Program-made: the position numbers and the translations under genes | Assembly (NCBI GenBank): GCA_018060985.1 | Contig: JAGOUZ010000002.1 | Span: 26,396 to 90,395 of the forward strand | Direction: 5' to 3' | From: Minisyncoccota bacterium | Lineage (GTDB): Bacteria > Patescibacteriota > Minisyncoccia > Phycocordibacterales > SBAW01 | Length of the DNA stretch: 64,000 nucleotides | The notes under the pieces: generated by a model | What the model saw: the letters and a program-made list of their open reading frames with translations, nothing else | Database searches by the model: none | What the model was told of the DNA's origin: nothing | Shown: positions 1 through 64,000 of the stretch, in pieces | Layout: each line of letters opens with the position of its first letter | Position numbering within the stretch: position 1 is the stretch's first letter

Positions 1-89
1 CTATCATACCGTTTGCGGGTGCCGATGCCTCAGTTAACCTCATAGGTAAGTGGAATGATCTCGGACTTCTTGTCGGGCTTCTTCTCCTT

Positions 90-1895
90 ATGCTTACCAT
101 CGACCTAGAACTGTCGGCTCTTACTCCGATCAGGTTTATGCTCTCCATCGGAGCCGCTGTTGTAGCGCTTATCGTCCTCATCTTCGTGAACTTTACTATG
201 GTGTGGAGCCTTATTCTTGGATTCTCCATTGCCCTCACGCTCATCAAGTTTATGAGCCGAAGAGGGGAGCGCCAGCAGGATGCCCATGCAGCGATGTCAC
301 TGTTTGGGGCCGGTAGCATGATCCCTATGTATGCCATAGGTCTTGCGCTTATTTCTCTCACCTTTGTCTTTTTCGGAGCAAAATTCAACGAATGGGCAAC
401 CGGTGTATTTCCTGTTTCCTCTATAGAAGTAAGACCTTCAGCGGGTTCAACGTACGACATTGTTACCGCAGCACAAGCTGGCTCGGCCAAGAATCTCTTC
501 TTTGGCACCGGACCTAATACCTTTACCGACGCGTGGCTTGCCTACAAACCGGCAGAGGTAAATCAGTCTGCGTTCTGGAGCTTAGACTTTAACGTCGGCT
601 TCTCTACGCTCCTTACCGCCTTGGGTACCGTCGGGTTCATCGGCGCACTCGTGTGGCTTCTACCGCTCTTTCTTGTGGTGGGAGGTGCTGTGCGTGCAGT
701 GCGCCTTGGAGTACTTTCTCGTGAAGAAAGGGTTGTAGCGATCACCATCACGTTTGCCAGCATCTTTCTTATGGCAGGTGTTTTGTTTTATGTGCCAAGT
801 CAAAGCTTAGTGCTCCTTACGCTTATATTAGCTGGAGCCGCCTTCGGCTTTCTGTGGCGCCAAGGACAGAGTCAGCAAGAAGATTACGTACCTTCACGTC
901 TAGGACTCCTCGCTTCAGGCTTGTTAGCACTACTCCTTATTGTGGTTGTAGTTGGTAGTTCCTTCATTACCGGTCGCCGCCTTATTGCCCAAGCACATAT
1001 ACAGAGTGGCCTTCAGGCTCTGTCAGCTCAAGACGGTGACAAGGCTCGCGCCTCCGCTGCAAAATCACTGGGAGTAGAAACAACGGGAGAGGCTCTTCGT
1101 CTAGCAATTGACGCAAGCAATCTAAAACTTCAAATACTTGCTCAGACAGAACCGGCTCCGCAGGATGTTGCGACCGTTCAGCAACAGTTTGCCGGGCTTG
1201 TGCAAGAAGCCGTTGGCTATGGTCAGCAGGCGCTTGCGTTCAACAACAAAGATTATCGATCTCAGTTGGCGCTCGGCCGCGTGTATGAGTTCCTCGCGTC
1301 TCTTAACGTGGAAGGTGCGTACGAAAGCGCTAAGGCGTCATATCAAGCCAGTGTCTCGCTTAACCCAACTAATCCAACTATTCCGCTTATTCTTGCCCGT
1401 CTCGAAAGTTCAAAAAATAACATGGCGCTTGCCCAGGAGCAGGTTACAAAATCTCTCACGCTTAAGCCTAACTACACCGACGCCATTCTGTTTGTCGTGC
1501 AACTCAACGTTGCAAATAACGATATTCCTAAGGCTATAGAGGCTGCGATTGCTGCTGCCCAAACAGCCCCAGGTGTAGCACCAATTTGGTTCCAGCTAGG
1601 CCTCTTGTACTACGCTTCTGCTGATACTTCTAAAGCGATACAGGCTCTTGAACAGGCTGTCCGCATTGTGCCGGAATACGCTAACGCTAAGTACTTCCTC
1701 GGTCTCTCGTACAATGCACAAAAGCGCACGCAGGACGCCATTCTCGTATTTGAGGATCTAGCTCGCACCAACCCAGATAATGCAGAAATAGCGCTCATAC
1801 TCGGCAACCTAAGAGCTGGCAAAGCGCCGTTTGAAGGGGCCACACCACCGGTCACTCCTCCGGAAGATCGTCCAGTGGCACCGGTATCGGAGTAA
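90..1895 (+). CDS. Polytopic membrane protein, O-antigen-ligase-like (Wzy_C-type) N-terminal region with C-terminal TPR repeats
   Basis: 601 aa ORF. About 10 predicted TM helices, then a C-terminal TPR-like repeat region (LALGRVYEF..., PIWFQLGLLYYASADTSKAIQALEQA..., AKYFLGLSYNAQ). This architecture is common in CPR O-antigen ligase family proteins. The start may lie upstream or be frameshifted, because a hydrophobic stretch precedes the ATG. Confidence 0.5.
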   Translation: MLTIDLELSALTPIRFMLSIGAAVVALIVLIFVNFTMVWSLILGFSIALTLIKFMSRRGERQQDAHAAMSLFGAGSMIPMYAIGLALISLTFVFFGAKFNEWATGVFPVSSIEVRPSAGSTYDIVTAAQAGSAKNLFFGTGPNTFTDAWLAYKPAEVNQSAFWSLDFNVGFSTLLTALGTVGFIGALVWLLPLFLVVGGAVRAVRLGVLSREERVVAITITFASIFLMAGVLFYVPSQSLVLLTLILAGAAFGFLWRQGQSQQEDYVPSRLGLLASGLLALLLIVVVVGSSFITGRRLIAQAHIQSGLQALSAQDGDKARASAAKSLGVETTGEALRLAIDASNLKLQILAQTEPAPQDVATVQQQFAGLVQEAVGYGQQALAFNNKDYRSQLALGRVYEFLASLNVEGAYESAKASYQASVSLNPTNPTIPLILARLESSKNNMALAQEQVTKSLTLKPNYTDAILFVVQLNVANNDIPKAIEAAIAAAQTAPGVAPIWFQLGLLYYASADTSKAIQALEQAVRIVPEYANAKYFLGLSYNAQKRTQDAILVFEDLARTNPDNAEIALILGNLRAGKAPFEGATPPVTPPEDRPVAPVSE

Positions 1896-1947
1896 TTGGG
1901 TAAAAAAGGCCTAGTAAAGCCCTGCAATCAGGAGTAAAGTAGTAGGA

Positions 1948-3642
1948 ATGCATCGTTTATTTGCTGTCGTGGGGTTAGAAGTTAAGGGCATGCACCACGC
2001 AGCATATGTGCTCGCTGGCTTTGCTCTCGGCTCTCAACTTCTCGCACTCATACGCGATCGTTTGCTAGCCTCGTCTTTTGGCGCAGGCCAGACACTCGAC
2101 CTCTACTACGCTGCATTCCGCATCCCAGACCTTCTGTTTGTAGGTGTTGCGTCACTTCTCTCACTGTACGCACTCCTCCCGGTCCTCTCTAAGTTAGAGA
2201 GTGAGAATCCGGGGTTAGTTATAGCGTTTATGCGCAAAATGCTCATCCTCTTTTTTGTGGGGATGAGCATTGTTTGTGCTATTGCGTACGTATTTGCGCC
2301 GCAGCTGATTTCATTGGTGGTGCCTGGGTTAGCAGATGAGCCGGCACGTTTTGCGGAACTTGTATTTCTGACACAGATTCTACTGTTACAACCCATTCTG
2401 CTTGGGTTTTCAAACCTGCTCGCCAACCTTACGCAGCTTCGTCATCGCTTTATACTTTATTCCATCTCGCCTCTGCTGTATAACCTCGGCATTATCGGGG
2501 GCATACTCTTTCTGTATCCGAAAATGGGGCTTCCGGGCCTAGTGTGGGGCGTGTGTTTGGGCGCGCTTCTTCATGCGCTGGTACAACTTCCGTTCTTTAC
2601 CCTCGAGCGGGAGACAGTGCGCCTTCCGTGGGCGCGCACCTGGAAGCACTTTAAGGAAGTTCTCATACTTTCAGTACCACGGACTTTTTCGCTTGCTGCA
2701 GGGCAGATCTCTCTCTTGTGCGTCATCGCTGTTGCCTCGCTTTTGCCCGCTGGGTCAATCTCGGTATTTACCTTTGCGTGGAACCTCCAGGCGGTTCCAC
2801 TCACTATTATAGGTGTTTCGTATTCAGTTGCGGCCTTTCCAACGCTTGCTCGCTTTTTTGCAGGGCAAAAAAGCCTGGAGTTTGTCCGCCATGTCGAAGC
2901 AGCGATTCGCCACATCATATTTTGGTCCCTCCCCGCGATCGTACTCATTGTGGTGCTTCGCGCTCACATCGTGCGTGTAATCCTCGGCTTCGGCGCATTC
3001 GATTGGTCGGCAACCAGGCTGGTTGCCGCGGCGTTGGCACTGCTCGTACTTTCTCTCACGGCGCAGAGTATCTCCCTCCTTATTGCCCGGGCATACTATG
3101 CGGCGGGGAATACCGTAAAACCCCTTGTGCTGGCCGTTATAGAAGTGGCCGTTTCGGTTGTTGCTGCGCTATCGCTTGTAGTTGCTTTTGACCACTATCC
3201 GTTATTGCGTAGTACGGTTGAAATGATGCTCCGTGTAGACGATGTGCCAGGTACTGCCGTCTTGATGCTCGCGCTAGGGCTTACGTTGGGGGCCATTGCA
3301 CGCTTTTCCGTAGGTCTTGCCCTGCTAGCCCGAGATTTCAGTATTCCGCTTGGTCCTGCGAGACGTCTCTTTTTTGAGAGCCTTACCGCCTCTGTAACGG
3401 GAGGTGTGGCTGCCTACGGCACGCTTCAGCTTTTTGACCCCCTGGTCGACACCTCTACCGTGCCCGGTATTCTGACTCAGGGTTTTGCCGCGGGTACTAT
3501 GGGTCTCTTGGCTGCAGCAGCCATACTATATATTCTCAAGAGTAAAGAATTAGTAGAAATTGTGAGTGCTGCACGGCAAAAACTCGTGGGAACAGAACAG
3601 GTTGCGGTTGAGCCCTCTGATATGGCGCAAGTTCCCAAATAA
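1948..3642 (+). CDS. murJ: Lipid II flippase MurJ (MviN family)
   Basis: 564 aa, about 14 TM helices. N-terminal LDLYYAAFRIPDLLF and overall MviN/MurJ layout. The true start may be an internal Met. Confidence 0.8.
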   Translation: MHRLFAVVGLEVKGMHHAAYVLAGFALGSQLLALIRDRLLASSFGAGQTLDLYYAAFRIPDLLFVGVASLLSLYALLPVLSKLESENPGLVIAFMRKMLILFFVGMSIVCAIAYVFAPQLISLVVPGLADEPARFAELVFLTQILLLQPILLGFSNLLANLTQLRHRFILYSISPLLYNLGIIGGILFLYPKMGLPGLVWGVCLGALLHALVQLPFFTLERETVRLPWARTWKHFKEVLILSVPRTFSLAAGQISLLCVIAVASLLPAGSISVFTFAWNLQAVPLTIIGVSYSVAAFPTLARFFAGQKSLEFVRHVEAAIRHIIFWSLPAIVLIVVLRAHIVRVILGFGAFDWSATRLVAAALALLVLSLTAQSISLLIARAYYAAGNTVKPLVLAVIEVAVSVVAALSLVVAFDHYPLLRSTVEMMLRVDDVPGTAVLMLALGLTLGAIARFSVGLALLARDFSIPLGPARRLFFESLTASVTGGVAAYGTLQLFDPLVDTSTVPGILTQGFAAGTMGLLAAAAILYILKSKELVEIVSAARQKLVGTEQVAVEPSDMAQVPK

Positions 3643-3657
3643 CGGTACAGTCTCTTT

Positions 3658-5448
3658 GTGCAACAGATACGAAATTTTTCAATCATAGCCCACATCGACC
3701 ACGGTAAAAGCACCTTGGCCGACCGCTTTTTGGAGGTGACTAAGACCATCGAAAAGCGCAAAATGCGCGACCAGGTCTTGGACTCGATGGAGCTTGAGCG
3801 CGAGCGCGGCATCACCATTAAGATGCAGCCGGTCCGAATGGAGTGGGAGCATGATACAAAAAACTACGAGCTCAACCTGATCGACACGCCAGGTCATATC
3901 GACTTTTCATATGAAGTGTCGCGTGCACTTTCTGCAGTAGAGGGCGCAGTACTTCTCGTTGATGCTACGCAGGGTGTGCAGGCGCAAACGCTTACCACAC
4001 TCCGCTCGGCGCAGGCGCTCGGCCTTGCGATTATTCCTGCTATTTCCAAAATAGATTCGCCGCTCGCGCGTGTTGCTGATGTTAAGTCACAAGTTGCGCG
4101 CCTGCTTGGTGTGGAAGAAGATCAGATCCTCATGTGTTCCGGCAGAACAGGGGAGGGTGTCGACAAACTTCTCGACGCCATTATTGAGCGCGTGCCACCG
4201 CCTAAAGTATCTAACTCCGCAGCCTCGTCTCCGCGCGCGCTTATTTTCGACTTCCAATACTCAGACCATCAGGGCGTGATTGTGTATTTGCGTGTAGTTG
4301 AGGGAAGTATAAAAAAAGGCGATTCACTCGAGTTTACCGCGAGCGGAAAAACATTTACATGTCTCGATGTAGGAACGTTTTCTCCGCAGCCAAAATCAAC
4401 TGGCACACTGAACGAAGGTTCGATCGGCTACATTGTGACCGGCATTAAAGAGCCGGGTTTTGCACGTGTCGGCGATACCATCCGTGCGCGTCTTTCTCGT
4501 GTGCCAGGCCTCTCTGGATATGCAGAACCAAAGCCAGTGGTATGGGCGAGTGTGTATCCAGAATCGCAGGATGACTTTACCGCGCTTCGCCAGGCACTCA
4601 CGCGTTTGCGTTTAAGCGACTCATCGCTATCGTTTGAAGAAGAGTCATCAGGCATGCTTGGTCGCGGGTATCGTTGCGGGCTTCTTGGTATGCTCCACTT
4701 GGAAATTGTGACTGAGCGCCTTAAGCGCGAATTTAATTTGTCTCTGGTCGTAACAACGCCGACGATTACTTACGAAGTTGAGACTCGTGATGGCAAACGT
4801 CACACGGTATACTCGCCGTCGATGTTCCCGCCGTTTGGCGAGATAACACAGGTGTGGGAGCCAATGGTGGTGGCAGAGATTATTGTGCCTGCAGAATACC
4901 TTGGCGCAGCCACGTCACTCCTGTACGACCACGAAGCTCGCGTTGAAGCAACAGAAAACTTTTCCGAAGGCCGTATGATGCTACGGGTGTTGATGCCGCT
5001 GCGCGAACTCATGCGCGGATTTTTCGATAAACTTAAAAGTATCTCGCAAGGCTACGCCTCTATTTCTTACGAGCTGCGCGAATTGCAGGTTGCCGACGTA
5101 GTGCGTCTCGATGTCTTGGTGGCAGAAGAAGTAGTGCCAGCGTTTACGCGCGTCGTGGCGCGTCAGCGCGTGTACGATGAGGCCGTGGCCGCAGTAGAAA
5201 AGCTGTATACTATTTTGCCGCGCCAAATGTTTGCCGCCAAAATTCAAGGAGAGGCGCTTGGCCGGGTGATGGCCTCGCGTACGCTCCCCGCAATGAGCAA
5301 GAATGTTACTCAGCACATGTACGGCGGCGACCGCACCCGCAAGATGAAGCTCTGGAAGAAACAGAAAGAGGGTAAGGCAAAGATGAAGGATCGCGGAACG
5401 GTCAATATCCCTAGCGAAGTCTTCTTAAAAATGGTCCGGGGCGAATAG
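3658..5448 (+). CDS. lepA: Elongation factor 4 (LepA)
   Basis: N-terminus [28 protein letters not shown] and G-domain motifs. Conserved LepA C-terminal domain. 596 aa. Confidence 0.95.
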   Translation: MQQIRNFSIIAHIDHGKSTLADRFLEVTKTIEKRKMRDQVLDSMELERERGITIKMQPVRMEWEHDTKNYELNLIDTPGHIDFSYEVSRALSAVEGAVLLVDATQGVQAQTLTTLRSAQALGLAIIPAISKIDSPLARVADVKSQVARLLGVEEDQILMCSGRTGEGVDKLLDAIIERVPPPKVSNSAASSPRALIFDFQYSDHQGVIVYLRVVEGSIKKGDSLEFTASGKTFTCLDVGTFSPQPKSTGTLNEGSIGYIVTGIKEPGFARVGDTIRARLSRVPGLSGYAEPKPVVWASVYPESQDDFTALRQALTRLRLSDSSLSFEEESSGMLGRGYRCGLLGMLHLEIVTERLKREFNLSLVVTTPTITYEVETRDGKRHTVYSPSMFPPFGEITQVWEPMVVAEIIVPAEYLGAATSLLYDHEARVEATENFSEGRMMLRVLMPLRELMRGFFDKLKSISQGYASISYELRELQVADVVRLDVLVAEEVVPAFTRVVARQRVYDEAVAAVEKLYTILPRQMFAAKIQGEALGRVMASRTLPAMSKNVTQHMYGGDRTRKMKLWKKQKEGKAKMKDRGTVNIPSEVFLKMVRGE

Positions 5449-5513
5449 GGGAGAGGATATCCCCAGGCCCATTTTTGACAGGTCTATCGCGCCTCGTTAG
5501 TATAGCTAAGCAG

Positions 5514-5550
5514 GGCCGGTTCGCGCATCGTGCGCGGACCGGCTTTTCTC
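5514..5550 (+). terminator. Rho-independent terminator downstream of lepA
   Basis: GC-rich hairpin GGCCGGTTCGCGCA-tcg-TGCGCGGACCGGC followed by a TTTTCTCG T-tract. Confidence 0.55.
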
Positions 5551-5700
5551 GTCCACGTTTTCTACTTAAAAGAGAAGCGCAAAGGAGCCTGCGATCATAC
5601 TAACAATCACCACACCACCAATAATGATGCCGTAAATACGATTGTTGCGCTCCCGGTTATCTCCAAACATGCCAAACATATAAAAAATATCCTATCACGT

Positions 5701-6093
5701 ATGAACGATTATAGAAAGCCACAAACCAGTCATGACATCGCCCGATTTTTTGCGGGGGTAGGTGTGGTGCTTGTGCTTTTTGCAATCTCTACCGTTGCAG
5801 TTAAAGCGGCATACGGCATGTATCAAACCTTTAGTGTTGCAGCCGTTGAAGCAGATGGTGCTGCCGCAGAACTTACTGCTCTTCAAACTCAATACGCGCA
5901 GGTAAACGCAACGCTCGCATCGCTCGGCACATCACGCGGTGTAGAACAGGCGGTGCGCGAACGCTTTGGTGTCGTAAAGCCCGGGGAGGGCGAGATACGC
6001 ATAGTGCGTGACCAAGGTGTTACAGAAACTGATACTGGTGACGAAGAACGCAATACATTTATGCAGTTCTTTCAGTCGCTCCTAGTGTGGTAA
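5701..6093 (+). CDS. Septum formation initiator-like (FtsB/DivIC family) membrane protein
   Basis: Internal Met at 5701 (MNDYRKP...). One N-terminal TM helix (FFAGVGVVLVLFAI) followed by a coiled-coil. C-terminal RERFGVVKPGEGEIRIV resembles FtsB/DivIC. The ORF 5' extension back to 5530 overlaps the lepA terminator. Confidence 0.4.
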   Translation: MNDYRKPQTSHDIARFFAGVGVVLVLFAISTVAVKAAYGMYQTFSVAAVEADGAAAELTALQTQYAQVNATLASLGTSRGVEQAVRERFGVVKPGEGEIRIVRDQGVTETDTGDEERNTFMQFFQSLLVW

Positions 6094-6114
6094 ACTAGTC
6101 TTCGCAGAATCTTT

Positions 6115-6188
6115 GCGGGATTAGTTCAGTGGCAGAACGAGTGCTTCCCAAGCATTAGACGCGAGTTCGATTCTCGCATCCCGCACCC
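6115..6188 (+). tRNA. tRNA-Gly (anticodon CCC)
   Basis: Cloverleaf: acceptor GCGGGAT/ATCCCGC, D-arm GTTC..GAAC, anticodon loop TTCCCAA, T-arm GCGAG-TTCGATT-CTCGC. Confidence 0.85.
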
Positions 6189-6197
6189 GAGCAGACG

Positions 6198-6545
6198 CTA
6201 AAGATATTTTTCTCCGTAGGTACGCATGGCGCGCTCAATAGGACGTAGCCCTTTTCCTTTTTCGGTTACTGCATAAAAGATCTCATCTTTTTTATAGACA
6301 ATTTCTTCCTCCTCAAGCTGCTGAAGTTTGTTCGTTAGAGTGCGGGTCGAAATACCTTCAAGCGAGCGTTCGAGTTCGCAAAAACGCTTCGCGCTTTCGA
6401 GCAGGTCGCGCACGATAAGCATGGTCCATCGGTCGGAGAGAAGTGTCGCAGTCTTTTGGACCGGACAAGCTTTTTCTTTAGCACTCATATGAAAGAGAGT
6501 ATACCATTGGCTCACCACTTTACAAAGTAAAGCAAGTGTCCCCAA
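6198..6545 (-). CDS. HxlR-family winged-helix transcriptional regulator
   Basis: 115 aa. CPVQKTATLLSDRWTMLIVRDL...ISTRTLTNKLQQLEEEEIV matches the HxlR/MarR-type HTH. Confidence 0.8.
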   Translation of the reverse strand: MGTLALLCKVVSQWYTLFHMSAKEKACPVQKTATLLSDRWTMLIVRDLLESAKRFCELERSLEGISTRTLTNKLQQLEEEEIVYKKDEIFYAVTEKGKGLRPIERAMRTYGEKYL

Positions 6546-6612
6546 GTACGCTATTTACTTTACTAAGTAAAGCATGGAGGTACACTATCTGTACTAATCA
6601 GCTTATATTTTT

Positions 6613-7230
6613 ATGACATACGATACTCTTGCCACCGATGCAGTAATTGAGAAAACCCGAGAAGCTTTAAAGAATCGCAGTTTTGAATCCACGGTAGTTG
6701 CGACACGGTCCGAAGCACTTGAGCTAATCAAGACTTTTATTCCCGCAGGTGCGTCGGTGATGAATGGTGCCTCTCGCACGCTCGAAGAAATTGGTTTTAT
6801 CGAGTATCTAAAATCGGGCGCGCATGGATGGGACAATTTGCACGCTAAAGTTCTTGCAGAAAAGGATCCGCAAAAACAGGCACTCCTTCGTAAGCAATCA
6901 GTGCTGTCAGATTATTATTTGGGTAGCGTACATGCGGTCGCAGAAACCGGGGAGATTGTTATTGCCTCAAATACCGGGAGTCAGTTGCCGCACATCGTAT
7001 ACACCTCGCCCAACCTGATTTTTGTAGTCGGTACACAAAAAATTACGCCAACTCTTGAGGATGCGTTTGCTCGCGTACAAGAGCATGTAATACCGTTAGA
7101 AGATGCTCGTATGATGAGTGTCTACCAGTCTCACACCGCCCTTAATAAAGAACTGATCTTGCGGGGAGACCCGGCATTCCTAGGCCGGACCATACGGGTC
7201 ATATTTGTTAAAGAAAAGCTTGGGTTCTAG
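6613..7230 (+). CDS. LUD-domain protein (LutC/YkgG-like, DUF162)
   Basis: 205 aa. It is divergent from the HxlR regulator. Resembles lactate-utilisation LutC-like proteins (…GSVHAVAETGEIVIASNTGSQL…). Confidence 0.55.
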   Translation: MTYDTLATDAVIEKTREALKNRSFESTVVATRSEALELIKTFIPAGASVMNGASRTLEEIGFIEYLKSGAHGWDNLHAKVLAEKDPQKQALLRKQSVLSDYYLGSVHAVAETGEIVIASNTGSQLPHIVYTSPNLIFVVGTQKITPTLEDAFARVQEHVIPLEDARMMSVYQSHTALNKELILRGDPAFLGRTIRVIFVKEKLGF

Positions 7231-7277
7231 GCGGATCAAATGATATACTTATTAGGTCTTTAGCTAATATTGTTACT

Positions 7278-7520
7278 ATGAATAAGCATGTAACCATTTA
7301 TTCGACCCCGACGTGCCACTTTTGCCACATGGCAAAGGAGTTTTTCACTGAAAAGGGGATAGAGTTTACCGCCTATGACGTCGCAAGCGATGCGGCAAAG
7401 CGTCAGGAGATGATCCAGATGACAGGCCAGCTCGGCGTACCCGTTATAGTTATAGGAGACGACGTCATGGTAGGCTTTGATCGAAATAAACTCGCTACCA
7501 AGCTCGGCGTAGAAGCATAA
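7278..7520 (+). CDS. Glutaredoxin-like protein (NrdH/YruB-type thioredoxin fold)
   Basis: 80 aa. CHFC active site near the N-terminus (TIYSTPTCHFCHMAKEFF) and a C-terminal GVPVIVIGD motif. Confidence 0.75.
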   Translation: MNKHVTIYSTPTCHFCHMAKEFFTEKGIEFTAYDVASDAAKRQEMIQMTGQLGVPVIVIGDDVMVGFDRNKLATKLGVEA

Positions 7521-7564
7521 GGTTATAGCAAAACGCGCCGCAGGGCGCGTTCTTGCGTAGTTTG

Positions 7565-7636
7565 TGCCCCCACCAGGAATCGAACCCAGATCTCTTCCTT
7601 AGGACGGAATTGCTCTATCCATTGAGCTATGAGGGC
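7565..7636 (-). tRNA. tRNA-Arg (anticodon CCT)
   Basis: Reverse complement GCCCTCATAGCTCAATGGATAGAGC-A-ATTCC-GTCCTAA-GGAAG...TTCGATTCCTGG-TGGGGGC-A. Loop gives CCT. Confidence 0.75.
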
Positions 7637-7673
7637 AATGAGAGCAATTTAACACGTCTGTTATACTTTATAA

Positions 7674-7943
7674 ATGGAGCACGAAATAGAGGAGCTAAAA
7701 CAGCTCGTCCGGAGGAATATCGAACTCACTAAAGAGACTCGTGACATCGTAGACAAGATGCATCGCTCAAACCGTCGCAGTACCATACTGCGTTGGGGGT
7801 GGCGTATTGCCGTATTCACGGGTGCCGCCTATGCCTACTACCAGTTTGTCTGGCCCTACGTGCAGAGGGTGCAAGATGCCGCCTCGAGCATACAAAGCGG
7901 GGGCAGCCAGTTTATGGAATTCTTCAAAATCTTCGGAAATTAG
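7674..7943 (+). CDS. Hypothetical small membrane protein
   Basis: 89 aa. N-terminal coiled-coil, then one hydrophobic helix (WRIAVFTGAAYAYYQFVW). Support is ORF plus context only. Confidence 0.3.
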   Translation: MEHEIEELKQLVRRNIELTKETRDIVDKMHRSNRRSTILRWGWRIAVFTGAAYAYYQFVWPYVQRVQDAASSIQSGGSQFMEFFKIFGN

Positions 7944-7948
7944 GAGGG

Positions 7949-8023
7949 AAAACAGGGTGCTTGGGGCCGGGCTCGAACCGGCGACATCTTCCTCTTCAGG
8001 GAAGCGCTCTACCAACTGAGCTA
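7949..8023 (-). tRNA. tRNA-Phe (anticodon GAA)
   Basis: Reverse complement GCTTGGGTAGCTCAGTTGGTAGAGC-G-CTTCC-CTGAAGA-GGAAG-AGATGTC-GCCGG-TTCGAGC-CCGGC-CCCAAGC-A. Unusual 7-nt variable loop. Confidence 0.8.
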
Positions 8024-8047
8024 CCCAAGCAGTGGAGCGATTCTACT

Positions 8048-8563
8048 TTAATTTGAGCGAACTTTCAATTTAGCAGCGCGGCCCTTATCGAGCTTCGGCA
8101 AACGGATGATAAGAAGGCCATGTTTCTCACTTGCCTCGGCTTCTTCGAGGTCTATTTCCTGTGGGAGCACAATCGTACGGCTAAACGAGCCCCAATAGAG
8201 CTCCTGGAAGAAAAACTCGCTATTTGCTCCTTCTGCATGCTGTTCGCGCTTGCCACGGATGGTCACCATATCGCGCGTAATAGACACATCAAGGTCTTCG
8301 GGCCTAACCCCAGCTATCATGGCTTTAATAATGATATGGGTAGAGGTTTGGTAGACGTCTATTGAGAGCTCGCCGTCCATCGGTTCTTCTGGCACAAGCT
8401 CAGGCATAGCTTGCTGCTGTATAGGGACACGTTTAGAGGAGGTAGAGGCTGAGCGCGTAGGAATCGTCCCCGAACCGGTTTCGAGGTCGTCAAAAGAATA
8501 GTCTTGTTCTGCGCTTGCGCTGCCGGTTAGCCAATCAAATAGGGATTTTTTATTACGTGCCAT
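8048..8563 (-). CDS. Small heat-shock protein (Hsp20/alpha-crystallin family)
   Basis: 171 aa. The alpha-crystallin domain pattern (…VYQTSTHIIIKAMIAGVRPEDLDVSI…LLIIRLPK) is recognisable. Confidence 0.8.
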   Translation of the reverse strand: MARNKKSLFDWLTGSASAEQDYSFDDLETGSGTIPTRSASTSSKRVPIQQQAMPELVPEEPMDGELSIDVYQTSTHIIIKAMIAGVRPEDLDVSITRDMVTIRGKREQHAEGANSEFFFQELYWGSFSRTIVLPQEIDLEEAEASEKHGLLIIRLPKLDKGRAAKLKVRSN

Positions 8564-8599
8564 GAGAAAAAGGAAAATTTAAGTCGCTTAACAATAAAA

Positions 8600-8670
8600 C
8601 TTAACAGTTATATTGTTTTCGTTCGCTCGGATATAACTAAAGTTATATCACTCGCTCGCTCAACAATAAT
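8600..8670. promoter_or_regulatory. Inverted-repeat operator candidates in the hsp20 upstream region
   Basis: Perfect IR GATATAACT-aa-AGTTATATC at about 8630-8650. Repeated AACAATA / TATTGTT half-sites at about 8590-8665, just upstream of the hsp20 start. Confidence 0.25.
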
Positions 8671-9346
8671 CGCGCGACGGTTGCTTTATGCGCTCTATTA
8701 AAAGAAGCGCTCCCACAATGCCAAGCCAGAGAATGAGGAAAATCCAGAATATCGAACTGCCGCCTTGGCCCAGTATAGACAAGTTAAAACCCGCATGCAA
8801 CAACGAAGCGAGGATAACTCCTCCTATGGCAGCTACACGGCGTACAGTGGCGCTTTGGTAATAGGTAAAGGCGATTGCGAGGCCGATGGTAGCAGAACAA
8901 AGGGTGTGCAGAAGCGTTGCGCCGACAAAACGGAGGTCGCCGGTAATAATTGTCTGCAGCCAATTGCCGGTTTCAAGCGGAGACATTATAAAAAGCACGT
9001 TCTCAAGCGCCGCAAAGCCCAGCGCTGCCGTTACCATGTAAATTACGGCGTCGAGCGGCTCGTCAAACACGCTCCAACGCAGAGCGCCCAGGTATGCTGC
9101 GCCAAATTTAAGCACTTCTTCTATGACCGCCCACGATACAAGAAGCATCGGCCCTGTAAAATAGCCGGCCGCAAAGCGCTCTGCCTCAAGAACAAAGGGT
9201 ATGGAGAGCATGCCGAGGACGAAACACAGAAAAATGTAGCGTTTAGGCTCCGGCTCGCAGCGATCTTCAAGTAGCCAAAAGGTAAGCCACAACAGTGCCG
9301 GCAAAACGCCGCCCAAAAAGGCTATAAGTAACACTGGCTCGAACAT
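8660..9346 (-). CDS. PrsW-family intramembrane metalloprotease
   Basis: Multi-TM. Conserved EEVLKFG and FAALEN motifs typical of PrsW (anti-sigma protease) family. Start placed at Met MFEPVLL to avoid overlap with valS. Confidence 0.6.
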   Translation of the reverse strand: MFEPVLLIAFLGGVLPALLWLTFWLLEDRCEPEPKRYIFLCFVLGMLSIPFVLEAERFAAGYFTGPMLLVSWAVIEEVLKFGAAYLGALRWSVFDEPLDAVIYMVTAALGFAALENVLFIMSPLETGNWLQTIITGDLRFVGATLLHTLCSATIGLAIAFTYYQSATVRRVAAIGGVILASLLHAGFNLSILGQGGSSIFWIFLILWLGIVGALLLIERIKQPSRDYC

Positions 9347-9365
9347 GCACCTATTGTAGCGCGGT

Positions 9366-11504
9366 TTATACGGGCCACTTCTCAACCATCAACAGATCTT
9401 TCTTAGGCGAGGGGAGGCTTTGCCAGATTTCCTCAGTAATGTGTGGCATAAACGGGTGGAGGAGTTTGAGCGAATCGAACAGTATTGTCATAAGTACTGA
9501 CTGGCGCGACGCGGCAGCATCTCCACCACTTTTCATAATAGGCTTACTCTCTTCAATTATTTCTGCAGCAAAGCGATCCCAGAGGTAGTGATAGAGCTTC
9601 TCGGCGGCAAGGTCGAGCCGGTATTCCTCTAGATTGGCAGTAACGGCAGTCCCCACCGCACGAAATTCTTCAAGCAGCTTTTTATCAGCTTCGTTTGTAG
9701 GTCCTGGTTCGGTTACATTTTCAAGTACAAAGCGGGTGATGTTCCAGATCTTGTTAGCAAAGTTCTTGTAGCCTTTAATGCGATCTTCTGCCAATTTTAT
9801 GTCGTTGCCAGGTGCAGCGCCCAAAATAAGACCAAGACGCAGTGCGTCGGCGCCGTATTTGTCGATCATGTCGAGCGGGTTGATGATATTGCCCAAGCTT
9901 TTCGACATTTTACGACCTTGTGAGTCGCGTACGAGGCCGTGGAGGTACACCTGTTTAAAAGGTACTTCGCCAAGTAGGAATCCGCTCATCAGCACCATGC
10001 GTGCAATCCAGAAGAAAAGAATATCGTAGCCGGTCTCTAGAACAGACGTAGGATGGTACGTTTTGAGATCTGCAGTTTCTTCCGGCCAGCCAAGGGTCGA
10101 GAAGGTCCATAAGCCGGAGCTAAACCAGGTGTCCAAAGTGTCCGGGTCCTGCTCCCAGCCATCTTTCTGCCAGTTTTCGCTTGGCGGATTTGCTCCTACG
10201 TGGATGTTTTCACCCTTGTACCATACCGGTATCCGGTGGCCGAACCAAATCTGGCGCGAAATGCACCAGTCGCGCAGGTTATCTACCCAGTGATAGTACG
10301 TTTTTGCAAAGTGGTCAGGCTGGATCGCAATAGTGCCGCTCTCAACCGCACTGCGCATGAGCTTTTTGAGTGTTGTTTTGGTTCCATTTTGATCAAACTC
10401 CTGATTCACGGCAACAAACCACTGCATTTTGATCTGCGGCTCTATGGTGGCGCCTCCGCGGCTGTTCGTGGCAATGTTGTGCGTATACTTTTCGTCCACT
10501 TTCTCGATCAAACCCTTTGATTGCATCTTTTCCACAATCATCGGCCGAGCTTTCTTTATATGCTGGCCGGCAAACTCGCCTGCAATAGGGAGGAGGAGCC
10601 CACGTTCGTCGATAACCTGCTCTTTCTGTAGGCTGTGACGATCGGCAATCTCAAAGTCGGTGGCGTCGTGCCACGGGGTAATAGTCATCACACCCGTGCC
10701 AAACTCCATGTCGACTGCGGGGTCTTTAATAACCGTCGCGGTTATAGGCCCGTTAATCCATTCGAGTTCAAGCTTTTGCCCGTGGGTGTACTGCGCGTAG
10801 CGCTTGTCGTCTGGATGCATAACCACGTACTTGTCGCCAAACTTGGTCTCCGGTCGCGCCGTCGCAATAGTAAACGGCCCGTATTTTAGGTAGTAAAACG
10901 GCGCAACCTCTTCCTTCCACTCAATCTCGTCATCAGACACCGTAGTCTGCATCTTTGGGTCCCAGTTAACTATCCGCATGCCGCGGTAAATTAGCCCTGC
11001 GTGGTACATGCGAGCAAAGGCCTCCATAACCGCGTTATAACGCTTTTCATCCATCGTGTAGGCGTAGCGCGACCAATCGAGGCTTGAGCCCATGCGGCGG
11101 AGTTGGTTAATGATGGTGCTTTTACTGTCTTCAACAAAGGCATCAATGCGTGTCATCAGCTCCTCGCGGCCGATGTCGTGGCGAGTCTTCTTTTCTGTCT
11201 TATACAAAATGTCTTCAACCTTTGATTGCGTTGCAATAGCGGCAGAGTCGGTGCCAGGGACCCAGAGTGTTTTTTTGCCACGCATGCGTTCAAAACGAAC
11301 CAAAATATCTTCAACGGCGAGCATGGCCGCGTGGCCTACATGCAGTGTGCCCGTAACGTTGGGTGGGGGGAGTACGATAGAAAAAGGCTCCGTGCGCTCG
11401 CCGGGCAGGTTGTCGGGGTTAAAGTAGCCGGAGTCCTCCCATTTTTTGTATATAGCCTCCTCAACCGCCTTGGGGTCGTAGGGCTTCTTAAATTTCTCGG
11501 GCAT
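9366..11504 (-). CDS. valS: Valyl-tRNA synthetase (short form lacking C-terminal coiled-coil)
   Basis: Class I HIGH region PPPNVTGTLHVGHA is ValRS-like. KMSKSLGN motif. 712 aa. Confidence 0.85.
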   Translation of the reverse strand: MPEKFKKPYDPKAVEEAIYKKWEDSGYFNPDNLPGERTEPFSIVLPPPNVTGTLHVGHAAMLAVEDILVRFERMRGKKTLWVPGTDSAAIATQSKVEDILYKTEKKTRHDIGREELMTRIDAFVEDSKSTIINQLRRMGSSLDWSRYAYTMDEKRYNAVMEAFARMYHAGLIYRGMRIVNWDPKMQTTVSDDEIEWKEEVAPFYYLKYGPFTIATARPETKFGDKYVVMHPDDKRYAQYTHGQKLELEWINGPITATVIKDPAVDMEFGTGVMTITPWHDATDFEIADRHSLQKEQVIDERGLLLPIAGEFAGQHIKKARPMIVEKMQSKGLIEKVDEKYTHNIATNSRGGATIEPQIKMQWFVAVNQEFDQNGTKTTLKKLMRSAVESGTIAIQPDHFAKTYYHWVDNLRDWCISRQIWFGHRIPVWYKGENIHVGANPPSENWQKDGWEQDPDTLDTWFSSGLWTFSTLGWPEETADLKTYHPTSVLETGYDILFFWIARMVLMSGFLLGEVPFKQVYLHGLVRDSQGRKMSKSLGNIINPLDMIDKYGADALRLGLILGAAPGNDIKLAEDRIKGYKNFANKIWNITRFVLENVTEPGPTNEADKKLLEEFRAVGTAVTANLEEYRLDLAAEKLYHYLWDRFAAEIIEESKPIMKSGGDAAASRQSVLMTILFDSLKLLHPFMPHITEEIWQSLPSPKKDLLMVEKWPV

Positions 11505-11518
11505 GGCCTTATAGTAGG

Positions 11519-12628
11519 CTATTTTTGGCTTGAAATCGAGAGATTACCGACGGCGCGGATTTCGGCTTTGGCCGAGTCGTCGAGGTCAGATAGGGCGCGG
11601 GCAAGGGCCGCTTCGGCGATCATAATAGCGTTGTCGCCGGTTATCGAGAGTTCGGGCAAGCGCATTTCGACATCACTAAAATCTTTATCAATCAGTTTTT
11701 GCAGACTTTCGCGTATAAAGAGGTTGGCCGCAACACCGCCGCCGATTACAAACGTTTTAGCACCAGTTTCTTCTAGCGCTCTTGTTGTTTTGGCAATAAA
11801 CACATCAGTTACTGCATCTTCAAACTCTCTCGCAAAGGCTGCCACTTCTTGTTCTGAAAGTTTTTTATCACGCAGGGCATACAGGGCTGCAGTCTTCAGG
11901 CCAGAAAATGATACATCACAGCTGTCTGTGTTGAGCATGGGTCGTGGCAACTTCACAGAAAATCCTTCTTGCAAAGGTCCTCGGTTCTCCTGTCCGGCCT
12001 CTGCGGCCGGCAGGCCAGACCATTTGCTCGTAGGATTTTCTGCTCTGCTTTGTGCTGCAAGTTTAGAGATAACAGGCCCACCGGGGTAACCCAGCCCAAG
12101 CATGCGCGCAACTTTATCGAATGCTTCTCCTACAGCGTCGTCGAGTGTCTCGCCAATTATTTCGTATTTGAACCAATCTTTCATTAGTACAAACTCGGTG
12201 TGGCCGCCGGATATTAATAGCGCGAGTACAGGAAGTTCAACATTATCTAACTTTCCAGCTTTAGCGAGCGATGATAGTAGGTGTCCCTCCATATGGTTGG
12301 TGGGGAGCAATGGTTTACCCGTTTCTTTAGCTAATTTTTCGGCAAAGACAATTCCTTGCCAGAGCGCTGGCTCGAGGCCTGGCCCTTGAGTGACCGCAAT
12401 AGCGTCATAGTCTGCATCTTTAAACTGCTCAAACAGTAGGGGCAAATTCTTCTCGTGCTCGCGCTTAGCAAGGTTAGGGTAGACGCCCCCATACTCGGCA
12501 TGCAAATGCGCTTGGGATAGGAGGGCGTTTTTAACTACTGTAAATTCAAACCCGCCAGAAGTTTTTACTCCCTCTACCACGGCAATCCCAGTCTCGTCGC
12601 ACGAGGTCTCTATCGCAAGAACTTTCAT
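11519..12628 (-). CDS. tsaD: tRNA N6-adenosine threonylcarbamoyltransferase TsaD (Kae1/Gcp)
   Basis: MKVLAIETSCDETGIAVVEG N-terminus. Gcp/Kae1 family metal-binding motifs. Confidence 0.9.
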   Translation of the reverse strand: MKVLAIETSCDETGIAVVEGVKTSGGFEFTVVKNALLSQAHLHAEYGGVYPNLAKREHEKNLPLLFEQFKDADYDAIAVTQGPGLEPALWQGIVFAEKLAKETGKPLLPTNHMEGHLLSSLAKAGKLDNVELPVLALLISGGHTEFVLMKDWFKYEIIGETLDDAVGEAFDKVARMLGLGYPGGPVISKLAAQSRAENPTSKWSGLPAAEAGQENRGPLQEGFSVKLPRPMLNTDSCDVSFSGLKTAALYALRDKKLSEQEVAAFAREFEDAVTDVFIAKTTRALEETGAKTFVIGGGVAANLFIRESLQKLIDKDFSDVEMRLPELSITGDNAIMIAEAALARALSDLDDSAKAEIRAVGNLSISSQK

Positions 12629-13467
12629 TTTTTAAACGTAAATGGCAGCGAAGCAGAGTACGGTAGCAAGAATCCTGCTGCATTGTGATGACCGTTACCG
12701 CCATACTTTTGAGCGAGCTTGGTCAGATCTACACTACCGTCGCCGCGCAAAGAAAAGTGCCACATGCCGCGGTCGCGATACCAAATAATTGAAAAAGGCG
12801 GATGTTTTTTGGCAAGTTTGTTGCCTAACAGTGAGCGGAGCGCCTTGCCTGAGTTTACTGCCAACACAGAGTAGCCTTCAAACTCTACTTCTTCTGCTGC
12901 TCTCATCATCTGCTCGCACATATAGTCGGCATACTCGCTGTACGCTTTGCCTTGGTGCACGATCTCCTCAAACGATTCAGTATTTTCAAACTTGGGTAAG
13001 AGCTTCTCAAATGTCTCAAAATCAAGTCGTACGGTGCCCAAGTAGGCTCCCACTTCTTTAGAGTTGGGGAGCGCAAAGCGCCATAAATCTATTTCCTGAA
13101 TGTAAGCCAGCAGTTTTGGCAGCGGAGTCTCTCCGTGGAAGTAGTTCCATGCAATACCCGAGCCAGAGCGGTCGTTGTCGAACACATGTTCGCGCACTGC
13201 CTCGGTTGCTTCCTTAACACCTACATGATGATCGAGTGCTACTAGGCGTTTAGCATTTTTTTCGAGCTCGAGCATCGTCTCTTTATCGAAGGTGTAGTCG
13301 ATTAAATACAACTCTTTACCTGCAAGGCCGGGCGGCAGAGGCTGGTCGCGCTCCATACCAATATAGTCCGCACTGTCACCAAACTTCTTCCACGCAGCAA
13401 AAGCACCGCCCATGCCGTCGGGGCAGTTGCCATGGTAGAGCACAACAATATCTTTCATATCACTCAT
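12625..13467 (-). CDS. DHH/DHHA1 phosphoesterase (NrnA-like oligoribonuclease / pAp phosphatase)
   Basis: DHH motifs (VLYHGNCPDGMGGAF; VALDHHVGV) and a DHHA1 GGNGHHNAAGF motif. The stop overlaps the tsaD start, suggesting coupling. Confidence 0.7.
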   Translation of the reverse strand: MSDMKDIVVLYHGNCPDGMGGAFAAWKKFGDSADYIGMERDQPLPPGLAGKELYLIDYTFDKETMLELEKNAKRLVALDHHVGVKEATEAVREHVFDNDRSGSGIAWNYFHGETPLPKLLAYIQEIDLWRFALPNSKEVGAYLGTVRLDFETFEKLLPKFENTESFEEIVHQGKAYSEYADYMCEQMMRAAEEVEFEGYSVLAVNSGKALRSLLGNKLAKKHPPFSIIWYRDRGMWHFSLRGDGSVDLTKLAQKYGGNGHHNAAGFLLPYSASLPFTFKK

Positions 13468-13468
13468 A

Positions 13469-14254
13469 TTAGTTCCATTCGAGTATCATCGGCAAATGGT
13501 CCGAAGCCTCGCTGTAAGGGACTTCAAATTTTTTTACTGCGATCTCGGGTGACACAAACGTATAGTCAGCAAATGGCATTATCGCTTTTTTGTCGTATAA
13601 GTTGCTACGCGTTGTTTTGATATTGTGTTCTTTGACTAGGTTTCGTAGGTTGGCCTCTTTTTCTATTAATTCTAGACTTGCGCTGTCTATGTTGAGGTTC
13701 AAGTCTCCGCACAGTATCTTCGGAGGGTCGAATTTGTTAATAAAATTTGCAATTCTAGTGGACTGCACAATACGTTCGGGGATATCGCCCTTGCCGCTTA
13801 AGTGCCACAGGCCGTGGAAGTTAAATATAGCCGGCCCGTTTTCGATTTGTGCAAATTGCAGCATGCGCCCAAGAGTAAACCAGTCGCCCTTTGTACCTGC
13901 CTCTACATCAAGCGCATTGCGTTTGCGGTGCACAAACACTTCGCCGTGTTCGAGTACATTGAGAGACTTTCTTACAAACAGTGCGTTGCCGAAAGAAGTG
14001 GTTGCTGCAGTAGGGCGGAAGTTAAAACCCTCTTGTACGGCGGTGTAGTAGCCGTCGAAGTCAGGAAGCATCGTGCGCAGATCATCAAACAGATGATCCT
14101 TGTACTCACTCTTAGGGTGATCTTTCTTTTCCACCGTTGTGTGATTGATTTCCTGTAAGCAAAATACGTCAGTAGTGGAAGCGTGCTCTGCAATAAATGC
14201 AGTAAAGATATCAAATTGTCTTCCGCCCCAAGCATTAAGGGATACCAATTTCAT
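13469..14254 (-). CDS. Endonuclease/exonuclease/phosphatase (EEP) family protein
   Basis: N-terminal MKLVSLNAWGG and C-terminal SDHLPMILEW are hallmarks of the EEP fold. Start set at the internal Met because the longer ORF runs into tRNA-Val. Confidence 0.65.
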   Translation of the reverse strand: MKLVSLNAWGGRQFDIFTAFIAEHASTTDVFCLQEINHTTVEKKDHPKSEYKDHLFDDLRTMLPDFDGYYTAVQEGFNFRPTAATTSFGNALFVRKSLNVLEHGEVFVHRKRNALDVEAGTKGDWFTLGRMLQFAQIENGPAIFNFHGLWHLSGKGDIPERIVQSTRIANFINKFDPPKILCGDLNLNIDSASLELIEKEANLRNLVKEHNIKTTRSNLYDKKAIMPFADYTFVSPEIAVKKFEVPYSEASDHLPMILEWN

Positions 14255-14257
14255 AGG

Positions 14258-14330
14258 TGCGCGATACAGGACTCGAACCTGTGACCCTCCCCACGTCAAG
14301 GGGATGCTCTACCAACTGAGCTAACCGCGC
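14258..14330 (-). tRNA. tRNA-Val (anticodon GAC)
   Basis: Reverse complement GCGCGGTTAGCTCAGTTGGTAGAGC-A-TCCCC-TTGACGT-GGGGA...TTCGAGTCCTGT-ATCGCGC-A. Confidence 0.85.
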
Positions 14331-14346
14331 GTTAATCACAGTTACG

Positions 14347-14964
14347 TTACACCAAAACAGCATACACGACAACGCGCTGGTCGTAGCTTTTTACCTCATT
14401 ATTCCAATCTCCTGTGCATGTAATTAAATTAAGCCGTGGACGGTCATCGCGGTTAAAAACGCGCTCAAGAGGCACGGCCTCACGAGGGTAGGAAATTACA
14501 CTTTCCACTTCAAACTGTTGCTCAGTACCATCGCTTGCAACCACAGTAATCAAATCGCCCTGTTTTAATTCTTCAATATGCTTAAACACGGCGTCCATAC
14601 CAAATCCATTGTCTAAGTGTCCGTCTATAACGGCACTGCCGCGCGCTCCAGGCACGGGGCCATAGCGATACCAGCCCACGTCGGTGTAGTTGCTAGGTAC
14701 CGCCATGTTCCCGCTTTTGCCTAAACCCACATGCTGGACTTTGGCATCAATCCCAAGCGTTGGTATCACTAGGCGGTCGGGGAGCTCTGTCGGCTCTGCC
14801 TCAACTACAATAGGGGACGCAGTCTGCTCTTCGGGTATAGAAAGTTCTGCTTCGGGCGAAAAGAGGACCGCACGCGCAAGCGTTGTCATAAACACAATAA
14901 AAGCTGCGGCGGTAACCGTTGCCACCGCGATATTGGTAACGTTTTTGGTCATGGTGGTATACAA
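14347..14964 (-). CDS. Sortase (transpeptidase; N-terminal TM anchor)
   Basis: Catalytic-domain signatures: VIDGHLDNGFG (His) and NLITCTGDW (TLxTC Cys motif). 205 aa. Confidence 0.8.
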   Translation of the reverse strand: MYTTMTKNVTNIAVATVTAAAFIVFMTTLARAVLFSPEAELSIPEEQTASPIVVEAEPTELPDRLVIPTLGIDAKVQHVGLGKSGNMAVPSNYTDVGWYRYGPVPGARGSAVIDGHLDNGFGMDAVFKHIEELKQGDLITVVASDGTEQQFEVESVISYPREAVPLERVFNRDDRPRLNLITCTGDWNNEVKSYDQRVVVYAVLV

Positions 14965-15007
14965 ACAACGGATGCTCCATCGGCATCCGTTGTACGCACT
15001 CTATAGG

Positions 15008-15226
15008 CTATTCTCGTACTCCCTTGCGGGTTAGGTACGTACCACCGACAAGCGCGATTCCGGCCGCGGCACTAAGAAGCAAGATATTTGCTGCAGTATT
15101 GCCGCCCGCACCAGTCTCCGGTACGCCAGGAGTGGTTACTTCAGGGGTTGTGGTCTGCGCGCTAGCTGCGCCTGCCAAGAGCAGGGAAGCAAGGGCGAAC
15201 GTACTTACAATTTTTTTAGTGTTCAT
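15008..15226 (-). CDS. Minimal sortase substrate: signal peptide + ~15-aa Thr/Pro-rich mature segment + VPETG sorting signal
   Basis: 72 aa: MNTKKIVSTFALASLLLAGAASA|QTTTPEVTTPGVPETG|AGGNTAANILLLSAAAGIALVGGTYL|TRKGVRE. Sec signal, then (L/V)PxTG motif, hydrophobic span and cationic tail. Lies immediately upstream of and co-directional with the sortase. Confidence 0.65.
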   Translation of the reverse strand: MNTKKIVSTFALASLLLAGAASAQTTTPEVTTPGVPETGAGGNTAANILLLSAAAGIALVGGTYLTRKGVRE

Positions 15227-15384
15227 GTGATCTAGTCAAACAAACTAGTAATGCACTTCTGTTCGACCAGTCTCTATTGAACCGTTTATACCCTTAAGAT
15301 TGGGTGAAAGAGAAAAAAAGAGCGGCACCATGCTAACGCAAGTCCGCTCGTATCTTCTAAGGCGTGCCGATATAAAAATCTAGG

Positions 15385-15469
15385 CGGAGAGGGTGGGATT
15401 CGAACCCACGATACCTTGCGGTATGCCGGTTTTCGAAACCGGTGCTTTCGACCACTCAGCCACCTCTCC
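15385..15469 (-). tRNA. tRNA-Ser (anticodon CGA)
   Basis: Reverse complement GGAGAGGTGGCTGAGTGGTCGAAAGC-A-CCGGT-TTCGAAA-ACCGG plus a long variable arm. T-arm GTGGG-TTCGAAT-CCCAC. Confidence 0.85.
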
Positions 15470-15536
15470 AATAGGCCACAAAGTACCATTTTTTCGCGTT
15501 TTAGGCTATATTTTGGGGGTTCGTGGCCAATTAGAA

Positions 15537-15608
15537 GGCCCCATCGTCTAACGGTTAGGACGGGAGCTTTTCAAGCTCTAAATCGGGGTTCGATTCCCCG
15601 TGGGGTCA
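15537..15608 (+). tRNA. tRNA-Glu (anticodon TTC)
   Basis: GGCCCCATCGTCTAACGGTTAGGAC-G-GGAGC-TTTTCAA-GCTCT...CGGGG-TTCGATT-CCCCG-TGGGGTC-A. Confidence 0.85.
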
Positions 15609-15811
15609 TGGCAACAAAAAGCACCGCCTTGCGCGGTGTTTTTTGGTGGCACGATGATCGCCAGGTGGCGAGAATCGAAAGCCGCAGTCACGACGGTGCC
15701 GAGGCGGGGTCGCGCAAAAATGCAGCAGCATTTTATGCGTAACCGATTCCCACTTGGGCCATGCAAAAAATTACGCCTGACCGATTCTTACCGCTTTGCT
15801 ATACTGACGTA

Positions 15812-16294
15812 ATGAACACACAACCCAAAAATACGATCTGTCTCTGGTTCGAAAAGGATGCACAAGCCGCAGCAGAATTTTATGCTGCTACGTTCCCCGA
15901 CAGCAAAGTTACCAACGTCTTTAATGCACCCTCTGATTTTCCCGACGGCAAGAAGGGCGATGTGCTCACGGTAGAGTTCACCGTCTGCGGGATCCCTTGT
16001 ATGGGCTTAAATGGCGGCCCAACCTTTAAGCAGAGCGAAGCGTTTTCTTTTCAGATTGCGACAGATGATCAGGAGGAGACAGATCGCTACTGGAACGCGA
16101 TTGTTCAAAATGGCGGGCAAGAAAGTGCCTGCGGCTGGTGCAAAGACAAGTGGGGAGTGTCGTGGCAGATTACGCCGCGCGTGTTGATAGATGCGTTGGC
16201 AGCTGGTGGCGATGAGGCAAAGCGCGCGTTCGACGCGATGATGACTATGCAAAAAATTGATGTTGCTGCTATAGAGGCAGCGCGTCGCGGCTAA
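15812..16294 (+). CDS. VOC/glyoxalase-fold protein (PhnB / 3-demethylubiquinone-9 3-methyltransferase-like domain)
   Basis: ICLWFEKDAQAAAEFYAATFPDSKV…VEFTVCGIPCMGLNGGP…KWGVSWQI matches the PhnB-like family. Start at internal Met MNTQPKN. Confidence 0.7.
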   Translation: MNTQPKNTICLWFEKDAQAAAEFYAATFPDSKVTNVFNAPSDFPDGKKGDVLTVEFTVCGIPCMGLNGGPTFKQSEAFSFQIATDDQEETDRYWNAIVQNGGQESACGWCKDKWGVSWQITPRVLIDALAAGGDEAKRAFDAMMTMQKIDVAAIEAARRG

Positions 16295-16342
16295 AGCTGT
16301 CCAATACTATCTCTAAGGCACTATGCTAGACTGCTAGCCACC

Positions 16343-16798
16343 ATGCAGGTGAAGAGGTTTCAGCCTGAAAAGTTTGATACGTATCTCGCTGTCATACAAA
16401 ACAGCGTGGGCAGTAAGTTTTTTCAAACATATTACCTAGAAATAGATGGAAAAAAGGTGGATGTGATGCGCGGGGGCGATCTTTCTTGCGCGTTTTTTGT
16501 GTCCGCAGTGCTCGTTATGTTTAATCTTTCAAAGCGGATACACGGTACCGTGGCCTCTATTGTGAGAGACTTACATACATCTGGCTGGCAACGTATTGAG
16601 ACCCCAAAAGTAGGGTGCATTATTGTGTGGGAGTCAAAACTAGGTGCCCGTGGTGAGACACATGCGCATATAGGCTTTTATGTGGGTCAGGATAAGGCGA
16701 TTAGTAACTCCTCAAAAAGGAAGTATCCAGTCAAACATCACCACACATATGGTGGAAAACGCAAGATTGAAGCCATATACTGGAATAGTCGCTTTTGA
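16343..16798 (+). CDS. Papain-fold NlpC/P60- or CHAP-like cysteine peptidase (putative cell-wall hydrolase)
   Basis: Cys in DLSCAFFVSAV and His about 60 aa later in THAHIGFYVG (the H-x-G-x-Y-x-G pattern typical of NlpC/P60), plus downstream His. No signal peptide. Confidence 0.4.
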   Translation: MQVKRFQPEKFDTYLAVIQNSVGSKFFQTYYLEIDGKKVDVMRGGDLSCAFFVSAVLVMFNLSKRIHGTVASIVRDLHTSGWQRIETPKVGCIIVWESKLGARGETHAHIGFYVGQDKAISNSSKRKYPVKHHHTYGGKRKIEAIYWNSRF

Positions 16799-16810
16799 TA
16801 TACTACTGGT

Positions 16811-17314
16811 ATGCGCTCAATAAGGAAGGCGCTTTTTTATTTATCAGTCGGCCTCGACTGGCTGGCCCATTTCGTGCGCTATTGGGGCAAAAGGAGTTTT
16901 GGTGATAGTAAAGATATCGCGGGTGTCCGCGTGGTCTTGGTGCGCGATGGTAAGGTGGTACTGGTTAAGCACTGGTATGCCCCTGGGGTGTGGACCTTGC
17001 CTGGCGGCGGCCTCATGAAGGGAGAAAAGGCGACCGACGGTGCTACCCGCGAAGTCTTTGAAGAGGTAGGCTACACGATAAAATCATTTTCCGGCGAGCT
17101 TGGCATTTACGAAGGTCGCCGCGGCCGAGGCGACTCGGTTATTGTGCTGTGTTCAGAAGATTTCGAGGGCAGTATTAAAATGCTTCCAAACCTCGAGATT
17201 ATGGAGCGCAGTTTCTTTGACCTGCGCCACTTGCCGTACAATCTTTCTCCTGCAAACCGCCGGCGTGTCGAGTCCTATATAGCCGGCGCCCGCAACGAAC
17301 GCGATTACTGGTAG
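16811..17314 (+). CDS. NUDIX hydrolase
   Basis: Nudix box GGGLMKGEKATDGATREVFEEVGY. Confidence 0.8.
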   Translation: MRSIRKALFYLSVGLDWLAHFVRYWGKRSFGDSKDIAGVRVVLVRDGKVVLVKHWYAPGVWTLPGGGLMKGEKATDGATREVFEEVGYTIKSFSGELGIYEGRRGRGDSVIVLCSEDFEGSIKMLPNLEIMERSFFDLRHLPYNLSPANRRRVESYIAGARNERDYW

Positions 17315-18615
17315 CTCAGCTGTTTGCCATAGCGCGCATTAAGTTCTGTGCGTGTGGCAGGGCCTAAAATAGTGCCATCGCCCTCGATGCCGTATTTTTT
17401 CTGAAATAGTTTAAGCGCCCGTTCGGTGCAGGGGCCAAATTTCCCGGAACGCGGACACTCATTTAACGTATTGCCGGGCGGCGGGTACACTCCTTCTTCA
17501 ACCAATGCAGTTTGCAGGGCGACTATGTCTAACGAGGTATCCGTATCTGTGCCCACCGTGCGCTCCCACGTGTAGGGAAGTAGGGTGCTCGTGTATGTCT
17601 TTTGGCTACTTCGGTCAAAGAAATCTTGCAGCCCCAGGTACGTTTGCATGGCAACATCGTGCACGGTTGTTTGGCGCAGCGCATCTTCTGTCCATTGCGG
17701 CTCATAAATATAGCCATACTCAACCAACATGCTTGCAGCCGACTGCGAGTTGTCGCGGCCAATCGCGATAAGTTTTGCCTCTTCAACAATGCCCGCGCTT
17801 TCTCCCGGTAGATCACTCACCGGGTAGTAGCGAGCAAGGCGGTCATACAATTTTTCTGCAATAGCCCGCGACACGTCGTTGTTGGCATAGCCCGGGTATG
17901 GGATATACAACGCAAAACCTGAGTATGTTCCTGGTTCAGAGGCGCGCGAGCGCGGGTGGTCATTAATGTGCAGGTGCAACACCACGTCTACGTCGTTTTC
18001 ATCGGCCCATTTGTTAATACCGTTTAAGCGAACCGACGGGCCTTCTGGTGCAGGGTTGTGGCGTACGGCAGGCACCACTTCTTCTCGCAGGCCCGATGCT
18101 TCCAGGCGCGCGGTCTCAACTTTGTTGCTGTCGCGCCATGCAACAATACGGTCCCAATTAGTATCAAAATAATGTTGTAGGGTAGGGTGCCAGCCGGTTT
18201 TGGTGCGCGCCACCATGACAGAGATCGATCGGTTGGCACGTAAACGTTCTGCTAGTTCGTCTGCGATATCAACCACAATATCGCGTTCTAGTAGGTCTTT
18301 ATATTCGGTACCGCCGTAGTTTGGTTCGTGGCCAGGCACAACAAGTATGCTTAGGCGTTTACCTTGCTGGTTCTCATACCGAGCATATAAGCCCTGAGTG
18401 GTTTTAGCGGCGCGTACTGTGGCCGCAGTATTGTCCGTCTCAGGCCATTCCTCAGGCAGGTAAGGGCTCGACAGTATAAAAAGTGCCATGGCCGCGCATA
18501 CTGCACTGCACATAACCAAAATCATCCTTTCCGTCATACGCTCTAGTGTAACGCGGAGTTTTCCCTCTGATACAATAGGGTGCATGGTACGCAAAGTAAT
18601 TCGCTTTTTCGACAA
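17305..18615 (-). CDS. N-acetylmuramoyl-L-alanine amidase (Amidase_3) with C-terminal peptidoglycan-binding (PG_binding_1) domain
   Basis: ILVVPGHEPNYGGTEY…DVVLHLHINDH (amidase_3 zinc ligands). C-terminal …ALQTALVEEGVY…FGPCTERALKLFQKKYGIEGDGTILGPATRTEL matches a PG-binding repeat. The true start may be the internal Met (MTERMILVM…, TM anchor), which would end the CDS near 18537. Confidence 0.8.
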   Translation of the reverse strand: MSKKRITLRTMHPIVSEGKLRVTLERMTERMILVMCSAVCAAMALFILSSPYLPEEWPETDNTAATVRAAKTTQGLYARYENQQGKRLSILVVPGHEPNYGGTEYKDLLERDIVVDIADELAERLRANRSISVMVARTKTGWHPTLQHYFDTNWDRIVAWRDSNKVETARLEASGLREEVVPAVRHNPAPEGPSVRLNGINKWADENDVDVVLHLHINDHPRSRASEPGTYSGFALYIPYPGYANNDVSRAIAEKLYDRLARYYPVSDLPGESAGIVEEAKLIAIGRDNSQSAASMLVEYGYIYEPQWTEDALRQTTVHDVAMQTYLGLQDFFDRSSQKTYTSTLLPYTWERTVGTDTDTSLDIVALQTALVEEGVYPPPGNTLNECPRSGKFGPCTERALKLFQKKYGIEGDGTILGPATRTELNARYGKQLSYQ

Positions 18616-19003
18616 GCTAGAAGACCGGGTACGCGCCCGGCTTTCCCGTAACCCGATTCTCTATGCGCTTATTGGCGGCGTGGGAATTGTATTATTTTGG
18701 AAAGGAACGTGGGAGACCGCCGAGGCCTACTCTTGGCTCCATGGCCCTGCTTCTATTGTTGCAGGGGTGGTTATTATGCTCTCAACAGGTCTTCTCGTCT
18801 CATTTTTTATTGGCGACAGTATTATCCTTTCGGGTTTTAAAAAGGAAAAAAAGCTAGTAGAAAAGACCGAACAAGAAATTTTAAAGGCAGAAAAGACTAC
18901 TACGGACCAGATTCTGGCAAAGCTCGACCACCTAGAACAAGATATTCACGAACTTAAAAAAGAGGAGCCACAGGCAGCCGAAACAAGCAATAAACTCCTC
19001 TAA
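18584..19003 (+). CDS. Hypothetical membrane protein with C-terminal coiled-coil
   Basis: Internal Met MVRKVIRFFDK. Two TM helices, then a lysine/glutamate-rich coiled-coil. No recognisable family. Confidence 0.35.
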   Translation: MVRKVIRFFDKLEDRVRARLSRNPILYALIGGVGIVLFWKGTWETAEAYSWLHGPASIVAGVVIMLSTGLLVSFFIGDSIILSGFKKEKKLVEKTEQEILKAEKTTTDQILAKLDHLEQDIHELKKEEPQAAETSNKLL

Positions 19004-19005
19004 GA

Positions 19006-19935
19006 CTATTTGCCAGCTCGTAGCGAAAAGTAGATATCCTCAAGCGCTTTTACCGCGTCGCCTGCGGCGATGTTGTTCTGATGGTAGAGCTCGTCCGTGC
19101 AGTCTCCTGCAGCCCACACACCTTCTGTGCTTGTGTGCTGGTTTTTAGGGTTTGTTACTACTCGGCCAAAGCTGTCTAGCTCAACCGTGCCCTTTGCAAA
19201 GTCAGTCGAGGGGAGCATACCAATTTCCACGAATACGCCGGCTACCGGAAGCTCGGTCTTCTCGCCGGTCTGTACGTTTTCGACAACGACGCTAGAGACA
19301 AACCCGCTTCCTTTTACTTCGACCGGCTTGGTGTTAAGCAGTACTTTCATGTTTGGGTGTTTAGTAACAGCCTCAACAGTCTTAGCGTCCGCTTTAGAGC
19401 ACTCTGCACCGCGGTGTACGAGTGTTACCGACTTGGCATAGGCAAGCAGCTGCGCTGCAGTCTCAAATCCTGCATTGCCACCGCCAACCACGAGCACATC
19501 CTGGCCAGAAAAGAGCGGACCATCGCACGAGGCGCAGTAGGTAAGGCCTTTATTTTCAAATTCTGCAGCACCCACCGCCTCAAGTTTTCTGCGCACGCCG
19601 CCGGTCGCAATAAGCACCGCTCGAGCCTCGAAACTTCCGTTTGCGGTTGTAACCACAAAGCCGCCCTCAGGCTTTTTCTCCAACTTCTGCACCCGGCTCC
19701 CAGTCTTTATATCAACAATGTCGCCGGCATAGGCGCGTACGTGCGCCTCAAATGACTTAGCAAGGTCGATGCCAGAAATGTTAACCGTACCTATCCAGTT
19801 TTCTATCCCAACTGAGTCCATCGACTGGCCGCCAAAACTCTCGGTTATAAGAACGCTTTTAAGACGTTTGCGCGCTGCATAGACGCCTGCGGCGACTCCT
19901 GCCGGGCCGCCACCAATGATTGCGAGATCGTACAT
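19006..19935 (-). CDS. trxB: Thioredoxin reductase
   Basis: FAD motif MYDLAIIGGGPAG, redox-active CASCDG, NADPH motif VVGGGNAGFE. 309 aa. Confidence 0.9.
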   Translation of the reverse strand: MYDLAIIGGGPAGVAAGVYAARKRLKSVLITESFGGQSMDSVGIENWIGTVNISGIDLAKSFEAHVRAYAGDIVDIKTGSRVQKLEKKPEGGFVVTTANGSFEARAVLIATGGVRRKLEAVGAAEFENKGLTYCASCDGPLFSGQDVLVVGGGNAGFETAAQLLAYAKSVTLVHRGAECSKADAKTVEAVTKHPNMKVLLNTKPVEVKGSGFVSSVVVENVQTGEKTELPVAGVFVEIGMLPSTDFAKGTVELDSFGRVVTNPKNQHTSTEGVWAAGDCTDELYHQNNIAAGDAVKALEDIYFSLRAGK

Positions 19936-20024
19936 AAAGCTAATTATATCTTAGTGAGGCAAAAACCCTTAGCGCAGAAGTAGGGGGCGTGTTTATCTCT
20001 CCGGAGCTAGAGGTTTTTGCGGAG

Positions 20025-21227
20025 CTATTTAATCTTCGGGCGGCGCAAAAATGAGGGCACTGCGCTCCAGTCATCTTCCTGATCGTCAGGCTTTGGTTTG
20101 GTGTCAGGCTCTTTACGAACATCTTCTTTAATAGGCATGATAGGTGCGTTATAGATTTTGCCTACTGCAGGTGGCACTTCAGCGTCTTTTTCTTTAGCAG
20201 CGTCGCGGGCAAAGTTAAATGATTGTGTAGGGCGTGGTGCACTTATGCCGCTTGCCGGAAAGCCTGTTGCAATAACGGTAACGCGGAGCTCGCCCTTCTT
20301 GAGCTTGTCGTCTTTGATAGCACCGAAGATAATCTTGGCGTTCGGGTCCACAGACTCGGTGATAATTTTTGCAGCCTCGTGCACCTCGAGCATTCCCAAA
20401 TCTTCGCTACCCGCAACGGCAAAGAGTACGCCTTTGGCACCGTTGATAGAGAGCTCAAGGAGTGGCGATGATACCGCTGCATTTGCAGCTGCGGTGGCGC
20501 GGTTCTCGCCTGATGCAATACCAATACCCATAAGCGCGCTGCCAGAGTTTTCCATAACTGCGCGCACGTCGGCAAAGTCTACGTTAATGATACCCGGAGA
20601 TGTAATAAGGTCTGAGATTCCTTCAACGGCCTGTGTCAAAATGTCGTCACACATAGCAAACGCCTGCTTAAGCGTTGTCTCTTTTTGTACGGTTGCGAGT
20701 AGGCGATCGTTCGGCACAATAATGAGTGCATCCACTTCTTTGCGGAGCTCTTCAATACCTTGTTCGGCAAGCCTCATGCGCTGTGCGCCTTCAAATGAAA
20801 ATGGTTTGGTAATGACGCCAACGGTTAGGGCGCCAAGTTCTTTAGCAGTGCGGGCAACAACTGGCGCTGCACCGGTACCAGTACCGCCGCCCATGCCGCC
20901 TGCAACAAATACCATGTCGGAGCCTTTAAGTGCCTGCTGTATTTCTTCTTTGGTTTCGTCTGCGGCGCGCTTGCCGAGCTCCGGGTTCATGCCCGTACCA
21001 AGTCCGCGGGTGAGGTTTTTACCAATGTGGATCTTCTTTTTGGCAGAAGAGTGATGGAGGTCCTGCGCATCAGTATTAACGACGAGGAAGTCCACGCCGC
21101 GCATCTTACTTTCCACCATGTGGTTTACTGCGTTGTTTCCTGAGCCGCCGACACCAACTACCCGTATTCTGGCAAATGCTTCAACTTCCGGTGTTATCTG
21201 TGGCATACGTAAAAGGGAGTATACCAC
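20025..21227 (-). CDS. ftsZ: Cell division GTPase FtsZ
   Basis: GVGGSGNNAVNHM and the tubulin signature GGGTGTGAAPVVA. SD aagggag upstream. Disordered C-terminal tail. Confidence 0.95.
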   Translation of the reverse strand: MVYSLLRMPQITPEVEAFARIRVVGVGGSGNNAVNHMVESKMRGVDFLVVNTDAQDLHHSSAKKKIHIGKNLTRGLGTGMNPELGKRAADETKEEIQQALKGSDMVFVAGGMGGGTGTGAAPVVARTAKELGALTVGVITKPFSFEGAQRMRLAEQGIEELRKEVDALIIVPNDRLLATVQKETTLKQAFAMCDDILTQAVEGISDLITSPGIINVDFADVRAVMENSGSALMGIGIASGENRATAAANAAVSSPLLELSINGAKGVLFAVAGSEDLGMLEVHEAAKIITESVDPNAKIIFGAIKDDKLKKGELRVTVIATGFPASGISAPRPTQSFNFARDAAKEKDAEVPPAVGKIYNAPIMPIKEDVRKEPDTKPKPDDQEDDWSAVPSFLRRPKIK

Positions 21228-21283
21228 TAATGAGGCATCTGCAACCTTTGACAGTAATATTATTTTGTTTTTCCGTGTAAGGC

Positions 21284-22516
21284 TTACGGGAGGAACTTCT
21301 TAAGCCACTTGGTAGTAAGCCGCATTACGTCGGTAAAGCCGCTCTGAGGCGCGTTTTCAAGGTCATTGCCCTGCGTAAAACCCCAGATAGTCAGCCCGTA
21401 GGCCACTGCCCAGGTGGCATCCTTAAGCTCTATTTTAGAGTTTGAGCCTTCAGCAAGGGAAGCGTGGCGTGAGGGGAGCCGCAGTACCGCTTTAGCCGTT
21501 TCTGCCATAGTGTGCACGCTCGAAGCGCCACCAGTGAGTATGACGCCCGCAGGAAGGAGTTCGTTTTTGCCGATCTTTTTTAAGTGTGCTTCAACCAGTT
21601 TAAACATGTCAGAAACGCGTTTTGAAATTACATCGTCAATCTTTTTCTTAGGAAAGGTGCTATGGAGTACGGCACCATGTTTTAACTGCTCCGCTTCCTC
21701 GGGGCTAATACGCAGGCCGAGCGCTAGGTCATTGGTAATGTCAGTGCCTCCCGTTGGGAACACGCGCATAGAAATCGGAATGTTGTCTTCGAATACAACT
21801 ATAGAAAGGGTTTCGGAGCCAATATTGGCCAGCACGCATCCCACGCGCTTCTGCATCTTATTTAATGCCACAAAAGAAGCCGCAAGCGGCGATGCGGCGA
21901 TGTCCTCAACCTCAATGCCAGCTTCTTCTACTGCTGCCACGAGGTCATGCACGTGGCGCTCAAGGCAGGTGATAAAAAGAGTCTCAACAGCAATACGCGC
22001 ACCCTTCATGCCTATAGGGCTTCGGCCCATAACCCGCATGCCGTCTACTGAGTAACGCAGTGGTATGGTGTGAATGACTTTGCGGTTGAGGGTAGATGAG
22101 GGAGAAAGCGCGCCTTCAGCCATTTGCAGTGCTCGGGGTATGTCGCGTGAGGTAATTTCAGAATCGCCGCGCTCAACTACTGTTTCGCCTCTCGCAAACG
22201 CTTCATCGAGGCCCACGCCCGAGACACCAATGTATGCGCGTTTTACTTTTACTTGCGCGGCTTTACTTGCTTGGGCTACTGCAGCTGCAATACTGCGCGC
22301 TACGTCAGGTACGGAAACAACATATCCTTGGCGCACGCCTCGGCTTTCCGCATAACCGGTGCCAAGAATTTTAGGAGCATCGCGGGGGCTCTCCGGGCGG
22401 GCTGCAATAACAACCTTTACCTGGTGAGTTCCTATATCAATGCCGGTTACTATTTTTTGCATGCAGAGAAAAACGCTTAAGGAGCTTGCCTTCAGCGCTT
22501 TCCATTCTAGCACCAT
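21284..22516 (-). CDS. ftsA: Cell division protein FtsA
   Basis: Actin-fold IVTGIDIGTHQVKVV N-terminus. Immediately upstream of ftsZ. Start is either 22516 or the internal Met at 22462. Confidence 0.9.
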   Translation of the reverse strand: MVLEWKALKASSLSVFLCMQKIVTGIDIGTHQVKVVIAARPESPRDAPKILGTGYAESRGVRQGYVVSVPDVARSIAAAVAQASKAAQVKVKRAYIGVSGVGLDEAFARGETVVERGDSEITSRDIPRALQMAEGALSPSSTLNRKVIHTIPLRYSVDGMRVMGRSPIGMKGARIAVETLFITCLERHVHDLVAAVEEAGIEVEDIAASPLAASFVALNKMQKRVGCVLANIGSETLSIVVFEDNIPISMRVFPTGGTDITNDLALGLRISPEEAEQLKHGAVLHSTFPKKKIDDVISKRVSDMFKLVEAHLKKIGKNELLPAGVILTGGASSVHTMAETAKAVLRLPSRHASLAEGSNSKIELKDATWAVAYGLTIWGFTQGNDLENAPQSGFTDVMRLTTKWLKKFLP

Positions 22517-22775
22517 GTTTGAATCCTTTAAGGTGATACAGTCCGTGGATAAAAAGATACGGCACCGTATACGGGGCTGCTGCCTTGCGGCATATCAGGA
22601 TTTCGCCAGAGTTTTTAGAGAGCGGAAAGGAGAGTACGTTAGAGATTTTATCAATTTTTTTGGTCTGTTTGGTCACTTTGCGTATCTCAGCGGGCAATAA
22701 AAAAGCGACCGAAAGGTCGTAATTCTTGCCAAGCACAATATCTTTAAGCTCTTCGAAAAGCTCTTTTTCGCGCAT
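22437..22775 (-). CDS. ybeY: rRNA maturation endoribonuclease YbeY
   Basis: Zinc motif FIHGLYHLKGFKH (H-G-x-L-H-L-x-G-x-x-H). 112 aa. Adjacent to rpsU, as often conserved. Confidence 0.75.
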   Translation of the reverse strand: MREKELFEELKDIVLGKNYDLSVAFLLPAEIRKVTKQTKKIDKISNVLSFPLSKNSGEILICRKAAAPYTVPYLFIHGLYHLKGFKHGARMESAEGKLLKRFSLHAKNSNRH

Positions 22776-23026
22776 TATCTTCGGCGGCCGCGCTGAGTGC
22801 GCTCTACCATTTTGCCCATTTTGATGAGCTCTTGTACCTCTTCACGGCGCTTAATAACCTTAAGCGTGTGCTTGCGGCGTACGAGACGAGACTTGTCACG
22901 TGCATGGTAACGGCGGCCGCGCATCTCTTGGATGAGCCCGGCACCTTGTACGCGCTTAGAAAAGCGCCGGATCAGATTCACCGGCGTCTCGTTTTCGTTT
23001 TTCTGTACCTCTGCGTTAACTGCCAT
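22775..23026 (-). CDS. rpsU: 30S ribosomal protein S21
   Basis: Internal-Met product MAVNAEVQKNENETPVNLIRRFSKRVQGAGLIQEMRGRRYHARDKSRLVRRKH… resembles S21 (…ALRRFKR…RRREFYEKP…). The listed ORF has a spurious N-terminal extension. Confidence 0.7.
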   Translation of the reverse strand: MAVNAEVQKNENETPVNLIRRFSKRVQGAGLIQEMRGRRYHARDKSRLVRRKHTLKVIKRREEVQELIKMGKMVERTQRGRRR

Positions 23027-23057
23027 ATGCAAGGGGACTATAGCACAAAAAGCTCTT

Positions 23058-24236
23058 TTATCGCAAGGTTTTAAGAAAGCGGGGTATATCAGAGAGGGCA
23101 AGGGTGGTTTGGGCGCTGTTTTGCATAGAGCGCACAATCAGGGTGCCGTCCAAGGCCTCGCGCTGACCCATAATAAGGAGGTGAGAGACCCCAAGTTCGC
23201 GGGCAGTGGCGAGCTGGTTCCCAAGGTGGGCGGTATCAAACGACTGTAGCACCGGCACCCTCGCAGCGCGCAGCATGTCTACTACGGTTAGTCCCTGGAG
23301 TTTGGCGCGCAGACCCAGTTGGGCAAAATAGACCTTCGGTTTATAGCTTTTATGTGATGGTGGCTGGCAGGCACTTACCGTAACGCCTTTTTTGCGGAAA
23401 AAAAGACTTGCACCAACGCCCGCGCTGTCTTTGCGGCGCGTCTCACGACGCAAATACTCGTCGTAACGTCCGCCCACGGCACCCACGAGCGTGACGTCAG
23501 GATCTTCAAAGTCGAGTGCAAAGGCGAGATGTGGTCCACGCTCGTCTCCAACCAAGAGGTCATCAAGCTCGTAAGCGAGCCCCAATTGCTCTACATGCTC
23601 GAGTACCGAGCGGAAGTGTGTACGGCTCTTCTCTGATAGGAAGTGCATGGCGCGCGGCGCTTCGCTGACGACATCGTGACAGGTTTGTTTGTCACAGCGG
23701 TACATAGTAAAGGGGTCTTTCATCGCATCGTCTTTGCAGGTGCTATCAAGCCTGGCCGCATGTTTGCGAGCGTGGAGCGCAAGTTCGCGCTCAAAACGGT
23801 TCTGGCTGTCGCGGTCACCCATGGCATTAAGGCGCACACGCGTTACCTTCATGCCCCATTCGCTTGCAATCATAGCGACAGTCTTAATAAGCACCACTTC
23901 GCCAACACTTTCGTTTGTACCAACTACCTGGAGGCCAAACTCTCCAACCTCACGTGCGTTAAGAGCAGGGAGTATTCCTGTTTGTGTTGGCAGGTACATC
24001 GGTGCTGGTGTGGCATAGAAGCCCATCACAGGCTCGCCAGGGCGTGCAGCAGCATGCGCTCCTGCAATCTGTGCCGCAGAGCCAAATGAGTAGAGCGGTA
24101 TGCGCTTGCGCCTTGCAGCGGCAGACAAGAGTGCACGTTCAGGAAGGGCCCGCTCGATGTCTTGCATCGGCTTAAAGCCATAGAACATAGCGACTTCGCT
24201 CGCGTGTTTTAAGAAGGATGCAGGTCCTTTCATCAA
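23058..24236 (-). CDS. Histidyl-tRNA synthetase-like protein with degenerate catalytic motifs (HisS/HisZ family)
   Basis: Class II HisRS motif 3 region (VGAVGGRYDEYL…GVGASL) and C-terminal anticodon-binding domain (VYFAQLG…LLIMGQREALDGTLIVRSM) are present. Motif 1 is missing and the motif 2 arginines (FRxExPQxGRxR) are replaced (MYLPTQTGILPALNAREVGEFG). Confidence 0.6.
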   Translation of the reverse strand: MMKGPASFLKHASEVAMFYGFKPMQDIERALPERALLSAAARRKRIPLYSFGSAAQIAGAHAAARPGEPVMGFYATPAPMYLPTQTGILPALNAREVGEFGLQVVGTNESVGEVVLIKTVAMIASEWGMKVTRVRLNAMGDRDSQNRFERELALHARKHAARLDSTCKDDAMKDPFTMYRCDKQTCHDVVSEAPRAMHFLSEKSRTHFRSVLEHVEQLGLAYELDDLLVGDERGPHLAFALDFEDPDVTLVGAVGGRYDEYLRRETRRKDSAGVGASLFFRKKGVTVSACQPPSHKSYKPKVYFAQLGLRAKLQGLTVVDMLRAARVPVLQSFDTAHLGNQLATARELGVSHLLIMGQREALDGTLIVRSMQNSAQTTLALSDIPRFLKTLR

Positions 24237-24794
24237 TTAATTTTGTGCGGGGGTGCTTCCCGGAAGCAGATTGATTTGTTCAATAGGGAGGAGACGCAAA
24301 AACGCACGGCCGACAATATTTTCTCTTGGTAGGGTGCCCCAAATACGCGAATCTGAACTTTCTGGTCGGTTGTCGCCCATCACAAAGTACTCGTTGTCAT
24401 CAAGAATTTCCGTAATACCATTGCCATTGCCGCGATTAACCAAGTAAGACTCGTTTAGTTCGAGCGTATAACCGTCTTTTTTAGTGATGGTTACGCCGTT
24501 TGAGGTAACCCGTACCGTTTCGCCTGGGAGGCCAATGATCCGCTTGATGAAAAACTGCGAAGGGTCCTTAGGATACTTAAAAATAACCACATCTCCGCGG
24601 TTAGGGTCTTCAAAACGATAGGAGAGTTCGTCAACAATGAGGTACTGCCCGTTGTGGAAGGTCGGATCCATTGAGGCTCCCGACACAATAAAGGGTTGTG
24701 CAACAAAAAGTCGCACGGGTACTACGATCACAACTGCAATAAGAGCAAACTTTAGGAGTTCAGTGAAGAAATTCTCACGCTCTCCTTGTGGCAT
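24237..24794 (-). CDS. lepB: Signal peptidase I
   Basis: Catalytic Ser box VSGASMDPT, Lys box RGDVVIFKYP, and GDNRPESSDSRIWG. Confidence 0.85.
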   Translation of the reverse strand: MPQGERENFFTELLKFALIAVVIVVPVRLFVAQPFIVSGASMDPTFHNGQYLIVDELSYRFEDPNRGDVVIFKYPKDPSQFFIKRIIGLPGETVRVTSNGVTITKKDGYTLELNESYLVNRGNGNGITEILDDNEYFVMGDNRPESSDSRIWGTLPRENIVGRAFLRLLPIEQINLLPGSTPAQN

Positions 24795-24851
24795 GGAGAC
24801 TATTGTAACGCGTGCTGTGCTGCGCGCAAGTTTTGCGGTACATTAGACCAC

Positions 24852-25361
24852 ATGAAGTGGGTATTAGTTGGCCTCGGTAACCCAGGAAGTGAGTACGAAA
24901 ACACGCGTCACAACGTTGGTCGCGAATTTTTAATGGATGTTGCCGACACACTTCCAAAAAAAGCAGTACTCATAACGCCAGATACCTTCATGAACAACTC
25001 CGGCAAGGCAGTTAAGCCGCACGTAACATCGGTTAAAGCGGCAGCACAGATGGTAGTGCTTCATGATGACCTCGATTTGCCGCTTGGTACGGTAAAAATT
25101 TCATTCGGACGCGGCTCTGCGGGGCACAAAGGGGTTGAGTCGGTGGAAAAAGTAGTAAAAACTAAAAACTACGTACGCTTTCGCATCGGTATCTCTGCAG
25201 AAAAGAAGGGAGGCAAGGTAAAAAAGCCCGATGTACTCGGCAAATTTAAGGGAAGTGAAGAAACGGAGCTTAAGAAAGCAAAAAAGAGCGTTAAAGACGG
25301 TCTTGCATTACTTATGACCGAAGGGCTCTCGAGGGCGATGACCGAAATCAACGGCAGATAA
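24852..25361 (+). CDS. pth: Peptidyl-tRNA hydrolase
   Basis: MKWVLVGLGNPGSEYENTRHNVG N-terminus, typical of Pth. Confidence 0.9.
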   Translation: MKWVLVGLGNPGSEYENTRHNVGREFLMDVADTLPKKAVLITPDTFMNNSGKAVKPHVTSVKAAAQMVVLHDDLDLPLGTVKISFGRGSAGHKGVESVEKVVKTKNYVRFRIGISAEKKGGKVKKPDVLGKFKGSEETELKKAKKSVKDGLALLMTEGLSRAMTEINGR

Positions 25362-25363
25362 AT

Positions 25364-25392
25364 AAAAAATCCCCCGAAGGGGATTTTTTATT
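25364..25392. terminator. Bidirectional intrinsic terminator between convergent pth and rpsA
   Basis: AAAAAATCCCC-cgaa-GGGGATTTTTT: a hairpin flanked by A/T runs on both sides. Confidence 0.7.
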
Positions 25393-26491
25393 ATTTCTTG
25401 TCTCCTGCGTAGGCGAGCGCCATGCGCATTTCTTTAGGTTCAAAGAGGGAAATAGTGAAGGGGTAGCGCTTGCCGAGCTCAAGGTTTGAGCGAAGCTTCT
25501 CCTCGGTGCCAAACTCGCTCACATGCACTAGGCCTGCAATGCCTTCCTCGATAGAGGCAAGTGCGCCGTGCTTGTTGAACTTGATAACCACGCCCTCAAC
25601 TTTGTCTCCCTTGTTGTACTTGGTTTGTGCAGTAATCCAAGGATTTTCCTTAAGCTGTTTAACCGAAAGGGATACCTTGCCGTCTTTAATATCGATGATT
25701 TTAACCTTGGTTTTATCTCCAACCTTAAAGAAGTGGCGAGGATCATCCACGAGGCCCCAGTCGATTTCAGAAATGTGGACCAAGCCTTCAAGACCCTCTT
25801 CAAGCTTAACGAAGACGCCGAAGTCCACCATGCCGGTAACCTCGCCCTCAACCGTGTCGCCCATCTGGTAGTTAGCAATGAGCTCCTTCTTCTCTTTGTC
25901 GTCGATGCCTTTCTCCGAGAAGATCAGTTTGCCTTCTTTTGGCTGTGCGCCAATTATCGAAACCGGGATACGGGTACCAACAAGCTTGCGGAGTTCGTCC
26001 AAGATCTTGTCTTTGTCGCCATCGGTAACGCGAGGGTAGTGCTCTGCCTTAAGTTGTGAAGCGGGGAGGAAGCCAGCGATACCCTGCCATTCGAGGATAA
26101 GACCTCCCTTGTTTGCCTCTTTAACCAAGAGGTCGAGAACACGCTTGTCTTTAACAGCCTCTTCTGCCTGTGCCCAAATAATGGCCTGGCGAGCTTCTTT
26201 AAGAGAAAGCTCGATATAGCCCTCGCGATGGTCGGTAGAAATTACTTTAGCGGCTACGCGGTCGCCAATGTTAGTGCGCTTAATAACCTCGCGAGCGTTC
26301 ATGTACTCGCGGCCGTAAATAATGCCTGTGCCAAACGGCGCTAGGTCGATATAGAGGCGTGCGCGGTCGAGTGCGAGCACAGAGCCCTCTACAATGTCGC
26401 CCTCTTTAGGCGGCTCTGGTGCGCGATCAGAAAATCCCTGCATCAATGATACAGGTGCGTCGACCTCCTTAACGAGTTCTTTTGTTGCCAT
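25391..26491 (-). CDS. rpsA: 30S ribosomal protein S1 (short, 4 S1 domains)
   Basis: Repeated S1 OB-fold motifs (GDIVEGSV…, GDTVEGEVTGMVDFGVFVKL…, GDKVEGVVIKF…). 366 aa. Confidence 0.85.
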   Translation of the reverse strand: MATKELVKEVDAPVSLMQGFSDRAPEPPKEGDIVEGSVLALDRARLYIDLAPFGTGIIYGREYMNAREVIKRTNIGDRVAAKVISTDHREGYIELSLKEARQAIIWAQAEEAVKDKRVLDLLVKEANKGGLILEWQGIAGFLPASQLKAEHYPRVTDGDKDKILDELRKLVGTRIPVSIIGAQPKEGKLIFSEKGIDDKEKKELIANYQMGDTVEGEVTGMVDFGVFVKLEEGLEGLVHISEIDWGLVDDPRHFFKVGDKTKVKIIDIKDGKVSLSVKQLKENPWITAQTKYNKGDKVEGVVIKFNKHGALASIEEGIAGLVHVSEFGTEEKLRSNLELGKRYPFTISLFEPKEMRMALAYAGDKK

Positions 26492-26494
26492 AAT

Positions 26495-26690
26495 TATTTG
26501 GTTGTACGACGGGGGTCCAAGGTCTGGATTTACTCCCGCGCGCGTTAACTGTTAATAAAGGTAAACCTTTATTGCCTAGCGGAGCGAGAAAGCTTGCTTT
26601 CTACTGCGGAGCGACGGCAATATCGGGTTCTTCCGATATTGCTGGGCAATATATATCAGAAATAGGGAAGGCGCAAGTATAAAAAGAAGG
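26495..26690 (-). promoter_or_regulatory. Structured 5' leader/promoter region of rpsA (candidate autoregulatory element)
   Basis: Several perfect hairpins: GCAATATCGG-gttcttc-CCGATATTGC, AAAGG-taaa-CCTTT, and a direct repeat GCGGAGCGA flanking an AGAAAGC/GCTTTCT palindrome. No canonical SD before the rpsA ATG. Confidence 0.3.
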
Positions 26691-26726
26691 CCCCGACGAC
26701 GCATGGTGCGTGGTCGGGGCTGGTTT
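26690..26726 (-). terminator. Intrinsic terminator (minus strand) downstream of small ORF A
   Basis: Minus-strand hairpin AGCCCCGAC-cacgcaccatgcgtc-GTCGGGGC followed by a TTCTTTTTA T-tract. Confidence 0.6.
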
Positions 26727-26846
26727 CGGGGGGGTGGTACTTTCGACTTAACGAGCCCTGGGGCTTTGCCTGTTCTCGCCGTAGCGTGAAAAGCCTTAAC
26801 CTTTGGGTTCTGCGTCGGGTTCCTCCTGAAATGTGCGGCGTTGCGA

Positions 26847-26972
26847 TCAGCCGGTGGCGGTCACCTTGTAGCCGGCGGTGAAGGCGTCGACGCAGTGGGC
26901 GCCGTTCTTGGCCTGGTCGAGGACGTGGATGGTCGGAAGCGGCGGGCCGGTTCCGACGAAGCGATTGCGCAT
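26847..26972 (-). CDS. Small ORF A (41 aa) with canonical SD; hypothetical peptide
   Basis: Translation MRNRFVGTGPPLPTIHVLDQAKNGAHCVDAFTAGYKVTATG. AGGAGG lies 6 nt upstream of the ATG. Own TTGACG-17-TAATTT promoter at about 27041-27069 (minus) and own terminator. It sits in the GC-rich islet and is missing from the supplied ORF track (<60 aa). Confidence 0.45.
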   Translation of the reverse strand: MRNRFVGTGPPLPTIHVLDQAKNGAHCVDAFTAGYKVTATG

Positions 26973-27094
26973 AGGGATCCTCCTGTTGCGCGACGATACC
27001 GTCTCGTCCCGAAATTGACGACGGGTGACGGATAAGAATGAAATTAACCCGCAATGCTTACGCCGTCAATAAGGGATGTAAACATTATAAAAAG

Positions 27095-27140
27095 AAAAAG
27101 GGTCCCAATGCTAAGCAAAGGGACCCTAGAATTCCTGGTT
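27095..27140 (-). terminator. Intrinsic terminator (minus strand) between small ORF B and small ORF A
   Basis: Minus-strand hairpin AGGGTCCC-tttgcttagcatt-GGGACCCT followed by TTTTTCTTTTT. Confidence 0.6.
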
Positions 27141-27318
27141 CATCCGAATTTACGGAGAGGGTGAGGTCACACCCTTAGGAATTCTGATGGCGCGAACGCC
27201 CGCTGCAGATCAGCGGGACGAGACGCCGCGGCCGTGGATGGCGACGCCGGCATGAGCCGGGACGACCACCGAGCCGTCGACCTGGTCGATCGAGCCGAAG
27301 CTGATGAGAAAGAAGACC

Positions 27319-27462
27319 CTACACATCGCCCGCGTCGGCGTCATGGCCGATGGCGATCGTTTCGAGGCCGCCGGAGCCGCCGGAATCGTCGGCGCCGACC
27401 CTGGACCACTCGCTCACGGTATGGGGGGTGTTGGGACCCCCGGAATCGAAGAACTTCCGCAT
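27319..27462 (-). CDS. Small ORF B (47 aa) with canonical SD; hypothetical acidic peptide, N-terminus paralogous to small ORF A
   Basis: Translation MRKFFDSGGPNTPHTVSEWSRVGADDSGGSGGLETIAIGHDADAGDV. GGAGG lies 6 nt upstream of the ATG. The listed 68-aa ORF has an N-terminal extension without SD. Confidence 0.5.
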   Translation of the reverse strand: MRKFFDSGGPNTPHTVSEWSRVGADDSGGSGGLETIAIGHDADAGDV

Positions 27463-27513
27463 GCGAACCTCCGTTCGTTGGAAGGGCGGAATTGCCCTGT
27501 TCGATGCACCAAT

Positions 27514-27542
27514 AATATACACCACCCCAGTTTTCCTGTCAA
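27514..27542 (-). promoter_or_regulatory. Sigma70-type promoter of small ORF B
   Basis: Minus strand TTGACA-17 nt-TATATT, with an A/T-rich UP-like tract upstream. Confidence 0.5.
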
Positions 27543-27595
27543 GTCAAGTGGGAAGGGTATTAAAAATGGCCAAAAATAATGCTTTTTTGGCATTT

Positions 27596-27629
27596 ATAAA
27601 AAACGAGCCCGGCAGATAGTCTGCCGGGC
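27596..27629 (-). terminator. Intrinsic terminator (minus strand) downstream of the 91-aa ORF
   Basis: Minus-strand hairpin GCCCGGCAGA-ctat-CTGCCGGGC followed by TCGTTTTTTATAAA. Confidence 0.6.
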
Positions 27630-27645
27630 GAAAGGTGGTGCTGGT

Positions 27646-27921
27646 CTACAGCTGGACGGTGTAGCTTCGGAGCTCCCGTATCTTTTCTTTGCGGCGCAGA
27701 TCTTCGTTGTCGATCTCTTGCTCCGCCTTGGGCAGGTGATCGTCGAATCTCTCGTCGGGCTGTTTGAAGGCCGGCTTCTTGGGGGGAGGGTTCCCCTCAG
27801 AGTTGCCCATAGTTGTGAAGGGCAGAAAGTCTGGATCGTCGCCCACCGAACAGAGTCCGGGGGGCGGGCTAAGGGAAGAGAGGAGATCGCAACCTCCCAA
27901 CATCGCCTGTAGCAATCGCAT
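27646..27921 (-). CDS. Hypothetical 91-aa Pro-rich acidic protein (no TM, no recognisable family)
   Basis: Start at the internal ATG, preceded by AAGGAGG with a 7-nt spacer (…CAAGGAGGACACGTGATG). The listed ORF begins at an upstream TTG. Product MRLLQAMLGGCDLLSSLSPPPGLCSVGDDPDFLPF…EQEIDNEDLRRKEKIRELRSYTVQL. Own promoter (TTGACG-18-TACAGT, minus, about 27992-28021) and terminator. Confidence 0.45.
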   Translation of the reverse strand: MRLLQAMLGGCDLLSSLSPPPGLCSVGDDPDFLPFTTMGNSEGNPPPKKPAFKQPDERFDDHLPKAEQEIDNEDLRRKEKIRELRSYTVQL

Positions 27922-28061
27922 CACGTGTCCTCCTTGGATGTACGTATCCCTCGTCGTCGACTTCAATTAAGAAATCGGAGGGTATCTACCCACTGTATCT
28001 CTGTGTCACTCGCAGCGTCAATGAGTTAGGGGTGCATATGTAAAATTAAGTTAAGAGACGG

Positions 28062-28090
28062 TTGAGTTTTGACTCAAAATTTGCTATAAT
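28062..28090 (+). promoter_or_regulatory. Sigma70-type promoter of the MBL-fold gene, with overlapping palindrome
   Basis: TTGAGT-17-TATAAT. The -35 lies inside the perfect palindrome TTGAGT-tttg-ACTCAA. The ATG at 28097 follows the -10 by about 6 nt, suggesting a leaderless or near-leaderless mRNA. Confidence 0.45.
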
Positions 28091-28096
28091 AAGGCA

Positions 28097-28717
28097 ATGG
28101 TTATTACCTATTTGGGAGGCGAATGCTTCAAGATTACCCAAGGCGACCTCACTATAGCTCTCAATCCTCCCTCCAAGGATTCTTCATTTAAGGCATCAAA
28201 GTTTGGCTCTGATATTGTGCTCACCACGCTCAATCACGAAGACTTTAATGGCGCCGAACAGATGTCTTTTGGCGAACGCGAGCCTTTTGTTATTACCGGC
28301 CCAGGCGAGTATGAGGTACGGGGCGTCTCGGTGCGCGGCTTTGGTGCTGAGACCGAGTACGGCGGCGAGAAGGGTATTAATACTATTTATAGTATTGCCC
28401 TCGAGGGTATGGACCTGGTCTTTCTTGGTGCCCTGGGCAGCAGTACACTACCGCAGGCAGCTAAGGCAGAGCTCGACGAAATCGACATACTCTTTTTGCC
28501 AATCGGCGGTGATGGCGTTCTGGACCATGCGGAGGCATACAAGCTTGCGGTACAATTAGAGCCGAAGGTGGTCGTGCCTATGCACTACACGCCAGAGACG
28601 TTAAAAAAGTTTCTTAAAGAGGCCGGCGAGGAGATTACACCGGTAGACAAGCTGACCTTAAAGCGTAAAGACCTCGAAGGTAAGGAGGGGGAAATAATTG
28701 TGCTCTCCCAAAACTAA
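28097..28717 (+). CDS. MBL-fold metallo-hydrolase-like protein
   Basis: 206 aa. Beta-lactamase-fold pattern (…DIVLTTLNHEDFNG…LFLPIGGDGVLDHAEA…VVVPMHY). Confidence 0.55.
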   Translation: MVITYLGGECFKITQGDLTIALNPPSKDSSFKASKFGSDIVLTTLNHEDFNGAEQMSFGEREPFVITGPGEYEVRGVSVRGFGAETEYGGEKGINTIYSIALEGMDLVFLGALGSSTLPQAAKAELDEIDILFLPIGGDGVLDHAEAYKLAVQLEPKVVVPMHYTPETLKKFLKEAGEEITPVDKLTLKRKDLEGKEGEIIVLSQN

Positions 28718-28955
28718 TATGCGTCGCTATATTGCACATATTCAAAACACCCACACGCCGCATGAGCGGCGCCAACACGCACTGCAAGTGGCAGGGCTGG
28801 TAACGGCAGCACTGTTTATCTCGTGGCTGGCGATGTTTGGGTTGCGCATGAGCACATCAGGCCCGGTGGTTGATGATGGCAAGGCAAATACGGCAGCAAC
28901 CCTTAACGCAGTGCAGGACGAAGAAAGTTCACCCCTACTCGGATACTAATACTGT

Positions 28956-31436
28956 ATGGCAGCGGAAAAAAAACAACCCGAAAATAACGGACGGGCCGAT
29001 GGCGGAAGTGGTGTCGTAAGCCGCAACATCTCAACCGAGATGCGCGAGGCGTACTTGGACTACGCAATGAGCGTTATCACCTCGCGCGCCCTCCCTGATG
29101 TGCGCGATGGCCTCAAACCCGTGCACCGCCGCATTTTGTACGCCATGCACCGCATGGGTCTTACGCCGCAGGCGCGCTTTAGAAAGTCGGCAACCGTAGT
29201 CGGCGAAGTGCTCGGTAAATACCACCCGCACGGCGATGCTTCTGTATATGACGCAATGGTAAAAATGGCGCAGGACTTTGCAATGCGCTACCCGCTGGTA
29301 CTTGGCCAGGGTAACTTTGGCTCAATCGACGGCGACGCCGCTGCAGCGATGCGTTACACCGAGGCAAAAATGTCTCATGTGGCAGGCGAACTCCTACGCG
29401 ATCTTGAAAAGGATACTGTCGAGTGGCGCGCCAACTACGACGGCACAATTAAAGAGCCGGCCGTGCTCCCAGCCGCCGTGCCCAACATTTTGCTTAACGG
29501 TACGCTCGGTATTGCCGTTGGTATGGCGACCAACATCCCGCCACACAACCTAAACGAACTTTCAAACGCACTAACTCATTTGATAGAAAATCCTGCGGCT
29601 ACGACCGAAGATCTGATGGAGTTTGTTACGGGGCCGGACTTCCCAACAGGATCAATCGCATTTAATAGGAAAGATCTGCTCCACGCCTACTCCACAGGCA
29701 AGGGCGGCGTAGTGGTGCGTGGTCATGCAGAGATTGTTGAGGGTAAAAAGGGCGACTACCAGATTATTATTACCAGTCTCCCGTACCGCGTTAACAAAGC
29801 CGAGCTCCAGATACGCATTGCCGACCTGGTGCACGACAAAAAGATCGACGGCATCCGCGGCCTGCGCGACGAGTCTACGCGCGACATTCGCGTCGTTATT
29901 GACCTTAAGCAAGGCGCCCAGCCTCAAAAAGTTTTGAACTTCCTCTACAAGCACACCCAGCTGGAAGACACCTTCCACTTCAACATGGTGATGCTCGTAG
30001 ATGGCATACCGCAGACGATGTCGCTGAAAGGCATCCTCCAGGAGTTTATTAAGCACCGCCAAGTGGTGGTGAAGCGCCGCACGCAGTTTGACCTTACTAA
30101 GGCGCAGGACCGCGAGCATATCCTCCTTGGCCTTAAGAAGGCGCTCGACCATATCGACGAGATCATCAAGACCATCCGCGCATCAAAAGATGTTGCCGAT
30201 GCACACGCAAACTTGATGAAGAAGTTTAAGTTCTCCGACCTCCAGACAACGGCGATTTTGGAAATGCGCCTCCAGAAGCTTGCTAACCTTGAGCGCAAAA
30301 AGATAGAAGACGAGCTTGCCGAAGTACAGGCCCTCATTGCCGAACTGACTGAGCTTTTGAAGAGCGAGAAGAAGATGCTCGGCGTTATTAAGACCGAAAT
30401 TACGGAGATCGCTAAGAAACACGGCGATGACCGCGCAACCAAAATTGTTAAAGGGCCGGCCGGCATTATCAATGTCGAGGACTTGGTGCCAGACGAAGAG
30501 CAGGTCTTGGTGGTTACCGCAGGTGGCTACGTTAAGCGCACCAATCCAGACGAGTACCGCAAGCAGAAGCGCGGCGGCGTTGGCGTAATCGACCTCAACA
30601 CTAAGGAGGAAGACTTTGTAACGAACTTCCTTACGACATCGGCCCACAGCGACCTGCTGTTCTTTACCGACGTGGGCAAGGCCTACCAGATAAAAATGTA
30701 CGAGCTCCCCGAGGGTAAGCGCTCAACTAAGGGCAAGGCTTTGGTGAACTTCCTTTCGATAGGCGGGGAAGAAAAGGTGACCGGCGTGCTTGCGATGCGC
30801 AAGAACGAAAAGCAGGGAGAGAAGTTCCTCTACATGATCACCAAGCAGGGTGTTGCTAAAAAGGTAGATGCAACGGCCTTCCACGATGTGCGCCGCAGTG
30901 GCCTGATTGCGATTAAACTCCAGAAAGGCGACGAACTTATTGGCGCACTGTTTGTAGAAAAGGGTGATGAAATATTCCTCTCGTCTGCAAAGGGGCAGTC
31001 TATTAGATTCAAAGAGTCTGACATCCGTGTAATGGGCCGCGCAGCGGGCGGTGTACGCGGTATGAAGCTCAGTGGCGGGGACTTTATTGTCGGCGCCGAT
31101 GTAGTGCCAAAGGGATCGAAAGACCTTGAAGTTCTTGTAATCTCGCGCGGCGGCTACGGCAAGACATCGCCGGTTAAAGAATATAAAACACAAAAGCGCG
31201 GCGGCTCGGGTATCCGCACCATTAAGGTAACGCCTAAGACAGGCCCACTGGTTGCTGCAAGCATCATTTCTAAAGAAGAGGGTGTAGGTGCCGACGAGAT
31301 GGTAGTAATGAGCAAGAAGGGCCAAGTAATTCGCACGGGCCTAACCGAAATCCCAAGCCTCTCGCGCTCGACTCAAGGCGTCCGCGTGATGAAGCTCCAT
31401 GATGGTGACGCAATCGCAAGTTTCGTTTGCCTCTAA
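28956..31436 (+). CDS. gyrA: DNA gyrase subunit A
   Basis: [35 protein letters not shown] (active-site Tyr region). C-terminal beta-pinwheel repeats (…GGVGV…GGVRGM…GGSGIRTIK…). 826 aa. Confidence 0.95.
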
Positions 31437-31437
31437 A

Positions 31438-31830
31438 ATGATCGATAAAATTGGGTGGCTGCTTGTACAAGACCAAAAGGTGCTCATGGTACGTAGCCAG
31501 AGCAAAGATAAGTTTTACGCACCGGGCGGCAAGCGCGAGGCAGGCGAGAGTGACGAACAGGCACTCGTGAGAGAAATTAAAGAAGAACTTGGTGTAGATA
31601 TTGTTCCTGCAACCATTAAACATCTACAAACATTTAAGGCTCAGGCACATGGTCAGCCAGAAGGTGTTTTTGTGCAGATCGCTGGCTACGGCGCAGACTA
31701 TACGGGCGAGCTGCAGCCCCAGAGCGAAATTGAAGAAATGACCTGGTTTACCAGCGCCGACTACGAACGCGCAACCGAACCCGGCAAGCTTATTTTGTCG
31801 TGGCTTAAAGAACAAGGTTTAATACGCTAA
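31438..31830 (+). CDS. NUDIX hydrolase
   Basis: Nudix box GGKREAGESDEQALVREIKEELGV. Start at internal Met MIDKIGW. Confidence 0.75.
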   Translation: MIDKIGWLLVQDQKVLMVRSQSKDKFYAPGGKREAGESDEQALVREIKEELGVDIVPATIKHLQTFKAQAHGQPEGVFVQIAGYGADYTGELQPQSEIEEMTWFTSADYERATEPGKLILSWLKEQGLIR

Positions 31831-32075
31831 TGCATAACGCCCTTCCGCCTCTGCCACCAAACGCGCCTAAAGTGGGCGAAGTATATACGCACTACAAAGG
31901 CAATCTATATAAAGTAGTAGGTCTCGCTCTCCATTCAACCGAAGAGTGGGTGGTGGTGTACCAAGCAATGTACGACAACCCCGCAGCGGAACTATTTACC
32001 CGTCCGCTAGCGGAGTGGCGCGAGGTGGTGGAGTGGCAAGGGGCACACGTAGAACGTTTTATAAGGCAGAGTTAA
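31830..32075 (+). CDS. DUF1653-domain protein
   Basis: 81 aa. YTHYKGNLYKVVGLA…EEWVVVYQAMY pattern characteristic of DUF1653. Confidence 0.6.
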   Translation: MHNALPPLPPNAPKVGEVYTHYKGNLYKVVGLALHSTEEWVVVYQAMYDNPAAELFTRPLAEWREVVEWQGAHVERFIRQS

Positions 32076-32149
32076 TTCGGCGGGCGCATTCTTTTTTGCA
32101 GTAACGCATGGTATTGTCCACCTAGTTGTCATTGCAGGAGCGTTCCCCG

Positions 32150-32292
32150 ATGTCAGTCCGACAAGAACCACACAACGGCCCCATGCTACTTTTGGCAATC
32201 GTTGTCGCGGTTGCTGTTCTGGGCGTAGGCTGCGCCTTTGTGGCCTACATCGACCCAGAGGTCATGCAATTCTTTAACCGCATTTTAAACTA
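32150..32292 (+). CDS. Hypothetical 47-aa single-TM peptide
   Basis: AGGAG 10 nt upstream. Product MSVRQEPHNGPMLLLAIVVAVAVLGVGCAFVAYIDPEVMQFFNRILN. A second similar sORF (MTRVIKTHTDIIGVIALAALVVTLYSFVGAYMLS…) lies at about 32375-32524. Confidence 0.25.
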
Positions 32293-32527
32293 AGCGGTTC
32301 CTACCGGCCCGCGGGACATCAAGTCTCGTGGGCCGTTCATGTAAGAATCACCCTACCTGTGCGTATATATAAGTATGACGAGGGTAATTAAAACGCATAC
32401 TGACATCATCGGAGTCATCGCCTTGGCGGCTTTGGTGGTTACCCTGTACTCATTTGTGGGTGCGTACATGCTCTCTGCGTCCGACGCTCCGATACAGGTT
32501 GCTGCATCCGAGCGCTCGCGCTAATTT

Positions 32528-33088
32528 TTGCGGTACAATGGTGAGGTGATAGAGGGCTCTTTTCTGATACCAGCGGAGGCGCTTCGCGCTGCACAACTGC
32601 ATGAGGGTATGCAGGTGGCCGACTTTGGTGCGGGCTCGGGGTTTTTTACCCGCGAGGCCGCGCGCGAGGTGGGCGAGGGCGGTGCGGTATGGGCGGTGGA
32701 TATTAACCGCGAGCTTCTCTCGCGTATCAAGACCCTGGCCGAGGCCGAGGGGCTTAAAAATGTTGAGATAGTACAGGGCGATGCCGAGGTGGTGGGAGGC
32801 ACGCACCTGCCCGACGCCCACTTCGACCTGGTTATTGCCTCTAACATTCTTTTTGCGATCGAAGATCGGGGTGAGCTGGTTGCAGAAGTGCGCCGCGTAC
32901 TCAAACCGCATGGCCGGGCGCTCATTATCGACTGGTCAGGCTCGTACAATGGCCTCGGGCCGCACGAGGACCACGTCATTACGCAGGCTGCTGCGCGTAA
33001 ACTTTTTGAGGATCACGGGTTTGTTTTTGGTGGTGTTGCGCCCGCTGGTAGCTACCATTGGGGATTTATTGTTCGTAAAAAAACCTAA
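32528..33088 (+). CDS. Class I SAM-dependent methyltransferase
   Basis: Motif I VADFGAGSGFFT, post-I VWAVDIN, motif …LKPHGRALIIDW. 186 aa. Confidence 0.75.
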   Translation: MRYNGEVIEGSFLIPAEALRAAQLHEGMQVADFGAGSGFFTREAAREVGEGGAVWAVDINRELLSRIKTLAEAEGLKNVEIVQGDAEVVGGTHLPDAHFDLVIASNILFAIEDRGELVAEVRRVLKPHGRALIIDWSGSYNGLGPHEDHVITQAAARKLFEDHGFVFGGVAPAGSYHWGFIVRKKT

Positions 33089-33109
33089 AAGGGCGCATTA
33101 TATAAGGCA

Positions 33110-34411
33110 ATGGGAATGTCGACCTTTCAAATTATCGTTCTTGGTGTGTGCGCCGCGCTTATTTTAATTGGCGTCGGCGTCTTTGCGTCGTTTGGAGGTC
33201 TTGGCAACGAGGATACTGTAGGCGACGTAACGATCTGGGGCACCGTCGACTCTTCGATTATGGATCGGCTCATCAGCACCATGCTGAGCGGTGACAAGGC
33301 CTTTTCAGGAGTAGATTACGTCGAAAAAAGTCCTACGACGTATCATGCCGACATAGTTAATGCGATGGCCACAGGCAAAGCTCCCGACCTGGTGTTTCTA
33401 AGCCAGGAGGAAATCGGGATTTTTGAAGACAAGCTTCTTATCATTCCATATGGCATGGTCTCCCAGGCCACTTTTCTCAGTTCGTTTATAGACGAGAGCC
33501 AGGTATTTTTGACCGACGAAGGAGAGTTAGCTCTTCCGTTTATGGTTGACCCAGTAGTGATGTATTGGAATCGCGACCTTTTTTCATCGGCTGGCGTTGC
33601 GTCTCCACCCAAGTTTTGGAACGACTTTCTGACACTCGCTCCCAAAATGACTTCGCTCGACGCGGGGGCCAATATCACCAAGAGCGCCGTAGGTTTGGGG
33701 CAGTGGCAAAACGTCGCCAATGCAAAAGCAATACTATCGACCCTGTTTATGCAGGCGGGGGACAAGGTAGTCGTACGTAAAGGGAGTGGTGACCTCGAGG
33801 TCGTGCTGGGTGATGTGCCAACTAACGCACCATCAAATCCTGCCGAATCTGCTCTTCGTTTTTATACCGAGTTTACGAACCCCTCCAAGACCACCTACTC
33901 GTGGAATCGTACGTTACCACTCTCAACGACGGCTTTTGTAGCGGGCGATGTGGCAGTCTACTTCGGCTTTGCGAGTGAGTACCCAAGTCTTGCAGCTCGT
34001 AACCCAAACCTGCCCTTCGCTGTAGCTCGTGTTCCTCAGGTTGAGGGTTCTTCTATTAGAGCTACCTACGGTCGGCTCACCGGTATGGTGATCCCACGCA
34101 ACGCAAGCAACCCTAACGGGGCGGCACAAATCGCTCAAAGGCTCTCAAGTGCCGAGTCTGTTTCTACACTCTCTGCCTTAACGGGTCTGCCGCCGGTGCG
34201 CCGAGATGTTACGATAAAGACGTCAGACAACGCAGCTATGGGTGTCTTTGTAGAGTCGGCGCTTATTGCGCGCGGATGGGTAGATCCAGATTCCACAAAG
34301 ACAGATGCCATCTTTAGAACCATGATAGAATCGGTGGTAAGCGGCAGGCTAGACTCAGGTGGCGCAGTAAACGAAGCCTCGCGGGCGATGGAACAATTGC
34401 TGAAGAAATGA
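33110..34411 (+). CDS. Extracellular solute-binding protein (ABC-type, family 1-like) with N-terminal TM anchor; orphan (no permease/ATPase adjacent)
   Basis: 433 aa. SBP_bac_1-like features (…ESALRFYTEFTNPSK…DVAVYFGFASEYP…). Its stop overlaps the start of the first pilin-like gene (ATGA). Confidence 0.55.
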   Translation: MGMSTFQIIVLGVCAALILIGVGVFASFGGLGNEDTVGDVTIWGTVDSSIMDRLISTMLSGDKAFSGVDYVEKSPTTYHADIVNAMATGKAPDLVFLSQEEIGIFEDKLLIIPYGMVSQATFLSSFIDESQVFLTDEGELALPFMVDPVVMYWNRDLFSSAGVASPPKFWNDFLTLAPKMTSLDAGANITKSAVGLGQWQNVANAKAILSTLFMQAGDKVVVRKGSGDLEVVLGDVPTNAPSNPAESALRFYTEFTNPSKTTYSWNRTLPLSTTAFVAGDVAVYFGFASEYPSLAARNPNLPFAVARVPQVEGSSIRATYGRLTGMVIPRNASNPNGAAQIAQRLSSAESVSTLSALTGLPPVRRDVTIKTSDNAAMGVFVESALIARGWVDPDSTKTDAIFRTMIESVVSGRLDSGGAVNEASRAMEQLLKK

Positions 34412-34803
34412 AAAAAATACTTATTTTGCTGTTCGCTTTTTCTATACTTGTGCCATCCTTCGCGCCTTCTATAGCGTTTGCTCAGGGTGGTGGAGGTGGT
34501 GGCCCGACGGGTGGCATGGGCGGCAAAGTAACGCTCGAAAATCCGCTTGGCGATGTAGATACCTTTCCAAAACTTATCAAAGCCATTCTCGATGCGGCAT
34601 TTATTATTGGCCTGCCGGTAGCAGTGCTTTTTATAGTTATTGCAGGCTTTCGCTTTGTCTGGGCACGCGGCAACCCTCGTGGGCTTGATGAGGCAAAGCA
34701 CAATTTCCTCTATACGGTTATCGGTATCGGCGTCTTCTTTGGGGCATGGACACTGGCTAAGATTATCGAAAGTACCATAAGCGCCCTTGGCGTAGGATCA
34801 TGA
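34408..34803 (+). CDS. TrbC/VirB2-like (T4SS-pilin-like) small two-TM protein, paralog 1 (Gly-rich N-terminal segment)
   Basis: Signal peptide MKKILILLFAFSILVPSFAPSIAFA, a GGGGGGPTGGMGG tract, then two hydrophobic helices separated by ARGNPRGLDEAKHNF. Confidence 0.5.
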   Translation: MKKILILLFAFSILVPSFAPSIAFAQGGGGGGPTGGMGGKVTLENPLGDVDTFPKLIKAILDAAFIIGLPVAVLFIVIAGFRFVWARGNPRGLDEAKHNFLYTVIGIGVFFGAWTLAKIIESTISALGVGS

Positions 34804-35069
34804 AGCTTAGCGAACTCGTAAATCAGATAGTGGATCTTATTAACTCGGCAATCCCGGTAGTTGTTGGTGTTGCTCTGCTGTTTTATTTTCTCGCTATTAT
34901 CCGCTACATCTCAAAGGCGGGGGATGCCGGTGGAAAGTCCGAAGAAAAAAAGACCCTGTTGTGGGGCTTAATAGGTCTCTTTGTCATCTTTTCAATCTGG
35001 GGGATACTAAATTTGTTCGAAAATATGCTCTTCGGCTGCACCGTTTCCGGGCTTCACAGCTGTACATAG
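34800..35069 (+). CDS. TrbC/VirB2-like small two-TM protein, paralog 2
   Basis: 89 aa. Helix-loop-helix …IPVVVGVALLFYFLAIIRYI…KKTLLWGLIGLFVIFSIWGIL, similar to its neighbours. ATGA overlap with the upstream gene. Confidence 0.5.
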   Translation: MKLSELVNQIVDLINSAIPVVVGVALLFYFLAIIRYISKAGDAGGKSEEKKTLLWGLIGLFVIFSIWGILNLFENMLFGCTVSGLHSCT

Positions 35070-35157
35070 GCATAGGGTTCGCTCTTATTATCCACACCCC
35101 GATCTTGTAGGGCATGTGTGTGGTGCTAGTATGAAGACATACAAATTTAATAAAATT

Positions 35158-35511
35158 ATGAAAAAAACAGCACTTATCGGTTCTATATTTTTTGCACTTC
35201 CAGCTCTCGTTTTTGCTCAAGCTAAGCCAGAATTAAGCTATTTCGGAGAGTTCATTCAGGCCATTGGAAACTTTGTTAACATGTCGATACCGATCTTAAT
35301 CGGTATAGGTCTCTTGGTATTCTTCTGGGGTCTTATTCAGTACATCCGCAAGCCAGAGGCTGCAGAAGGCCGGAAGATTATGATCGCAGGTCTCGTTGGC
35401 TTGTTTATCATGGTATCTGTCTGGGGCATCATTTCTCTCGCACAAGGCATCTTCCAGGTAAAGGGCGACTCTAGCGACGTAAACACTCCAAGCATTCCGG
35501 ACCAGAAGTAG
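35158..35511 (+). CDS. TrbC/VirB2-like small two-TM protein, paralog 3
   Basis: Signal peptide MKKTALIGSIFFALPALVFA, then …IPILIGIGLLVFFWGLIQYIRKPEAAEGRKIMIAGLVGLFIMVSVWGII. Confidence 0.5.
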   Translation: MKKTALIGSIFFALPALVFAQAKPELSYFGEFIQAIGNFVNMSIPILIGIGLLVFFWGLIQYIRKPEAAEGRKIMIAGLVGLFIMVSVWGIISLAQGIFQVKGDSSDVNTPSIPDQK

Positions 35512-35529
35512 TGCGTTTACCTCTTACCA

Positions 35530-35784
35530 ATGGATGACATCAAAGAACTCCGCAACTTAATTGTTGCGGAGTTAATAGATCCAATACTCTATCTACTATT
35601 TGGCCTCGGCCTTCTGGTGTTTGTGTTTGGTGTGGCAGAGTTTATCTACGGTCTGAGCGCTCAAACCGAGGCGCGCAGCAATGGCAAAAAACATATGCTT
35701 TGGGGGTTAGTGGGTATGTTTATCATGATGACGGCAGTCTCGATTGTAAAACTAATAGCGCAGACCGTTGGAGGGAGCACCTAA
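35530..35784 (+). CDS. TrbC/VirB2-like small two-TM protein, paralog 4
   Basis: …ILYLLFGLGLLVFVFGVAEFIYGLSAQTEARSNGKKHMLWGLVGMFIMMTAVSIV, the same helix-loop-helix core. Confidence 0.5.
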   Translation: MDDIKELRNLIVAELIDPILYLLFGLGLLVFVFGVAEFIYGLSAQTEARSNGKKHMLWGLVGMFIMMTAVSIVKLIAQTVGGST

Positions 35785-35799
35785 GTATAAAAAAGAAGA

Positions 35800-35834
35800 A
35801 CGGCGGGCCCTCGTAAGGGTCCGCCGTTTTTTTG
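35800..35834. terminator. Bidirectional intrinsic terminator (after pilin array / after convergent NfeD-like gene)
   Basis: GGCGGGCCCT-cgtaa-GGGTCCGCCG flanked by TTTTTTT (plus) and a T-rich run (minus). Confidence 0.65.
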
Positions 35835-35852
35835 TGTCGCCCAGAAGGTACT

Positions 35853-36287
35853 TCAGCACGAGAGCCAGTAATGAAACTCGACTGGCTCTCCGGTCGCGGA
35901 GCGGACCTTTTCCGGCCAGAAGCTTTCGTCCCTGGTGTGGGTGGTCACTCCTGCTCTGATCTCGCCAACAGAGTTGGCAACTTCGATCAGGCCATCAAAC
36001 TGCCATTTGATGATGCATTGTCCGCGGGGGTTAACCGTGACCCATGTCCTGTCCAGCCTTGCCACGCGCATCGTGGTTTCGGACTCGCCGCCAGGGGTAC
36101 GACTGACGGTACCGTGCCGAGAGTTTCTCGGCCCGCTCCAGTACCAGTTCTCCTTGATGTAGGAGTATCCGTATACGATGGGGATTGCCCCCAAGAAGAG
36201 CGCCAAGGCGTGCCACTTGTAGCTCGAGACCTTGTGCAGCAGCGCCATCGCGGGGCTGGTGATAGTGTGCGGCTGTATTCTGCTCAT
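35853..36287 (-). CDS. NfeD-like short membrane protein (OB-fold C-terminus)
   Basis: N-terminal TM, then beta-rich C-terminus with QFDGLIEVANSVGEIRAGV (compare NfeD FDGELWDAVSEEGIEKGTRV). Immediately downstream of an SPFH protein gene. GC-rich. Confidence 0.4.
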   Translation of the reverse strand: MSRIQPHTITSPAMALLHKVSSYKWHALALFLGAIPIVYGYSYIKENWYWSGPRNSRHGTVSRTPGGESETTMRVARLDRTWVTVNPRGQCIIKWQFDGLIEVANSVGEIRAGVTTHTRDESFWPEKVRSATGEPVEFHYWLSC

Positions 36288-36295
36288 GTCCTACC

Positions 36296-37381
36296 TCATG
36301 TGGTGGGAGTGGTTGGTTTACCGCCACCCTTGCGTGCGCGTGCTGTTTGCACTCCGCGTCCGGCATCGCCGGCGTTGCGTAGTGCGCCCATGAGCGCGGG
36401 AGCAAGAGCTTGGATAGCGTCGTCTCCTTGAAGTGAGAAAATCTGCTTGGAAACGCTCTCCTTGTTGAGGATCATGAGCATCTCAAGCGCCCGTTCCTTG
36501 GGCATCTCGAGCTTCGCGGCCAGTCCTTCTGCGTCATTCGCGATTACCTCGCGGATGACAGAGGCGGCGATCGCCTGTTCGTAGTCGTGGTCGAACTTGG
36601 GCGGACCGAGCGTGCTCAGTTCGACCCGAAGCCCGAAGCGCTCCTCCAGACTATTGCCGAGCGAGTCTAGAGCTCCCCTGATGGGGGCGCCGTTAACCTC
36701 CTCGCCGACAAATGATCGCCCAAGCGACTCCTGGAGTTCGTCGACAGTCGCTTTCTCCAGGATCTTGTCGAGTGACTTGGTCAGGATGGCTTCATTGATG
36801 GCGTTTTCCACCACCTCTGCAAAGCCATCCGTGATTGCCTTCTCCTCCGTCCGCACGTAGAGCGGAAGCAGAGGAAGGAATGGGCCGTATTGCACGGTCC
36901 ACTTGAAGGTGACGCCGACGCCTCCTTTCGGAGCCGCCGCAGTTCCGCCTTTGACGACGAAACGTGACTCGTGTTCGAGGCTGATCGCTCGCAGGCTGAT
37001 GTAGTCGTCCTGCCGAAACCCCTCCCAAGGGTATTTGATATGAAGGCCTGGCCCCAATACGTGGAGTGCTCCGCCGAATAAACTGGTGAGCAGCGCCCCG
37101 GTGAGCTTTGGCACATTCGCAACAAATAGTTTGACAGTGCCAAGGACGAGGAATAACCACACCCCGAGCATTGCAAGCTGGAAGTACGGGGTCACGTCCA
37201 GTCGAATCGGCGCCGTCAGAATGAGGGCTCCGATAAAGCTGAGGAAAGGGAAGAGGATGAACAGACAGAAGAGGTAGACCACCACTCTGCCCGGCGTCGT
37301 TCCCGATGTTCCTGTAACCGCCACACCGTAGCTGGCTGATATTTCTCGTATCTCGTCACCAGTCAGTTTACTGATAGCCAT
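36296..37381 (-). CDS. SPFH/band-7 (flotillin/stomatin-like) membrane protein
   Basis: Two N-terminal TM helices, then SPFH-like core (…VTFKWTVQYGP…FGLRVELSTLGPPKFDHDYEQAI…) and a C-terminal coiled-coil/Gly-rich tail. GC-rich relative to flanks. Confidence 0.5.
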   Translation of the reverse strand: MAISKLTGDEIREISASYGVAVTGTSGTTPGRVVVYLFCLFILFPFLSFIGALILTAPIRLDVTPYFQLAMLGVWLFLVLGTVKLFVANVPKLTGALLTSLFGGALHVLGPGLHIKYPWEGFRQDDYISLRAISLEHESRFVVKGGTAAAPKGGVGVTFKWTVQYGPFLPLLPLYVRTEEKAITDGFAEVVENAINEAILTKSLDKILEKATVDELQESLGRSFVGEEVNGAPIRGALDSLGNSLEERFGLRVELSTLGPPKFDHDYEQAIAASVIREVIANDAEGLAAKLEMPKERALEMLMILNKESVSKQIFSLQGDDAIQALAPALMGALRNAGDAGRGVQTARARKGGGKPTTPTT

Positions 37382-37536
37382 GTTGCTTCTCTCAAGGTTC
37401 AGGTATTTCTACGGCTCCAGTTCTGCGGTTGCAGAAAGGCCGTTATTCCACTTACTATTATAGCATACAAAATACCATTTTGTCAAGCAGAATAGCCTTA
37501 TCAAATAAGGCTAAAAACTGCTCTGTGCGTTACATG

Positions 37537-37618
37537 TGCTGGGGAGAGGACTCGAACCTCCAAGCCTTGCGGCACCAGTTCCTAAGACTGGCGCGTATAC
37601 CAATTCCGCCACCCCAGC
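37537..37618 (-). tRNA. tRNA-Leu (anticodon TAG)
   Basis: Reverse complement GCTGGGGTGGCGGAATTGGTA…CCAGT-CTTAGGA-ACTGG plus long variable arm. T-arm GGAGG-TTCGAGT-CCTCT. Confidence 0.8.
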
Positions 37619-37661
37619 AAAAGGCACCCATCCTGCCACATGGCAGATTTTGTGTCCTTTG

Positions 37662-37734
37662 TGCGCCCAGTAGGATTCGAACCTACGACCTTCTCCTTAA
37701 GAGGGAGCAGCTCTACCAACTGAGCTATGGGCGC
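37662..37734 (-). tRNA. tRNA-Lys (anticodon CTT)
   Basis: Reverse complement GCGCCCATAGCTCAGTTGGTAGAGC-T-GCTCC-CTCTTAA-GGAGA…GTAGG-TTCGAAT-CCTAC-TGGGCGC-A. Confidence 0.85.
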
Positions 37735-37871
37735 AAAGTGAGGAAGATAAGAAAGCCGCGCTTTCTTATCGCCCCGAACGTGCGTCCATATCAAGCCAAG
37801 TGCAGATATGGGCGCAATAACAACAAAATACAACAAAAATCGCCCGCCCACAATTACGCAGGGAATTTTTG

Positions 37872-37959
37872 TGCCGGGGGTGGGAATCGAACCCACACGA
37901 GATTTTAAAGCCTCCCAGGATTTTAAGTCCTGTATGTCTACCAATTCCATCACCCCGGC
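37872..37959 (-). tRNA. tRNA-Leu (anticodon TAA)
   Basis: Reverse complement GCCGGGGTGATGGAATTGGTAGACAT-ACAGGA-CTTAAAA-TCCTG plus long variable arm. T-arm GTGGG-TTCGATT-CCCAC. Confidence 0.8.
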
Positions 37960-37965
37960 ATCGGG

Positions 37966-38037
37966 AGGCCATGGCGGGAATCGCACCCGCGTATTCAGGA
38001 TTTGCAGTCCCGTGCCTTACTACTTGGCGACATGGCC
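37966..38037 (-). tRNA. tRNA-Cys (anticodon GCA)
   Basis: Reverse complement GGCCATGTCGCCAAGTAGTAAGGC-A-CGGGA-CTGCAAA-TCCTG…GCGGG-TGCGATT-CCCGC-CATGGCC-T (U73 discriminator, typical of Cys). Confidence 0.8.
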
Positions 38038-38066
38038 GTGCAAATACTGTAACCCACCCTGAGCTA

Positions 38067-38378
38067 TTACGAAAGCTCGTCTAAACGCTGCCTGTTCTTT
38101 TCGCCCTTGTCGATAACAAACTCTACGCGAGGGAATCCGCTTTTAACCCGTTTCTTAAAAAAGTCGCCTAACTCGGTGCGGTTGCGGTTGGCAAAGCTCA
38201 GCGCATGTTCTTCTGCAGAGTCGGGGAGCACGGTGATGTAAATAATCCCGCGCTTATTGTCGTCGCTCAGCTCGGCGCGCGTTACGGTTATCAAAGACTC
38301 CCTCCCAGCTTCGCGCACCAAAAACTCCGCTGCAACCTCGCGCAATGCTTCCTGCATTCTTTCGTGTCGGTTATCCAT
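38067..38378 (-). CDS. rbfA: Ribosome-binding factor A
   Basis: 103 aa. KH-like RbfA pattern (…LITVTRAELSDDNKRGIIYITVL…). Located downstream of infB as usual. Confidence 0.85.
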   Translation of the reverse strand: MDNRHERMQEALREVAAEFLVREAGRESLITVTRAELSDDNKRGIIYITVLPDSAEEHALSFANRNRTELGDFFKKRVKSGFPRVEFVIDKGEKNRQRLDELS

Positions 38379-38384
38379 AAATTG

Positions 38385-39932
38385 TTATTTCATTACGACG
38401 GTAAAAATCTCGAGTTTGTCGTTTGCTGCCGGCTCACAGCTTGTTTTAACCTGCGCGCCAAACTCGGTACCCGCTTCTACCTCTTTTACCGGTTTCTTCT
38501 GAGACTGCAATGAAGTAATTTCGCCACGGCCCACTTCAAAGTCGCGGCGCATAATTTTTACTTCGGCACCCTGGGCAAGGGTACCTTCTTCAACGCGGCC
38601 GCCCAAGACCACCTTGCCTTTCTCGGTGCCAAATATCTTAAGTACGCGTGCCGAACCAATCTTTTCTTCAAAGCTTGCGCGAGGGCGGCGCTTTTCGGTC
38701 TCTATCTGTAGCCACTCCGCGAGTTTGTAAATAATATCAAATACGGCAATCTCTACGCCCTGGCGCTCTGCGAGGTCGCGTGCGGTCGACTCTACTTTTA
38801 CGTTAAAGCCAACCACGAGGCCCGGTGTCTTGCCGCCAATAGCAAAGCGCACATCGCTTTCAGTAATAGGTCCTACGCCGCGTGTCACCACGCGCACTTC
38901 TATTTGCTCGCTTTTAGGGAGTTTGTCGAGCTCGTGCATGACCGCATCGCCGGTGCCAGAAACATCGGTCTTAATAACCAAAGGCAGTATGACATGTTCT
39001 TTCTCTTCTACCGCTACTTCGCCCTCTTCAACCTTTGGTTTTTGTACAGGAGTATTTTTAGGTCGGGCTGCCATAGCTTCTGCGCGAGCATCGGCGGCAT
39101 CAGCTTCCGCCTCTTTTTTACTCTCAACGGTTTTAAAACGCATGCCCACGGTAGGGAGGACAGAGAATCCGACAATCTGCACAGGGCTTCCTGGCTTTGC
39201 TTCTTTAATCGGTTTGCCCAAAAAGTTTTCCATAATACGGACTGGAGCAAATGCCTCGCCAGATACCACGTATTCGCCCGAGAGTACGGTGCCATTTTCC
39301 ACAACGAGCGTTGCAGTGTTGCCGCGCTTGTTGTCTATGTGCGCTTCAATGATGACACCCTCGCCGGCAAGCGACAGGTCGGCAGAAAGGCCTTCAAGCT
39401 CTGCAGCAAGCAAAATAAGGTCCATGAGTTCGGGGATGCCTTCGCCGCTTTTACCCGAGACGGCTACCCACGGCACCTCACCGCCAAGGCCTTCCAAGTA
39501 AATGCTGTGTTCGAGCATAGTAGACTTCGCCTTCTCCAAATTCGCAGTGGGCTTGTCAATTTTTGTAAACGCAACGATGTAAGGGATTTTAACGCCCTCA
39601 ATAAGCTTGAGTGCCTCGACGGTTTGCGGCTTAACGCCGTCTTCTGAAGAGACAACCAAAATAGCAACATCGGCAACTTCAAGTCCGCGCGAGCGCATCG
39701 CTTTAAATGCCTCATGGCCAGGCGTGTCCAAAAACGTTATGGTGTGTTCTCCCGATGCGTTTTTGTGAACTGCCTCGTAGGCGGAAAGGTGCTGTGTAAT
39801 ACCACCCGCTTCACCGGCAACCACGTTGGCTTTGCGGATATAGTCGAGCAGGGTAGATTTGCCGTGGTCAATGTGTCCCACGATTGCAACAACAGGAGGG
39901 CGTGTGCCCTCTATGGCTGGAGAGGCGTTCAT
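38385..39932 (-). CDS. infB: Translation initiation factor IF-2 (short, lacks long N-terminal domains)
   Basis: G-domain [25 protein letters not shown]-terminal beta-barrel domains. 515 aa. Confidence 0.9.
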
Positions 39933-39992
39933 ATAGATATATAGAGTGGACGAAGGGGCGTGTAAGGGAGTATATACTTAAACTGCTTTTTT

Positions 39993-41204
39993 ATGAAGTT
40001 TTGGAAACTGGGAAAACGGAAGCGCATATACGCAGATGCAGCGGCAGCAACACCGCTTTCTTTGGGCGTGCAAAAAGAAATGTCGCGTTTACAGGCGCTC
40101 TATGGCAACCCAGGCGGGCTGCATAAAGACGCGGTAGCAGCAAAAAAAGAATTGGAGCGCGCACGTGCACGTGTGGCAAAAGCTATAGGTGCACATCCGG
40201 ACGAAATATTTTTTACCTCAGGCGGAACAGAGTCTAACAATCTTGCGATATTGGGTGCGCTGCGCCCGCTTTTGCGCGAGCAGGGCGAGTTAAGCGCGGT
40301 TACTACCTCAATAGAACATTTGTCGGTACTCGAGCCGCTCCGCATTCTTGAACATGATGGTTTGTATACGACTGAGCTAAAAGTAAGTGAGAGTGGAGAG
40401 GTGTCTACTAAAGACCTGCGCGAAACTATAAACGACGAGACGGTACTAGTGTCGGTGCAGATGATTAACAGTGAGATAGGCACCATTCAAAACATTCGCG
40501 AGATCGCGAAAGAAATTCGGCATGTAAGAAAACTTCGCAAAGAAGCTCCGCTCTACTTCCACTCAGACGCATCGCAGGCGCCGCTGTGGCTGCCGCTCAA
40601 TGTAGAGAAGCTTGGAGTCGACCTGCTTACGCTCGACGCTCAAAAGATGATGGGGCCAAAAGGTGCCAGTGTACTCTATATAAAGAGAGATATCGATGTT
40701 GAGCCGATACTCTGGGGCGGCGGGCAGGAGCGCGGGCTTCGCAGTGGAACAGAAAACGTGGTGATGGCAGGAGCGCTCGCGCAGGCGCTCGAAGAAGCGC
40801 AGGCTGGTGTTGATGCACGAGTGGCTCATGTAACTGCGCTTCGCGATAATCTAATTACAGAAATTCAAAAGCGTATTCCAAACGCAGAGCTTAATGGTGT
40901 AGCGGGGGATAGCCGCGTAGCTAACAATATAAATATTTCTATATCTGGCCTTGATGCACAGATGGCAGTCATAGCCCTCGATGCCGAGGGGGTGGCGGCC
41001 TCGACGCGCTCGGCGTGCAGCGGTGCCGACGAGGAACCCTCGTACGTTATTAAGGCTCTTGGTAAGTCAGATATTGCAGCAAAGTCTTCTATACGTATAA
41101 CCCTGCTCCCTGACGCATCTTCTACTGATATCCGCCGCATAACTGAGGCTCTGGTTGCAATAACGACACGCTATAGCCAAAAGTCAAATAATGTTGTAAA
41201 GTAG
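39993..41204 (+). CDS. Cysteine desulfurase / class V aminotransferase (NifS/IscS-like)
   Basis: PLP-lysine region HSDASQAPLWLPLNVEKLGVDLLTLDAQKMMGPKGASVLY. C-terminal active-site SACSGADEEPSYV. Confidence 0.85.
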   Translation: MKFWKLGKRKRIYADAAAATPLSLGVQKEMSRLQALYGNPGGLHKDAVAAKKELERARARVAKAIGAHPDEIFFTSGGTESNNLAILGALRPLLREQGELSAVTTSIEHLSVLEPLRILEHDGLYTTELKVSESGEVSTKDLRETINDETVLVSVQMINSEIGTIQNIREIAKEIRHVRKLRKEAPLYFHSDASQAPLWLPLNVEKLGVDLLTLDAQKMMGPKGASVLYIKRDIDVEPILWGGGQERGLRSGTENVVMAGALAQALEEAQAGVDARVAHVTALRDNLITEIQKRIPNAELNGVAGDSRVANNINISISGLDAQMAVIALDAEGVAASTRSACSGADEEPSYVIKALGKSDIAAKSSIRITLLPDASSTDIRRITEALVAITTRYSQKSNNVVK

Positions 41205-41292
41205 CAAATGGACATTCGGGCGGGGTTATATCGTCTGGAAGTTCTATTCAACCCAAGCCTAGCCTAGCTAGAAGAGAAGGAGACGTGTTCAC

Positions 41293-43131
41293 ATGTGTGG
41301 CATCGTAGCCATTATTGCCCCTAAGGGGGATATCGCTCCCGTGCTGCTCGACTGCATCAAGCGGCTCGAGTACCGCGGGTATGACAGTGCCGGCGTGTCC
41401 GTCGCCAACGGCGGCGACCTGCAGGTTCTGAAGGCGGTTGGCCCTGTGGCCAATCTCAAGAACCGGTTCGACACCTCGCCGGTTCATGGCAACCGCGGCA
41501 TCATCCACACCAGGTGGGCGACCCACGGTGAAGTGACCGAAGAGAACGCGCATCCGCACGTCTCGAACGACGGCACTATTTCCGTCGTGCACAACGGCAT
41601 CATCGAGAACCACGACATGCTTCGCCGTCGCCTGATGAGTGCGGGGTACGTGTTCCACTCGCAGACCGACACAGAGGTCATCCCGAACCTCATCGAGCTG
41701 AAGCTCCTCGAAGGGGCCAACTGCCTCGAAGACGCGGTTGCCAGTGCTGTCGAAGATCTCGACGGCGCCTACGCAATCGCGGTCGTCTCGTCGATGCATC
41801 CGGAAATCGTGATCGCAAGGCAGAGCAGCGACCTGTTTCTCGGCCTCAACGGCGGCACGCACTACGTCGCGTCCGACGACCTCGCGTTCGCCGGCTATGC
41901 TTCGCACACCGTCCCGATCAAGGACGGCGACATCCTGACCCTCAAGAACGACGGAACCTACCACTTCCGCGAACACGATGCAGCGCGCAAGCGCGACATC
42001 GAAGTGTTCGACGCCGATTCTACCAGCGTCGACAAGGGCACGTACGACTCCTTCATGCGGAAGGAGATCTACGACCAGCCGAACGCGCTCAAGCTCGCCA
42101 CTGCCGGCCGGATCACTCTGGACGGCGAGGTGGTGTTGGGCGGCATCCGCAACGCGGAGGAACGTCTCGCTTGCTCGCGCATGATCGAGTTCGTCGCGTG
42201 CGGCACGTCGCTCTACGCCTCGACGATCGGAGCGCAGATGATCGAAGGTCTTGCGCGGATACCTGCACGGGCCAGCCACGCCTCGGAGTTTCAGTATCGC
42301 GATCCGATTCTGAACTTCCACGACGCGGTCATCGCCGTTTCGCAGTCGGGCTCTACGGCCGACACGCTGAACGCCGCGCGCCTTGCCATGAAGGAAGGCG
42401 CGCTGACGCTCGGCATCAACAACCGGGTCGGGTCATCGCTTTCTCGCGAGACCGGCGCTGGTATCTACCTCCATGCGGGGTCGGAGATCGGCGTCGCATC
42501 CACCAAGGCTTTCACCGCGCAAGTTGCGGTGATGGCACTTCTTGCAGCTCGGCTTGCTACTCTTGCCGGCCAGGGCCATCAGCCTCGCGTTGCGCGGCTG
42601 GTGCGTGGACTCCGCGAACTTCCGGACAAAGTTGCTCTCGCACTCACGTGCGAACAGCAGGTCAAGGAGATCGCGCAGATCTACAAAGACGCGAAGAGCG
42701 TCTTCTGTCTCGGTCGGGGCTTTGCGGTGCCGCTCGCATACGAGGGCGCCCTGAAGCTGAAGGAGATCGGCCAGCTCAATGCAGAGGGGTATCCCGGCGG
42801 CGAGCTCAAGCACGGCCCACTGGCGCTCATCGAGCGGGGCGTGCCCGTCATCGCGGTGATCTGCAAGGGTGACGGACTCGAGGGGAAGATGATCTCCAAC
42901 CTCGAGGAAGTTCGCGCACGTGGCGGCGATGTTATCGTCATCACGAGTGGAATGGTCGCGCTTCCGGATGGTCTTGCAAAGCACGTCATCGTGCTTCCGC
43001 AGGTCCCGCCGGAACTGATCTCGGTCATCGGCGCGATCCCGTACCAGCTTCTCGCGTACCATGTGGGAGTGGCACAAGGGTTCGACGTCGACAAGCCGCG
43101 GAATCTCGCCAAGTCGGTGACGGTCGAGTAA
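41293..43131 (+). CDS. glmS: Glutamine--fructose-6-phosphate aminotransferase (isomerising)
   Basis: N-terminal MCGIVAII (Ntn Cys), two SIS domains, C-terminal …PLAYHVGVAQGFDVDKPRNLAKSVTVE. Strongly GC/GC3-enriched relative to neighbours. SD GAAGGAGA upstream. Confidence 0.95.
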   Translation: MCGIVAIIAPKGDIAPVLLDCIKRLEYRGYDSAGVSVANGGDLQVLKAVGPVANLKNRFDTSPVHGNRGIIHTRWATHGEVTEENAHPHVSNDGTISVVHNGIIENHDMLRRRLMSAGYVFHSQTDTEVIPNLIELKLLEGANCLEDAVASAVEDLDGAYAIAVVSSMHPEIVIARQSSDLFLGLNGGTHYVASDDLAFAGYASHTVPIKDGDILTLKNDGTYHFREHDAARKRDIEVFDADSTSVDKGTYDSFMRKEIYDQPNALKLATAGRITLDGEVVLGGIRNAEERLACSRMIEFVACGTSLYASTIGAQMIEGLARIPARASHASEFQYRDPILNFHDAVIAVSQSGSTADTLNAARLAMKEGALTLGINNRVGSSLSRETGAGIYLHAGSEIGVASTKAFTAQVAVMALLAARLATLAGQGHQPRVARLVRGLRELPDKVALALTCEQQVKEIAQIYKDAKSVFCLGRGFAVPLAYEGALKLKEIGQLNAEGYPGGELKHGPLALIERGVPVIAVICKGDGLEGKMISNLEEVRARGGDVIVITSGMVALPDGLAKHVIVLPQVPPELISVIGAIPYQLLAYHVGVAQGFDVDKPRNLAKSVTVE

Positions 43132-43157
43132 CACCGTCAAAAAATAGTGAATCAAAC

Positions 43158-43194
43158 TGCCCATCGCGCAAATGCGATGGGTTTTTCTTTTATT
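43158..43194 (+). terminator. Intrinsic terminator downstream of glmS
   Basis: CCCATCGCGC-aaat-GCGATGGG followed by TTTTTCTTTTATTTT. Confidence 0.65.
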
Positions 43195-43227
43195 TTGTGG
43201 TATAGTTCTTGTAACAGTCTTACTGGG

Positions 43228-44016
43228 ATGGATTTAGAAAAACTAACAAAACATCAAATCCTGTTATTGACGCTATTGGTGTCGTTTGTTACCTCCATCG
43301 CTACAGGGATTGTGACCGTCTCGCTCATGGACCAGGCGCCAGAAGGCGTCACTAAAATAATTAATCAGGTGGTTGAGCGTACGGTTGAAACCGTTGTTCC
43401 TTCTACACAAGGCGCTGCCGTAGCTACAGAAAAAACAGTTGTAGTTAAGCAGGACGAGCTGGTACCGCAATCTATCGCCACCGTACAAAAGAGTATTGTG
43501 CGCATTGTGGCTCGTGGTAGCGACCAGTTAATAGCGCGCGGCATCATAATCGACAGCAAAGGCACCACTATTACCGACGGCCCTGCGCTCGCTGCAGGAC
43601 AGGTGAATCAGTTTGAGGCTATTTTACCTTCTGGGGCTCGTGTACCGGCCAAGCCTCGCGGCGACCTCAAGTCAGAGATCGTTCAGGTAGACCTTACACT
43701 CGGGACTTCAACAGGGTTTGTGCCAGCCAAATTTGCAGACAGCGCCAAACTCACGCTTGGACAAACAGTGCTCCGCATTGGCGGCATCGGTTCCGACTCG
43801 GTGGGTGAGGGTGTCGTTGCGGCATTGCCTACCGATACTACTAAAGATGTCATCTATGCCAGCGTTTCCTCCGCAACACCGGGTTCAGTGCTCATCACGA
43901 TCTTCGGAGAAGTTATAGGTATGAATACGAGCACCCACGCCACAGATCAGAGTGCTTACAAGATCATATCTCTCCCTGCAGCTCCCACGGTAACAAATAC
44001 CACCCCCAATACGTAA
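43228..44016 (+). CDS. Membrane-anchored trypsin-like (S1C/HtrA-like) protease homolog, probably catalytically inactive
   Basis: N-terminal TM, then chymotrypsin-fold-like beta-rich domain. The position equivalent to GNSGGPL reads [19 protein letters not shown] (Ser absent). Start moved to Met MDLEKLT because the longer ORF overlaps the glmS terminator. Confidence 0.4.
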
Positions 44017-44048
44017 TAAGCAGTATACAAGTAGTAAGCAAAACGATT

Positions 44049-46757
<2,709 letters not shown>

Positions 46758-46883
46758 ATAAGCTTGTGGAATAAGCCTGAGAAGGCTTTATCCCCAGGGT
46801 AGTCCTTGTGGGTCTACAGGATATGCAATACTTACTAGGTATAAGATAACCATCAATCTCATGTTGGGTGGAGGACACTAAAA

Positions 46884-46906
46884 AAGCCCCTTAGGGGGCT
46901 TTTGTC
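46884..46906 (+). terminator. Intrinsic terminator downstream of clpB
   Basis: AAAAAAGCCCC-ttag-GGGGCTTTTGTCG. Confidence 0.6.
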
Positions 46907-46914
46907 GTTATAAT

Positions 46915-48102
46915 GTGGGCATGGAATGTATAGACTGCGGAGCAAATCCGACCAACCATTACCACGCTTGGTTTTTTGGGAGTATAGACGCGGCCTTTAA
47001 CAGACTCCGTTTGCCCCAGCCTGTCTTTACCGTATATGAAGCGGCAACCATTCCGGTGCAACGAGTACTGACCAAGGGCTTTAAACTGATCGCGCCGCAA
47101 CTTATGCGGATGCGCGTTCTTTCATACAACGATGATATTGCATGGGCTGGTTCGGCACGCTCGCGGGTTGTATGGGAAGAAGCGAAAAGGCGCGGCGTGG
47201 CACTTAAACAGTTGGTGGTGTTTGGCACGTATACCGACCTCTTTGAGTTCGATAAAGATGGCGCCACCTATATCTATTTCAGTGTGCCTATACCGCCGAA
47301 GCTCCAGATCAAAGAAGTGTGGCCTGATGATAAGTCGCTTGTTAAAGAGCATTTTAAAAAAGCAGGCATTCCAGTGCCGCGGTCTTACAGCGTTTCAACC
47401 TTTGCAGAGGCCAAGAAGATACTACAAGAGCTTTCTCGCGTGTGTGTTAAGCCGCGTATCGGTTCTAATGGTCGCCATACCGGTACTCATATTACGACTG
47501 AGGCTGAACTGCGGACTGCATTTATGTCTGCCAAGAAACTTTGCCATTGGGTAATTGTCGAAGAGTATTTGGAAGGGAACTTGGGCAGAGCGACCTGTGT
47601 TAATGGCAAACTAGTAGGCTTTTTGGAGTCGCAGTCGCCAATAGTAGAGGGTGACGGGCATTCGTCCATACAAAAACTTGTTGAGGCAGCAAATGCTTCC
47701 CGGCCACAAGGCGTAGATGAGATTGAACTAAGCTCTCTTCACGAGATGCATATTAAGCGGCGCGGTTATACCCTGGAAAGTGTGCTCGAAAAGGGGAAGA
47801 AGCTGTCACTGATTTATTGGGCGGGGTATTCTTCTGGTGGCAGAAATTGGGAACGTGGTGTGGATATACATCCTGAACTTAAAAAAGAGATTGAGCGCGC
47901 TGCACAGGTAACAAAGCTGCCCTTGGTTGGGTTCGATTTGATCTTAGAGGATCCAATGAAGGGGCCCGATGAGCAAAAATGGGGAATTATCGAAGCCAAC
48001 TCTCTGCCCTGGATAGATCTCCATCAAGCAGCTCTGTATGGACCTAAAATCAACGTAGCAAGCTATGTGTGGGACTTGTGGGACGAATCAAATAAAAGCT
48101 GA
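46915..48102 (+). CDS. ATP-grasp domain protein (cyanophycin-synthetase/RimK-like fold), function unknown
   Basis: ATP-grasp features: …FAEAKKILQELSRVCVKPRIGSNGRHTGTHI…, …GFDLILEDP…WGIIEANSLPWIDLH. The listed start is GTG; the true start is uncertain. Confidence 0.55.
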   Translation: MGMECIDCGANPTNHYHAWFFGSIDAAFNRLRLPQPVFTVYEAATIPVQRVLTKGFKLIAPQLMRMRVLSYNDDIAWAGSARSRVVWEEAKRRGVALKQLVVFGTYTDLFEFDKDGATYIYFSVPIPPKLQIKEVWPDDKSLVKEHFKKAGIPVPRSYSVSTFAEAKKILQELSRVCVKPRIGSNGRHTGTHITTEAELRTAFMSAKKLCHWVIVEEYLEGNLGRATCVNGKLVGFLESQSPIVEGDGHSSIQKLVEAANASRPQGVDEIELSSLHEMHIKRRGYTLESVLEKGKKLSLIYWAGYSSGGRNWERGVDIHPELKKEIERAAQVTKLPLVGFDLILEDPMKGPDEQKWGIIEANSLPWIDLHQAALYGPKINVASYVWDLWDESNKS

Positions 48103-48182
48103 CAATTAAGAAGAAAAAGTGTAAAGTAGGGGGGTTCAGTAGCGTGTAGTGTTTTTGTTCGAGTTTGGCAGAGTTCCTTCAT

Positions 48183-48266
48183 GCGTCGGTGGCGGAGTGG
48201 TCAATCGCACTTGGCTGTAAACCAAGCGCCCTTGCGGCTACGTAGGTTCGAATCCTACCCGGCGCA
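48183..48266 (+). tRNA. tRNA-Tyr (anticodon GTA)
   Basis: GCGTCGGTGGCGGAGTGGTCAATCGC-A-CTTGG-CTGTAAA-CCAAG plus long variable arm. GTAGG-TTCGAAT-CCTAC-CCGGCGC-A. Confidence 0.85.
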
Positions 48267-48296
48267 CCTGTTATTTTAGGTGCTACCATATAAGGC

Positions 48297-49415
48297 ATGA
48301 AGACGCTTCGTGCGTGGCTGCCTGTTTTTGTTGTACTCATACTTCTTGCTGCACCACTAACTGTTGATGCGCAGAGCTACTCACCTCTGGTGCAGTGCGG
48401 TGTAGACGATGGTGGTAATGGCCCCATAACGTGCGACCTCTGCGACCTAGGCAAGCTGATGCAAAACATCATCAACTTCCTCCTTGTGGGTATTGTGGTA
48501 CCTCTTGCGGCCGTTATGTTCGCCTATGCGGGTGTACTGTATTTTACCGGCGGCTCAAACCCTGGCCGCATTACGCGTGCACATAAAATATTTAAAAACG
48601 TACTTATTGGGTTTCTTATTGCCATTTCTGGCTGGCTGGTCGTCAATACTATTATGACGGTAGTGTTTAGTAAGAGTTTCTTTGATGGTGGTAAATGGTT
48701 TGAACTTCAGTGTGTAGAAACAATAAGGAATAAGTCCGATGGCGACGTTCGCCTTGCTGGAACTAATTTTAATGATCTGATCAATACTATTCTTCCTGAA
48801 GCAGAGGCTCCCGAGTATGTTCGGCCAGAGACTCCTCAGAATGTTGTTGGGTACGACTCTGCCGGTAACCCTCTGGTTTGTCCTGGAGGATATTCCTATA
48901 ACGCCGAGTTGAATGCGTGCTTCAAACCCGGTGGGGTTGGAGGTGGTAGCGAGAGCGGCGATGGAGGTGGGGCAGTAGGTGGAGGCGTAGATCCTGTGCC
49001 GGCAAACCCTGGAACGCCGGTCAGTCCAGGCCCCTTTGTTCCCGTACAAGCCGACTACACGTTTACGTTCAACAGCGGTATCAACAAACAGACTCCCCAC
49101 GCTTCTTTAAAGTTAACCTCCATGCTTAACTGCATGTCCAAAATTGTGCCCGGTAATGTGGGGCGCATCTCATCTATTTCTGACAGCATGATAGTAAATG
49201 GCACCAGAACTTGGGCGCAGTGCAAGGCGGGACAGTGTCAGCACGTCACCAACTCCTACCATTACGGCGGATCTAAGTGCGGTAACCAGTCATATGCAGT
49301 GGATTTTGGCGATGAAGAAAACTACCTCTCACTTCTCCAGGCGGCTCAGCAGTGCGATGGCCGCGCTACAAAAGAGAGCGACCATGTGCATGTACAAACG
49401 GGCACCTGCAATTAA
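48297..49415 (+). CDS. Fusion protein: signal peptide + TrbC/VirB2-like two-TM pilin-like module + Gly/Pro-rich linker + C-terminal Zn-peptidase-like domain (LAS superfamily, M23/M15-like)
   Basis: N-terminus TCDLCDLGKLMQNIINFLLVGIVVPLAAVMFAYAGVLYFTGGSNPGRITRAHKIFKNVLIGFLIAISGWLVVNTIMTVVF is homologous to the 34.4-35.8 kb pilin-like family. C-terminus has HYGG…AVDFGDE and DHVHVQ (H…D…HxH zinc-site pattern). Confidence 0.5.
   Translation: MKTLRAWLPVFVVLILLAAPLTVDAQSYSPLVQCGVDDGGNGPITCDLCDLGKLMQNIINFLLVGIVVPLAAVMFAYAGVLYFTGGSNPGRITRAHKIFKNVLIGFLIAISGWLVVNTIMTVVFSKSFFDGGKWFELQCVETIRNKSDGDVRLAGTNFNDLINTILPEAEAPEYVRPETPQNVVGYDSAGNPLVCPGGYSYNAELNACFKPGGVGGGSESGDGGGAVGGGVDPVPANPGTPVSPGPFVPVQADYTFTFNSGINKQTPHASLKLTSMLNCMSKIVPGNVGRISSISDSMIVNGTRTWAQCKAGQCQHVTNSYHYGGSKCGNQSYAVDFGDEENYLSLLQAAQQCDGRATKESDHVHVQTGTCN
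48432..48720 (+). repeat. Direct repeat copy 1 (~289 nt) = pilin-like N-terminal module; copy 2 at 49554..49842
   Basis: Long near-identical stretches by eye, for example GACCTAGGCAAGCTGATGCAAAACATCATCAACTTC and TTCGCCTATGCGGGTGTACTGTATTTTACCGGCGGCTCA in both copies. Confidence 0.8.
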
Positions 49416-49445
49416 TATGCAAAAACGAGTGCTAAAATACAGGCA

Positions 49446-50531
49446 ATGAGGAAGGTCCTTCAGGTTCTTTATGTTTGTGCAGGGTTAGCTCTGCTCCTTA
49501 TACCTGTTGCAGCATACGCACAGGGTCTTGTCCCATGCACCGGTGCTATGACCTGCGACATCTGTGACCTAGGCAAGCTGATGCAAAACATCATCAACTT
49601 CATGCTTGTGGGGATTGCCGTGCCCCTTGCTGCCCTTATGTTCGCCTATGCGGGTGTACTGTATTTTACCGGCGGCTCAGATCCTCATCGCATTGCACGC
49701 GCACGTAAGATATTTAAAAACGTCCTGACGGGCCTTCTCATCGCACTCTCTGCATGGCTCGTTGTTAACACCATTATGACGGTGGTGTTCAGTAAGGACT
49801 TTTTCACTGATAGCAAATGGTTTGAGTTGCAGTGTGTCTCCAACACAACCGCTACACCTGGCCGTCCTGGGCGTCTGATCAATACTACATTTGATGATCT
49901 TATTGGTGTCATTCTGCCGGAAGTAGACCCGCCTGAATATACACGCCCTCCAACTCCTGTTGTGGTTGGTACAAATTCAAATGGTGTACCCATAAGCTGT
50001 CCGTCTGGCGCAACCTACGATCAAAAAAACCACACCTGTGTTGGCTCAGCCGGGGAGGTTACCCAGCCAGTCCCTGTCCCTGCCATTACTCCTGGTCCAT
50101 TTCCGCCGCCAGTCACTCCCTCGGGCCCCATTAGTGCGGGATCTTGCGCTCCCAATCCTGGTGCGTTTGGTGCTAACGCCAATCTAATGTCCTGCATATG
50201 CGGTGCGGAGAGTGGCGGTATAGCCAGCCGGCCTAGCGGTTCAGATATTATGTACAACGACCCAGGTCGCAGAGCCTTTTCATGGGGTTTGTATCAAATT
50301 AATATTTCCGTCAACCAAATGATGTGTCCTGGCCAGCCAACCCTTAACTGCCCAGCTGCATTTTCTGGTAAAAATTATTCCGCTCGGGTTATAAACGAAA
50401 CGCTCTACGCTGCTTGTGTTGCTGCGGCAAAAAATCCTAGTTGCAACACTGCTTCAGCAGCGTATTTGCTCAACCATACGCCAAATGGTGCCAAAAACTG
50501 GAGTACCTATGGCAAGTGTGTAGGTCGTTAG
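49446..50531 (+). CDS. Fusion protein: signal peptide + TrbC/VirB2-like two-TM pilin-like module + Pro-rich linker + C-terminal SLT-type lytic transglycosylase domain
   Basis: N-terminal module about 85% nucleotide-identical to the upstream paralog. C-terminus CGAESGGIAS…AFSWGLYQINIS…AYLLNHTPNG matches SLT catalytic ES and GLMQ-type motifs. Confidence 0.5.
   Translation: MRKVLQVLYVCAGLALLLIPVAAYAQGLVPCTGAMTCDICDLGKLMQNIINFMLVGIAVPLAALMFAYAGVLYFTGGSDPHRIARARKIFKNVLTGLLIALSAWLVVNTIMTVVFSKDFFTDSKWFELQCVSNTTATPGRPGRLINTTFDDLIGVILPEVDPPEYTRPPTPVVVGTNSNGVPISCPSGATYDQKNHTCVGSAGEVTQPVPVPAITPGPFPPPVTPSGPISAGSCAPNPGAFGANANLMSCICGAESGGIASRPSGSDIMYNDPGRRAFSWGLYQINISVNQMMCPGQPTLNCPAAFSGKNYSARVINETLYAACVAAAKNPSCNTASAAYLLNHTPNGAKNWSTYGKCVGR
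49554..49842 (+). repeat. Direct repeat copy 2 of the pilin-like N-terminal module
   Basis: See copy 1. Equal length and same reading frame. Confidence 0.8.
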
Positions 50532-50554
50532 CAGGGTTATACTAAGTTAAGTAT

Positions 50555-51154
50555 ATGAAAACACTCACTATTGTAGGTCTAACCATCGCAGTGCTCGTTG
50601 GTCTTGGTGTTTTTTATATTCTTTCTCGAACGCCATCAACGGGTGATGCGCCTACCGACACAGGATTGTTCCCCACAGGTGGATATCAAAACGATGTATC
50701 AGTAGGGAGTGGTGGGACAGATGAGCCTGGGCAAGGGGGTACTAGTGGGTCTGACACGGGTGGCGGAAGCATTCAGCCGATAACAGAAAATTATTTTGAA
50801 GTTCAATCGCAAAGCGGCGGGCTCATTCGAGTAAAGGACTTTCGCAAGAGCGCCACTACTGTCGAAGATGATGTAAACAAGGGGACCTACTACCTTGCAG
50901 GAAATGATTTTGCTACTGCCGCATATACCCTTATGTACATCGAAGGCGATTCGAGTTTTACCATTACTATCTTTAGCGAACCCATAGGCGAGATGCGTCG
51001 CAAGGCAGAGATCGATCTTCTCGCCAAGCTCGGTATTGCAGAGCCCGTAGCCTGCAGTTTACGGTACGCAGTGTTGGTGCCAGCGAGCGCCAATGAGATA
51101 TATGCAGGTAGGAACCTGGGCTTCAGCTTCTGCCAGGGGGCCACACCGTTATAG
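50555..51154 (+). CDS. Hypothetical membrane-anchored Gly/Thr/Ser-rich protein
   Basis: N-terminal TM (LTIVGLTIAVLVGLGVFYIL), low-complexity G/T/S-rich linker, then about 110-aa globular C-terminus. No recognisable family. Confidence 0.35.
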   Translation: MKTLTIVGLTIAVLVGLGVFYILSRTPSTGDAPTDTGLFPTGGYQNDVSVGSGGTDEPGQGGTSGSDTGGGSIQPITENYFEVQSQSGGLIRVKDFRKSATTVEDDVNKGTYYLAGNDFATAAYTLMYIEGDSSFTITIFSEPIGEMRRKAEIDLLAKLGIAEPVACSLRYAVLVPASANEIYAGRNLGFSFCQGATPL

Positions 51155-51194
51155 TGTTGCGTGGTATAGCTTTCTCTGTTATAGTCTCCTCGTC

Positions 51195-51353
51195 ATGTCA
51201 CAGGATAGACTCATAAAGCTGCAATGCACCAAGTGCAAGCGCATTAACTATTGGAGCTCCAAAAACAAGAAGAAAGTGGAGCGCAAGATAGAGCTTAAAA
51301 AGTTCTGCAATTGGTGCCGGGCCTCTACCGTGCACAAAGAAGCCAAGAAGTAA
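51195..51353 (+). CDS. rpmG: 50S ribosomal protein L33
   Basis: Internal-Met product MSQDRLIKLQCTKCKRINYWSSKNKKKVERKIELKKFCNWCRASTVHKEAKK. Zn-ribbon CxxC…CxxC L33 pattern. Confidence 0.8.
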   Translation: MSQDRLIKLQCTKCKRINYWSSKNKKKVERKIELKKFCNWCRASTVHKEAKK

Positions 51354-51360
51354 TTTTTTT

Positions 51361-51433
51361 TGGCGGGCGATGAGGGAATCGAACCCCCAACTACGGTTTT
51401 GGAGACCGTCGTTATACCACTTAACTAATCGCC
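51361..51433 (-). tRNA. tRNA-Trp (anticodon CCA), CCA end encoded
   Basis: Reverse complement GGGCGATTAGTTAAGTGGTATAAC-G-ACGGT-CTCCAAA-ACCGT…GGGGG-TTCGATT-CCCTC-ATCGCCC-G-CCA. Confidence 0.85.
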
Positions 51434-51446
51434 CAATGGGGCTATA

Positions 51447-52370
51447 TTAGCCCGAAATAAAGGCCTTTGCCAGCTGCAAGGCCTTTGTTTTATTAGTGAC
51501 CCAGTGAATGTCTTTATTGCGTTTGAACCAGCGCCACTGGCGTTTGGCATATTTATTAATCTCGCGCTCTAGCTGCTCTAAAAACTCCTCTTTAGTTAGT
51601 TTGTTCTGGAGTAGGCGAGCAAGGTAACGATACTCGAGTCCTAGTTCCTCCATGCGTTTATAAGACACGCCGGCTTTGTGTAGCTTTTTTGCCTCTCGTT
51701 TCATACCCTGCTTCAAGCGGACTAGCAGGCGGTTATGAATATTTTTCTTTAATACTTCCGGGGTTGGGTTGATACCCAGCCAAAGAACCTCATATTTTTG
51801 CGAAGCCAAACTACTCGAAGCGAGTGTAGGACTCGGCCTAGCGGCCCGGAGCGCACGAGCGGGAGTAGTTTGGCGAAGCGTATGTTCTGCAATCTCGAGC
51901 GCTCTAATGATGCGCCGTTTATGCTTCGGCTCTATTGTTTTGGCTCGTGCAGGGTCTTTGGTCGTAAGTAGCTTGTAGAGTGCCTCTACGCTCATTTTCT
52001 CGAGCCTGGCGCGAAGCTTGGGGTTAGGTGGCACATTGGGGAGGACCATGCGGCCTAGGAGCGCATCTACATAAAACCCAGTGCCGCCAACTACAATCGG
52101 TAGGTTGGTCTTGCTTAGTATTTTTGTACCCTGTTTTACAAAGTCGTCAGCAGAAAATTGTTTTTTAGGCGACGCAACACTTAGCAAGTGGTGGGGGACG
52201 CCCGACATTTCTTTTTTTGTTACTTTGCCCGTGCCGATATCTAAACCTTTATATACCTGGCGACTATCGGCAGAAATTACTTCACCTTTAAGTTTTTTGG
52301 CAAGAAAAATGCCCAGGGAGCTTTTCCCCGATGCAGTTGGGCCAACAATGACGATAACCTTTGACTTCAT
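51447..52370 (-). CDS. miaA: tRNA dimethylallyltransferase
   Basis: P-loop MKSKVIVIVGPTASGKSSLGI and DSRQVYKGLDIGTGK. Start at internal Met; the listed ORF has a 47-aa spurious extension. Confidence 0.85.
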   Translation of the reverse strand: MKSKVIVIVGPTASGKSSLGIFLAKKLKGEVISADSRQVYKGLDIGTGKVTKKEMSGVPHHLLSVASPKKQFSADDFVKQGTKILSKTNLPIVVGGTGFYVDALLGRMVLPNVPPNPKLRARLEKMSVEALYKLLTTKDPARAKTIEPKHKRRIIRALEIAEHTLRQTTPARALRAARPSPTLASSSLASQKYEVLWLGINPTPEVLKKNIHNRLLVRLKQGMKREAKKLHKAGVSYKRMEELGLEYRYLARLLQNKLTKEEFLEQLEREINKYAKRQWRWFKRNKDIHWVTNKTKALQLAKAFISG

Positions 52371-52449
52371 TACCCACCACTTGTAACGCGGATATATAAA
52401 AAAGAAAAGACCGGCAGCTTGTGCTGCCGGTCGCCATGTCCCGCTGCAT

Positions 52450-53091
52450 TTAGATATCGAGCAGTTTGATGCGTGGCCCAGGATAGTTGGGAAATTTATC
52501 GGGGTGACCAAGGTCGGTGACCAGTGGCCATTTTCCCCACATCTCGTGTTCGCCCGGTGCCCAAGACGGGAGCGATTCGTTGATGAGCGAATGAACAGGG
52601 GCGCCCATCTGCTCTTCTGTCACGCCGCCGCGGTTCCAAATGAACGAGTAGGCTATGACCTTGCCGCCGTGCCGTTCGACAAGCTCGCCAACAGATTTGG
52701 CTGAGCTGCCGGTCGTCGTCACATCTTCAACCACCAGAGTGGGTTGGTTTTTTATGGCGCCAGCAAACCCCATCCGATCAAGGGTGAAGGTCCCGTCGGA
52801 CTCTTTGTCTGCCCAAGCCGTTCGCACTGAGCTGAGACGACTGCGAGCTGCGGCTGCGTATATGAGAGGTACGCCGCCCATCGCAGGGCCTGCAATCGTT
52901 GCCGCGCTCCATTCGTACGACTGCACCAGCATTTCGCCGAGGAGCGCTATGCTGCGCGGAAAGGTGAAGAGCGGGTCGACGTTGATGTAGGTGCATCCGA
53001 CCCGGCCGCTCTTGAAAGCGACAAAGTACTCGCCGGTAAGTATGCACCCCGCATCCGCCAAGAGTTTGCGGGGACTGACAACTGTTAACAT
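52450..53091 (-). CDS. pyrE: Orotate phosphoribosyltransferase (type I PRTase)
   Basis: PRPP-binding TLVVEDVTTTGSS. Adjacent to pyrF. C-terminal extension. Confidence 0.7.
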   Translation of the reverse strand: MLTVVSPRKLLADAGCILTGEYFVAFKSGRVGCTYINVDPLFTFPRSIALLGEMLVQSYEWSAATIAGPAMGGVPLIYAAAARSRLSSVRTAWADKESDGTFTLDRMGFAGAIKNQPTLVVEDVTTTGSSAKSVGELVERHGGKVIAYSFIWNRGGVTEEQMGAPVHSLINESLPSWAPGEHEMWGKWPLVTDLGHPDKFPNYPGPRIKLLDI

Positions 53092-53129
53092 TTCGTTCTC
53101 CCTGTGTGAACTCAGTTCCTTCGGAAACG

Positions 53130-53172
53130 TAGCATGACTATATGCAAAAAGAAAAGCGCCCCAAAGTATGGG
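53130..53172 (-). terminator. Intrinsic terminator (minus) downstream of pyrF
   Basis: Minus-strand GGCGCCCCC-atacttt-GGGGCGC followed by TTTTCTTTTT. Confidence 0.55.
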
Positions 53173-53192
53173 GGCGCCAGTTTCTCGAAGTG

Positions 53193-53909
53193 TCAGGCCG
53201 CTTCGAGTTCGGCTTTGATTTCCTGCGCGGCCTTCAGATTGGTGTACTTTGGCGGCGGGTGCAGAATAGGCCGGCCAACCACGATGTAGTCGGCACCAGC
53301 CTGTGCCGCCTGCGTCGGAGTCGTAACGCGCTTCTGCTCGTCCTTGCCGACAGTCCAGAGCGGGCGGATAGCCGGCGTTACTATGGTCACGTCCGGGTAT
53401 CGTGCACGCAATACCTGCGCTTCTTGGGCAGAGCAGACGAATCCTCGGATGCCGCAGCTGTAGGCGATCTCGGCGAATTGCATCACCACTGAATGGGAAT
53501 TGCGATCAAAACGTAGCAAACACGCATCGTCGTTGAGATCGGTAAGAGCGGTCACAGCCAGTGCAACTGTTTCCGTTCCCTCACACGCTTTCACGGCAGC
53601 CTCAAGTGCTGCATTGCTGGCTTGGGCGTGCAAGGTGAAGAATTTGTTGCCTCGCTTCACAATGTTGCGTGCTGCATCGCCAACAGTGTTGGCAACATCA
53701 AGGAGCTTTATGTCCCACATGGTGTTTTTCTTGCATTCACGCGCTCGGATACGAAAGTGCCGAGCTAACGTCTCGCCGAATCCGTCCTCGTTGGTTATAG
53801 CCGCGAGACCAATCTTGACCATGTCGATCTCAGGTGCCGTTTCTTTGATGAGGCGCATACCGAGGTCGTAGTCGTTGGTATCGCAAGCAAAGATCAGTTG
53901 GGTCTTCAT
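53193..53909 (-). CDS. pyrF: Orotidine 5'-phosphate decarboxylase
   Basis: LIFACDTND…, catalytic WDIKLLDVANTV, C-terminal …GADYIVVGRPI. Confidence 0.8.
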   Translation of the reverse strand: MKTQLIFACDTNDYDLGMRLIKETAPEIDMVKIGLAAITNEDGFGETLARHFRIRARECKKNTMWDIKLLDVANTVGDAARNIVKRGNKFFTLHAQASNAALEAAVKACEGTETVALAVTALTDLNDDACLLRFDRNSHSVVMQFAEIAYSCGIRGFVCSAQEAQVLRARYPDVTIVTPAIRPLWTVGKDEQKRVTTPTQAAQAGADYIVVGRPILHPPPKYTNLKAAQEIKAELEAA

Positions 53910-53995
53910 CTTTTATTCCTCCAGTTGCAGTCAGAACATCTAAAAAGCACAGTACCATAGAGATTTTTGAGGGGATAGGGTAGAGTAATTGGCAA

Positions 53996-54076
53996 GCCGG
54001 AGTGGCGTAATGGCAGCCGCGCACGACTCAAAATCGTGTCCCGCAAGGGGTGTGGGTTCGAGTCCCACCTCCGGCA
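53996..54076 (+). tRNA. tRNA-Leu (anticodon CAA)
   Basis: GCCGGAGTGGCGTAATGGCAGCCGC-G-CACGA-CTCAAAA-TCGTG plus long variable arm. GTGGG-TTCGAGT-CCCAC-CTCCGGC-A. Confidence 0.85.
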
Positions 54077-54122
54077 CCCGTAGATCTGGGAGAGAATTCA
54101 AAAGATGATATAATCTGCCGAC

Positions 54123-55166
54123 ATGGCGGGCTTTTACAACAATTCCATTTTCTGGGTAGAGGTAGAAAAGATAAAACCAAACCCTTTCCAGCCCCGCAAA
54201 GAGTTCGACGAAGACAAACTAAACGACCTCGCGAAGTCCATACGCCAGTATGGGATTTTGCAGCCGCTTACTGTTAACCGCAAAGAGGTAGAAAAGCCGG
54301 GTGGAGGCATTGCAACAGAATACGAGTTGGTGGCGGGAGAGCGCCGTTTGCGTGCGTCTAAAATAGCCGGGGTGCCGATGGTGCCAGTCCTTATTCGCGA
54401 AGCAGAAGATGACGACCAAACCAAGCTCGAGCTTGCGATCATTGAGAACCTCCAACGCGAAGATTTGAATGCCATAGACCGCGCCATTGCGTTTAATAAG
54501 CTCCACAAGGAGTTCAACTTTAAGCACACGCAGATTGCGGAGAAGATAGGCAAAAGCCGCGAATATGTGGCAAATACCATTCGCTTACTTGGTCTGCCGC
54601 CAGAGATGCAGCAGGCGGTCATTGACGGCAAGATTTCAGAGGGTCATACACGCCCGCTCCTCATGCTTATTGACCGCCCGGCAGAGCAGGCAACACTGTT
54701 TAAAGAAATTTTGCTCAAAAAACTCACGGTGCGCGACAGCGAAAACATTGCCCGTCGCATTGCAGTAGAGAAGGTTCGTAAAAAGGAGTATTTGTTTGCC
54801 CCCGATGTACTCGACATGGAGCGCGAGCTTTCGGCGGCGCTTGGTACGCGCGTAGCGATAGAGCCTAAAGAAAAGGGCGGCAAACTTGCTATTGATTACA
54901 TGACCGAAGAAGACTTGCGCGCGCTCTTTGCTGCGCTGCATGCGCGGGTTAACCCTACGCAGAATCCTCCTTCGCAAACGTCCTCGGATCTCCCGTCCGA
55001 GCCTAGCCTCGGCTCGGCGGGCCAGACTCTTGCTCAGGAAGATTCCGCTTCAGACACTGCGGCGCTGCAGCCCGGGATTGAGGACTCCACTCCAATAGAC
55101 GACCGTTCTGAAGAAGAGAAAAAGCTCGACGAAAACGCTTTCAATCCTAATAGCTTTTCTATATAA
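54123..55166 (+). CDS. parB: Chromosome partitioning protein ParB/Spo0J with extended acidic C-terminus
   Basis: ParB box ELVAGERRLRASKIAG; HTH (…IAEKIGKSREYVANTIRLLGLP). No parA in the window. Confidence 0.85.
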   Translation: MAGFYNNSIFWVEVEKIKPNPFQPRKEFDEDKLNDLAKSIRQYGILQPLTVNRKEVEKPGGGIATEYELVAGERRLRASKIAGVPMVPVLIREAEDDDQTKLELAIIENLQREDLNAIDRAIAFNKLHKEFNFKHTQIAEKIGKSREYVANTIRLLGLPPEMQQAVIDGKISEGHTRPLLMLIDRPAEQATLFKEILLKKLTVRDSENIARRIAVEKVRKKEYLFAPDVLDMERELSAALGTRVAIEPKEKGGKLAIDYMTEEDLRALFAALHARVNPTQNPPSQTSSDLPSEPSLGSAGQTLAQEDSASDTAALQPGIEDSTPIDDRSEEEKKLDENAFNPNSFSI

Positions 55167-55177
55167 TCCAATTTCCT

Positions 55178-55834
55178 ATGAAAAATGTATATCTCGTACG
55201 ACACGGCGAGAGTGAGGCGAATATTGGCAATATCTACCTTGGTGGCGAGACTCCGCTTACCGAAATAGGTCACGGTCAGGCCGAATTTATTGCCGAACGA
55301 GCATCTAAGTTGCCAATAGACGTAGTTATTGCAAGCACGCTCGTGCGTGCAAGGCAGACAGCACAGCATATTGTCGACAAAACAGGAAAGACGCTCGAGA
55401 CTTCCGATCTTTTTGTAGAGCGTCGCAGTCCATCAGAATATGTAGGTAGGCCGTATAGCGACCCCAAGACTGCGGAGATAGATAAAATTCTTGATGAAAA
55501 CTTTGGTAAACCTGACTGGAAATATTCTGACGAAGAAAATTTTGACGACATGAAGGTCCGTGCCAAAAAGGCAATGGATTTTTTAGAAGCTCGGCCTGAA
55601 CAAGAAATTTTAGTTGTTACTCACGGGCTCTTTTTGCGCATGCTGGTGGGCACTATTATGTTCGGCGATGAGTTTACTGGTAAGGAAGGGTATAGTTTAT
55701 TTAAAACGCTTAGGACAAAAAATACTGGCCTCACTATTTTTGAGCACAGTCCCGCAGACCGTGACGCTCATGACGGCAGGTTTAAAGCTTGGCGCATGCT
55801 CACCTGGAACGACCACGCGCACTTGGCAGACTAA
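55178..55834 (+). CDS. Histidine phosphatase family protein (phosphoglycerate-mutase-like)
   Basis: RHGESEAN catalytic motif (YLVRHGESEANIG); second His in VVTHGLFLRML. Confidence 0.75.
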   Translation: MKNVYLVRHGESEANIGNIYLGGETPLTEIGHGQAEFIAERASKLPIDVVIASTLVRARQTAQHIVDKTGKTLETSDLFVERRSPSEYVGRPYSDPKTAEIDKILDENFGKPDWKYSDEENFDDMKVRAKKAMDFLEARPEQEILVVTHGLFLRMLVGTIMFGDEFTGKEGYSLFKTLRTKNTGLTIFEHSPADRDAHDGRFKAWRMLTWNDHAHLAD

Positions 55835-57366
55835 GATTTATTCTTCTCCTGCTCTTCAAGTGAGTTTCTGATATGGCGACGGGCCATCGTCGTTTTAGCA
55901 AAGTCGAGCCATTTTTGTGTCGGTCGCGATGATTTGCGCGTCTCAATTTCTACAATATCGCCGTTGTGTAGCACCGTGTGGAGGGGCACCATTTTGCCGT
56001 TAACTTTGGCGCCAAATACGTGGTCGCCGAGCTCGGAGTGTATAGCGTAGGCAAAGTCGATAGGTGAGGCCTGGGTGGGGAGGTCCACCACGTCGCCGTG
56101 CGGAGTAAAGACGAATACGCGGTGGGTAAAGAGATCTGTCTTTAGAACAGTGTCAAAGTCAGGATCTTCAGTCTCGTGCTCGCTTAGGTTCTGTAGCCAC
56201 TCCGGTGCGTTAGCGCTCCCGTAGCGCGGTTTTTCTTTACCCTCGGGAGTGGCTACTTCTTTACGACGACCAAAGCTGGGTATAAGGCTGCGTATCCAGT
56301 CAAAGCTTGAGCCACGACCACTTGCAGCCCCAGCTTGCTCTTTGTAGGTTACGTGCGCTGCAATGCCGTACATCGCTTCGCGGTGCATGTCTTTGGTGCG
56401 TATTTGCACTTCTACAATGCCGCCATCGCCCGAAAATACGGTCGTGTGCAAACTTTGGTAGCCGTTTGGTTTAGGGAAGGCAATATAGTCTTTGATCTTG
56501 CCAACCAGCGGTTGCCAAAGGTTATGCACGAGGCCGAGCACGCGGTAGCAGTTGGCAACATCCTCAACCACAATGCGAATGGCTGCGATGTCGTGCACCT
56601 TGCTCACATCACCCTCTTTGCGTTTCAGCTTTTGCCACAAGCTCCAAAGACCTTTAACCCGAAAGTCAGTCTGGAAGTGTGTAATATTTTCTTTCGCGAG
56701 CTCTTTTTTGAGCATGCGGAGCATGTCTTCAAGGCGCTCCTGAGTTTCTTTTGTCTTTTCGGTCAAGAGCCTTTTGGCGTTTGCGTATTCTTCTGGGTAC
56801 GCATATTGAAAGGCAAGGTCTTCAAGCTCTTTACGCACGACGCCCATACCAAGGCGGTGGGCAATAGCCGCATAAATCTCCAGCGTCTCAAGTGCAATGC
56901 GCTTCTGCTTCTCCGGCTTTACGTATTGGAGCGTACGCATGTTATGCAGGCGGTCCATCAACTTAATGATGAGCACGCGCGTGTCTTTGCTGGTGGCGAC
57001 GAGGAGTTTGCGAAGTGACTCGCGGTGCCTTTCGGTGCCGCGGTACTTGAGGTGGCCTAGCTTGGTCACGCCTTCTACTAAAAACAAAATTTCTTTCCCG
57101 AAATCGCGCTCAATAGTTTCGGGTGCGACACCCGTGTCTTCAATAGTGTCGTGCAAAAGGCCAGCAGAAATGGTCTTTGGTCCCATGCCTATGTCTGCGA
57201 GACTCTTTGCTACGCGGCTGAGGTGCTCCATATACGGCTCACCGGAGAAGCGTTTTTGTTCTTTGTGCGCATCGGCCGCAAAGACATACGCCCGTTCTAC
57301 CAAGGCCTTTTCCTCGTTAGACGGGGGAGCGCTCATCGCCTCGATAATCTCTTTGGCGGTAACCAT
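55831..57366 (-). CDS. rel: Bifunctional (p)ppGpp synthetase/hydrolase Rel/SpoT (HD + synthetase + TGS, no ACT domain)
   Basis: HD motif LLHDTIEDT, RelA/SpoT synthetase region (…YQSLHTTV…), C-terminal TGS (…GDVVDLPTQASPIDFAYAIHSELG…). 511 aa. Confidence 0.85.
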   Translation of the reverse strand: MVTAKEIIEAMSAPPSNEEKALVERAYVFAADAHKEQKRFSGEPYMEHLSRVAKSLADIGMGPKTISAGLLHDTIEDTGVAPETIERDFGKEILFLVEGVTKLGHLKYRGTERHRESLRKLLVATSKDTRVLIIKLMDRLHNMRTLQYVKPEKQKRIALETLEIYAAIAHRLGMGVVRKELEDLAFQYAYPEEYANAKRLLTEKTKETQERLEDMLRMLKKELAKENITHFQTDFRVKGLWSLWQKLKRKEGDVSKVHDIAAIRIVVEDVANCYRVLGLVHNLWQPLVGKIKDYIAFPKPNGYQSLHTTVFSGDGGIVEVQIRTKDMHREAMYGIAAHVTYKEQAGAASGRGSSFDWIRSLIPSFGRRKEVATPEGKEKPRYGSANAPEWLQNLSEHETEDPDFDTVLKTDLFTHRVFVFTPHGDVVDLPTQASPIDFAYAIHSELGDHVFGAKVNGKMVPLHTVLHNGDIVEIETRKSSRPTQKWLDFAKTTMARRHIRNSLEEQEKNKS

Positions 57367-57375
57367 AGACCCAGT

Positions 57376-59592
57376 CTACTCTTTTTTCGATTTTCGAGCG
57401 AAACCTCTCTGCTTTTTTTCTTCTTTCAAAATTTCGAGTGCGCGGGGGAGCTCAATCGCATACACGTCGTCGGTTTTAAGCGAGCGGAAGTCGGGCTTCG
57501 GTTTGGTGTTGTGTGCAATGTAGGGGCCAAAGCGTCCGATGTTGGCGATAATATTTTCGCCTGTATCCGGGTGCACGCCAAGTGTCTTAGGAAGTGCCAA
57601 ATATTTAAGTGCTTCTTCAAGGGTTACCTCGGTCGGTTCTTTACCTTTAGGTAGTGATGCGCGATGTGGCTTGTCTTTACCTTTTTTGCCTTTAATTACT
57701 TCGCCCACCTGTACATAGGGGCCAAAGCGTCCGGTAAGTACAAAAATTGGCTGGCCAGTTGCAGGGAAGTCGCCAATAGACTTCGGCGGCTCGTTAGAGA
57801 TTATTTCGCCAGCATCGGTGCGCGACCCCGTACATTCAGGGAAGTTGCTGCACGACATAAACTTGCCTTGGCGCGATAGCTTAAAGACCATCGATTTGCC
57901 GCAGATAGGGCAGGTAAATTCTTTTGGAGCAGGACCGAGGTCGGTAATCTTGCCGGCCTCTTTGTCTTTTTTCTTAACTTCTGCGAGGAATGGTTTATAA
58001 AAGTCGCGGAGGGTCTTTGCATACTCGCGCTTACCCTCAGCAATTTCGTCGAGCTCGTCTTCCATCTCGGCAGTAAAGGTGTCGCTAATATAGGTAGGGA
58101 AGTTTTCTTCAAGGAAGCTCGATACAACATCGCCCGTGTCAGTAGGAGTAAGGGTGCGGCCTTCTTTAGTTACGTAGCCGCGGTCGGCAAGAGTCTTCAT
58201 AATGCTTGCGTACGTTGATGGGCGGCCAATACCACGCTTTTCGAGCTCTTTAATCAGGCCCGCTTCGCTGTAGCGCTGTGGAGGGGTCGTCTGCTTTTCT
58301 TCTGCAGAAATATCTTTTACATCCAGCTCGTCGCCGCTTGTAACCTTGGGCAGTTCTACATCCTCGCCCCTCGCTGCTGGATCCCCCTTAAGCCAGCCGT
58401 CAAAAACCACTTGCGAGCCGTTAGCTGCAAATTGCGGCACCTTCTTATCCTTCGTTTCTGCCAAAATCTTAGTCTTAAGCAGTTTTGCATCTGCCATCTG
58501 TGAAGAGACCGCGCGGCGCCAAATAAGTTCGTAGAGTTTCTTTTGTTCAGGCGTTGTACCGGCTGACTCTTTTTCTACATGCGTAGGGCGGACAGCCTCG
58601 TGAGCCTCTTGCGCGCCCTTAGATTTGGCGACATAGGTGTGCGGTTGCACGTATTCTTTACCAAACTTTTTCTCTACCTGAGCCAAAATGGCCGTCTGTG
58701 CCTGCTTGGCAAGATTTGGAGAATCGGTACGCATATAGGTGATATGGCCCGCCTCGTAGAGTTTTTGTGCAATGCGCATCGTATTCGATGGGGAAAATCC
58801 AAGACGCGTTGATGCGGCCTGCTGGAGAGTCGAGGTGGTAAACGGTGCCTTTGGTACGCGCTTCATCTCGCTCTCGTTCACCTCCGCTACCGTAAGTCCG
58901 TCATTTTTAACCGCTTCTATAATAGTGTCGGCCTCTTTCTTTTCCTTCGGCTCCTCAACACAGGTGAGGTTAAGTGCTACCTTTTTAGGCGTTTCTGTCT
59001 GGGCGGTGATAACAAAGTAGGTCTCAGGTACAAAGGCACGGATCTCGCGCTCGCGTTCCATAATGATGCGGAGTGCCGGAGACTGTACGCGGCCAGCCGA
59101 GAGACCGTAGCGCACCTTCTTCCAAATCAGGCCAGAGAGGTCGTAGCCCACCAGACGGTCGAGGACGCGGCGAGCCTCCTGCGCATAGCGTAAATGTTCG
59201 TCGATAGCACGTGGGTTTTTAAGTGCCTCTGCAATAGCTTCTTTAGTGATCTCGTTAAATACAATACGATCCGGCTTTTTAAGTCCGAGCTCCTCCTTTA
59301 TATGCCACGCAATAGCCTCGCCCTCACGGTCGGGGTCGGTGGCGAGAAGTACTTCTTTAGCTTTTTTGGCGAGGCTGCTTAGCTCGTCGAGTACTTTTTC
59401 TTTGCCAGCCACCACTTCGTAGTGGGGGACAAACCCACCTTCTATATCTATAGCTTTCTTGTTGCTCTTGGGGAGGTCACGCACATGGCCAACTGATGCG
59501 CGCACAATAAAGTCGCCCGACTTGTCGATGTCGGACAAATATTTTTCGATAGTTTTCGCCTTTGCGGGCGATTCGACGATTACCAGTTTCAT
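57376..59592 (-). CDS. topA: DNA topoisomerase I
   Basis: TOPRIM start MKLVIVESPAKAKTIEKYL, active-site region, C-terminal Zn-ribbon repeats (CPICGKSM…CSNFPEC). Confidence 0.95.
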   Translation of the reverse strand: MKLVIVESPAKAKTIEKYLSDIDKSGDFIVRASVGHVRDLPKSNKKAIDIEGGFVPHYEVVAGKEKVLDELSSLAKKAKEVLLATDPDREGEAIAWHIKEELGLKKPDRIVFNEITKEAIAEALKNPRAIDEHLRYAQEARRVLDRLVGYDLSGLIWKKVRYGLSAGRVQSPALRIIMEREREIRAFVPETYFVITAQTETPKKVALNLTCVEEPKEKKEADTIIEAVKNDGLTVAEVNESEMKRVPKAPFTTSTLQQAASTRLGFSPSNTMRIAQKLYEAGHITYMRTDSPNLAKQAQTAILAQVEKKFGKEYVQPHTYVAKSKGAQEAHEAVRPTHVEKESAGTTPEQKKLYELIWRRAVSSQMADAKLLKTKILAETKDKKVPQFAANGSQVVFDGWLKGDPAARGEDVELPKVTSGDELDVKDISAEEKQTTPPQRYSEAGLIKELEKRGIGRPSTYASIMKTLADRGYVTKEGRTLTPTDTGDVVSSFLEENFPTYISDTFTAEMEDELDEIAEGKREYAKTLRDFYKPFLAEVKKKDKEAGKITDLGPAPKEFTCPICGKSMVFKLSRQGKFMSCSNFPECTGSRTDAGEIISNEPPKSIGDFPATGQPIFVLTGRFGPYVQVGEVIKGKKGKDKPHRASLPKGKEPTEVTLEEALKYLALPKTLGVHPDTGENIIANIGRFGPYIAHNTKPKPDFRSLKTDDVYAIELPRALEILKEEKKQRGFARKSKKE

Positions 59593-59639
59593 TGAGGCTA
59601 TACACTAATACACTACAAACCTACAATATGTAAAGCATA

Positions 59640-59690
59640 GCATTAAAAAGAGCGGCCCCGTTTAGCGTGTGCTAAGCGGGGCCGGGTGCT
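59640..59690 (-). terminator. Intrinsic terminator (minus) downstream of the 128-aa ORF
   Basis: Minus-strand 14-bp stem CGGCCCCGCTTAGC-acac-GCTAAACGGGGCCG followed by CTCTTTTTAAT. Confidence 0.6.
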
Positions 59691-60076
59691 CAATGTTCGG
59701 TGTACATCCGCGAGAGAAATCTCAGTTCGTCAGCAGTTATATCCTCGTTGGGTTCTGGAAACGCAGCCCCAAAAGGGGATTCTTGCTTGCGCGCGGACAC
59801 CTTTGCAATCGGGGGCGATGGCGCATCGGCTCTTCTGAGCTGTTCGTCTTGTGTCAGCGGCTCCTGGCCTATTCTGGTACGTTTCTTTGGTGTGTAGCCT
59901 GGTTGCTGTAACCGCAAGCGGTGTTTGACTGTTGCAACTTGATTGGGAGTGCTCAGGCCAAGGATAGCCTGGACCTCTTTGTCGGTGAGATGTTTATATG
60001 GACGCACCGCGTCCTCTTTTTCATTCTTCGAGAGGCTCGCCCACCATTTCGCTGCTTCTTCCCTGGATCTTTTCAC
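59690..60076 (-). CDS. Hypothetical basic protein with weak HTH-like segment, inserted between dprA and topA
   Basis: 128 aa, no TM. Segment LTDKEVQAILGLSTPNQVATVKHRL weakly resembles sigma70-r4/LuxR-type HTH but is shorter. Confidence 0.3.
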   Translation of the reverse strand: MKRSREEAAKWWASLSKNEKEDAVRPYKHLTDKEVQAILGLSTPNQVATVKHRLRLQQPGYTPKKRTRIGQEPLTQDEQLRRADAPSPPIAKVSARKQESPFGAAFPEPNEDITADELRFLSRMYTEH

Positions 60077-60151
60077 TGCACGTACTCCTGTTCTGAACGA
60101 CTACTCTCACCTTACAGAACAGGACCCACTTTGCCAACTTGGGGATTACTT

Positions 60152-61009
60152 TTAAACACGCTCAATTCTCCCCATGCGCTCGGCGATAAGCCCGCGTATA
60201 AGAAGTGATGAGAGGGCGATATTTGCATCTTGTACCGACAGCTCGGTGCGCTCTATTAGATCATCTTTAACACAGGGCTCGGTTAGAGCTTCTAAAATCG
60301 CAGATTCTATACTAGTAAGATCGGTGGGGAGAGTGTTCTGCGTGGGTTTTGCAGTGAGTCCCAGCGCTTCTAATATATCGTCGCTGCTACGCACCAGAGT
60401 GGCGCCCTCACGCAAGAGCATATTGACGCCCTTGCCGGTCTCGCGCCCAAGTTCGTGCGGGATGCCCAATACTTCTCGATTATAGTCGAGCGCAAGTCGG
60501 GCAGTTATTAGTGTTCCCGACTTTTCGCCCGCTTCTATTATTAAAGTTACCTTGCTCATGCCCGCCATAATGCGGTTGCGGGCGGGGAAGTTGTGTATCT
60601 GTGCCTTCCACGGACCCTTCTGCTCGCTAAGTAGTGCGCCACCGCGCGACAAGATACGTTTAGCGAGTGCGCGATTGCTAGCTGGGTAGATACTGCTGTC
60701 GTCGGTGCTCGATGGCAGCACTGCAACGGTGGGGAGTCCGACATCTAGAGCGGTCGTATGCGCTTGTGCATCTATGCCGAGAGCCAGGCCAGAAATGATT
60801 GCAACCGGGTAGCGGGCGAGGCCGCTAATAAGAGACGCACACATGCGACGTCCATAAGGGGTAGTAGCGCGAGAGCCAACTACGCAGAGCAAATAATAAT
60901 GCTGCGGCGGCAGTTCGCCCCGCATAAAGAGATATTTCGGCATCTGAGGAATTTCTCTGAGCAGCTCTGGGAATTCCTTAGACGTCAGTTGTCGAATAGG
61001 GAATTGCAT
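60152..61009 (-). CDS. dprA: DNA processing protein DprA (Smf)
   Basis: Rossmann-like DprA core (…VVGSRATTPYG…AIISGLALGIDAQAH…TLIIEAGEKSGTLITARLALDYNREV). dprA-topA synteny. Confidence 0.85.
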   Translation of the reverse strand: MQFPIRQLTSKEFPELLREIPQMPKYLFMRGELPPQHYYLLCVVGSRATTPYGRRMCASLISGLARYPVAIISGLALGIDAQAHTTALDVGLPTVAVLPSSTDDSSIYPASNRALAKRILSRGGALLSEQKGPWKAQIHNFPARNRIMAGMSKVTLIIEAGEKSGTLITARLALDYNREVLGIPHELGRETGKGVNMLLREGATLVRSSDDILEALGLTAKPTQNTLPTDLTSIESAILEALTEPCVKDDLIERTELSVQDANIALSSLLIRGLIAERMGRIERV

Positions 61010-61036
61010 TGTACGCTACTAGTACCCTTCTATTAT

Positions 61037-62329
61037 ATGCTCGATATTGGTTTTATCCGCGAGAATAAAGAGCTCGTAGCCGCCGCAATAAAGAACAAAA
61101 ACCGCGGCGATATTGACCTTAACCGCATTTTGAAGCTGGCTGACACTCGCAAAGAGCTTGCCGGCAAGATTTCCGATACTAACCAGGCTCGCAACGAGGC
61201 GGCTAAAAACCGCGATGCCGAGGCAGGTAAGACGCATAAGTCTATTTTAAAAGAGCTTGAAGAAAAGTACGCCGCGCTCGAGAAAGAGCTCGTTTCTCTT
61301 TTAATACAGATCCCCAACATCCCCTCGGCAGACACGCCGGTTGGCCCCGACGAGAGCGGCAATAAAATAATCCGCCAGTGGGGCGAAAAGCCTCAGTTCG
61401 ACTTTGAACCGAAGGCCCACTGGGATATTGGTAAGAATCTTGGAATTATCGACTCAGAAAAGGCAGGAGAAGTGTCTGGAGCGCGCTTTACCTACCTCAA
61501 AGGCGATCTGGCGCTAATGCAGTTTGCCATCTTGCAGTGGGTGATGAGTACACTCACCTCGCGCGAAAAGCTTGAAGGCATTGTAAAAGAGGCTGGACTC
61601 TCCGTAGACCCTAAGCCGTTTGTACCAGTAGTGCCGCCTATCATGATGCGCTCAGCGGTTATGAATCGTATGGCGCGCCTCGACCCCATTGATGAGCGCT
61701 ACTACTTTGAGAAAGATGACATGGTTTTTATTGGAAGCGCCGAGCATACGCTGGGGCCGCTGCACATGGACCAAACACTTAAAGAAGAGCAGTTGCCTAT
61801 ACGGTATGTCGGATACTCGCCCTCGTTTAGACGTGAAGCGGGAAGTTATGGCAAAGATACTAAAGGTATTTTGCGCCTGCATCAGTTCGACAAAATTGAG
61901 ATGGAGAGTTTTACCAAACCCGAGGATGGTTTAGCCGAACAGGATTTTATGGTTGCGTTGCAGGAATATTTTATGCGCGAGCTTAAGTTGCCTCACCAAG
62001 CAGTGCTTATTTGTACTGGCGACATGGGCTTCCCTGACCAGCGGCAGATTGACCTCGAGACCTGGATGCCAGGACAGAATACGTATAGAGAGACCCACAG
62101 CGCCGACTACGTGGGCGGCTTTCAGGCACGCAGGCTTAATACAAAACTAAAGCGGGCAGATGGCGAAAGTGAGCCGGTACACATGAACGACGCCACGGTG
62201 TTTGCCATGGGACGTACGCTTATTGCGATTTTGGAGAATTATCAAACAAGTGAGGGCGAGGTAGTGGTGCCAGAGGTGCTGCGACCCTATATGGGCGGCA
62301 AAGAAAAATTAGAGCGAGTGCAGGTATAA
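61037..62329 (+). CDS. serS: Seryl-tRNA synthetase
   Basis: N-terminal coiled-coil (MLDIGFIRENKELV…), class II motifs (…GARFTYLKGDLA…, FRREAGSYGKDTKGILRLHQFDKIE, …GRTLIAILENYQ). The listed ORF's 93-aa upstream extension overlaps dprA and is rejected. Confidence 0.9.
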   Translation: MLDIGFIRENKELVAAAIKNKNRGDIDLNRILKLADTRKELAGKISDTNQARNEAAKNRDAEAGKTHKSILKELEEKYAALEKELVSLLIQIPNIPSADTPVGPDESGNKIIRQWGEKPQFDFEPKAHWDIGKNLGIIDSEKAGEVSGARFTYLKGDLALMQFAILQWVMSTLTSREKLEGIVKEAGLSVDPKPFVPVVPPIMMRSAVMNRMARLDPIDERYYFEKDDMVFIGSAEHTLGPLHMDQTLKEEQLPIRYVGYSPSFRREAGSYGKDTKGILRLHQFDKIEMESFTKPEDGLAEQDFMVALQEYFMRELKLPHQAVLICTGDMGFPDQRQIDLETWMPGQNTYRETHSADYVGGFQARRLNTKLKRADGESEPVHMNDATVFAMGRTLIAILENYQTSEGEVVVPEVLRPYMGGKEKLERVQV

Positions 62330-62336
62330 TGTCGGC

Positions 62337-63158
62337 ATGGCTCGTGTAGACCTACCCCAGAGCAAACTCCGGGCACGCCGGCGTCGTCAAAAGCTTCTTA
62401 AGGCACTTGCGGTTTTTGCTATGGCGGCAGCGGCAGTTGGGCTACTGCTCGGTATTTCGTGGTTGCCGCATCTGCGGGTCACTAAAATAGAAGTGGAAGG
62501 CGCAGAAGGCTCGGCTGCTAAAACAATTGAGGCCGCGGCGATGAAATATATCTCCGGAACGTACGTATTTTTATTTCCAAAAAATAATATCCTGCTCTAT
62601 CCGAAGAAGAGTCTTACACAAAGCTTGCACGAACAATTTCCACGTTTGGCTGAGGTGCAGGTACGGGCAAACAACTTTAGAACCATAGGTATAGTCGTGC
62701 GCGTGCGCGTGCCGGAGAGCCTGTGGTGTGGCGCAGCGCCTGATACAAAAGTGCCCTGCCTGTTTATGGATGAAGACGGAGTAGCGTACGAAGCCGCCGC
62801 CCAATTTTCTGGCACCGTCTACACCGAGTACTTCGGTACAACTACCGGCTCTGCGGTACCAAAGCAGTATTTAACTCCCGAACAGTTTAGGTCGCTCACC
62901 GCGCTCGTGCAGGCATTTAAAGACAAAGAGGGGGAGAGTATTGCCCGCGTGGTGGTAGACGAGCAGGAAGATGTGCGTGCAACCTTTGATAACGGATTTA
63001 CACTCCTGTTTACCACCAAAGAAGACAGTGGCGATGTATACGAGCGTTTTTTACTTGCTAAGACAGCTGATCCGTTTAGTTCTCATGCGCTCGGCGACTT
63101 TGAGTATCTTGATCTGCGCTTTGGCGACCGTCTGTACTACAAATTGAAAGCAGAGTAA
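62337..63158 (+). CDS. FtsQ/DivIB-like cell division protein (single TM + POTRA-like domain)
   Basis: Basic N-terminus, TM (LLKALAVFAMAAAAVGLLLGI), POTRA-like …LRVTKIEVEGAEG…. Located away from ftsA/ftsZ. Confidence 0.45.
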   Translation: MARVDLPQSKLRARRRRQKLLKALAVFAMAAAAVGLLLGISWLPHLRVTKIEVEGAEGSAAKTIEAAAMKYISGTYVFLFPKNNILLYPKKSLTQSLHEQFPRLAEVQVRANNFRTIGIVVRVRVPESLWCGAAPDTKVPCLFMDEDGVAYEAAAQFSGTVYTEYFGTTTGSAVPKQYLTPEQFRSLTALVQAFKDKEGESIARVVVDEQEDVRATFDNGFTLLFTTKEDSGDVYERFLLAKTADPFSSHALGDFEYLDLRFGDRLYYKLKAE

Positions 63159-63167
63159 GGTAAAAAC

Positions 63168-64000
63168 GTGAACTTCTGGGAAACCCTGCCAAGGCCGTTT
63201 TTTGTATTGGCGCCGCTCGCAAATGTGACCGACGCGGCTTTTCGTCGTGTCATTGCCAAGTATTCTAAGCCTGCCGGTCCGCATGTCATGTACACCGAGT
63301 TTGTTGCAGCTGATGGTTTGGTGCGGGCCACCGAAGAGGGGAAGGCAAAGCTCATGCGCGACCTGGTGTTTAGCGAAGCAGAGCGGCCTATCGTGGCACA
63401 ATTTTTTACTGCCAACCCCGAGCATATGGAAAAGGCGGCAGCACTCGCGCGGGAGCTGGGCTTCGACGGCGTTGACATAAACATGGGCTGCCCTGACCGC
63501 TCGATAGAAAAGCAGGGGGCAGGCGCAAAACTTATTTTGAATCCTACTTTGGCGCGGGAGCTTGTGGCTGCAGCAAAGCGAGGTGCGGGGGATCTACCGG
63601 TTTCTGTTAAGACTCGTCTTGGCTACAACAAAGATATATTGGATGAATGGCTGCCGGAGATTCTTAAAGCAGAGCCAGTGGTGCTTATCTTGCATGCGCG
63701 TACCCGCAAAGAGATGTCTAAAGTGGACGCACATTGGGATCGCGTTAAACGAGCGGTAGAAATTAGAAACGAACTTGGGAGCAAAACGCTCATTGTCGGT
63801 AACGGCGATGTAAAAAATTTAGATGATGCCCGCCAAAAGGCTGCAGAATCTGGAGCAGACGGCATAATGCTCGGTCGAGCTATTTTCGGCACGCCGTGGC
63901 TATTTAATCCTGCGTCGGAACTTGCTCCGCCGAGTAGCAGTATCGGAAAAGTCCTCGGGTCTCCTGTACTGCCCGAAAGCGGGCAGTCAGGCCAGACTAT
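63168..64000 (+). CDS. dus: tRNA-dihydrouridine synthase (partial, 3' end beyond window)
   Basis: GTG start; FFVLAPLANVTDAAFRR…FDGVDINMGCPDRSIEKQGAGAKL…VSVKTRLG matches the Dus TIM-barrel. Confidence 0.85.
   Translation, partial: MNFWETLPRPFFVLAPLANVTDAAFRRVIAKYSKPAGPHVMYTEFVAADGLVRATEEGKAKLMRDLVFSEAERPIVAQFFTANPEHMEKAAALARELGFDGVDINMGCPDRSIEKQGAGAKLILNPTLARELVAAAKRGAGDLPVSVKTRLGYNKDILDEWLPEILKAEPVVLILHARTRKEMSKVDAHWDRVKRAVEIRNELGSKTLIVGNGDVKNLDDARQKAAESGADGIMLGRAIFGTPWLFNPASELAPPSSSIGKVLGSPVLPESGQSGQT

Follow-up and report, generated by a model that had tools for sequence, protein, structure and literature searches.

The window (the whole 64-kb stretch of DNA analyzed here) encodes on its minus strand what is probably a two-gene module, a dedicated class-F-like sortase with its cognate mini-substrate, in which the enzyme would graft a short Thr/Pro-rich peptide, possibly glycosylated, onto peptidoglycan. 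We give this reading, pairing and wall grafting taken jointly, a probability of about 0.6. A sortase with an adjacent 72-aa substrate had been claimed from the sequence alone, and both open reading frames (ORFs) were confirmed, the 72-aa ORF lying 43 to 55 nt upstream of the sortase gene. The pair belongs to a large, unstudied family of mini-substrates, and this membership suggests that what the enzyme attaches here is probably a short peptide and not a protein. The features are as follows.

15008-15226, minus strand: mini-substrate precursor gene, 72 aa (ORF call, ATG start)
15158-15226, minus strand: Sec signal peptide MNTKKIVSTFALASLLLAGAASA, residues 1-23 (direct sequence reading)
15113-15157, minus strand: predicted mature peptide QTTTPEVTTPGVPET, 15 residues (translation)
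15101-15136, minus strand: extended sorting motif TTPG-VPETG-AGG (family conservation)
15110-15124, minus strand: VPETG pentapeptide (sequence reading)
15011-15112, minus strand: C-terminal part, G-AGGNTAANILLLSAAAGIALVGGTYL-TRKGVRE (translation)
14959-14999, minus strand: RNA hairpin in the gap that separates the substrate stop codon from the sortase start (folding and conservation)
14347-14964 (TTG start, 205 aa) or 14347-14952 (ATG start, 201 aa), minus strand: class-F-like sortase gene (Pfam/NCBIfam)
14617-14619, 14416-14418 and 14374-14376, minus strand: sortase catalytic codons for His116, Cys183 and Arg197, respectively (codons checked)

As read from its translation, the 72-aa ORF (NCBI hypothetical protein KBD50_01045, P0001) has every element of a Sec-exported sortase substrate. 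In its signal peptide, an n-region with KK precedes the hydrophobic core and the c-region ends in ASA, with signal peptidase I cleavage predicted at ASA|Q. The resulting peptide contains neither Lys nor Cys and has a computed acyl mass of 1538.746 Da, or 1521.720 Da with an N-terminal pyroglutamate. A tripartite C-terminal signal is present, in which VPETG is followed by the hydrophobic span AANILLLSAAAGIALVGGTYL and the basic tail TRKGVRE, the part beyond the putative cleavage site beginning with GAGGNT. Within TTPGVPETGAGG, sortase cleavage is predicted between T and G, which places the scissile bond between T38 and G39 of the precursor; once this bond is cut, the part from GAGGNT to TRKGVRE is predicted to stay in the membrane. 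A lipobox Cys is absent, as the precursor contains no Cys and its cleavage region reads A-S-A|Q. Val replaces Leu at position 1 of the motif, and searches of the protein against Pfam and NCBIfam returned no family match at E ≤ 1, including Gram_pos_anchor and the LPXTG-anchor model. A six-frame scan of the 64-kb window by regular expression and hydropathy for other sortase substrates found only the 72-aa ORF and no second sorting-signal-like C-terminus beside it. Being the sole sorting signal in the window and a member of a family of at least 300 clusters, the ORF is more than a chance reading frame.

The hydrophobic helices at both termini and the very short loop between them would also suit a precursor that is never processed at its N-terminus, that is, a two-helix membrane hairpin that would become a covalent membrane-to-wall tether of ∼15 residues if the sortase acted alone. 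We consider this highly improbable, since the canonical A-x-A|Q site is conserved in essentially all members (57/57 locus-encoded homologs with a cleavage call and 140/143 database homologs) and the succession of n-, h- and c-regions is what cleaved signal peptides typically show. The A-x-A|Q site also occurs in other secreted proteins of these genomes, and a signal peptidase I gene lies within the window at 24237-24794.

The family to which the 72-aa protein belongs (homologs P0002-P0005) was delimited with a profile built from five mini-proteins, which matched 300 clusters at 50% identity (E ≤ 1e-3). The predicted mature peptides have a median length of 18.5 residues (shortest, 10), so that the ∼15-residue mature peptide proposed by the sequence-only reading is typical of the family. 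All members listed carry the hydrophobic span and an R/K tail. Mature peptides are rich in Thr (T 37%, G 12%, P 11%, S 10%; n = 140), and the shortest of them, at 10 residues (QTTTPG-x-P-x-T), consist of the N-terminal Gln and the motif and nothing more. The VPETG signal named in the sequence-only reading is present, but it is only part of a longer conserved block: the family core is TTPG-[V/T/A]-P-[N/S/D]-T-G-A-G-G, 12 residues that reach beyond the pentapeptide. Among 232 non-identical sequences, conservation (in percent) is T81 T90 P91 G89 in the upstream half, V55/T23/A12/L2 at position 1, and P100, N80/S9/D6/E1, T100 G100 A71 G95 G77 in the downstream half. A profile of the sorting signal alone gave proteins of 48 to 83 aa for all of its best 120 matches. 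So short a substrate had been called unusual in comparison with large LPXTG adhesins; this is correct, but the trait is not unique to this genome and is instead the norm for the TTPG-xPxTG-AGG signal. Automatic annotation by JGI and NCBI labels some members of the family "LPXTG-motif cell wall-anchored protein". We found no account of the mini-substrate family in the literature searched on sortases or LPXTG proteins of CPR, Patescibacteria or Parcubacteria; general mentions of CPR sortases appear in PMC6744442.

The mini-substrates share with LPXTG proteins (PF00746, TIGR01167) the tripartite C-terminal signal and the N-terminal Sec signal. They differ in that the window protein matches neither HMM and lacks the Leu at position 1, in that conservation extends to the residues flanking the pentapeptide on either side, and in the passenger, which spans hundreds of residues in LPXTG proteins but 10 to 20 here. 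The conserved G-G after TG (G95, G77) gives a superficial likeness to the GlyGly-CTERM targets of rhombosortase, whereas the invariant P-x-T-G and the neighboring sortase point to sortase processing.

The association of the two genes is likewise conserved. In 61 of 84 related sortase loci of Paceibacterota a substrate gene lies directly upstream (same strand, ending 4 to 300 nt upstream of the sortase gene), and a sortase is the neighbor in all ∼11 independent loci reached from the substrate side (L001-L003 and L084-L094 examined); a small ORF without conservation beside sortase homologs, which would have refuted the sequence-only reading, was thus not what either direction showed. The remaining 23 loci have no same-strand substrate directly upstream, some being at contig ends, frameshifted or otherwise arranged. 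Beyond the 64-kb window scanned, the sortase may have other, larger clients as well; substrates of 100 to 300 residues bearing the same motif, among them ones of 170 to 300 residues, also occur in related loci. The passengers of these long relatives match no Pfam domain, with only sub-threshold matches to Gram_pos_anchor and DUF4082. In a neighbor-joining tree of the sortase catalytic domain, loci with short and long substrates are interspersed, which indicates that passenger length is labile; because this tree is poorly resolved, we claim no direction of change between the two.

The long relatives and the lability of the passenger are what one would expect if the mini-substrates were evolutionary remnants, decayed adhesins that have lost their passenger and sit functionless beside a sortase serving other proteins. 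We give this very little credence: hundreds of divergent lineages retain an intact signal peptide, motif, span and tail in an ORF of 60 to 80 aa, the 10-residue mature form recurs in several clades of the sortase tree, and the TTPG-xPxTG-AGG signal is found predominantly on tiny proteins. A single frameshifted copy was seen (L038).

By its sequence, the enzyme encoded downstream is a sortase of class-F type. It matches Pfam Sortase PF04203 over residues 65 to 205 (E = 2.4e-23; 82.7 bits against a cut-off of 26.6), and class assignment by HMM gave 145.9 bits for NCBIfam class_F_sortase NF033748, ∼29 bits for the runner-up class (GN) and 21.8 bits for class C. The NCBI label is likewise "class F sortase" (P0006). 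We use the term class-F-like because the protein fits this class best by >100 bits yet falls below the curated cut-off of NF033748 (145.9 versus 166 bits). The start is more likely the ATG at 14952 (201 aa) than the TTG at 14964 (205 aa), in agreement with the NCBI call and the N-termini of aligned homologs. In an alignment of 22 sortase homologs, H116, C183 (within LITC) and R197 are invariant (205-aa numbering, used throughout). In an AlphaFold2 model (pLDDT 89), residues 3-35 form an N-terminal membrane helix and residues 62-204 a β-barrel catalytic domain, with a linker of low confidence (36-57) between the two. Foldseek aligned this model to solved sortases of classes A, C and E at E ∼1e-10 with TM scores of ∼0.5 to 0.6, while by sequence it has no close relative of solved structure, the best being 2xwg (E = 1.4e-4); we know of no class F sortase structure for comparison. 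With class F sortases the enzyme shares this best-scoring class assignment, the membrane anchor, the His-Cys-Arg triad and the β-barrel, and the xPxTG signal predicted to be its substrate resembles that of the one characterized class F enzyme, SrtF of Propionibacterium (Cutibacterium) acnes, which recognizes an LPXTG sorting signal like sortase A (PMC8225981). It differs in its host (Paceibacterota, within the CPR, rather than Actinobacteria), in the replacement of Leu by V/T/A, in the extension of the motif to TTPG-xPxTG-AGG and in its 1:1 pairing with a tiny substrate.

The two genes are separated by an RNA hairpin with an inner stem-loop of ∼11 bp (14965-14993), which overlaps the TTG at 14964 and stops 7 to 12 nt short of the ATG at 14952. 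Its minimum free energy is -23.6 kcal/mol (z = -4.2), and none of 200 shuffled sequences folds equally well. Of 56 related loci, 27 have a perfect stem of at least 8 bp in the corresponding place, compared with 0.6% of shuffled sequences. We considered a canonical intrinsic terminator and ruled it out because the U-tail is mostly absent, a T-rich tail following the strong stem in only 2 of these 27 loci. The conserved hairpin probably keeps expression of the substrate well above that of the sortase.

A dedicated and probably abundant substrate beside its own sortase recalls the arrangement of pilin and pilin-sortase genes, and the sequence-only reading had raised the possibility of a minimal pilus-like fiber. 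The sortase could, for example, join the peptides head to tail via the free N-terminal amine to give a wall-anchored Thr/Pro-rich filament or brush, for which the shortest members, being close to the recognition motif alone, would make sensible repeating units. The composition of the peptides argues against this: the window protein and 137 of 140 family mature peptides lack Lys, none contains Cys, and there is neither a pilin motif nor room for a pilin fold, which excludes the known class C polymerization through Lys isopeptide bonds. The invariant N-terminal Gln is moreover prone to pyroglutamate cyclization, which would block the N-terminal nucleophile, and the sortase model is equally like class A, C and E structures, giving no pilin-sortase signal. 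We therefore regard polymerization as very unlikely. A Gln at +1 is not peculiar to the family; other secreted proteins encoded in the same loci, and in the window, commonly have it too. The likeness to class C pilins is one of a small, probably abundant secreted subunit encoded beside a sortase, with an expression-limiting hairpin between the genes; the mini-substrate has no pilin-motif Lys, E-box or CnaB/IgG fold, and the sortase is not of class C.

Genes surrounding the pair were surveyed by all-against-all clustering of 688 neighbor ORFs from the 84 loci. Recurrent neighbors encode GlmS (24 loci), a DHO_dh-like protein (21), a hybrid histidine kinase (18), a matrixin-like peptidase (17), a beta-lactamase-fold protein (15), GT4 (9) and PAP2 (8), in addition to DUF2585. 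The kinase bears on the idea that what matters is the processing itself, with a soluble Thr-rich peptide released by hydrolysis or the 34-residue C-terminal fragment acting as a membrane signal, or as a placeholder or regulator for the sortase. In Streptococcus gordonii, a membrane kinase senses cleaved sorting-signal peptides. The C-terminal part is also the longest conserved portion of the precursor, and for the G-A-G-G conserved behind the scissile bond no role is known from canonical signals. The kinase found near the pair is, however, composed of GAF, HisKA, HATPase and REC domains with no membrane sensor domain by Pfam, and its presence in a subset of loci only fits plain synteny. Upstream of the cleavage site, the T-run and "TTPG" equal the downstream part in conservation, which speaks against a pure leaving-group function, as this would not need them. 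Such a role for the processing products appears unlikely, although it is the strongest of the alternatives that we weighed.

We hypothesize instead that wall grafting proceeds as follows. The 72-aa precursor would be exported by Sec and cut by signal peptidase I behind ASA, exposing Gln, while the hydrophobic span and basic tail would keep it in the membrane. There, the membrane-anchored sortase (His116/Cys183/Arg197) would read TTPG-VPETG-AGG and cut Thr38|Gly39 to form a thioacyl intermediate. We infer that the acceptor is the wall, with an amine of lipid II or of a peptidoglycan stem peptide resolving this intermediate to leave (pyro)Gln-TTTPEVTTPGVPET, a peptide of 15 residues rich in Thr and Pro, bound covalently. 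In favor of this, the window provides a lipid II and peptidoglycan context, with genes for MurJ, GlmS, a wall amidase (Amidase_3 with PG_binding_1) and signal peptidase I. Since there is effectively no passenger domain, the grafted peptide itself would be the functional product, probably an abundant hydrophilic coat of the wall. At 15 residues it may not reach the cell surface.

Pairs of one sortase gene and one adjoining cognate substrate gene with a non-canonical motif are known from SrtB and IsdC in staphylococci and from the "marine" sortase of class GN, which has one target. The arrangement here is alike, but those substrates are folded and have a known or presumed function (heme binding, for instance), whereas the mini-substrate has no folded passenger. 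Braun's lipoprotein (Lpp) of Gram-negative bacteria offers an analogy in function only, in that the predicted product would likewise be a very small, abundant polypeptide covalently bound to peptidoglycan. Lpp is N-terminally lipidated and attached via its C-terminal Lys by L,D-transpeptidases, whereas the mini-substrate lacks a lipobox Cys, and its link to the wall would be made by a sortase at its C-terminal Thr.

Sortases are understood as displaying folded proteins or building pili, and the envelope of CPR bacteria mediates their episymbiotic lifestyle. Passenger-less substrates beside their own sortase in these ultra-small bacteria would imply a different use of the enzyme, namely the decoration of the wall with short peptides. 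Little is understood of the CPR envelope (PMC5220378), and as late as 2026 class F sortases were described as having no known physiological role (PMC13251363). As a more speculative and doubtful extension, the main job of the class-F-like sortase in Paceibacterota might be to mass-graft a Thr-rich peptide of 10 to 20 residues as an O-glycan primer or carrier, or as a concatenated brush. If true, this peptide would be a peptide-based wall polymer in the role of the teichoic acids or other wall glycopolymers of Gram-positive bacteria, and its mass-grafting would give a class F-type sortase an assigned physiological role for the first time. The system offers simple assay material, a 12-residue synthetic peptide and a catalytic domain of ∼150 residues, and protein-ligation work could gain from it a sortase that recognizes a new motif, TTPG-xPxTG-AGG.

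O-linked sugars might be attached to the grafted peptide. The GspA protein of Actinomyces oris is larger than the 60-80-aa mini-substrate precursors. Its GspA/SrtA/LcpA pathway, in which a sortase substrate mainly carries glycan and is then anchored to the wall (PMC6381275), is a precedent that a Thr-rich stub acting as glycan carrier, hypothetical here, would fit; it differs in that no LCP gene is linked to the pair. Across the 84 loci, no glycosyltransferase (PMT and GT-C included) or LCP gene is a consistent neighbor of the pair. We considered the ORF at 90-1895 as a glycosyltransferase combining GT-C and TPR parts and dropped it, as the TPR part alone matches known families. In one subclade, GT2/deacetylase and epimerase genes lie near the pair, an arrangement that is not general.

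The gene pair comprises two ORFs of the same direction at 14347-15226 on the minus strand, one for a sortase and the other for a 72-aa mini-substrate. The sequence-only reading had described a sortase with an adjacent minimal substrate, and this proved accurate in all details when ORFs, translation, sortase matches, and flanks were checked.

Features of the gene pair and its flanks
14256-14330, minus strand: tRNA-Val, one flank of the pair
14347-14964, minus strand: sortase ORF, downstream gene of the pair, TTG start
14959-14999, minus strand: RNA hairpin in the intergenic spacer, after the substrate stop codon and ending just before the sortase ATG
15008-15226, minus strand: mini-substrate ORF, upstream gene of the pair, ATG start, 72 aa
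15383-15469, minus strand: tRNA-Ser, other flank of the pair
15537-15608, plus strand: tRNA-Glu, beside tRNA-Ser on the same side

The 72-aa product reads, from N to C terminus, MNTKKIVSTFALASLLLAGAASA, QTTTPEVTTPGVPET, G, AGGNTAANILLLSAAAGIALVGGTYL, and TRKGVRE, with all sub-coordinates verified by translation. It is the sole sorting-signal protein in the 64-kb window, where a search of the remaining ORFs found no other sorting-signal-like C terminus. The NCBI record of the identical sortase (P0006, 201 aa, labeled "class F sortase," from a Candidatus Pacebacteria MAG) has its start codon, an ATG, at 14952, in agreement with homologue N termini. An Exo_endo_phos ORF (13469-14299, minus strand) overlaps tRNA-Val as mechanically called; its true start is probably an internal Met at ∼14254 (MKLVSLNAWGG...).

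The window sortase matches Pfam PF04203 at 82.7 bits (cut-off 26.6), and the HMM-based class assignment that the sequence-only reading had proposed gave class_F_sortase as the top NCBIfam model, at 145.9 bits but below its 166-bit cut-off, with all other sortase classes at ≤29 bits. His116, Cys183 (in LITC), and Arg197 are invariant across 22 homologues of 47 to 80% identity. An AlphaFold2 model (pLDDT 89) has an N-terminal helix (residues 3 to 35), a low-confidence linker, and a β-barrel (62 to 204). In a Foldseek search with this model, solved sortases of classes A, C, and E matched to a similar degree (E about 1e-10, 15 to 23% identity); by sequence, no solved structure is close. On these scores, residues, and structural matches, the protein is a genuine membrane-anchored sortase of class-F type, not a strict member by the NCBIfam cut-off, and is probably active. 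Class F sortases are known, with a physiological role still unassigned (PMC13251363); Propionibacterium acnes SrtF acts on LPXTG (PMC8225981), and CPR bacteria are enriched in sortases (PMC6744442).

The pairing is conserved as seen from both genes, and the small ORF is thus kept beside sortase homologues. Scanning one genome per species from the sortase side gave 80 loci, all from Paceibacterota lineages (e.g., Kaiser-, Adler-, Nomura-, Taylor-, and Zambryskibacteria), with some MAG records labeled otherwise (e.g., "uncultured Candidatus Saccharibacteria"); related loci L001 to L003 and the window brought the set to 84. A same-strand ORF ends 4 to 300 nt upstream of the sortase in 61 of the 84, each encoding a signal peptide, xPxTG, a hydrophobic span, and a basic tail. 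Among the rest are loci at contig ends (L024, L048), one with a frameshifted substrate copy (L038), some with substrates elsewhere in the locus (L050, L070), and others with a matrixin-like peptidase gene or small ORF directly upstream instead. From the substrate side, a sortase adjoins the substrate in every locus retrieved (L001-L003, L084-L089, and L090-L094; ∼11 independent places), the lone exception in arrangement being L091, where it is convergent. The L038 frameshift (1713-2009, 1858-1971) and a fused 151-aa ORF (P0168), in which a mini-substrate N terminus runs into the C-terminal half of a sortase, are probably assembly or frameshift artifacts or pseudogenes. One subclade carries a 50- to 58-aa DUF5670 protein just upstream of the mini-substrate (L001 707-874, L003 3652-3804, L086 7766-7918, L088 6431-6607) and, divergently upstream, genes for a membrane GT2/polysaccharide deacetylase and an epimerase.

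When five mini-proteins were built into a profile and run against 1.84 billion cluster representatives, 300 clusters matched at E≤1e-3, of which 52 reached E≤1e-10; almost all are 60 to 90 aa long. Among the best 150 matches, xPxTG is present in 143, and mature peptides, taken to run from A-x-A|Q to the motif Thr, have a predicted median length of 18.5 residues (10 to 74) and consist of 37% T, 12% G, 11% P, and 10% S. A profile of the 43-residue sorting signal alone retrieved 154 proteins; because the best 120 are all 48 to 83 aa, this signal sits mostly on tiny proteins. Across 232 distinct sequences, conservation in percent is T 81, T 90, P 91, and G 89 at positions -4 to -1, then V 55/T 23/A 12, P 100, N 80/S 9/D 6/E 1, T 100, and G 100 in the motif, followed by A 71, G 95, and G 77/D 20; the Glu of the window protein at motif position 3 is a rare variant. 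TTPG before the pentapeptide and AGG after it are conserved as well, which points to a recognition site longer than the pentapeptide; alternatively, selection may act on the grafted stub. The family reaches its minimum of 10 residues in QTTTPG-x-P-x-T, which adds only an N-terminal Gln to the conserved motif, and some members are auto-annotated "LPXTG-motif cell wall-anchored protein." Variants occur at the otherwise invariant Pro (VGNTG, VGDTG), Thr (VPAAG, VPNAG, MPNAG, APAAG, VPEAG), and Gly (VPSTS, VPSTA) in L005 3735-3962, L008 2649-2981, L056 3152-3940, and proteins P0137, P0155, P0175, P0191, P0224, and P0260, and could inform the tolerance of the sortase.

The best-supported reading is a canonical sortase pathway acting on a passenger-less substrate. 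To the observed gene anatomy, enzyme identity, and conservation of the pair we add every chemical step by homology with characterized sortases: the mini-substrate would be exported by Sec and cut by signal peptidase I at ASA|Q, its C-terminal span and tail would retain the precursor in the membrane, a thioacyl would form at Thr38, and the peptide would be transferred onto a lipid II or peptidoglycan amine. The predicted wall-bound product is (pyro)Gln-TTTPEVTTPGVPET, for which the calculated acyl mass is 1538.746 Da, falling to 1521.720 Da with an N-terminal pyroglutamate. The universal A-x-A|Q site makes an uncleaved two-helix protein unlikely, and the hundreds of intact lineages do the same for a functionless remnant; it is possible but less likely that the peptide is released or that the C-terminal membrane fragment is the functional part. 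The pilus-like fiber raised in the sequence-only reading did not hold up by the known Lys-isopeptide route, which is excluded since the mature peptides lack Lys (present in 3/140; Cys in 0/140); head-to-tail polymerization is conceivable but disfavored, as the N-terminal Gln speaks against it. The Thr run makes O-glycosylation of the wall-bound peptide plausible, and sortase substrates that bear glycans have a precedent in Actinomyces oris GspA (PMC6381275); since no glycosyltransferase or LCP gene was consistently linked to the pair among neighbors in the 84 loci, we hold this modification only tentatively.

What appears to be new is a sortase-substrate pair whose substrate has no passenger. 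We found no paper describing the mini-substrate family, its size, the extended motif, or the 1:1 sortase pairing in the literature searched, which was incomplete in coverage. Such a substrate would surprise a sortase specialist, and the pair would make the role of class F-type sortases directly testable. The sortase chemistry here is probably conventional; a biological role for the pair is one that we infer.

The more distant sortases have longer partner substrates, with 100 to 300 mature residues, which share the PG-xPxTG ending and contain no recognizable Pfam domains. Short- and long-substrate forms are interspersed in the poorly resolved sortase tree. Two long substrates (L059 3246-3992, L083 3302-3970) carry 4 to 5 tandem Cys-containing repeats of ∼30 residues (GC-x-S-x-x-GYS-x-TTG-x-PCNG; no Pfam family); these repeats may form a small disulfide-bonded domain of a new kind that this type of sortase displays.

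The intergenic hairpin has an MFE of -23.6 kcal/mol (z = -4.2; 0/200 shuffles fold as well). A perfect stem of ≥8 bp occupies the equivalent place in 27 of 56 related loci versus 0.6% of shuffled controls, most other loci folding strongly with imperfect stems. These hairpins are GC-rich and conserved in position, not in sequence (L002, L005, L009, L011, L014, L034, and L035, among others). We withhold the name terminator because few have a U-tail; the simplest inference is that the hairpin reduces expression of the sortase compared with that of the substrate or stabilizes substrate mRNA.

Export and wall genes within the window
1948-3642: MurJ, lipid II flippase
17305-18615: Amidase_3 plus PG_binding_1 wall hydrolase
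24237-24794: signal peptidase I
41293-43131: GlmS

The organism thus has genes for lipid II export, an amino-sugar precursor step, and wall turnover, and encodes the peptidase for the first processing step. Many relatives share the order matrixin-like peptidase ... substrate, sortase, DHO_dh-like, β-lactamase-fold, GlmS; in the window the pair lies among housekeeping genes, between tRNA-Val and tRNA-Ser/tRNA-Glu, and, unlike in many relatives, 26 kb separate it from GlmS; the pair has therefore moved.

We dropped the idea that the N-terminal Gln sets mini-substrates apart, since other secreted proteins encoded in these genomes commonly carry Gln at +1. Predicted signal peptidase I sites of ordinary secreted Paceibacterota proteins, detected by a crude heuristic rather than SignalP, very often have it (...SIAFA|QGGGG, ...LVFA|QAKPE, ...GVAFA|QEDT; window 34408-34803 and 35131-35511, both plus strand, and loci L030, L033, L035, L044, L075, and L081), a pattern similar to the "Q-rule" described as Bacteroidetes specific (PMC5837995). 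The secreted 131-aa protein at 34408-34803 (plus strand; predicted mature N terminus QGGGGGGPTG) matches T4SS_pilin/TrbC-VirB2 (E 1e-13), and the next ORF (35116-35511, plus strand) resembles a small multihelix membrane protein; the two may be part of a Patescibacteria type IV secretion system.

Follow-up and report, generated by a model that had tools for sequence, protein, structure and literature searches.

The question raised by this locus is what occupies the spacer that separates rpsA from a leaderless gene for an MBL-fold protein in a Parcubacteria (CPR) genome resembling Adlerbacteria, and whether its content is resident or acquired. The spacer (1.4 kb, positions 26650-28025, hereafter the islet) belongs to a stretch of 64,000 nucleotides, referred to as the window, of an uncultured, ultra-small bacterium. 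CPR genomes are tiny and their lineage-specific genes are mostly unannotated; the locus provides a clean, comparatively anchored example of the gain and turnover of microprotein genes at a fixed core-gene slot. Transcription is divergent, and the neighbours within ±10 kb are housekeeping genes (ftsA/Z, trxB, lepB, pth, rpsA, gyrA, NUDIX and a methyltransferase). No integrase or transposase was found within ±10 kb of the islet, nor any paralogue or repeat copy of it elsewhere in the 64-kb window, and the only repeats detected inside it are terminator tails and one 12-nt inverted repeat.

Composition, coding signal and Shine-Dalgarno usage

The islet was searched, together with the rest of the window and on both strands, with a rule-based detector combining a promoter of at least 8/12, a Shine-Dalgarno (SD) sequence with ATG, an ORF of 35-120 aa, a hairpin of -12 kcal/mol or better and a T-run. 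Three matches were obtained, all in the islet and all on the minus strand; the chance level, estimated from 300 Markov sequences of islet composition, was one match in total (0.003 per islet length). These counts belong to the energy-based version of the detector, an earlier one with stricter terminator and -10 criteria having recovered neither unit 2 nor unit 3. A preliminary description of this DNA had proposed three promoter-SD-sORF-terminator units on the minus strand, and every feature it listed was found at its place. Its count of three short genes has to be enlarged, since besides the three named units an additional ORF exists (sORF2b, 27326-27210), which makes at least four.

The proposed shift in G+C was borne out by computation, with values of 0.569 for the islet, 0.514 for the window and 0.51 and 0.53 for the 5-kb flanks. 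The top 300-nt GC value of the window (0.667) lies inside the islet, and the five other patches reaching at least 0.60 are all ordinary genes. In GC-rich DNA the survival of ORFs is weak evidence. Period-3 GC is strong and falls exactly in the sORF frames, with GC3 values of 0.72 (sORF1), 0.85 (sORF2) and 0.90 (sORF3), the native value being 0.53±0.07 with a maximum of 0.79 (41 genes). This coincidence argues that the frames are coding, in agreement with the proposal of three self-contained small-protein units in precisely these frames, and the three units are probably transcribed and translated. The existing annotation had been said to hold spurious Arg-rich ORFs alone, which proved wrong: all three sORFs are already public as hypothetical proteins, sORF1 as MBP9710853.1, sORF2 in a 68-aa form and sORF3 in the 41-aa form (NCBI, Logan).

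An SD sequence precedes all three sORFs, as against 2 of the 41 native genes, these two being the GC-rich glmS and pyrF. Both are horizontally acquired genes of the same window which share high GC3 and an SD with the sORFs, but they encode full-length enzymes with clear homologues, whereas the sORFs lack homologues and could be traced to no donor. GC3 and SD usage together flag acquired genes in this genome. About half of the Parcubacteria reportedly have no anti-SD motif (PMC9297842), and if the present lineage were among these, the SDs could not function in the way supposed here. The accessory sORFs, led by an SD, differ sharply in this from the core genes, which are SD-less or leaderless. 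This difference bears on that reported loss (PMC9297842), and the locus allows one to test whether initiation through an SD has persisted in a particular class of genes.

Unit 1 and the sORF1 family

Unit 1 starts at promoter P1 (27992..28021, minus strand, as are all features below; TTGACG-18-TACAGT), identified by promoter scan and conservation. The window and the related loci L001, L002, L084 and L089 have retained its hexamers with 18 nt between them, and its spacer sequence varies freely, with 7 SNPs between strains. The sORF1 mRNA is predicted to carry a 5'-terminal stem-loop (27948..27982, CCCUC-CGAUUUC...GAAGUCG-ACGAC-GAGGG), indicated by the fold of the 68-nt UTR (z = -2.6) and by compensatory changes: over four lineages 95.7% of the cells are paired and 2 pairs are changed on both sides, a degree of pairing and covariation equalled by 6 of 500 shuffles. 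Stem-loops stabilising mRNA from its 5' end are known from the ompA 5'UTR of E. coli and the aprE and ermC leaders of B. subtilis. The sORF1 hairpin resembles them in its position, about 10 nt or less from the predicted 5' end and upstream of the SD, but differs in that the NNGAC of its predicted 3'-side internal loop is conserved as well, a possible sign of a binding site.

The SD of sORF1 (AAGGAGG, 27929..27935), 7 nt before the ATG, is kept in L002, L003 and L089 and is weaker in L084. The ORF itself (91 aa, 27646..27921, ATG at 27921) was delimited by means of homologues and of synonymous variation at its C-terminal end; a longer frame with a TTG start was ruled out by single-nucleotide indels in the 5'UTR. 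Terminator T1 (27597..27629), GCCCGGCAGA-CTA-TCTGCCGGGC followed by a T-tract, was recognised by scanning, which located hairpin and T-tract at 27629-27607, and by conservation, and its hairpin is identical in L084, where the rpsA promoter comes directly after it. The first unit of the preliminary description, a 91-aa ORF with AAGGAGG 7 nt upstream, this promoter and a hairpin with T-tract, was therefore confirmed in all its elements.

The predicted product is acidic and disordered, with a C-terminal helix (AF2 pLDDT 62, helix at residues 65-90). Its homologues (P0002, P0006, P0008 and a 109-aa ORF in L003) are all encoded between the MBL gene and rpsA, and the family occupies this position in L002, L003, L084-L088 and L089, that is, in at least five related lineages; a family HMM applied to every ORF of 89 loci brought up no members outside these five. 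The motif GLCSVG is conserved across the family. The C-terminal motif RS(Y/H/F)TV(Q/E)L shows synonymous variation (CTC/CTG, AGC/AGT, GTC/GTT, CGA/CGG), which suggests that sORF1 is translated and under selection at the protein level. Moreover, a GC-rich hairpin inside sORF1 (27840..27866, -18.6 kcal/mol), which encodes PPGLCSVG, is nucleotide-invariant in the alignment of the lineages, one loop base excepted.

A conserved block of about 191-195 nt (28000-27806) was considered as a relative of RNase P, 6S or another known RNA and discarded, given that it had no Rfam match and a fold z of -1.7; an antisense ORF within it, with neither SD nor promoter, was treated as a by-product.

The view of unit 1 as foreign has to be abandoned, because its presence in L003, L084-L088 and L089 argues that it was not acquired: the family is syntenic and vertically inherited, and the GC3 of the homologues (0.61-0.62) is near the native value. 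Judged from the alignments, sORF1 appears to be a new, clade-specific small-protein family with conserved expression signals.

Units 2 and 3 and their insertion

Unit 2 is preceded by promoter P2 (27514..27547; TTGACTTGACA, a 17-nt spacer and TATATT), which with 11/12 matches (TTGACA-17-TATATT, 27542-27514) is the top-scoring site in the 7 kb scanned. P2 is 82% identical between the window and L003, and in L002 the same promoter/UTR module drives an unrelated ORF. A signal-peptide ORF of L002 was also tried as a frameshifted homologue of sORF2 and rejected, its local alignment being no better than codon-shuffled controls. The 5'UTR (27463..27507) contains, by sequence and fold, a hairpin AGGGC/GCCCT (27498-27483) and the SD GGAGG (27472-27468); the equivalent hairpin of L002 is GAGAGC/GCUCUC, with one compensatory pair. 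Then follow sORF2 (27319..27462, 47 aa, acidic, pI 4.4), delimited by period-3 GC, and, where the period-3 signal changes frame, sORF2b (27210..27326, 38 aa, pI 8.0, GC3 0.87). The ATG of sORF2b overlaps the stop of sORF2 by 8 nt (ATGTGTAG), and it has no SD of its own. The 3' tail (27086..27209) folds into a multibranch hairpin closed by GAAUUCCU/AGGAAUUC, followed by terminator T2 (27127-27099), a hairpin with a T-tract after it. The proposed 47-aa ORF, GGAGG, promoter and terminator were all confirmed. As to the 180-nt structured 3' region described for this unit, the structure stands (27320-27090, about 220 nt, -104.9 kcal/mol vs -77.6 for shuffles, z = -5.9), but part of it is the fourth, overlapping ORF.

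Comparison with L003, which holds the only sORF2 homologue found in protein, JGI metagenome and viral contig searches, shows that the promoter, 5' hairpin, SD, ATG and ATG/stop overlap of unit 2 are kept. The homologue has 43 aa, is 49% identical and differs by in-frame indels of 3 and 9 nt. The first 9 codons of sORF2 show 93% nucleotide identity and the GADDSG block 90%, as against 24-58% in the neighbouring segments. The differences are spread over codon positions 1, 2 and 3 as 8, 13 and 11 (2 synonymous, 22 non-synonymous); in the MBL gene, used for comparison, they are 24, 10 and 78 (60 synonymous, 27 non-synonymous). Outside short blocks no purifying selection is seen on the sORF2 peptide, the comparison of selection in sORF1 and sORF2 being one among 2-5 sequences. 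In the conserved blocks of both ORFs the third positions are conserved too, and RNA-level constraint may act on them.

These observations raise the question of whether the units act mainly as small or dual-function RNAs, their ORFs being incidental or secondary. Such a role would accommodate the compensatory changes in the 5' stem-loop of unit 1, the hairpin inside sORF1 with its invariant third codon positions, the fold of the unit 2 3' region, the identical third positions in the conserved sORF2 blocks and the single promoter/UTR module with different cargo in L002. It is nevertheless judged quite unlikely: the strong period-3 GC3 is explicable by coding only, all units have a consensus SD and ATG at ideal spacing, the synonymous variation at the C-terminal end of sORF1 points to protein-level selection, Rfam gave no matches in the window or its relatives, and the 191-nt block of unit 1 folds no better than shuffles.

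The overlap between sORF2 and sORF2b is also kept in L003 (ATGCGTAG), where sORF2b has 30 aa, a GC3 of 0.90 and a pI of 10.7, so that an acidic ORF is followed by a basic one in two species (pI 4.4 and 4.1, then 8.0 and 10.7). A miniature co-translated pair of the antitoxin-toxin or chaperone-effector kind could be arranged in this way. However, with 47 and 38 aa the partners are far below known type II sizes, PADLOC, Pfam and NCBIfam returned no matches, sORF2b has no SD and its sequence is barely conserved (52% nucleotide identity between window and L003), which makes this a very improbable interpretation.

Unit 3 consists of promoter P3 (27041..27069, TTGACG-17-TAATTT), the SD AGGAGG (26984-26979) 6 nt before the ATG at 26972, sORF3 (41 aa, 26972-26847; SD and ORF together 26847..26984), recognised by period-3 GC, and terminator T3 (26680..26720), a hairpin with a 14-bp stem and CTTCTTTTT, which shares its tail, TTCTTTTTATA, with T2. 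The 41-aa ORF, AGGAGG, promoter and terminator claimed for this unit are thus present, the terminator at 26720-26690, although the promoter, at 8/12, is weak and not the textbook signal it was taken for. Downstream of sORF3 lies a dead initiation remnant (26812..26828, CAGGAGGAACCCGACGC), a direct repeat (D1) of the sORF3 initiation region in which ACG replaces ATG; it is also found in L003 (GGAGGAACTGACG). No homologue of sORF3 was found by word-indexed protein search or in the related loci, and the ORF is absent from L003, L084 and L089. AF2 gave it a pLDDT of 49.

Alignment with L084, L003 and L089 places units 2 and 3 in a lineage-specific insertion of about 0.9 kb (26690..27596, GC 0.58), between T1 and the rpsA promoter region. 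In L084 the T1 hairpin is directly followed by ATACTTGCACC and the rpsA promoter, whereas in the window ATACTTGCACC comes after T3. Both units are absent from L084-L088 and L089, and unit 3 also from L003; between strains neither contains SNPs. The extreme GC3 and SD-led starts of units 2 and 3 point to coding sequence from a GC-rich, SD-using background, and their horizontal acquisition is most likely. Hence, the description of the islet as acquired and compositionally foreign holds for these two units, on account of GC3, SD and absence from L084-type loci, and fails for unit 1. No donor appeared among plasmids, phages, viral contigs, JGI metagenomes or protein databases. Specifically, a blastn search of plasmids and phages with the islet produced nothing beyond a 46-nt chance match, word-indexed protein searches with sORF2 and sORF3 returned self matches only (5.8 billion protein clusters), JGI metagenomes contained no relative with an sORF2 alignment or with the P2 promoter pattern, and viral contigs searched with sORF1 and sORF2 gave no matches.

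The explanation preferred here, and thought somewhat more probable than all others together, is a slot with two layers, a resident sORF1 gene and an acquired insertion of about 0.9 kb carrying units 2 and 3. The anatomy, synteny, insertion boundaries, coding signature and conservation of expression signals are direct observations. In the first layer, sORF1 and the promoter, 5' stem-loop, SD and terminator belonging to it would have been passed on vertically within a small clade. In the second, a recent insertion directly behind T1 would have added sORF2 with sORF2b, probably translationally coupled to it through the overlap, and sORF3. Each unit would be read from a sigma70-type promoter through a short structured 5'UTR and an SD-dependent start, which sets the unit apart from the genes of the host, to an intrinsic terminator. 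The predicted products, an acidic sORF1 with its C-terminal helix, an acidic sORF2 and a basic sORF2b among them, would be small, soluble and largely disordered, that is, fast-evolving accessory microproteins. Being too small for catalysis, they are taken to act in the cell by binding other macromolecules, a role that is inferred.

Alternatively, units 2 and 3 might be the decaying 5' ends of acquired genes, perhaps still transcribed but with functionless peptides, so that only sORF1 would be working. Decay would explain the even spread of substitutions over the codon positions of sORF2 and their 2 to 22 ratio, the frame break between sORF2 and sORF2b, the dead initiation region in both species, the lack of sORF3 in the sister species, the failure to find homologues among 5.8 billion protein clusters and the lack of an AF2 structure for sORF3. 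The retention of the promoter, 5' hairpin, SD, ATG, first 9 codons, GADDSG block and overlap relative to L003, the intact terminators and the lack of SNPs between strains speak against it, and this alternative is regarded as possible though unlikely.

The slot in related species and comparison with known systems

In about 40 related species the rpsA-MBL spacer varies from 0.18 to 2.35 kb and holds differing orphan ORFs, several of them GC3-rich, and in the relatives compared the MBL gene adjoins rpsA regardless of what the slot contains. The density of units had been called unusual; in view of this variable slot with its other orphan ORFs that claim is not upheld. As a hot spot for orphan genes that evolve fast, the rpsA-MBL spacer is genuine but rather ordinary, apart from some uncommon features, and the locus is a further example of an already known phenomenon, the variable orphan-gene slot. 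As in ORFan islets between core genes, the flanks are fixed (here rpsA and the MBL gene), length and content change with the species, and the genes are short, without homologues, fast-evolving and deviant in composition. Unlike in those islets, each sORF unit has its own promoter, SD and terminator, a resident sORF1 family is present, mobility genes, a tRNA and an att-like site are lacking, and the host genes are SD-less.

The serial accumulation of short ORFs behind a fixed point and the exchange of cargo (L002 versus window and L003) recall integron cassettes. Integron cassettes are promoterless, whereas the islet units each have a promoter and a terminator; in addition, no integrase is nearby, neither attI nor attC is present, and the repeats are limited to terminator tails and the 12-nt inverted repeat. 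The islet junctions have only the terminator tail TTTTTATA in common. A dedicated, integrase-less landing pad in a genome otherwise SD-less and largely leaderless, where complete promoter-SD-sORF-terminator micro-cassettes of GC-rich foreign origin are stacked behind the resident sORF1 at this tail, is an improbable reading. Were it true, it would represent a capture-and-expression system for micro-genes working without integrase, with a promoter/5'UTR module kept and cargo swapped as in L002, and SD-dependent initiation would form a separate translational class for accessory microproteins; in a lineage without anti-SD motif, it would entail the paradox of SDs conserved yet unusable.

Returning to the products of the two-layer slot, the statement that they have no TM segment, signal peptide or recognisable fold agrees with family searches, hydropathy and AF2, which was run on sORF1 and sORF3 and gave no confident fold. 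Pfam, NCBIfam, PADLOC and PHROGs returned no matches at E values up to 1 for all sORFs and two distant sORF1 homologues. At the gathering score Rfam recognised only tRNAs in the window; matches in the islet at E up to 10 were at chance level, and eight related loci gave none. The suggested roles as toxins or antitoxins, peptide precursors or anti-host factors received no positive evidence from these searches. Small ORFs with strong signals, and the overlapping ORFs of opposite charge in unit 2, are reminiscent of type I and type II toxin-antitoxin systems. In the islet, though, a hydrophobic or TM toxin is lacking (hydropathy over 15 aa never exceeds 1.4), as are an antisense promoter (none on the plus strand in 26650-28025) and homology to type II or defence families in Pfam, NCBIfam, PADLOC or PHROGs, and the ORFs are far below type II sizes.

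Finally, bacteriocin or RiPP-like precursors, to be modified or exported, could be imagined from the small size and Gly-richness of the sORFs, a GG at residues 9-10 (sORF1) and 8-9 (sORF2), and the adjoining MBL-fold gene. This is disfavoured and hardly probable at all: genes for modification, maturation, proteolysis or export are absent from the surrounding ±10 kb, the MBL gene is next to rpsA whatever the slot holds, and, with GG at residues 8-10 only, the putative leaders of 8-10 aa are too short (at least 15 aa being expected). Neither does sORF1 look secreted or lipidated, the Cys of its MLGGC sequence being at residue 11, with no hydrophobic core. Signal or TM segments are present, on the other hand, in the L002 cargo and in ORFs of L004, L041, L052 and L059.

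Setting and reality of the three units

The window comes from a Parcubacteria/Paceibacteria (CPR) genome near "Candidatus Adlerbacteria" and covers a region of core genes; in a search with the protein of the MBL-fold gene, Adlerbacteria and Paceibacteria MAGs are the nearest species genomes. The neighbours are ftsA, ftsZ, trxB, a HisRS-like gene, lepB, pth, rpsA, the MBL-fold gene, gyrA, a NUDIX gene and a methyltransferase gene. The region of the finding is the 1.6-kb spacer between two divergent genes, rpsA (25391-26491, minus strand, four S1 domains) and the MBL-fold gene (MBL; 28097-28717, plus strand, PF13483). The rpsA leader of about 90 nt (26492-26570) is devoid of a Shine-Dalgarno (SD) sequence and is conserved in the related loci L003, L084, L089, L008 and L009; just upstream of it, the window lineage alone carries a hairpin-rich extra segment of about 66 nt (about 26571-26636), bounded by GCAATA direct repeats.

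Three minus-strand units, each with promoter, SD, ORF and terminator, had been claimed for the islet at 26650-28025, and every one of these motifs is present in the sequence. A unit detector, which required -35/-10 boxes with at least 8 of 12 matches, an SD-led ATG, an ORF between 35 and 120 aa long, a hairpin at or below -12 kcal/mol and a T-run, was applied to both strands of the 64-kb window and returned exactly three matches, the units of sORF1 (27921-27646, 91 aa), sORF2 (27462-27319, 47 aa) and sORF3 (26972-26847, 41 aa); one match in total was obtained from 300 first-order Markov sequences of islet composition. The three-unit observation is confirmed, well beyond chance. The units are genuine, self-contained small-gene units, although a fourth ORF, sORF2b, exists besides them.

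The GC shift judged by eye was reproduced by computation: the islet has 0.569 GC vs 0.514 in the window, with flanks of 0.51 and 0.53, and the window's top 300-nt value, 0.667, falls inside it. Five other patches of at least 0.60 GC occur in the window, all ordinary genes (glmS, a methyltransferase gene, an SPFH gene, a phosphoribosyltransferase-domain gene and pyrF). Moreover, the proposed frames coincide exactly with strong period-3 GC, the GC3 of sORF1 being 0.72 overall and about 0.8 over the C-terminal half, that of sORF2 0.85 and that of sORF3 0.90, against a reference of 0.53 ± 0.07 (maximum 0.79) for the 41 long genes of the window. The absence of a recognisable fold or TM segment also held: family, defence, phage, plasmid and metagenome searches gave no match for any product, the acidic sORF1 protein lacks a TM segment, and neither a homologue nor a predicted structure was found for sORF3.

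sORF1 as a resident family

In L002, a locus from another species, a sORF1 homologue of 58% identity adjoins the MBL gene, and the homologue in L003 (109 aa) has a different N-terminus and the same C-terminus (MRSFTVEL). When the sORF1 alignment was used in an exhaustive HMMER search, the family gained P0008 (92 aa) and P0006 (116 aa), which are more distant and likewise located between MBL and rpsA, in L084-L088 and L089. Since the homologues share the MBL-rpsA site, the family is syntenic and vertically inherited. The preliminary description of a foreign patch is therefore to be narrowed: units 2 and 3 look acquired, but unit 1 is a resident clade-specific gene, not an import.

From its promoter, 5' hairpin, start, C-terminal motif and terminator, the sORF1 family is predicted to be expressed and translated. 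In all five versions the promoter reads TTGAC(G/C), an 18-nt spacer and TA(C/G/T)(A/T)GT, the spacer sequence being free (7 SNPs between two strains). Compensatory changes preserve the 5' stem-loop of the mRNA (95.7% of cells paired, two pairs changed on both sides), a conservation matched by 6 of 500 shuffles, and the ATG is taken as the start because single-nucleotide UTR indels break a longer TTG frame. In the C-terminal motif, (L/M)RS(Y/H/F)TV(Q/E)L, codons differ synonymously (CTC/CTG, CGA/CGG, AGC/AGT, GTC/GTT, CTG/CTC), which at the level of codon comparison is a signature of protein-level selection; the stop codons that follow differ among homologues. The terminator hairpin is homologous across all lineages and identical in L084. 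In the AF2 model of the protein (pLDDT 62) the chain is disordered, with residues 65-90 as a C-terminal helix.

RNA-level constraint may act on a GC-rich hairpin within sORF1 (27866-27840, encoding PPGLCSVG), nucleotide-invariant in all lineages bar one loop base, and on the conserved blocks of sORF2, in which third positions are likewise conserved. A further block of 195 nt (28000-27806, from the -10 box to sORF1 codon 38) has 90-97% identity to its counterpart in L002 (545-745), against 81% for the MBL genes of the two, or 59% at their third positions. A recent recombination tract is the probable reading, in preference to functional constraint, because the block varies in L084 and L089 and shows no depletion of strain SNPs. 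The antisense ORF that it contains on the plus strand (27764-27970) is preserved as a by-product.

SD-led and leaderless-looking genes

Among the host genes, with alternative starts allowed, SD sequences were found in 2 of 41, the GC-rich glmS (41293-43131, GC3 0.79) and pyrF (53193-53909, GC3 0.63), which are the only long genes of the window with a strong SD. Seven of the 41 look leaderless, because a near-consensus -10 box sits 6-10 nt upstream of the start codon (for example at 28084-28099, 19935, 24794, 49446, 54123 and 62337); the MBL gene, with TATAAT-6-ATG, is one of them. All three sORFs have a strong SD, that of sORF1 being conserved in four lineages. For the genes of the window, the 16S gene lying outside it, SD scarcity and leaderless-looking starts fit the anti-SD absence reported for many Parcubacteria, the motif having been detected in only 48% of them (Tsurumaki et al., RNA 2022, PMC9297842). 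Judged by their sequence features, glmS and pyrF are probably horizontally acquired enzymes, and in this host genome the combination of an SD and high GC3 seems to mark acquired genes. The locus is of value mainly for this contrast between SD-led and leaderless-looking genes and for the cassette-like build-up of units behind a terminator.

Accretion in the rpsA-MBL slot

All three units recur as near-identical copies in two other sequencing runs (L083 identical, L001 about 1% different). Three corresponding ORFs (sORF1, sORF2 and sORF2b) are found in L003, from the closest GTDB species (87% amino-acid identity for MBL, 96% for rpsA); unit 2 is present there and unit 3, with sORF3, is absent. 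In L084, ATACTTGCACC and the promoter and leader of rpsA come immediately after the hairpin and T-tract of T1, the unit 1 terminator; in the window this sequence stands after T3, the terminator of unit 3. Units 2 and 3 therefore form an insertion, about 0.9 kb (roughly 27596-26690) being extra. TTTTTATA forms the tail of all three terminators, and an 11-nt tail is common to T3 and T2, that of unit 2. A perfect 12-nt inverted repeat (CGTCTCGTCCCG / CGGGACGAGACG; 27225-27214 and 27011-27000) flanks T2 and the unit 3 promoter, the chance expectation for such pairs in a region of that size being about 0.1.

Within unit 2, the high-GC3 phase switches frame right at the end of sORF2 to sORF2b (27326-27210, minus strand, 38 aa, GC3 0.87), whose ATG overlaps the sORF2 stop (ATGTGTAG). 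The "180-nt structured 3' region" proposed for this unit is thus partly coding, since sORF2b lies there, but folding is exceptionally good (z = -5.9) over the segment 27320-27090, from the sORF2 stop through the T-tract of the terminator. The L003 homologue of sORF2 (43 aa, 49% identity) has indels of 3 and 9 nt, and its sORF2b keeps the start/stop overlap (ATGCGTAG) and a GC3 of 0.90. Between the window and L003, purifying selection on the sORF2 peptide was not detectable outside three short blocks (nucleotide identity 93% for codons 1-9, 90% for GADDSG and 82% for the C-terminal/overlap region): differences at codon positions 1/2/3 number 8, 13 and 11, with codon changes that are synonymous in 2 cases and non-synonymous in 22; the corresponding numbers for the MBL gene are 24, 10 and 78, with 60 and 27. 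The initiation region of sORF3 has a decayed duplicate downstream of that ORF, in which ACG replaces the ATG, and L003 has one too. The main rival, by which units 2 and 3 would be remnants in decay, is rather unlikely. Most likely, the units would act through independently transcribed, SD-translated, fast-evolving soluble microproteins that work by binding.

Furthermore, in L002 the same promoter/5'UTR module (TTGACTTGAC...), its hairpin with one compensatory pair, precedes an unrelated signal-peptide ORF, and DNA homology between this cargo and that of the window was not detectable. The picture suggested by these comparisons is one of a fixed slot with gain, duplication, decay and cargo replacement. 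The spacer measures 0.18-2.35 kb among about 40 related species and holds different SD-led orphan ORFs, some with signal peptide, TM or LysM features. Several of these ORFs are richer in GC3 than the MBL gene beside them, the GC3 of slot ORF and own MBL gene being 0.79/0.54 in L004, 0.87/0.51 in L006, 0.81/0.47 in L055 and 0.74/0.46 in L059. The cassette density first regarded as unusual is accordingly not that of a unique construct, as the locus exemplifies a general type of variable slot for orphan genes.

In L089, the segment between the terminator of the sORF1 homologue and rpsA (6440-6700) has no Rfam match; it carries a perfect palindrome (CCCAATATCAAGG...CCTTGATATTGGG), then a TATAAT promoter, and then an ORF-less stretch of about 190 nt that could represent a small RNA missed by annotation. 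The spacers of L004, L041, L052 and L059 contain orphan ORFs of larger size that have signal peptides or TM segments, that of L059 (403 aa) with a weak LysM match; several of these are strongly enriched in GC3 compared with the host genes. Finally, other Adlerbacteria have in the same slot a different small-ORF family, of 39 aa in L005 and L010 (MGTIxRP...NGGTxP...GKTGxxPSWxR), and the longer slot ORFs of L062 and L056 contain the related motifs PPNGSTW and NPGTWP.

Follow-up and report, generated by a model that had tools for sequence, protein, structure and literature searches.

A gene for a solute-binding protein (SBP) and four genes for small pilin-like proteins (P1–P4) form a compact cassette at 33110–35784 of the window, that is, of the whole 64,000-nt stretch of Minisyncoccota bacterium DNA that was analysed. 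The SBP and pilin-like genes are translationally coupled, and together they make up an envelope operon that Parcubacteria/Paceibacteria-type Patescibacteria carry on the chromosome and inherit vertically. We tentatively propose, with a probability of roughly 40%, that it encodes a heteromeric VirB2-type membrane or pilus assembly in which the SBP is the carbohydrate-recognising subunit. Tandem VirB2-like arrays have already been published (2023, 2025); the new result here is the conservation of the cassette, and no report of the coupling to an SBP or of the fixed order of four orthologues was found in the literature.

Organization of the locus

The following features were recognized in the cassette and next to it.

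32528–33088, + strand: class I SAM-dependent methyltransferase (Pfam Methyltransf_31/11/25, 1e-21 to 1e-18)
33110–34411, + strand: SBP, MalE-like (CUT1-type), 433 aa (PF13416, PF01547)
34408–34803, + strand: P1, VirB2/TrbC-type pilin-like protein, 131 aa (PF18895, PF04956)
34800–35069, + strand: P2, pilin-like hairpin, 89 aa (PF18895, NCBIfam NF045849)
35158–35511, + strand: P3, pilin-like hairpin, 117 aa from 35158 (BLASTP paralogue of P2)
35530–35784, + strand: P4, pilin-like hairpin, last gene of the array, 84 aa (PF18895)
35794–35833, no strand: bidirectional intrinsic terminator (18-bp stem, A-run and T-run)
35853–37381, − strand: two convergent genes, for a membrane protein of 144 aa and an SPFH/Band_7 protein of 361 aa (Band_7, 2.2e-07)

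All five open reading frames of the preliminary description were present as described, and the co-translation that it had deduced from two ATGA overlaps stood. The overlaps, between the SBP stop and the P1 start at 34408 and between the P1 stop and the P2 start at 34800, are seen in the sequence. A second assembly (Logan, SRR11088367) was identical to the cassette region over 8357 bp (100% identity), and the junctions were just as tight in other species, which rules out an assembly artefact. The public gene call for the SBP begins at M3 and gives 431 aa. The start of P3 may be placed at a GTG at 35116 (131 aa), at 35131 (126 aa, the public call) or at 35158 (117 aa); its orthologues begin with MKK, corresponding to 35158. 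The strong bidirectional terminator previously noted at the end of the array was confirmed: its GC-rich 18-bp stem had a dG of −33.6 kcal/mol (z = −4.55), and none of 200 shuffled sequences folded as well. A simple terminator scan missed it.

The methyltransferase gene ends 21 nt 5' of the SBP gene. Nearly all related loci, among them the pilin-less outgroups L085 and L087, had a homologue not more than about 900 nt upstream of the SBP, and in one locus (L006) it overlapped the SBP start. The gene belongs to the conserved unit, an addition to the earlier account, and is probably the first gene of the operon. NCBIfam gave only generic matches to its product, below cut-off. Convergent pairs like that at 35853–37381 were also present in loci L006 and L081; a membrane protein and SPFH/Band_7 pair recurred downstream in many relatives, with a direct phmmer match in a few loci only. 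An Rfam scan for a riboswitch that might hint at the ligand yielded tRNAs only. The GC content of the cassette region (0.49–0.53) was within the range of the window (0.47–0.57); together with the conserved gyrA ... rbfA/infB housekeeping surroundings in all relatives, this rules out a mobile element or ICE remnant.

Pilin-like proteins

Profile searches indicate that P1–P4 are divergent paralogues of the VirB2/TrbC T4SS-pilin family. P1 matched PF18895 with 51.6 bits and PF04956 (TrbC) with 33.6 bits, above the cut-offs of 26.6 and 27.9 bits, respectively, and the identical protein is named "TrbC/VirB2 family protein" at NCBI. P2 and P4 also exceeded the PF18895 cut-off (39.7 and 29.4 bits), and P2 reached 40.3 bits against NCBIfam NF045849 (Mbov_0395 pilin-like conjugal transfer protein; cut-off 40). 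P3 scored 19.3 bits with PF18895 and, by Pfam at cut-off, would pass for a non-pilin gene; it is a clear paralogue of P2 (BLASTP 1e-16, 36% identity over 73 aa). P4 was related to P2 at 9e-8, and pairs within P1–P4 other than P2/P3 were weaker. Local jackhmmer searches seeded by each of the four proteins converged on the same 342–343 ORFs.

In each of the four sequences, a short, basic loop connects two hydrophobic helices, and some of the proteins also carry a leader. P1 consists of a Sec leader, a Gly-rich linker and a two-helix hydrophobic hairpin. By inspection, P1 and P3 have Sec-type leaders, ending AFA|Q and VFA|Q, respectively, and P2 and P4 are hairpins without a signal peptide. An AF2 model of P1, built with database homologues, contained helices at residues 53–85 and 90–127 (pLDDT above 90) separated by the loop RGNP. 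Foldseek gave no PDB match to P1 at E ≤ 0.001, the solved VirB2/TraA/TrwL pilins included, and a P1 profile matched nothing among PDB sequences below E = 0.8; small hairpins are poorly discriminated by such methods. A remote P1 homologue (locus L088) lies in a six-gene pilin array beside genes for PrgI (VirB3), TrbL_3 (VirB6) and a TraC-like protein (VirB4), which ties the family of P1 to real T4SS machinery.

The earlier assignment of the small proteins to the TrbC/VirB2 type rather than to type IV pilins is upheld by Pfam, NCBIfam and PHROGs, and the HMM searches matched the Pfam T4SS_pilin/TrbC as well as the SBP families. The type IV (GFxxxE) motif was absent from the small proteins on inspection, and a holin or phage origin was rejected since PHROGs gave no holin match and NCBIfam holin_LLH matched P2 with E = 0.039, far below cut-off. 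Two further genes of the window (48297–49415 and 49446–50531) carry the T4SS_pilin domain fused to long extracellular regions. The C-terminal domains of these two proteins had no Pfam or PDB sequence match, and their wall-hydrolase look is a matter of by-eye motifs.

Solute-binding protein

According to Pfam, the SBP belongs to SBP_bac_8 (PF13416, 1.6e-19) and SBP_bac_1 (PF01547, 4.2e-17). The top match of a PDB profile search was 5ci5 (2.8e-14), and Foldseek with the AF2 model (pLDDT 80) gave the same structure (2.8e-22) followed by MalE structures, with TM-scores to MalE-type structures of up to about 0.7–0.8. Identity to solved structures was 14–21%. The model thus predicts a MalE-like type II binding protein with a complete fold. 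Many aromatic and polar residues are invariant, the sole and indirect sign of ligand binding in the inter-lobe cleft.

The SBP has an N-terminal transmembrane helix at residues about 4–30 and no lipobox. The consensus of its N-terminus, M-S-T-F-Q-I-I-V-L-G, is without the G/F...E prepilin motif. Residues F6, Q7, G21, G23, F25 and G30 of the helix are invariant across orthologues, and column conservation was 0.58 in the helix vs. 0.60 in the globular part. This N-terminal helix, which is rich in glycine and unusually well conserved, keeps the SBP in the membrane. Conservation as strong as that of the globular domain, with these invariant residues, is what one would expect of helix-helix packing rather than of a simple anchor.

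Orthologues of the SBP are 55–74% identical over the full length. Its matches comprised 1022 clusters (50% identity) at E ≤ 1e-30 and 3057 representative clusters at E ≤ 1e-3. The protein forms a distinct subfamily, every named member of which is from Patescibacteria.

Absence of transporter and T4SS genes nearby

The preliminary description had reported no permease, ATPase, VirB4 or VirB6 gene in the 64 kb, and this held among the about 35 ORFs scanned: Pfam detected no ABC permease or ATPase, VirB4, VirB6 or VirD4 in them, the remaining large ORFs of the window being judged housekeeping by N-terminal sequence only. The same was true of the relatives. No ORF with Walker-A plus LSGGQ was found in 87 related loci with their flanks, where the sole large Walker-A ORFs were IF-2, and no T4SS core gene lay near the cassette in any locus. 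No permease or ATPase adjoined the SBP in the 80 species-level loci examined. The SBP is therefore an orphan at this locus and in each of those 80.

Conservation of the cassette

The SBP–pilin linkage, for which a synteny survey had been proposed, is kept across the class. Among the 70 species-level loci with enough downstream sequence, 67 had 2–7 pilin-like genes directly 3' of the SBP homologue, and 63 had at least four. The median gap from the SBP to the first pilin gene was 2 nt; the local ORF caller takes the longest ORF, and some apparent overlaps may be over-extended starts. As 341 of the 342 family matches were on the SBP strand, they are not chance hydrophobic ORFs. The order P1-P2-P3-P4 was found in 37 species, along with variants with extra copies. 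Each position of the array has its own conserved motifs, and in most arrays P3 orthologues are third and P4 orthologues last. The array consists of four old, distinct orthologues in fixed order, not of recent duplicates. The fixed order and the position-specific motifs favour the view that the four proteins have separate roles within a single complex over the view that they are variable copies.

In all relatives examined, the cassette lies between gyrA and rbfA/infB. Distances to these genes differ by kilobases, and the SBP and pilin genes remain contiguous. Since synteny of gyrA, methyltransferase, SBP, array, rbfA and infB extends broadly through the class, inherited gene order may account for some of the SBP–pilin linkage. 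The most distant homologues (outgroups L085 and L087) have the methyltransferase–SBP pair without pilin genes, which indicates a pilin-independent function of the SBP family. In the outgroups, the SBP gene is followed by a gene for a small two-helix membrane protein and then by one for a protein that looks by eye like a peptidoglycan amidase.

Proposed function

In the heteromeric assembly that we favour, the four hairpins would span the membrane so that the two termini of each face outwards and its basic loop lies inside, and P1–P4 would come together in set proportions. The product might be a short pilus of the VirB2 type, or else a complex for the tip or for priming, like the four minor pseudopilins of type II secretion, and it would probably be built by a T4SS core encoded elsewhere, as in most Patescibacteria. 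The SBP would join it via its transmembrane helix as the ligand-recognition subunit. Its ligand would most likely be a carbohydrate that the host cell displays on its surface or sheds from it. By binding it, the SBP would help to recognise the host or to attach to it, or would control the gating of the apparatus; one of the components may be a substrate of the methyltransferase. The conserved helix and the lack of nearby permeases would also fit an earlier suggestion, namely that the SBP may be an adhesin or a tip protein and not part of a transporter. Against such an assembly stand the lack of T4SS core genes by the cassette, the pilin-less SBP outgroups and the failure of P1 to match solved pilins. 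The invariant aromatic residues of the SBP would be equally expected of an ordinary sugar-transport receptor.

Such a receptor, feeding sugar to a remote ABC importer and linked to the pilin genes by envelope co-expression or inherited order, is the first alternative to be weighed, and we consider it rather unlikely. Its complete MalE-like fold, CUT1-type Pfam matches and very strong conservation with invariant aromatic and polar residues are those of a ligand-binding receptor; the wider neighbourhood is syntenic too, and in outgroups the methyltransferase–SBP pair does without pilins. A precedent for a remote permease is PrgZ, an orphan SBP encoded by the conjugative plasmid pCF10 that feeds the chromosomal Opp permease. 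However, cognate SBPs usually adjoin a permease or ATPase in at least some lineages, and none did so here, although SBP identity across the 80 species loci fell from 74% to 26%. Nor does a transport role explain the conserved transmembrane helix. The gaps to the first pilin gene are near zero or overlapping, and Parcubacteria are reported to be transporter-poor (PMC4508563). If the SBP merely serves a distant ABC importer, the cassette is a minor synteny curiosity.

It is less probable that the T4SS_pilin domain is a general two-helix anchor or scaffold of a module acting on the cell's own wall or S-layer, with the SBP binding a wall precursor or fragment and the neighbouring SPFH protein perhaps included. 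The fusion of this domain to long extracellular regions in two other genes of the window would fit such a module, as would the amidase-like protein near the outgroup SBP genes, the recurrent downstream SPFH/Band_7 gene and the housekeeping neighbourhood. However, the fused domains and the outgroup neighbour resemble wall hydrolases only in motifs picked out by eye, Pfam and PDB sequence searches gave nothing for the fused domains, and members of the family occur in true T4SS clusters.

We regard as improbable a new uptake device, in which the SBP would pass a host-derived carbohydrate to a conduit of VirB2-like hairpins, alone or within a T4SS, without an ABC transporter. The SBP is consistently an orphan, five extracytoplasmic or membrane proteins are tightly co-translated, and the four distinct hairpins provide eight transmembrane helices in addition to the conserved SBP helix. 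We know of no precedent, however, for VirB2-type proteins as an import channel, and the operon is without an energy-coupling component. Parcubacteria show a dearth of transporters and little biosynthesis and are auxotrophic (PMC4508563), which would suit such a device. In Sulfolobus, SBPs are mounted with pilin-like proteins, a precedent on one side; on the other, they still use ABC transporters (PMC3047682).

The operon bears on how Parcubacteria-type CPR bacteria recognize hosts and gain nutrients. Found class-wide and uniting a ligand-binding protein with four VirB2-like proteins of its own, it offers a concrete way into this question. The SBP ectodomain is soluble and expressible, so its ligand is identifiable and would be a clue to the substance that an apparatus of the VirB2 type senses or handles.

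Comparison with known systems

Tandem arrays of VirB2-like pilins are a described feature of Patescibacteria (PMC10633639, PMC12102498, PMC12857230). Most Patescibacteria genomes encode VirB4; of the 1,948 assemblies with VirB4 as well as VirB2-like pilins, about 800 have the pilin gene at a distance from virB4 (PMC12102498). In Southlakia, the subject of the sole genetic study in the phylum, the T4SS and the pilin array proved essential, for reasons that the study did not establish (PMC10633639). The cassette resembles the T4SS locus of Southlakia epibionticum (PMC10633639) and the arrays of a 3,035-genome survey (PMC12102498) in its tandem, structurally similar and sequence-divergent PF18895/PF04956 proteins; a monoderm CPR host and Sec leaders in some members only are also common to them. 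It is an array by the definition of the survey, namely at least two VirB2-like genes of low identity, in tandem or one non-pilin gene apart (PMC12102498). Whereas the published arrays are described in or near T4SS clusters or simply counted, the cassette is led by the SBP and methyltransferase genes and lies away from T4SS genes; the Southlakia array is within a T4SS gene cluster, and the cassette instead lies between gyrA and rbfA/infB. In those papers on Patescibacteria pilin arrays that could be searched, no mention of an SBP in such a context was found. Published arrays have been read as variable copies perhaps aiding host adaptation, in contrast to the four orthologues kept in order across many genera here. 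This changes the reading of "pilin arrays": at least in this case, they would be fixed, non-interchangeable subunits and not a pool of variable copies.

With the TrbC/VirB2 conjugative pilins of Gram-negative T4SS (PF04956), P1 shares the leader, the two hydrophobic helices and the short basic loop. Unlike those systems, the cassette has no adjacent VirB4, VirB6 or VirB5 and four heterologous subunits instead of one major pilin. Like CUT1 sugar-binding proteins (MalE, GacH, Tlet_1705/5ci5), the SBP has a type II periplasmic-binding fold and falls into SBP_bac_1/SBP_bac_8; it differs from them by a conserved N-terminal transmembrane helix in place of a lipobox or cleaved signal and by never lying next to a permease or ATPase. 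Binding proteins that link a ligand from outside the cell with type IV secretion or with conjugation are exemplified by PrgZ and by ChvE of Agrobacterium, which senses sugar through the sensor kinase VirA; to our knowledge, neither is encoded in an operon with pilin genes.

The archaeal bindosome (Sulfolobus Bas) likewise links sugar-binding proteins, both in function and genetically, to small pilin-like proteins in cells with no outer membrane (PMC3047682). The signal peptides of Bas proteins and their SBPs are those of type IV pilins (class III), and these proteins depend on a PilB/PilC-like pair (PMC3047682), whereas the small proteins of the cassette are of the VirB2 type, the SBP (MSTFQ...) is without a prepilin motif, and no ATPase is nearby. 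There is a slight chance that the cassette encodes a bacterial T4SS-pilin counterpart of the bindosome, a new kind of organelle for nutrient capture or host recognition in transporter-poor CPR bacteria. In it, the conserved transmembrane helix would fix the MalE-like receptor in a heteromeric VirB2-type filament or conduit of the four pilin paralogues. Carbohydrate from the host would in that case be recognised, and perhaps taken up as well, by T4SS-type hardware rather than by an ABC transporter.

Organization of the gene array

ORF listing of the window revealed five genes oriented in one direction, encoding a MalE-like solute-binding protein with an N-terminal transmembrane helix (SBP) and four VirB2/TrbC-type pilin-like small proteins (P1–P4).

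Features of the array (window positions)
33110-34411, + strand, SBP, 433 aa (431 aa in the public gene call, with the start at M3)
34408-34803, + strand, P1, 131 aa
34800-35069, + strand, P2, 89 aa
open from GTG 35116, + strand, P3, with ATG codons at 35131 and 35158 (ORF listing)
35530-35784, + strand, P4, 84 aa
35794-35833, both strands, terminator hairpin, 18-bp GC-rich stem between an A-run and a T-run

The orthologues of P3 start at MKK, which corresponds to window position 35158 and gives a protein of 117 aa. The preliminary description had claimed ATGA overlaps at the SBP/P1 and P1/P2 junctions and a strong bidirectional terminator at the end of the array; all of these were seen in the sequence. 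Assembly error was checked for the overlaps, and the Logan assembly of SRR11088367 was 100% identical over 29216-37572, with the same gene calls. The terminator hairpin had a folding energy of -33.6 kcal/mol (z = -4.55 vs. shuffled sequences) and was not picked up by a simple terminator scan.

The stop codon of a class I SAM methyltransferase gene is located 21 nt before the SBP gene; methyltransferase, SBP, and P1–P4 are referred to below as the cassette. From the opposite side, genes for a 144-aa membrane protein without a family match and an SPFH/Band_7 protein (35853-37381, - strand) converge on the terminator. A like convergent pair was found again 3' of the array in the distantly related loci L006 and L081, and a functional link of this pair with the cassette is therefore possible. 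Between the Band_7 gene and rbfA, there is a cluster of four tRNA genes (37536-38037, - strand; Leu-TAG, Lys-CTT, Leu-TAA, and Cys-GCA).

The window represents ordinary chromosomal DNA from a Patescibacteria MAG. In Pfam scans, MurJ, sortase, signal peptidase, ParB, RelA/SpoT, and SerRS were identified, while LepA, FtsA/FtsZ, GyrA, IF-2, GlmS, ClpB, and TopA were recognized by N-terminal sequence or by Pfam matches of their counterparts in related loci; 13 tRNA genes were also present. The sortase gene (14347-14964, - strand) adjoins a 72-aa ORF (15008-15226, - strand) consisting of a signal peptide, a Thr/Pro-rich linker, a VPETG sorting motif, a hydrophobic helix, a basic tail, and little else, which looks like a minimal sortase substrate. 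Among the approximately 35 window ORFs scanned with Pfam, no ABC permease or ABC ATPase, VirB4, or VirB6 was detected, as had been proposed earlier, and VirD4 was likewise not found.

Family assignment of SBP and P1–P4

The SBP matched SBP_bac_8 (1.6e-19) and SBP_bac_1 (4.2e-17) in Pfam and is named "extracellular solute-binding protein" by NCBI. Its AF2 model (pLDDT 80) was a MalE-like type II binding protein with 5ci5 as the best Foldseek match (2.8e-22), followed by many MalE structures; by sequence, solved relatives were distant (best 2.8e-14).

The assignment of the small proteins to TrbC/VirB2-type pilins was borne out by Pfam for P1, P2, and P4, and through P2 for P3. P1 scored above the cut-off with both T4SS_pilin PF18895 (51.6 bits) and TrbC/VirB2 PF04956 (33.6 bits), P2 and P4 matched PF18895 with 39.7 and 29.4 bits, and P3 remained below the 26.6-bit cut-off of PF18895 (19.3 bits). 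Since P3 is similar to P2 (BLASTP, 1e-16, 36% identity over 73 aa), it was counted in the pilin family. P2 also matched P4 (9e-8) and was at the cut-off of the NCBIfam family of the Mycoplasma ICE "Mbov_0395 pilin-like conjugal transfer protein", and a protein identical to P1 is named "TrbC/VirB2 family protein" by NCBI. Jackhmmer searches of local ORFs from each of the four seeds converged on the same 342–343 ORFs. A PHROGs search gave no holin match for the small proteins. In the AF2 model of P1, a leader helix is followed by a disordered Gly-rich linker and then by a hairpin in which the loop RGNP connects helices 53–85 and 90–127; fold and profile searches of P1 against solved pilins were uninformative.

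Conservation of the cassette

Full-length SBP orthologues with 54–74% identity were found in MAGs labelled Adlerbacteria, Paceibacterota, Parcubacteria, Minisyncoccia, and Patescibacteria. When 1.84 billion cluster representatives were searched exhaustively, 3057 matched at E<=1e-3, and the stricter threshold of E<=1e-30 was passed by 1022; among the matches listed, nearly all were full length, including the N-terminal helix. In gene-called contexts from three lineages, the methyltransferase, SBP, four small genes, and convergent genes were in identical order, and Pfam detected T4SS_pilin on array positions 1, 2, and 4, never on 3.

For the survey of SBP–pilin synteny, one genome per GTDB species was taken, giving 80 loci (SBP identity from 74% to 26%), of which the 70 with at least 1.3 kb 3' of the SBP were used for counting. 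At least two same-strand pilin-like ORFs lay directly downstream in 67/70 loci, and at least four in 63/70. The median gap from SBP stop to first pilin start was 2 nt, with some overlaps possibly overstated because the local caller takes the longest ORFs. Pilin-family matches were on the SBP strand in 341 of 342 cases, nearly all within arrays, and are therefore specific. The cassette stayed contiguous while the distance of the SBP to gyrA (0.6–8 kb) and to rbfA/infB (3–6.8 kb, at times inverted) varied.

An ABC ATPase signature was absent from all surveyed loci, where the large Walker-A ORFs were IF-2 only. A rather unlikely alternative is that the SBP serves, as a conventional receptor, an ABC importer encoded elsewhere in the genome.

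The three loci without a downstream array belong to the most distant homologues, with SBPs bearing lipoprotein signals (LSGC). In L083, five pilin-like genes are located upstream of the SBP. In L085 (6161-9559) and L087 (6341-9323), whose records are labelled Moraniibacteriota and "Bdellovibrionales" and whose SBPs are the most distant (26% identity), pilin genes are absent and the methyltransferase is still upstream; hence, the methyltransferase–SBP pair predates the linkage to pilins or is more widespread than it. The SBP gene of L085 is followed by that of a 112-aa two-helix membrane protein, and both loci then encode a protein resembling, by eye, a peptidoglycan amidase.

SBP helix and pilin paralogues

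SBP orthologues start with M-[ST]-x-F-Q, after which comes a hydrophobic stretch rich in glycine (GVGVFAxFGG), and residues F6, Q7, G21, G23, F25, and G30 were invariant in a 27-sequence alignment. Column conservation in 77 sequences was 0.58 for the helix, 0.60 for the globular domain, and 0.41 for the linker between them. A plain anchor or signal peptide is not expected to be so constrained, and we therefore infer specific packing of the helix in the membrane.

The order P1-P2-P3-P4 was assigned by one-shot phmmer in 37 species; variants had an additional P3-like copy or an additional 71-aa gene in front. An extra pilin-like ORF of 71–78 aa between SBP and P1, absent from the window, was seen in L006 (9317-9532) and at the equivalent position in L010, L011, L018, L019, L025, and L026. 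Conserved motifs differed from one array position to the next, as did leader status, with Sec leaders on P1 and P3 and none on P2 and P4. Mean identity to the window proteins was 35–43% for the pilins vs. approximately 56% for the SBP. Judged from sequence, the order and position-specific motifs fit non-interchangeable subunits of one assembly.

In most P1 orthologues (e.g., L039 1582-2022 and L011 8550-8957), a Cys immediately precedes the first helix (SFCGL) and another is found at the very C-terminus; window P1 lacks both, and window P2 has two C-terminal Cys. Because both ends of P1 are predicted outside the cell, a disulfide could tie them in the Cys-bearing orthologues, reminiscent of the cyclised T-pilin/TrbC.

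Long pilin-domain proteins

Two further window genes (48297-49415 and 49446-50531; followed by 50555-51154) encode an N-terminal T4SS_pilin domain (Pfam) with approximately 250 extra C-terminal residues. Their products are paralogues of 372 and 361 aa, each with a Sec leader, a Cys-rich stretch, and the pilin domain (34 and 42 bits, respectively). By eye, the C-terminus of the first has a LAS/M15 peptidase-like H..D...HxH pattern and that of the second a lytic transglycosylase-like CGAESGG...GLYQIN pattern; a hydrolase identity found no support in sequence searches of Pfam and the PDB. These proteins may be wall hydrolases with a pilin-domain anchor. A self-directed envelope module, in which the pilin domain serves as a membrane scaffold, is an improbable role for the cassette.

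Interpretation and comparison with known systems

In the cassette, an orphan, helix-anchored MalE-like SBP is linked to four dedicated VirB2-type hairpins within one conserved operon, with no transport or secretion ATPase nearby. In our leading, still tentative reading (probability about 0.4), the P1–P4 hairpins would form a heteromeric VirB2-type assembly rooted in the membrane and built by a T4SS core encoded elsewhere, which the SBP would enter via its helix to recognise carbohydrate on the host surface. This assembly might take the form of a short pilus; alternatively, it might be a tip or priming complex similar to that of the four minor pseudopilins in type II secretion. The least probable reading is that the cassette provides a new route of uptake, independent of ABC transporters and akin to the bindosome of archaea (PMC3047682).

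Members of the pilin family are indeed found in genuine T4SS clusters: P0304, a remote homologue of P1 in locus L088, belongs to a six-gene T4SS_pilin array adjoining PrgI (VirB3), TrbL_3 (VirB6), and TraC-like/P-loop_TraG (VirB4) genes. In L088 (1-11941), the array is divergent from the T4SS core (PrgI, TrbL_3). The VirB4-like gene of this locus seems to be broken up, two unrelated ORFs separating its 141-aa fragments (P-loop_TraG/AAA_10, TraC-like); this may reflect an insertion or a frameshift artefact of long-read sequencing.

In 3,035 Patescibacteria genomes, 2,474 virB4 genes have been reported, with VirB2-like pilins in 1,948 VirB4-containing assemblies (near virB4 in 1,135 of them) and 441 pilin arrays of 2–11 genes each (PMC12102498). 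That the small proteins are pilins and that arrays of this kind exist was known and annotated beforehand. The class-wide SBP coupling, fixed four-orthologue make-up, SBP helix conservation, and methyltransferase association were not found in the literature searched, and a solute-binding protein with such arrays is not mentioned there, including PMC12102498, PMC10633639, and PMC12857230. Host adaptation or antigenic variation has been put forward for Patescibacterial arrays (PMC12102498), an idea that the fixed-orthologue pattern does not fit. In Southlakia, the pilin series located in the T4SS cluster is essential (PMC10633639; reviewed in PMC12857230), and the cassette is a clear, testable lead to the interaction partners of the essential VirB2-type apparatus in CPR bacteria.
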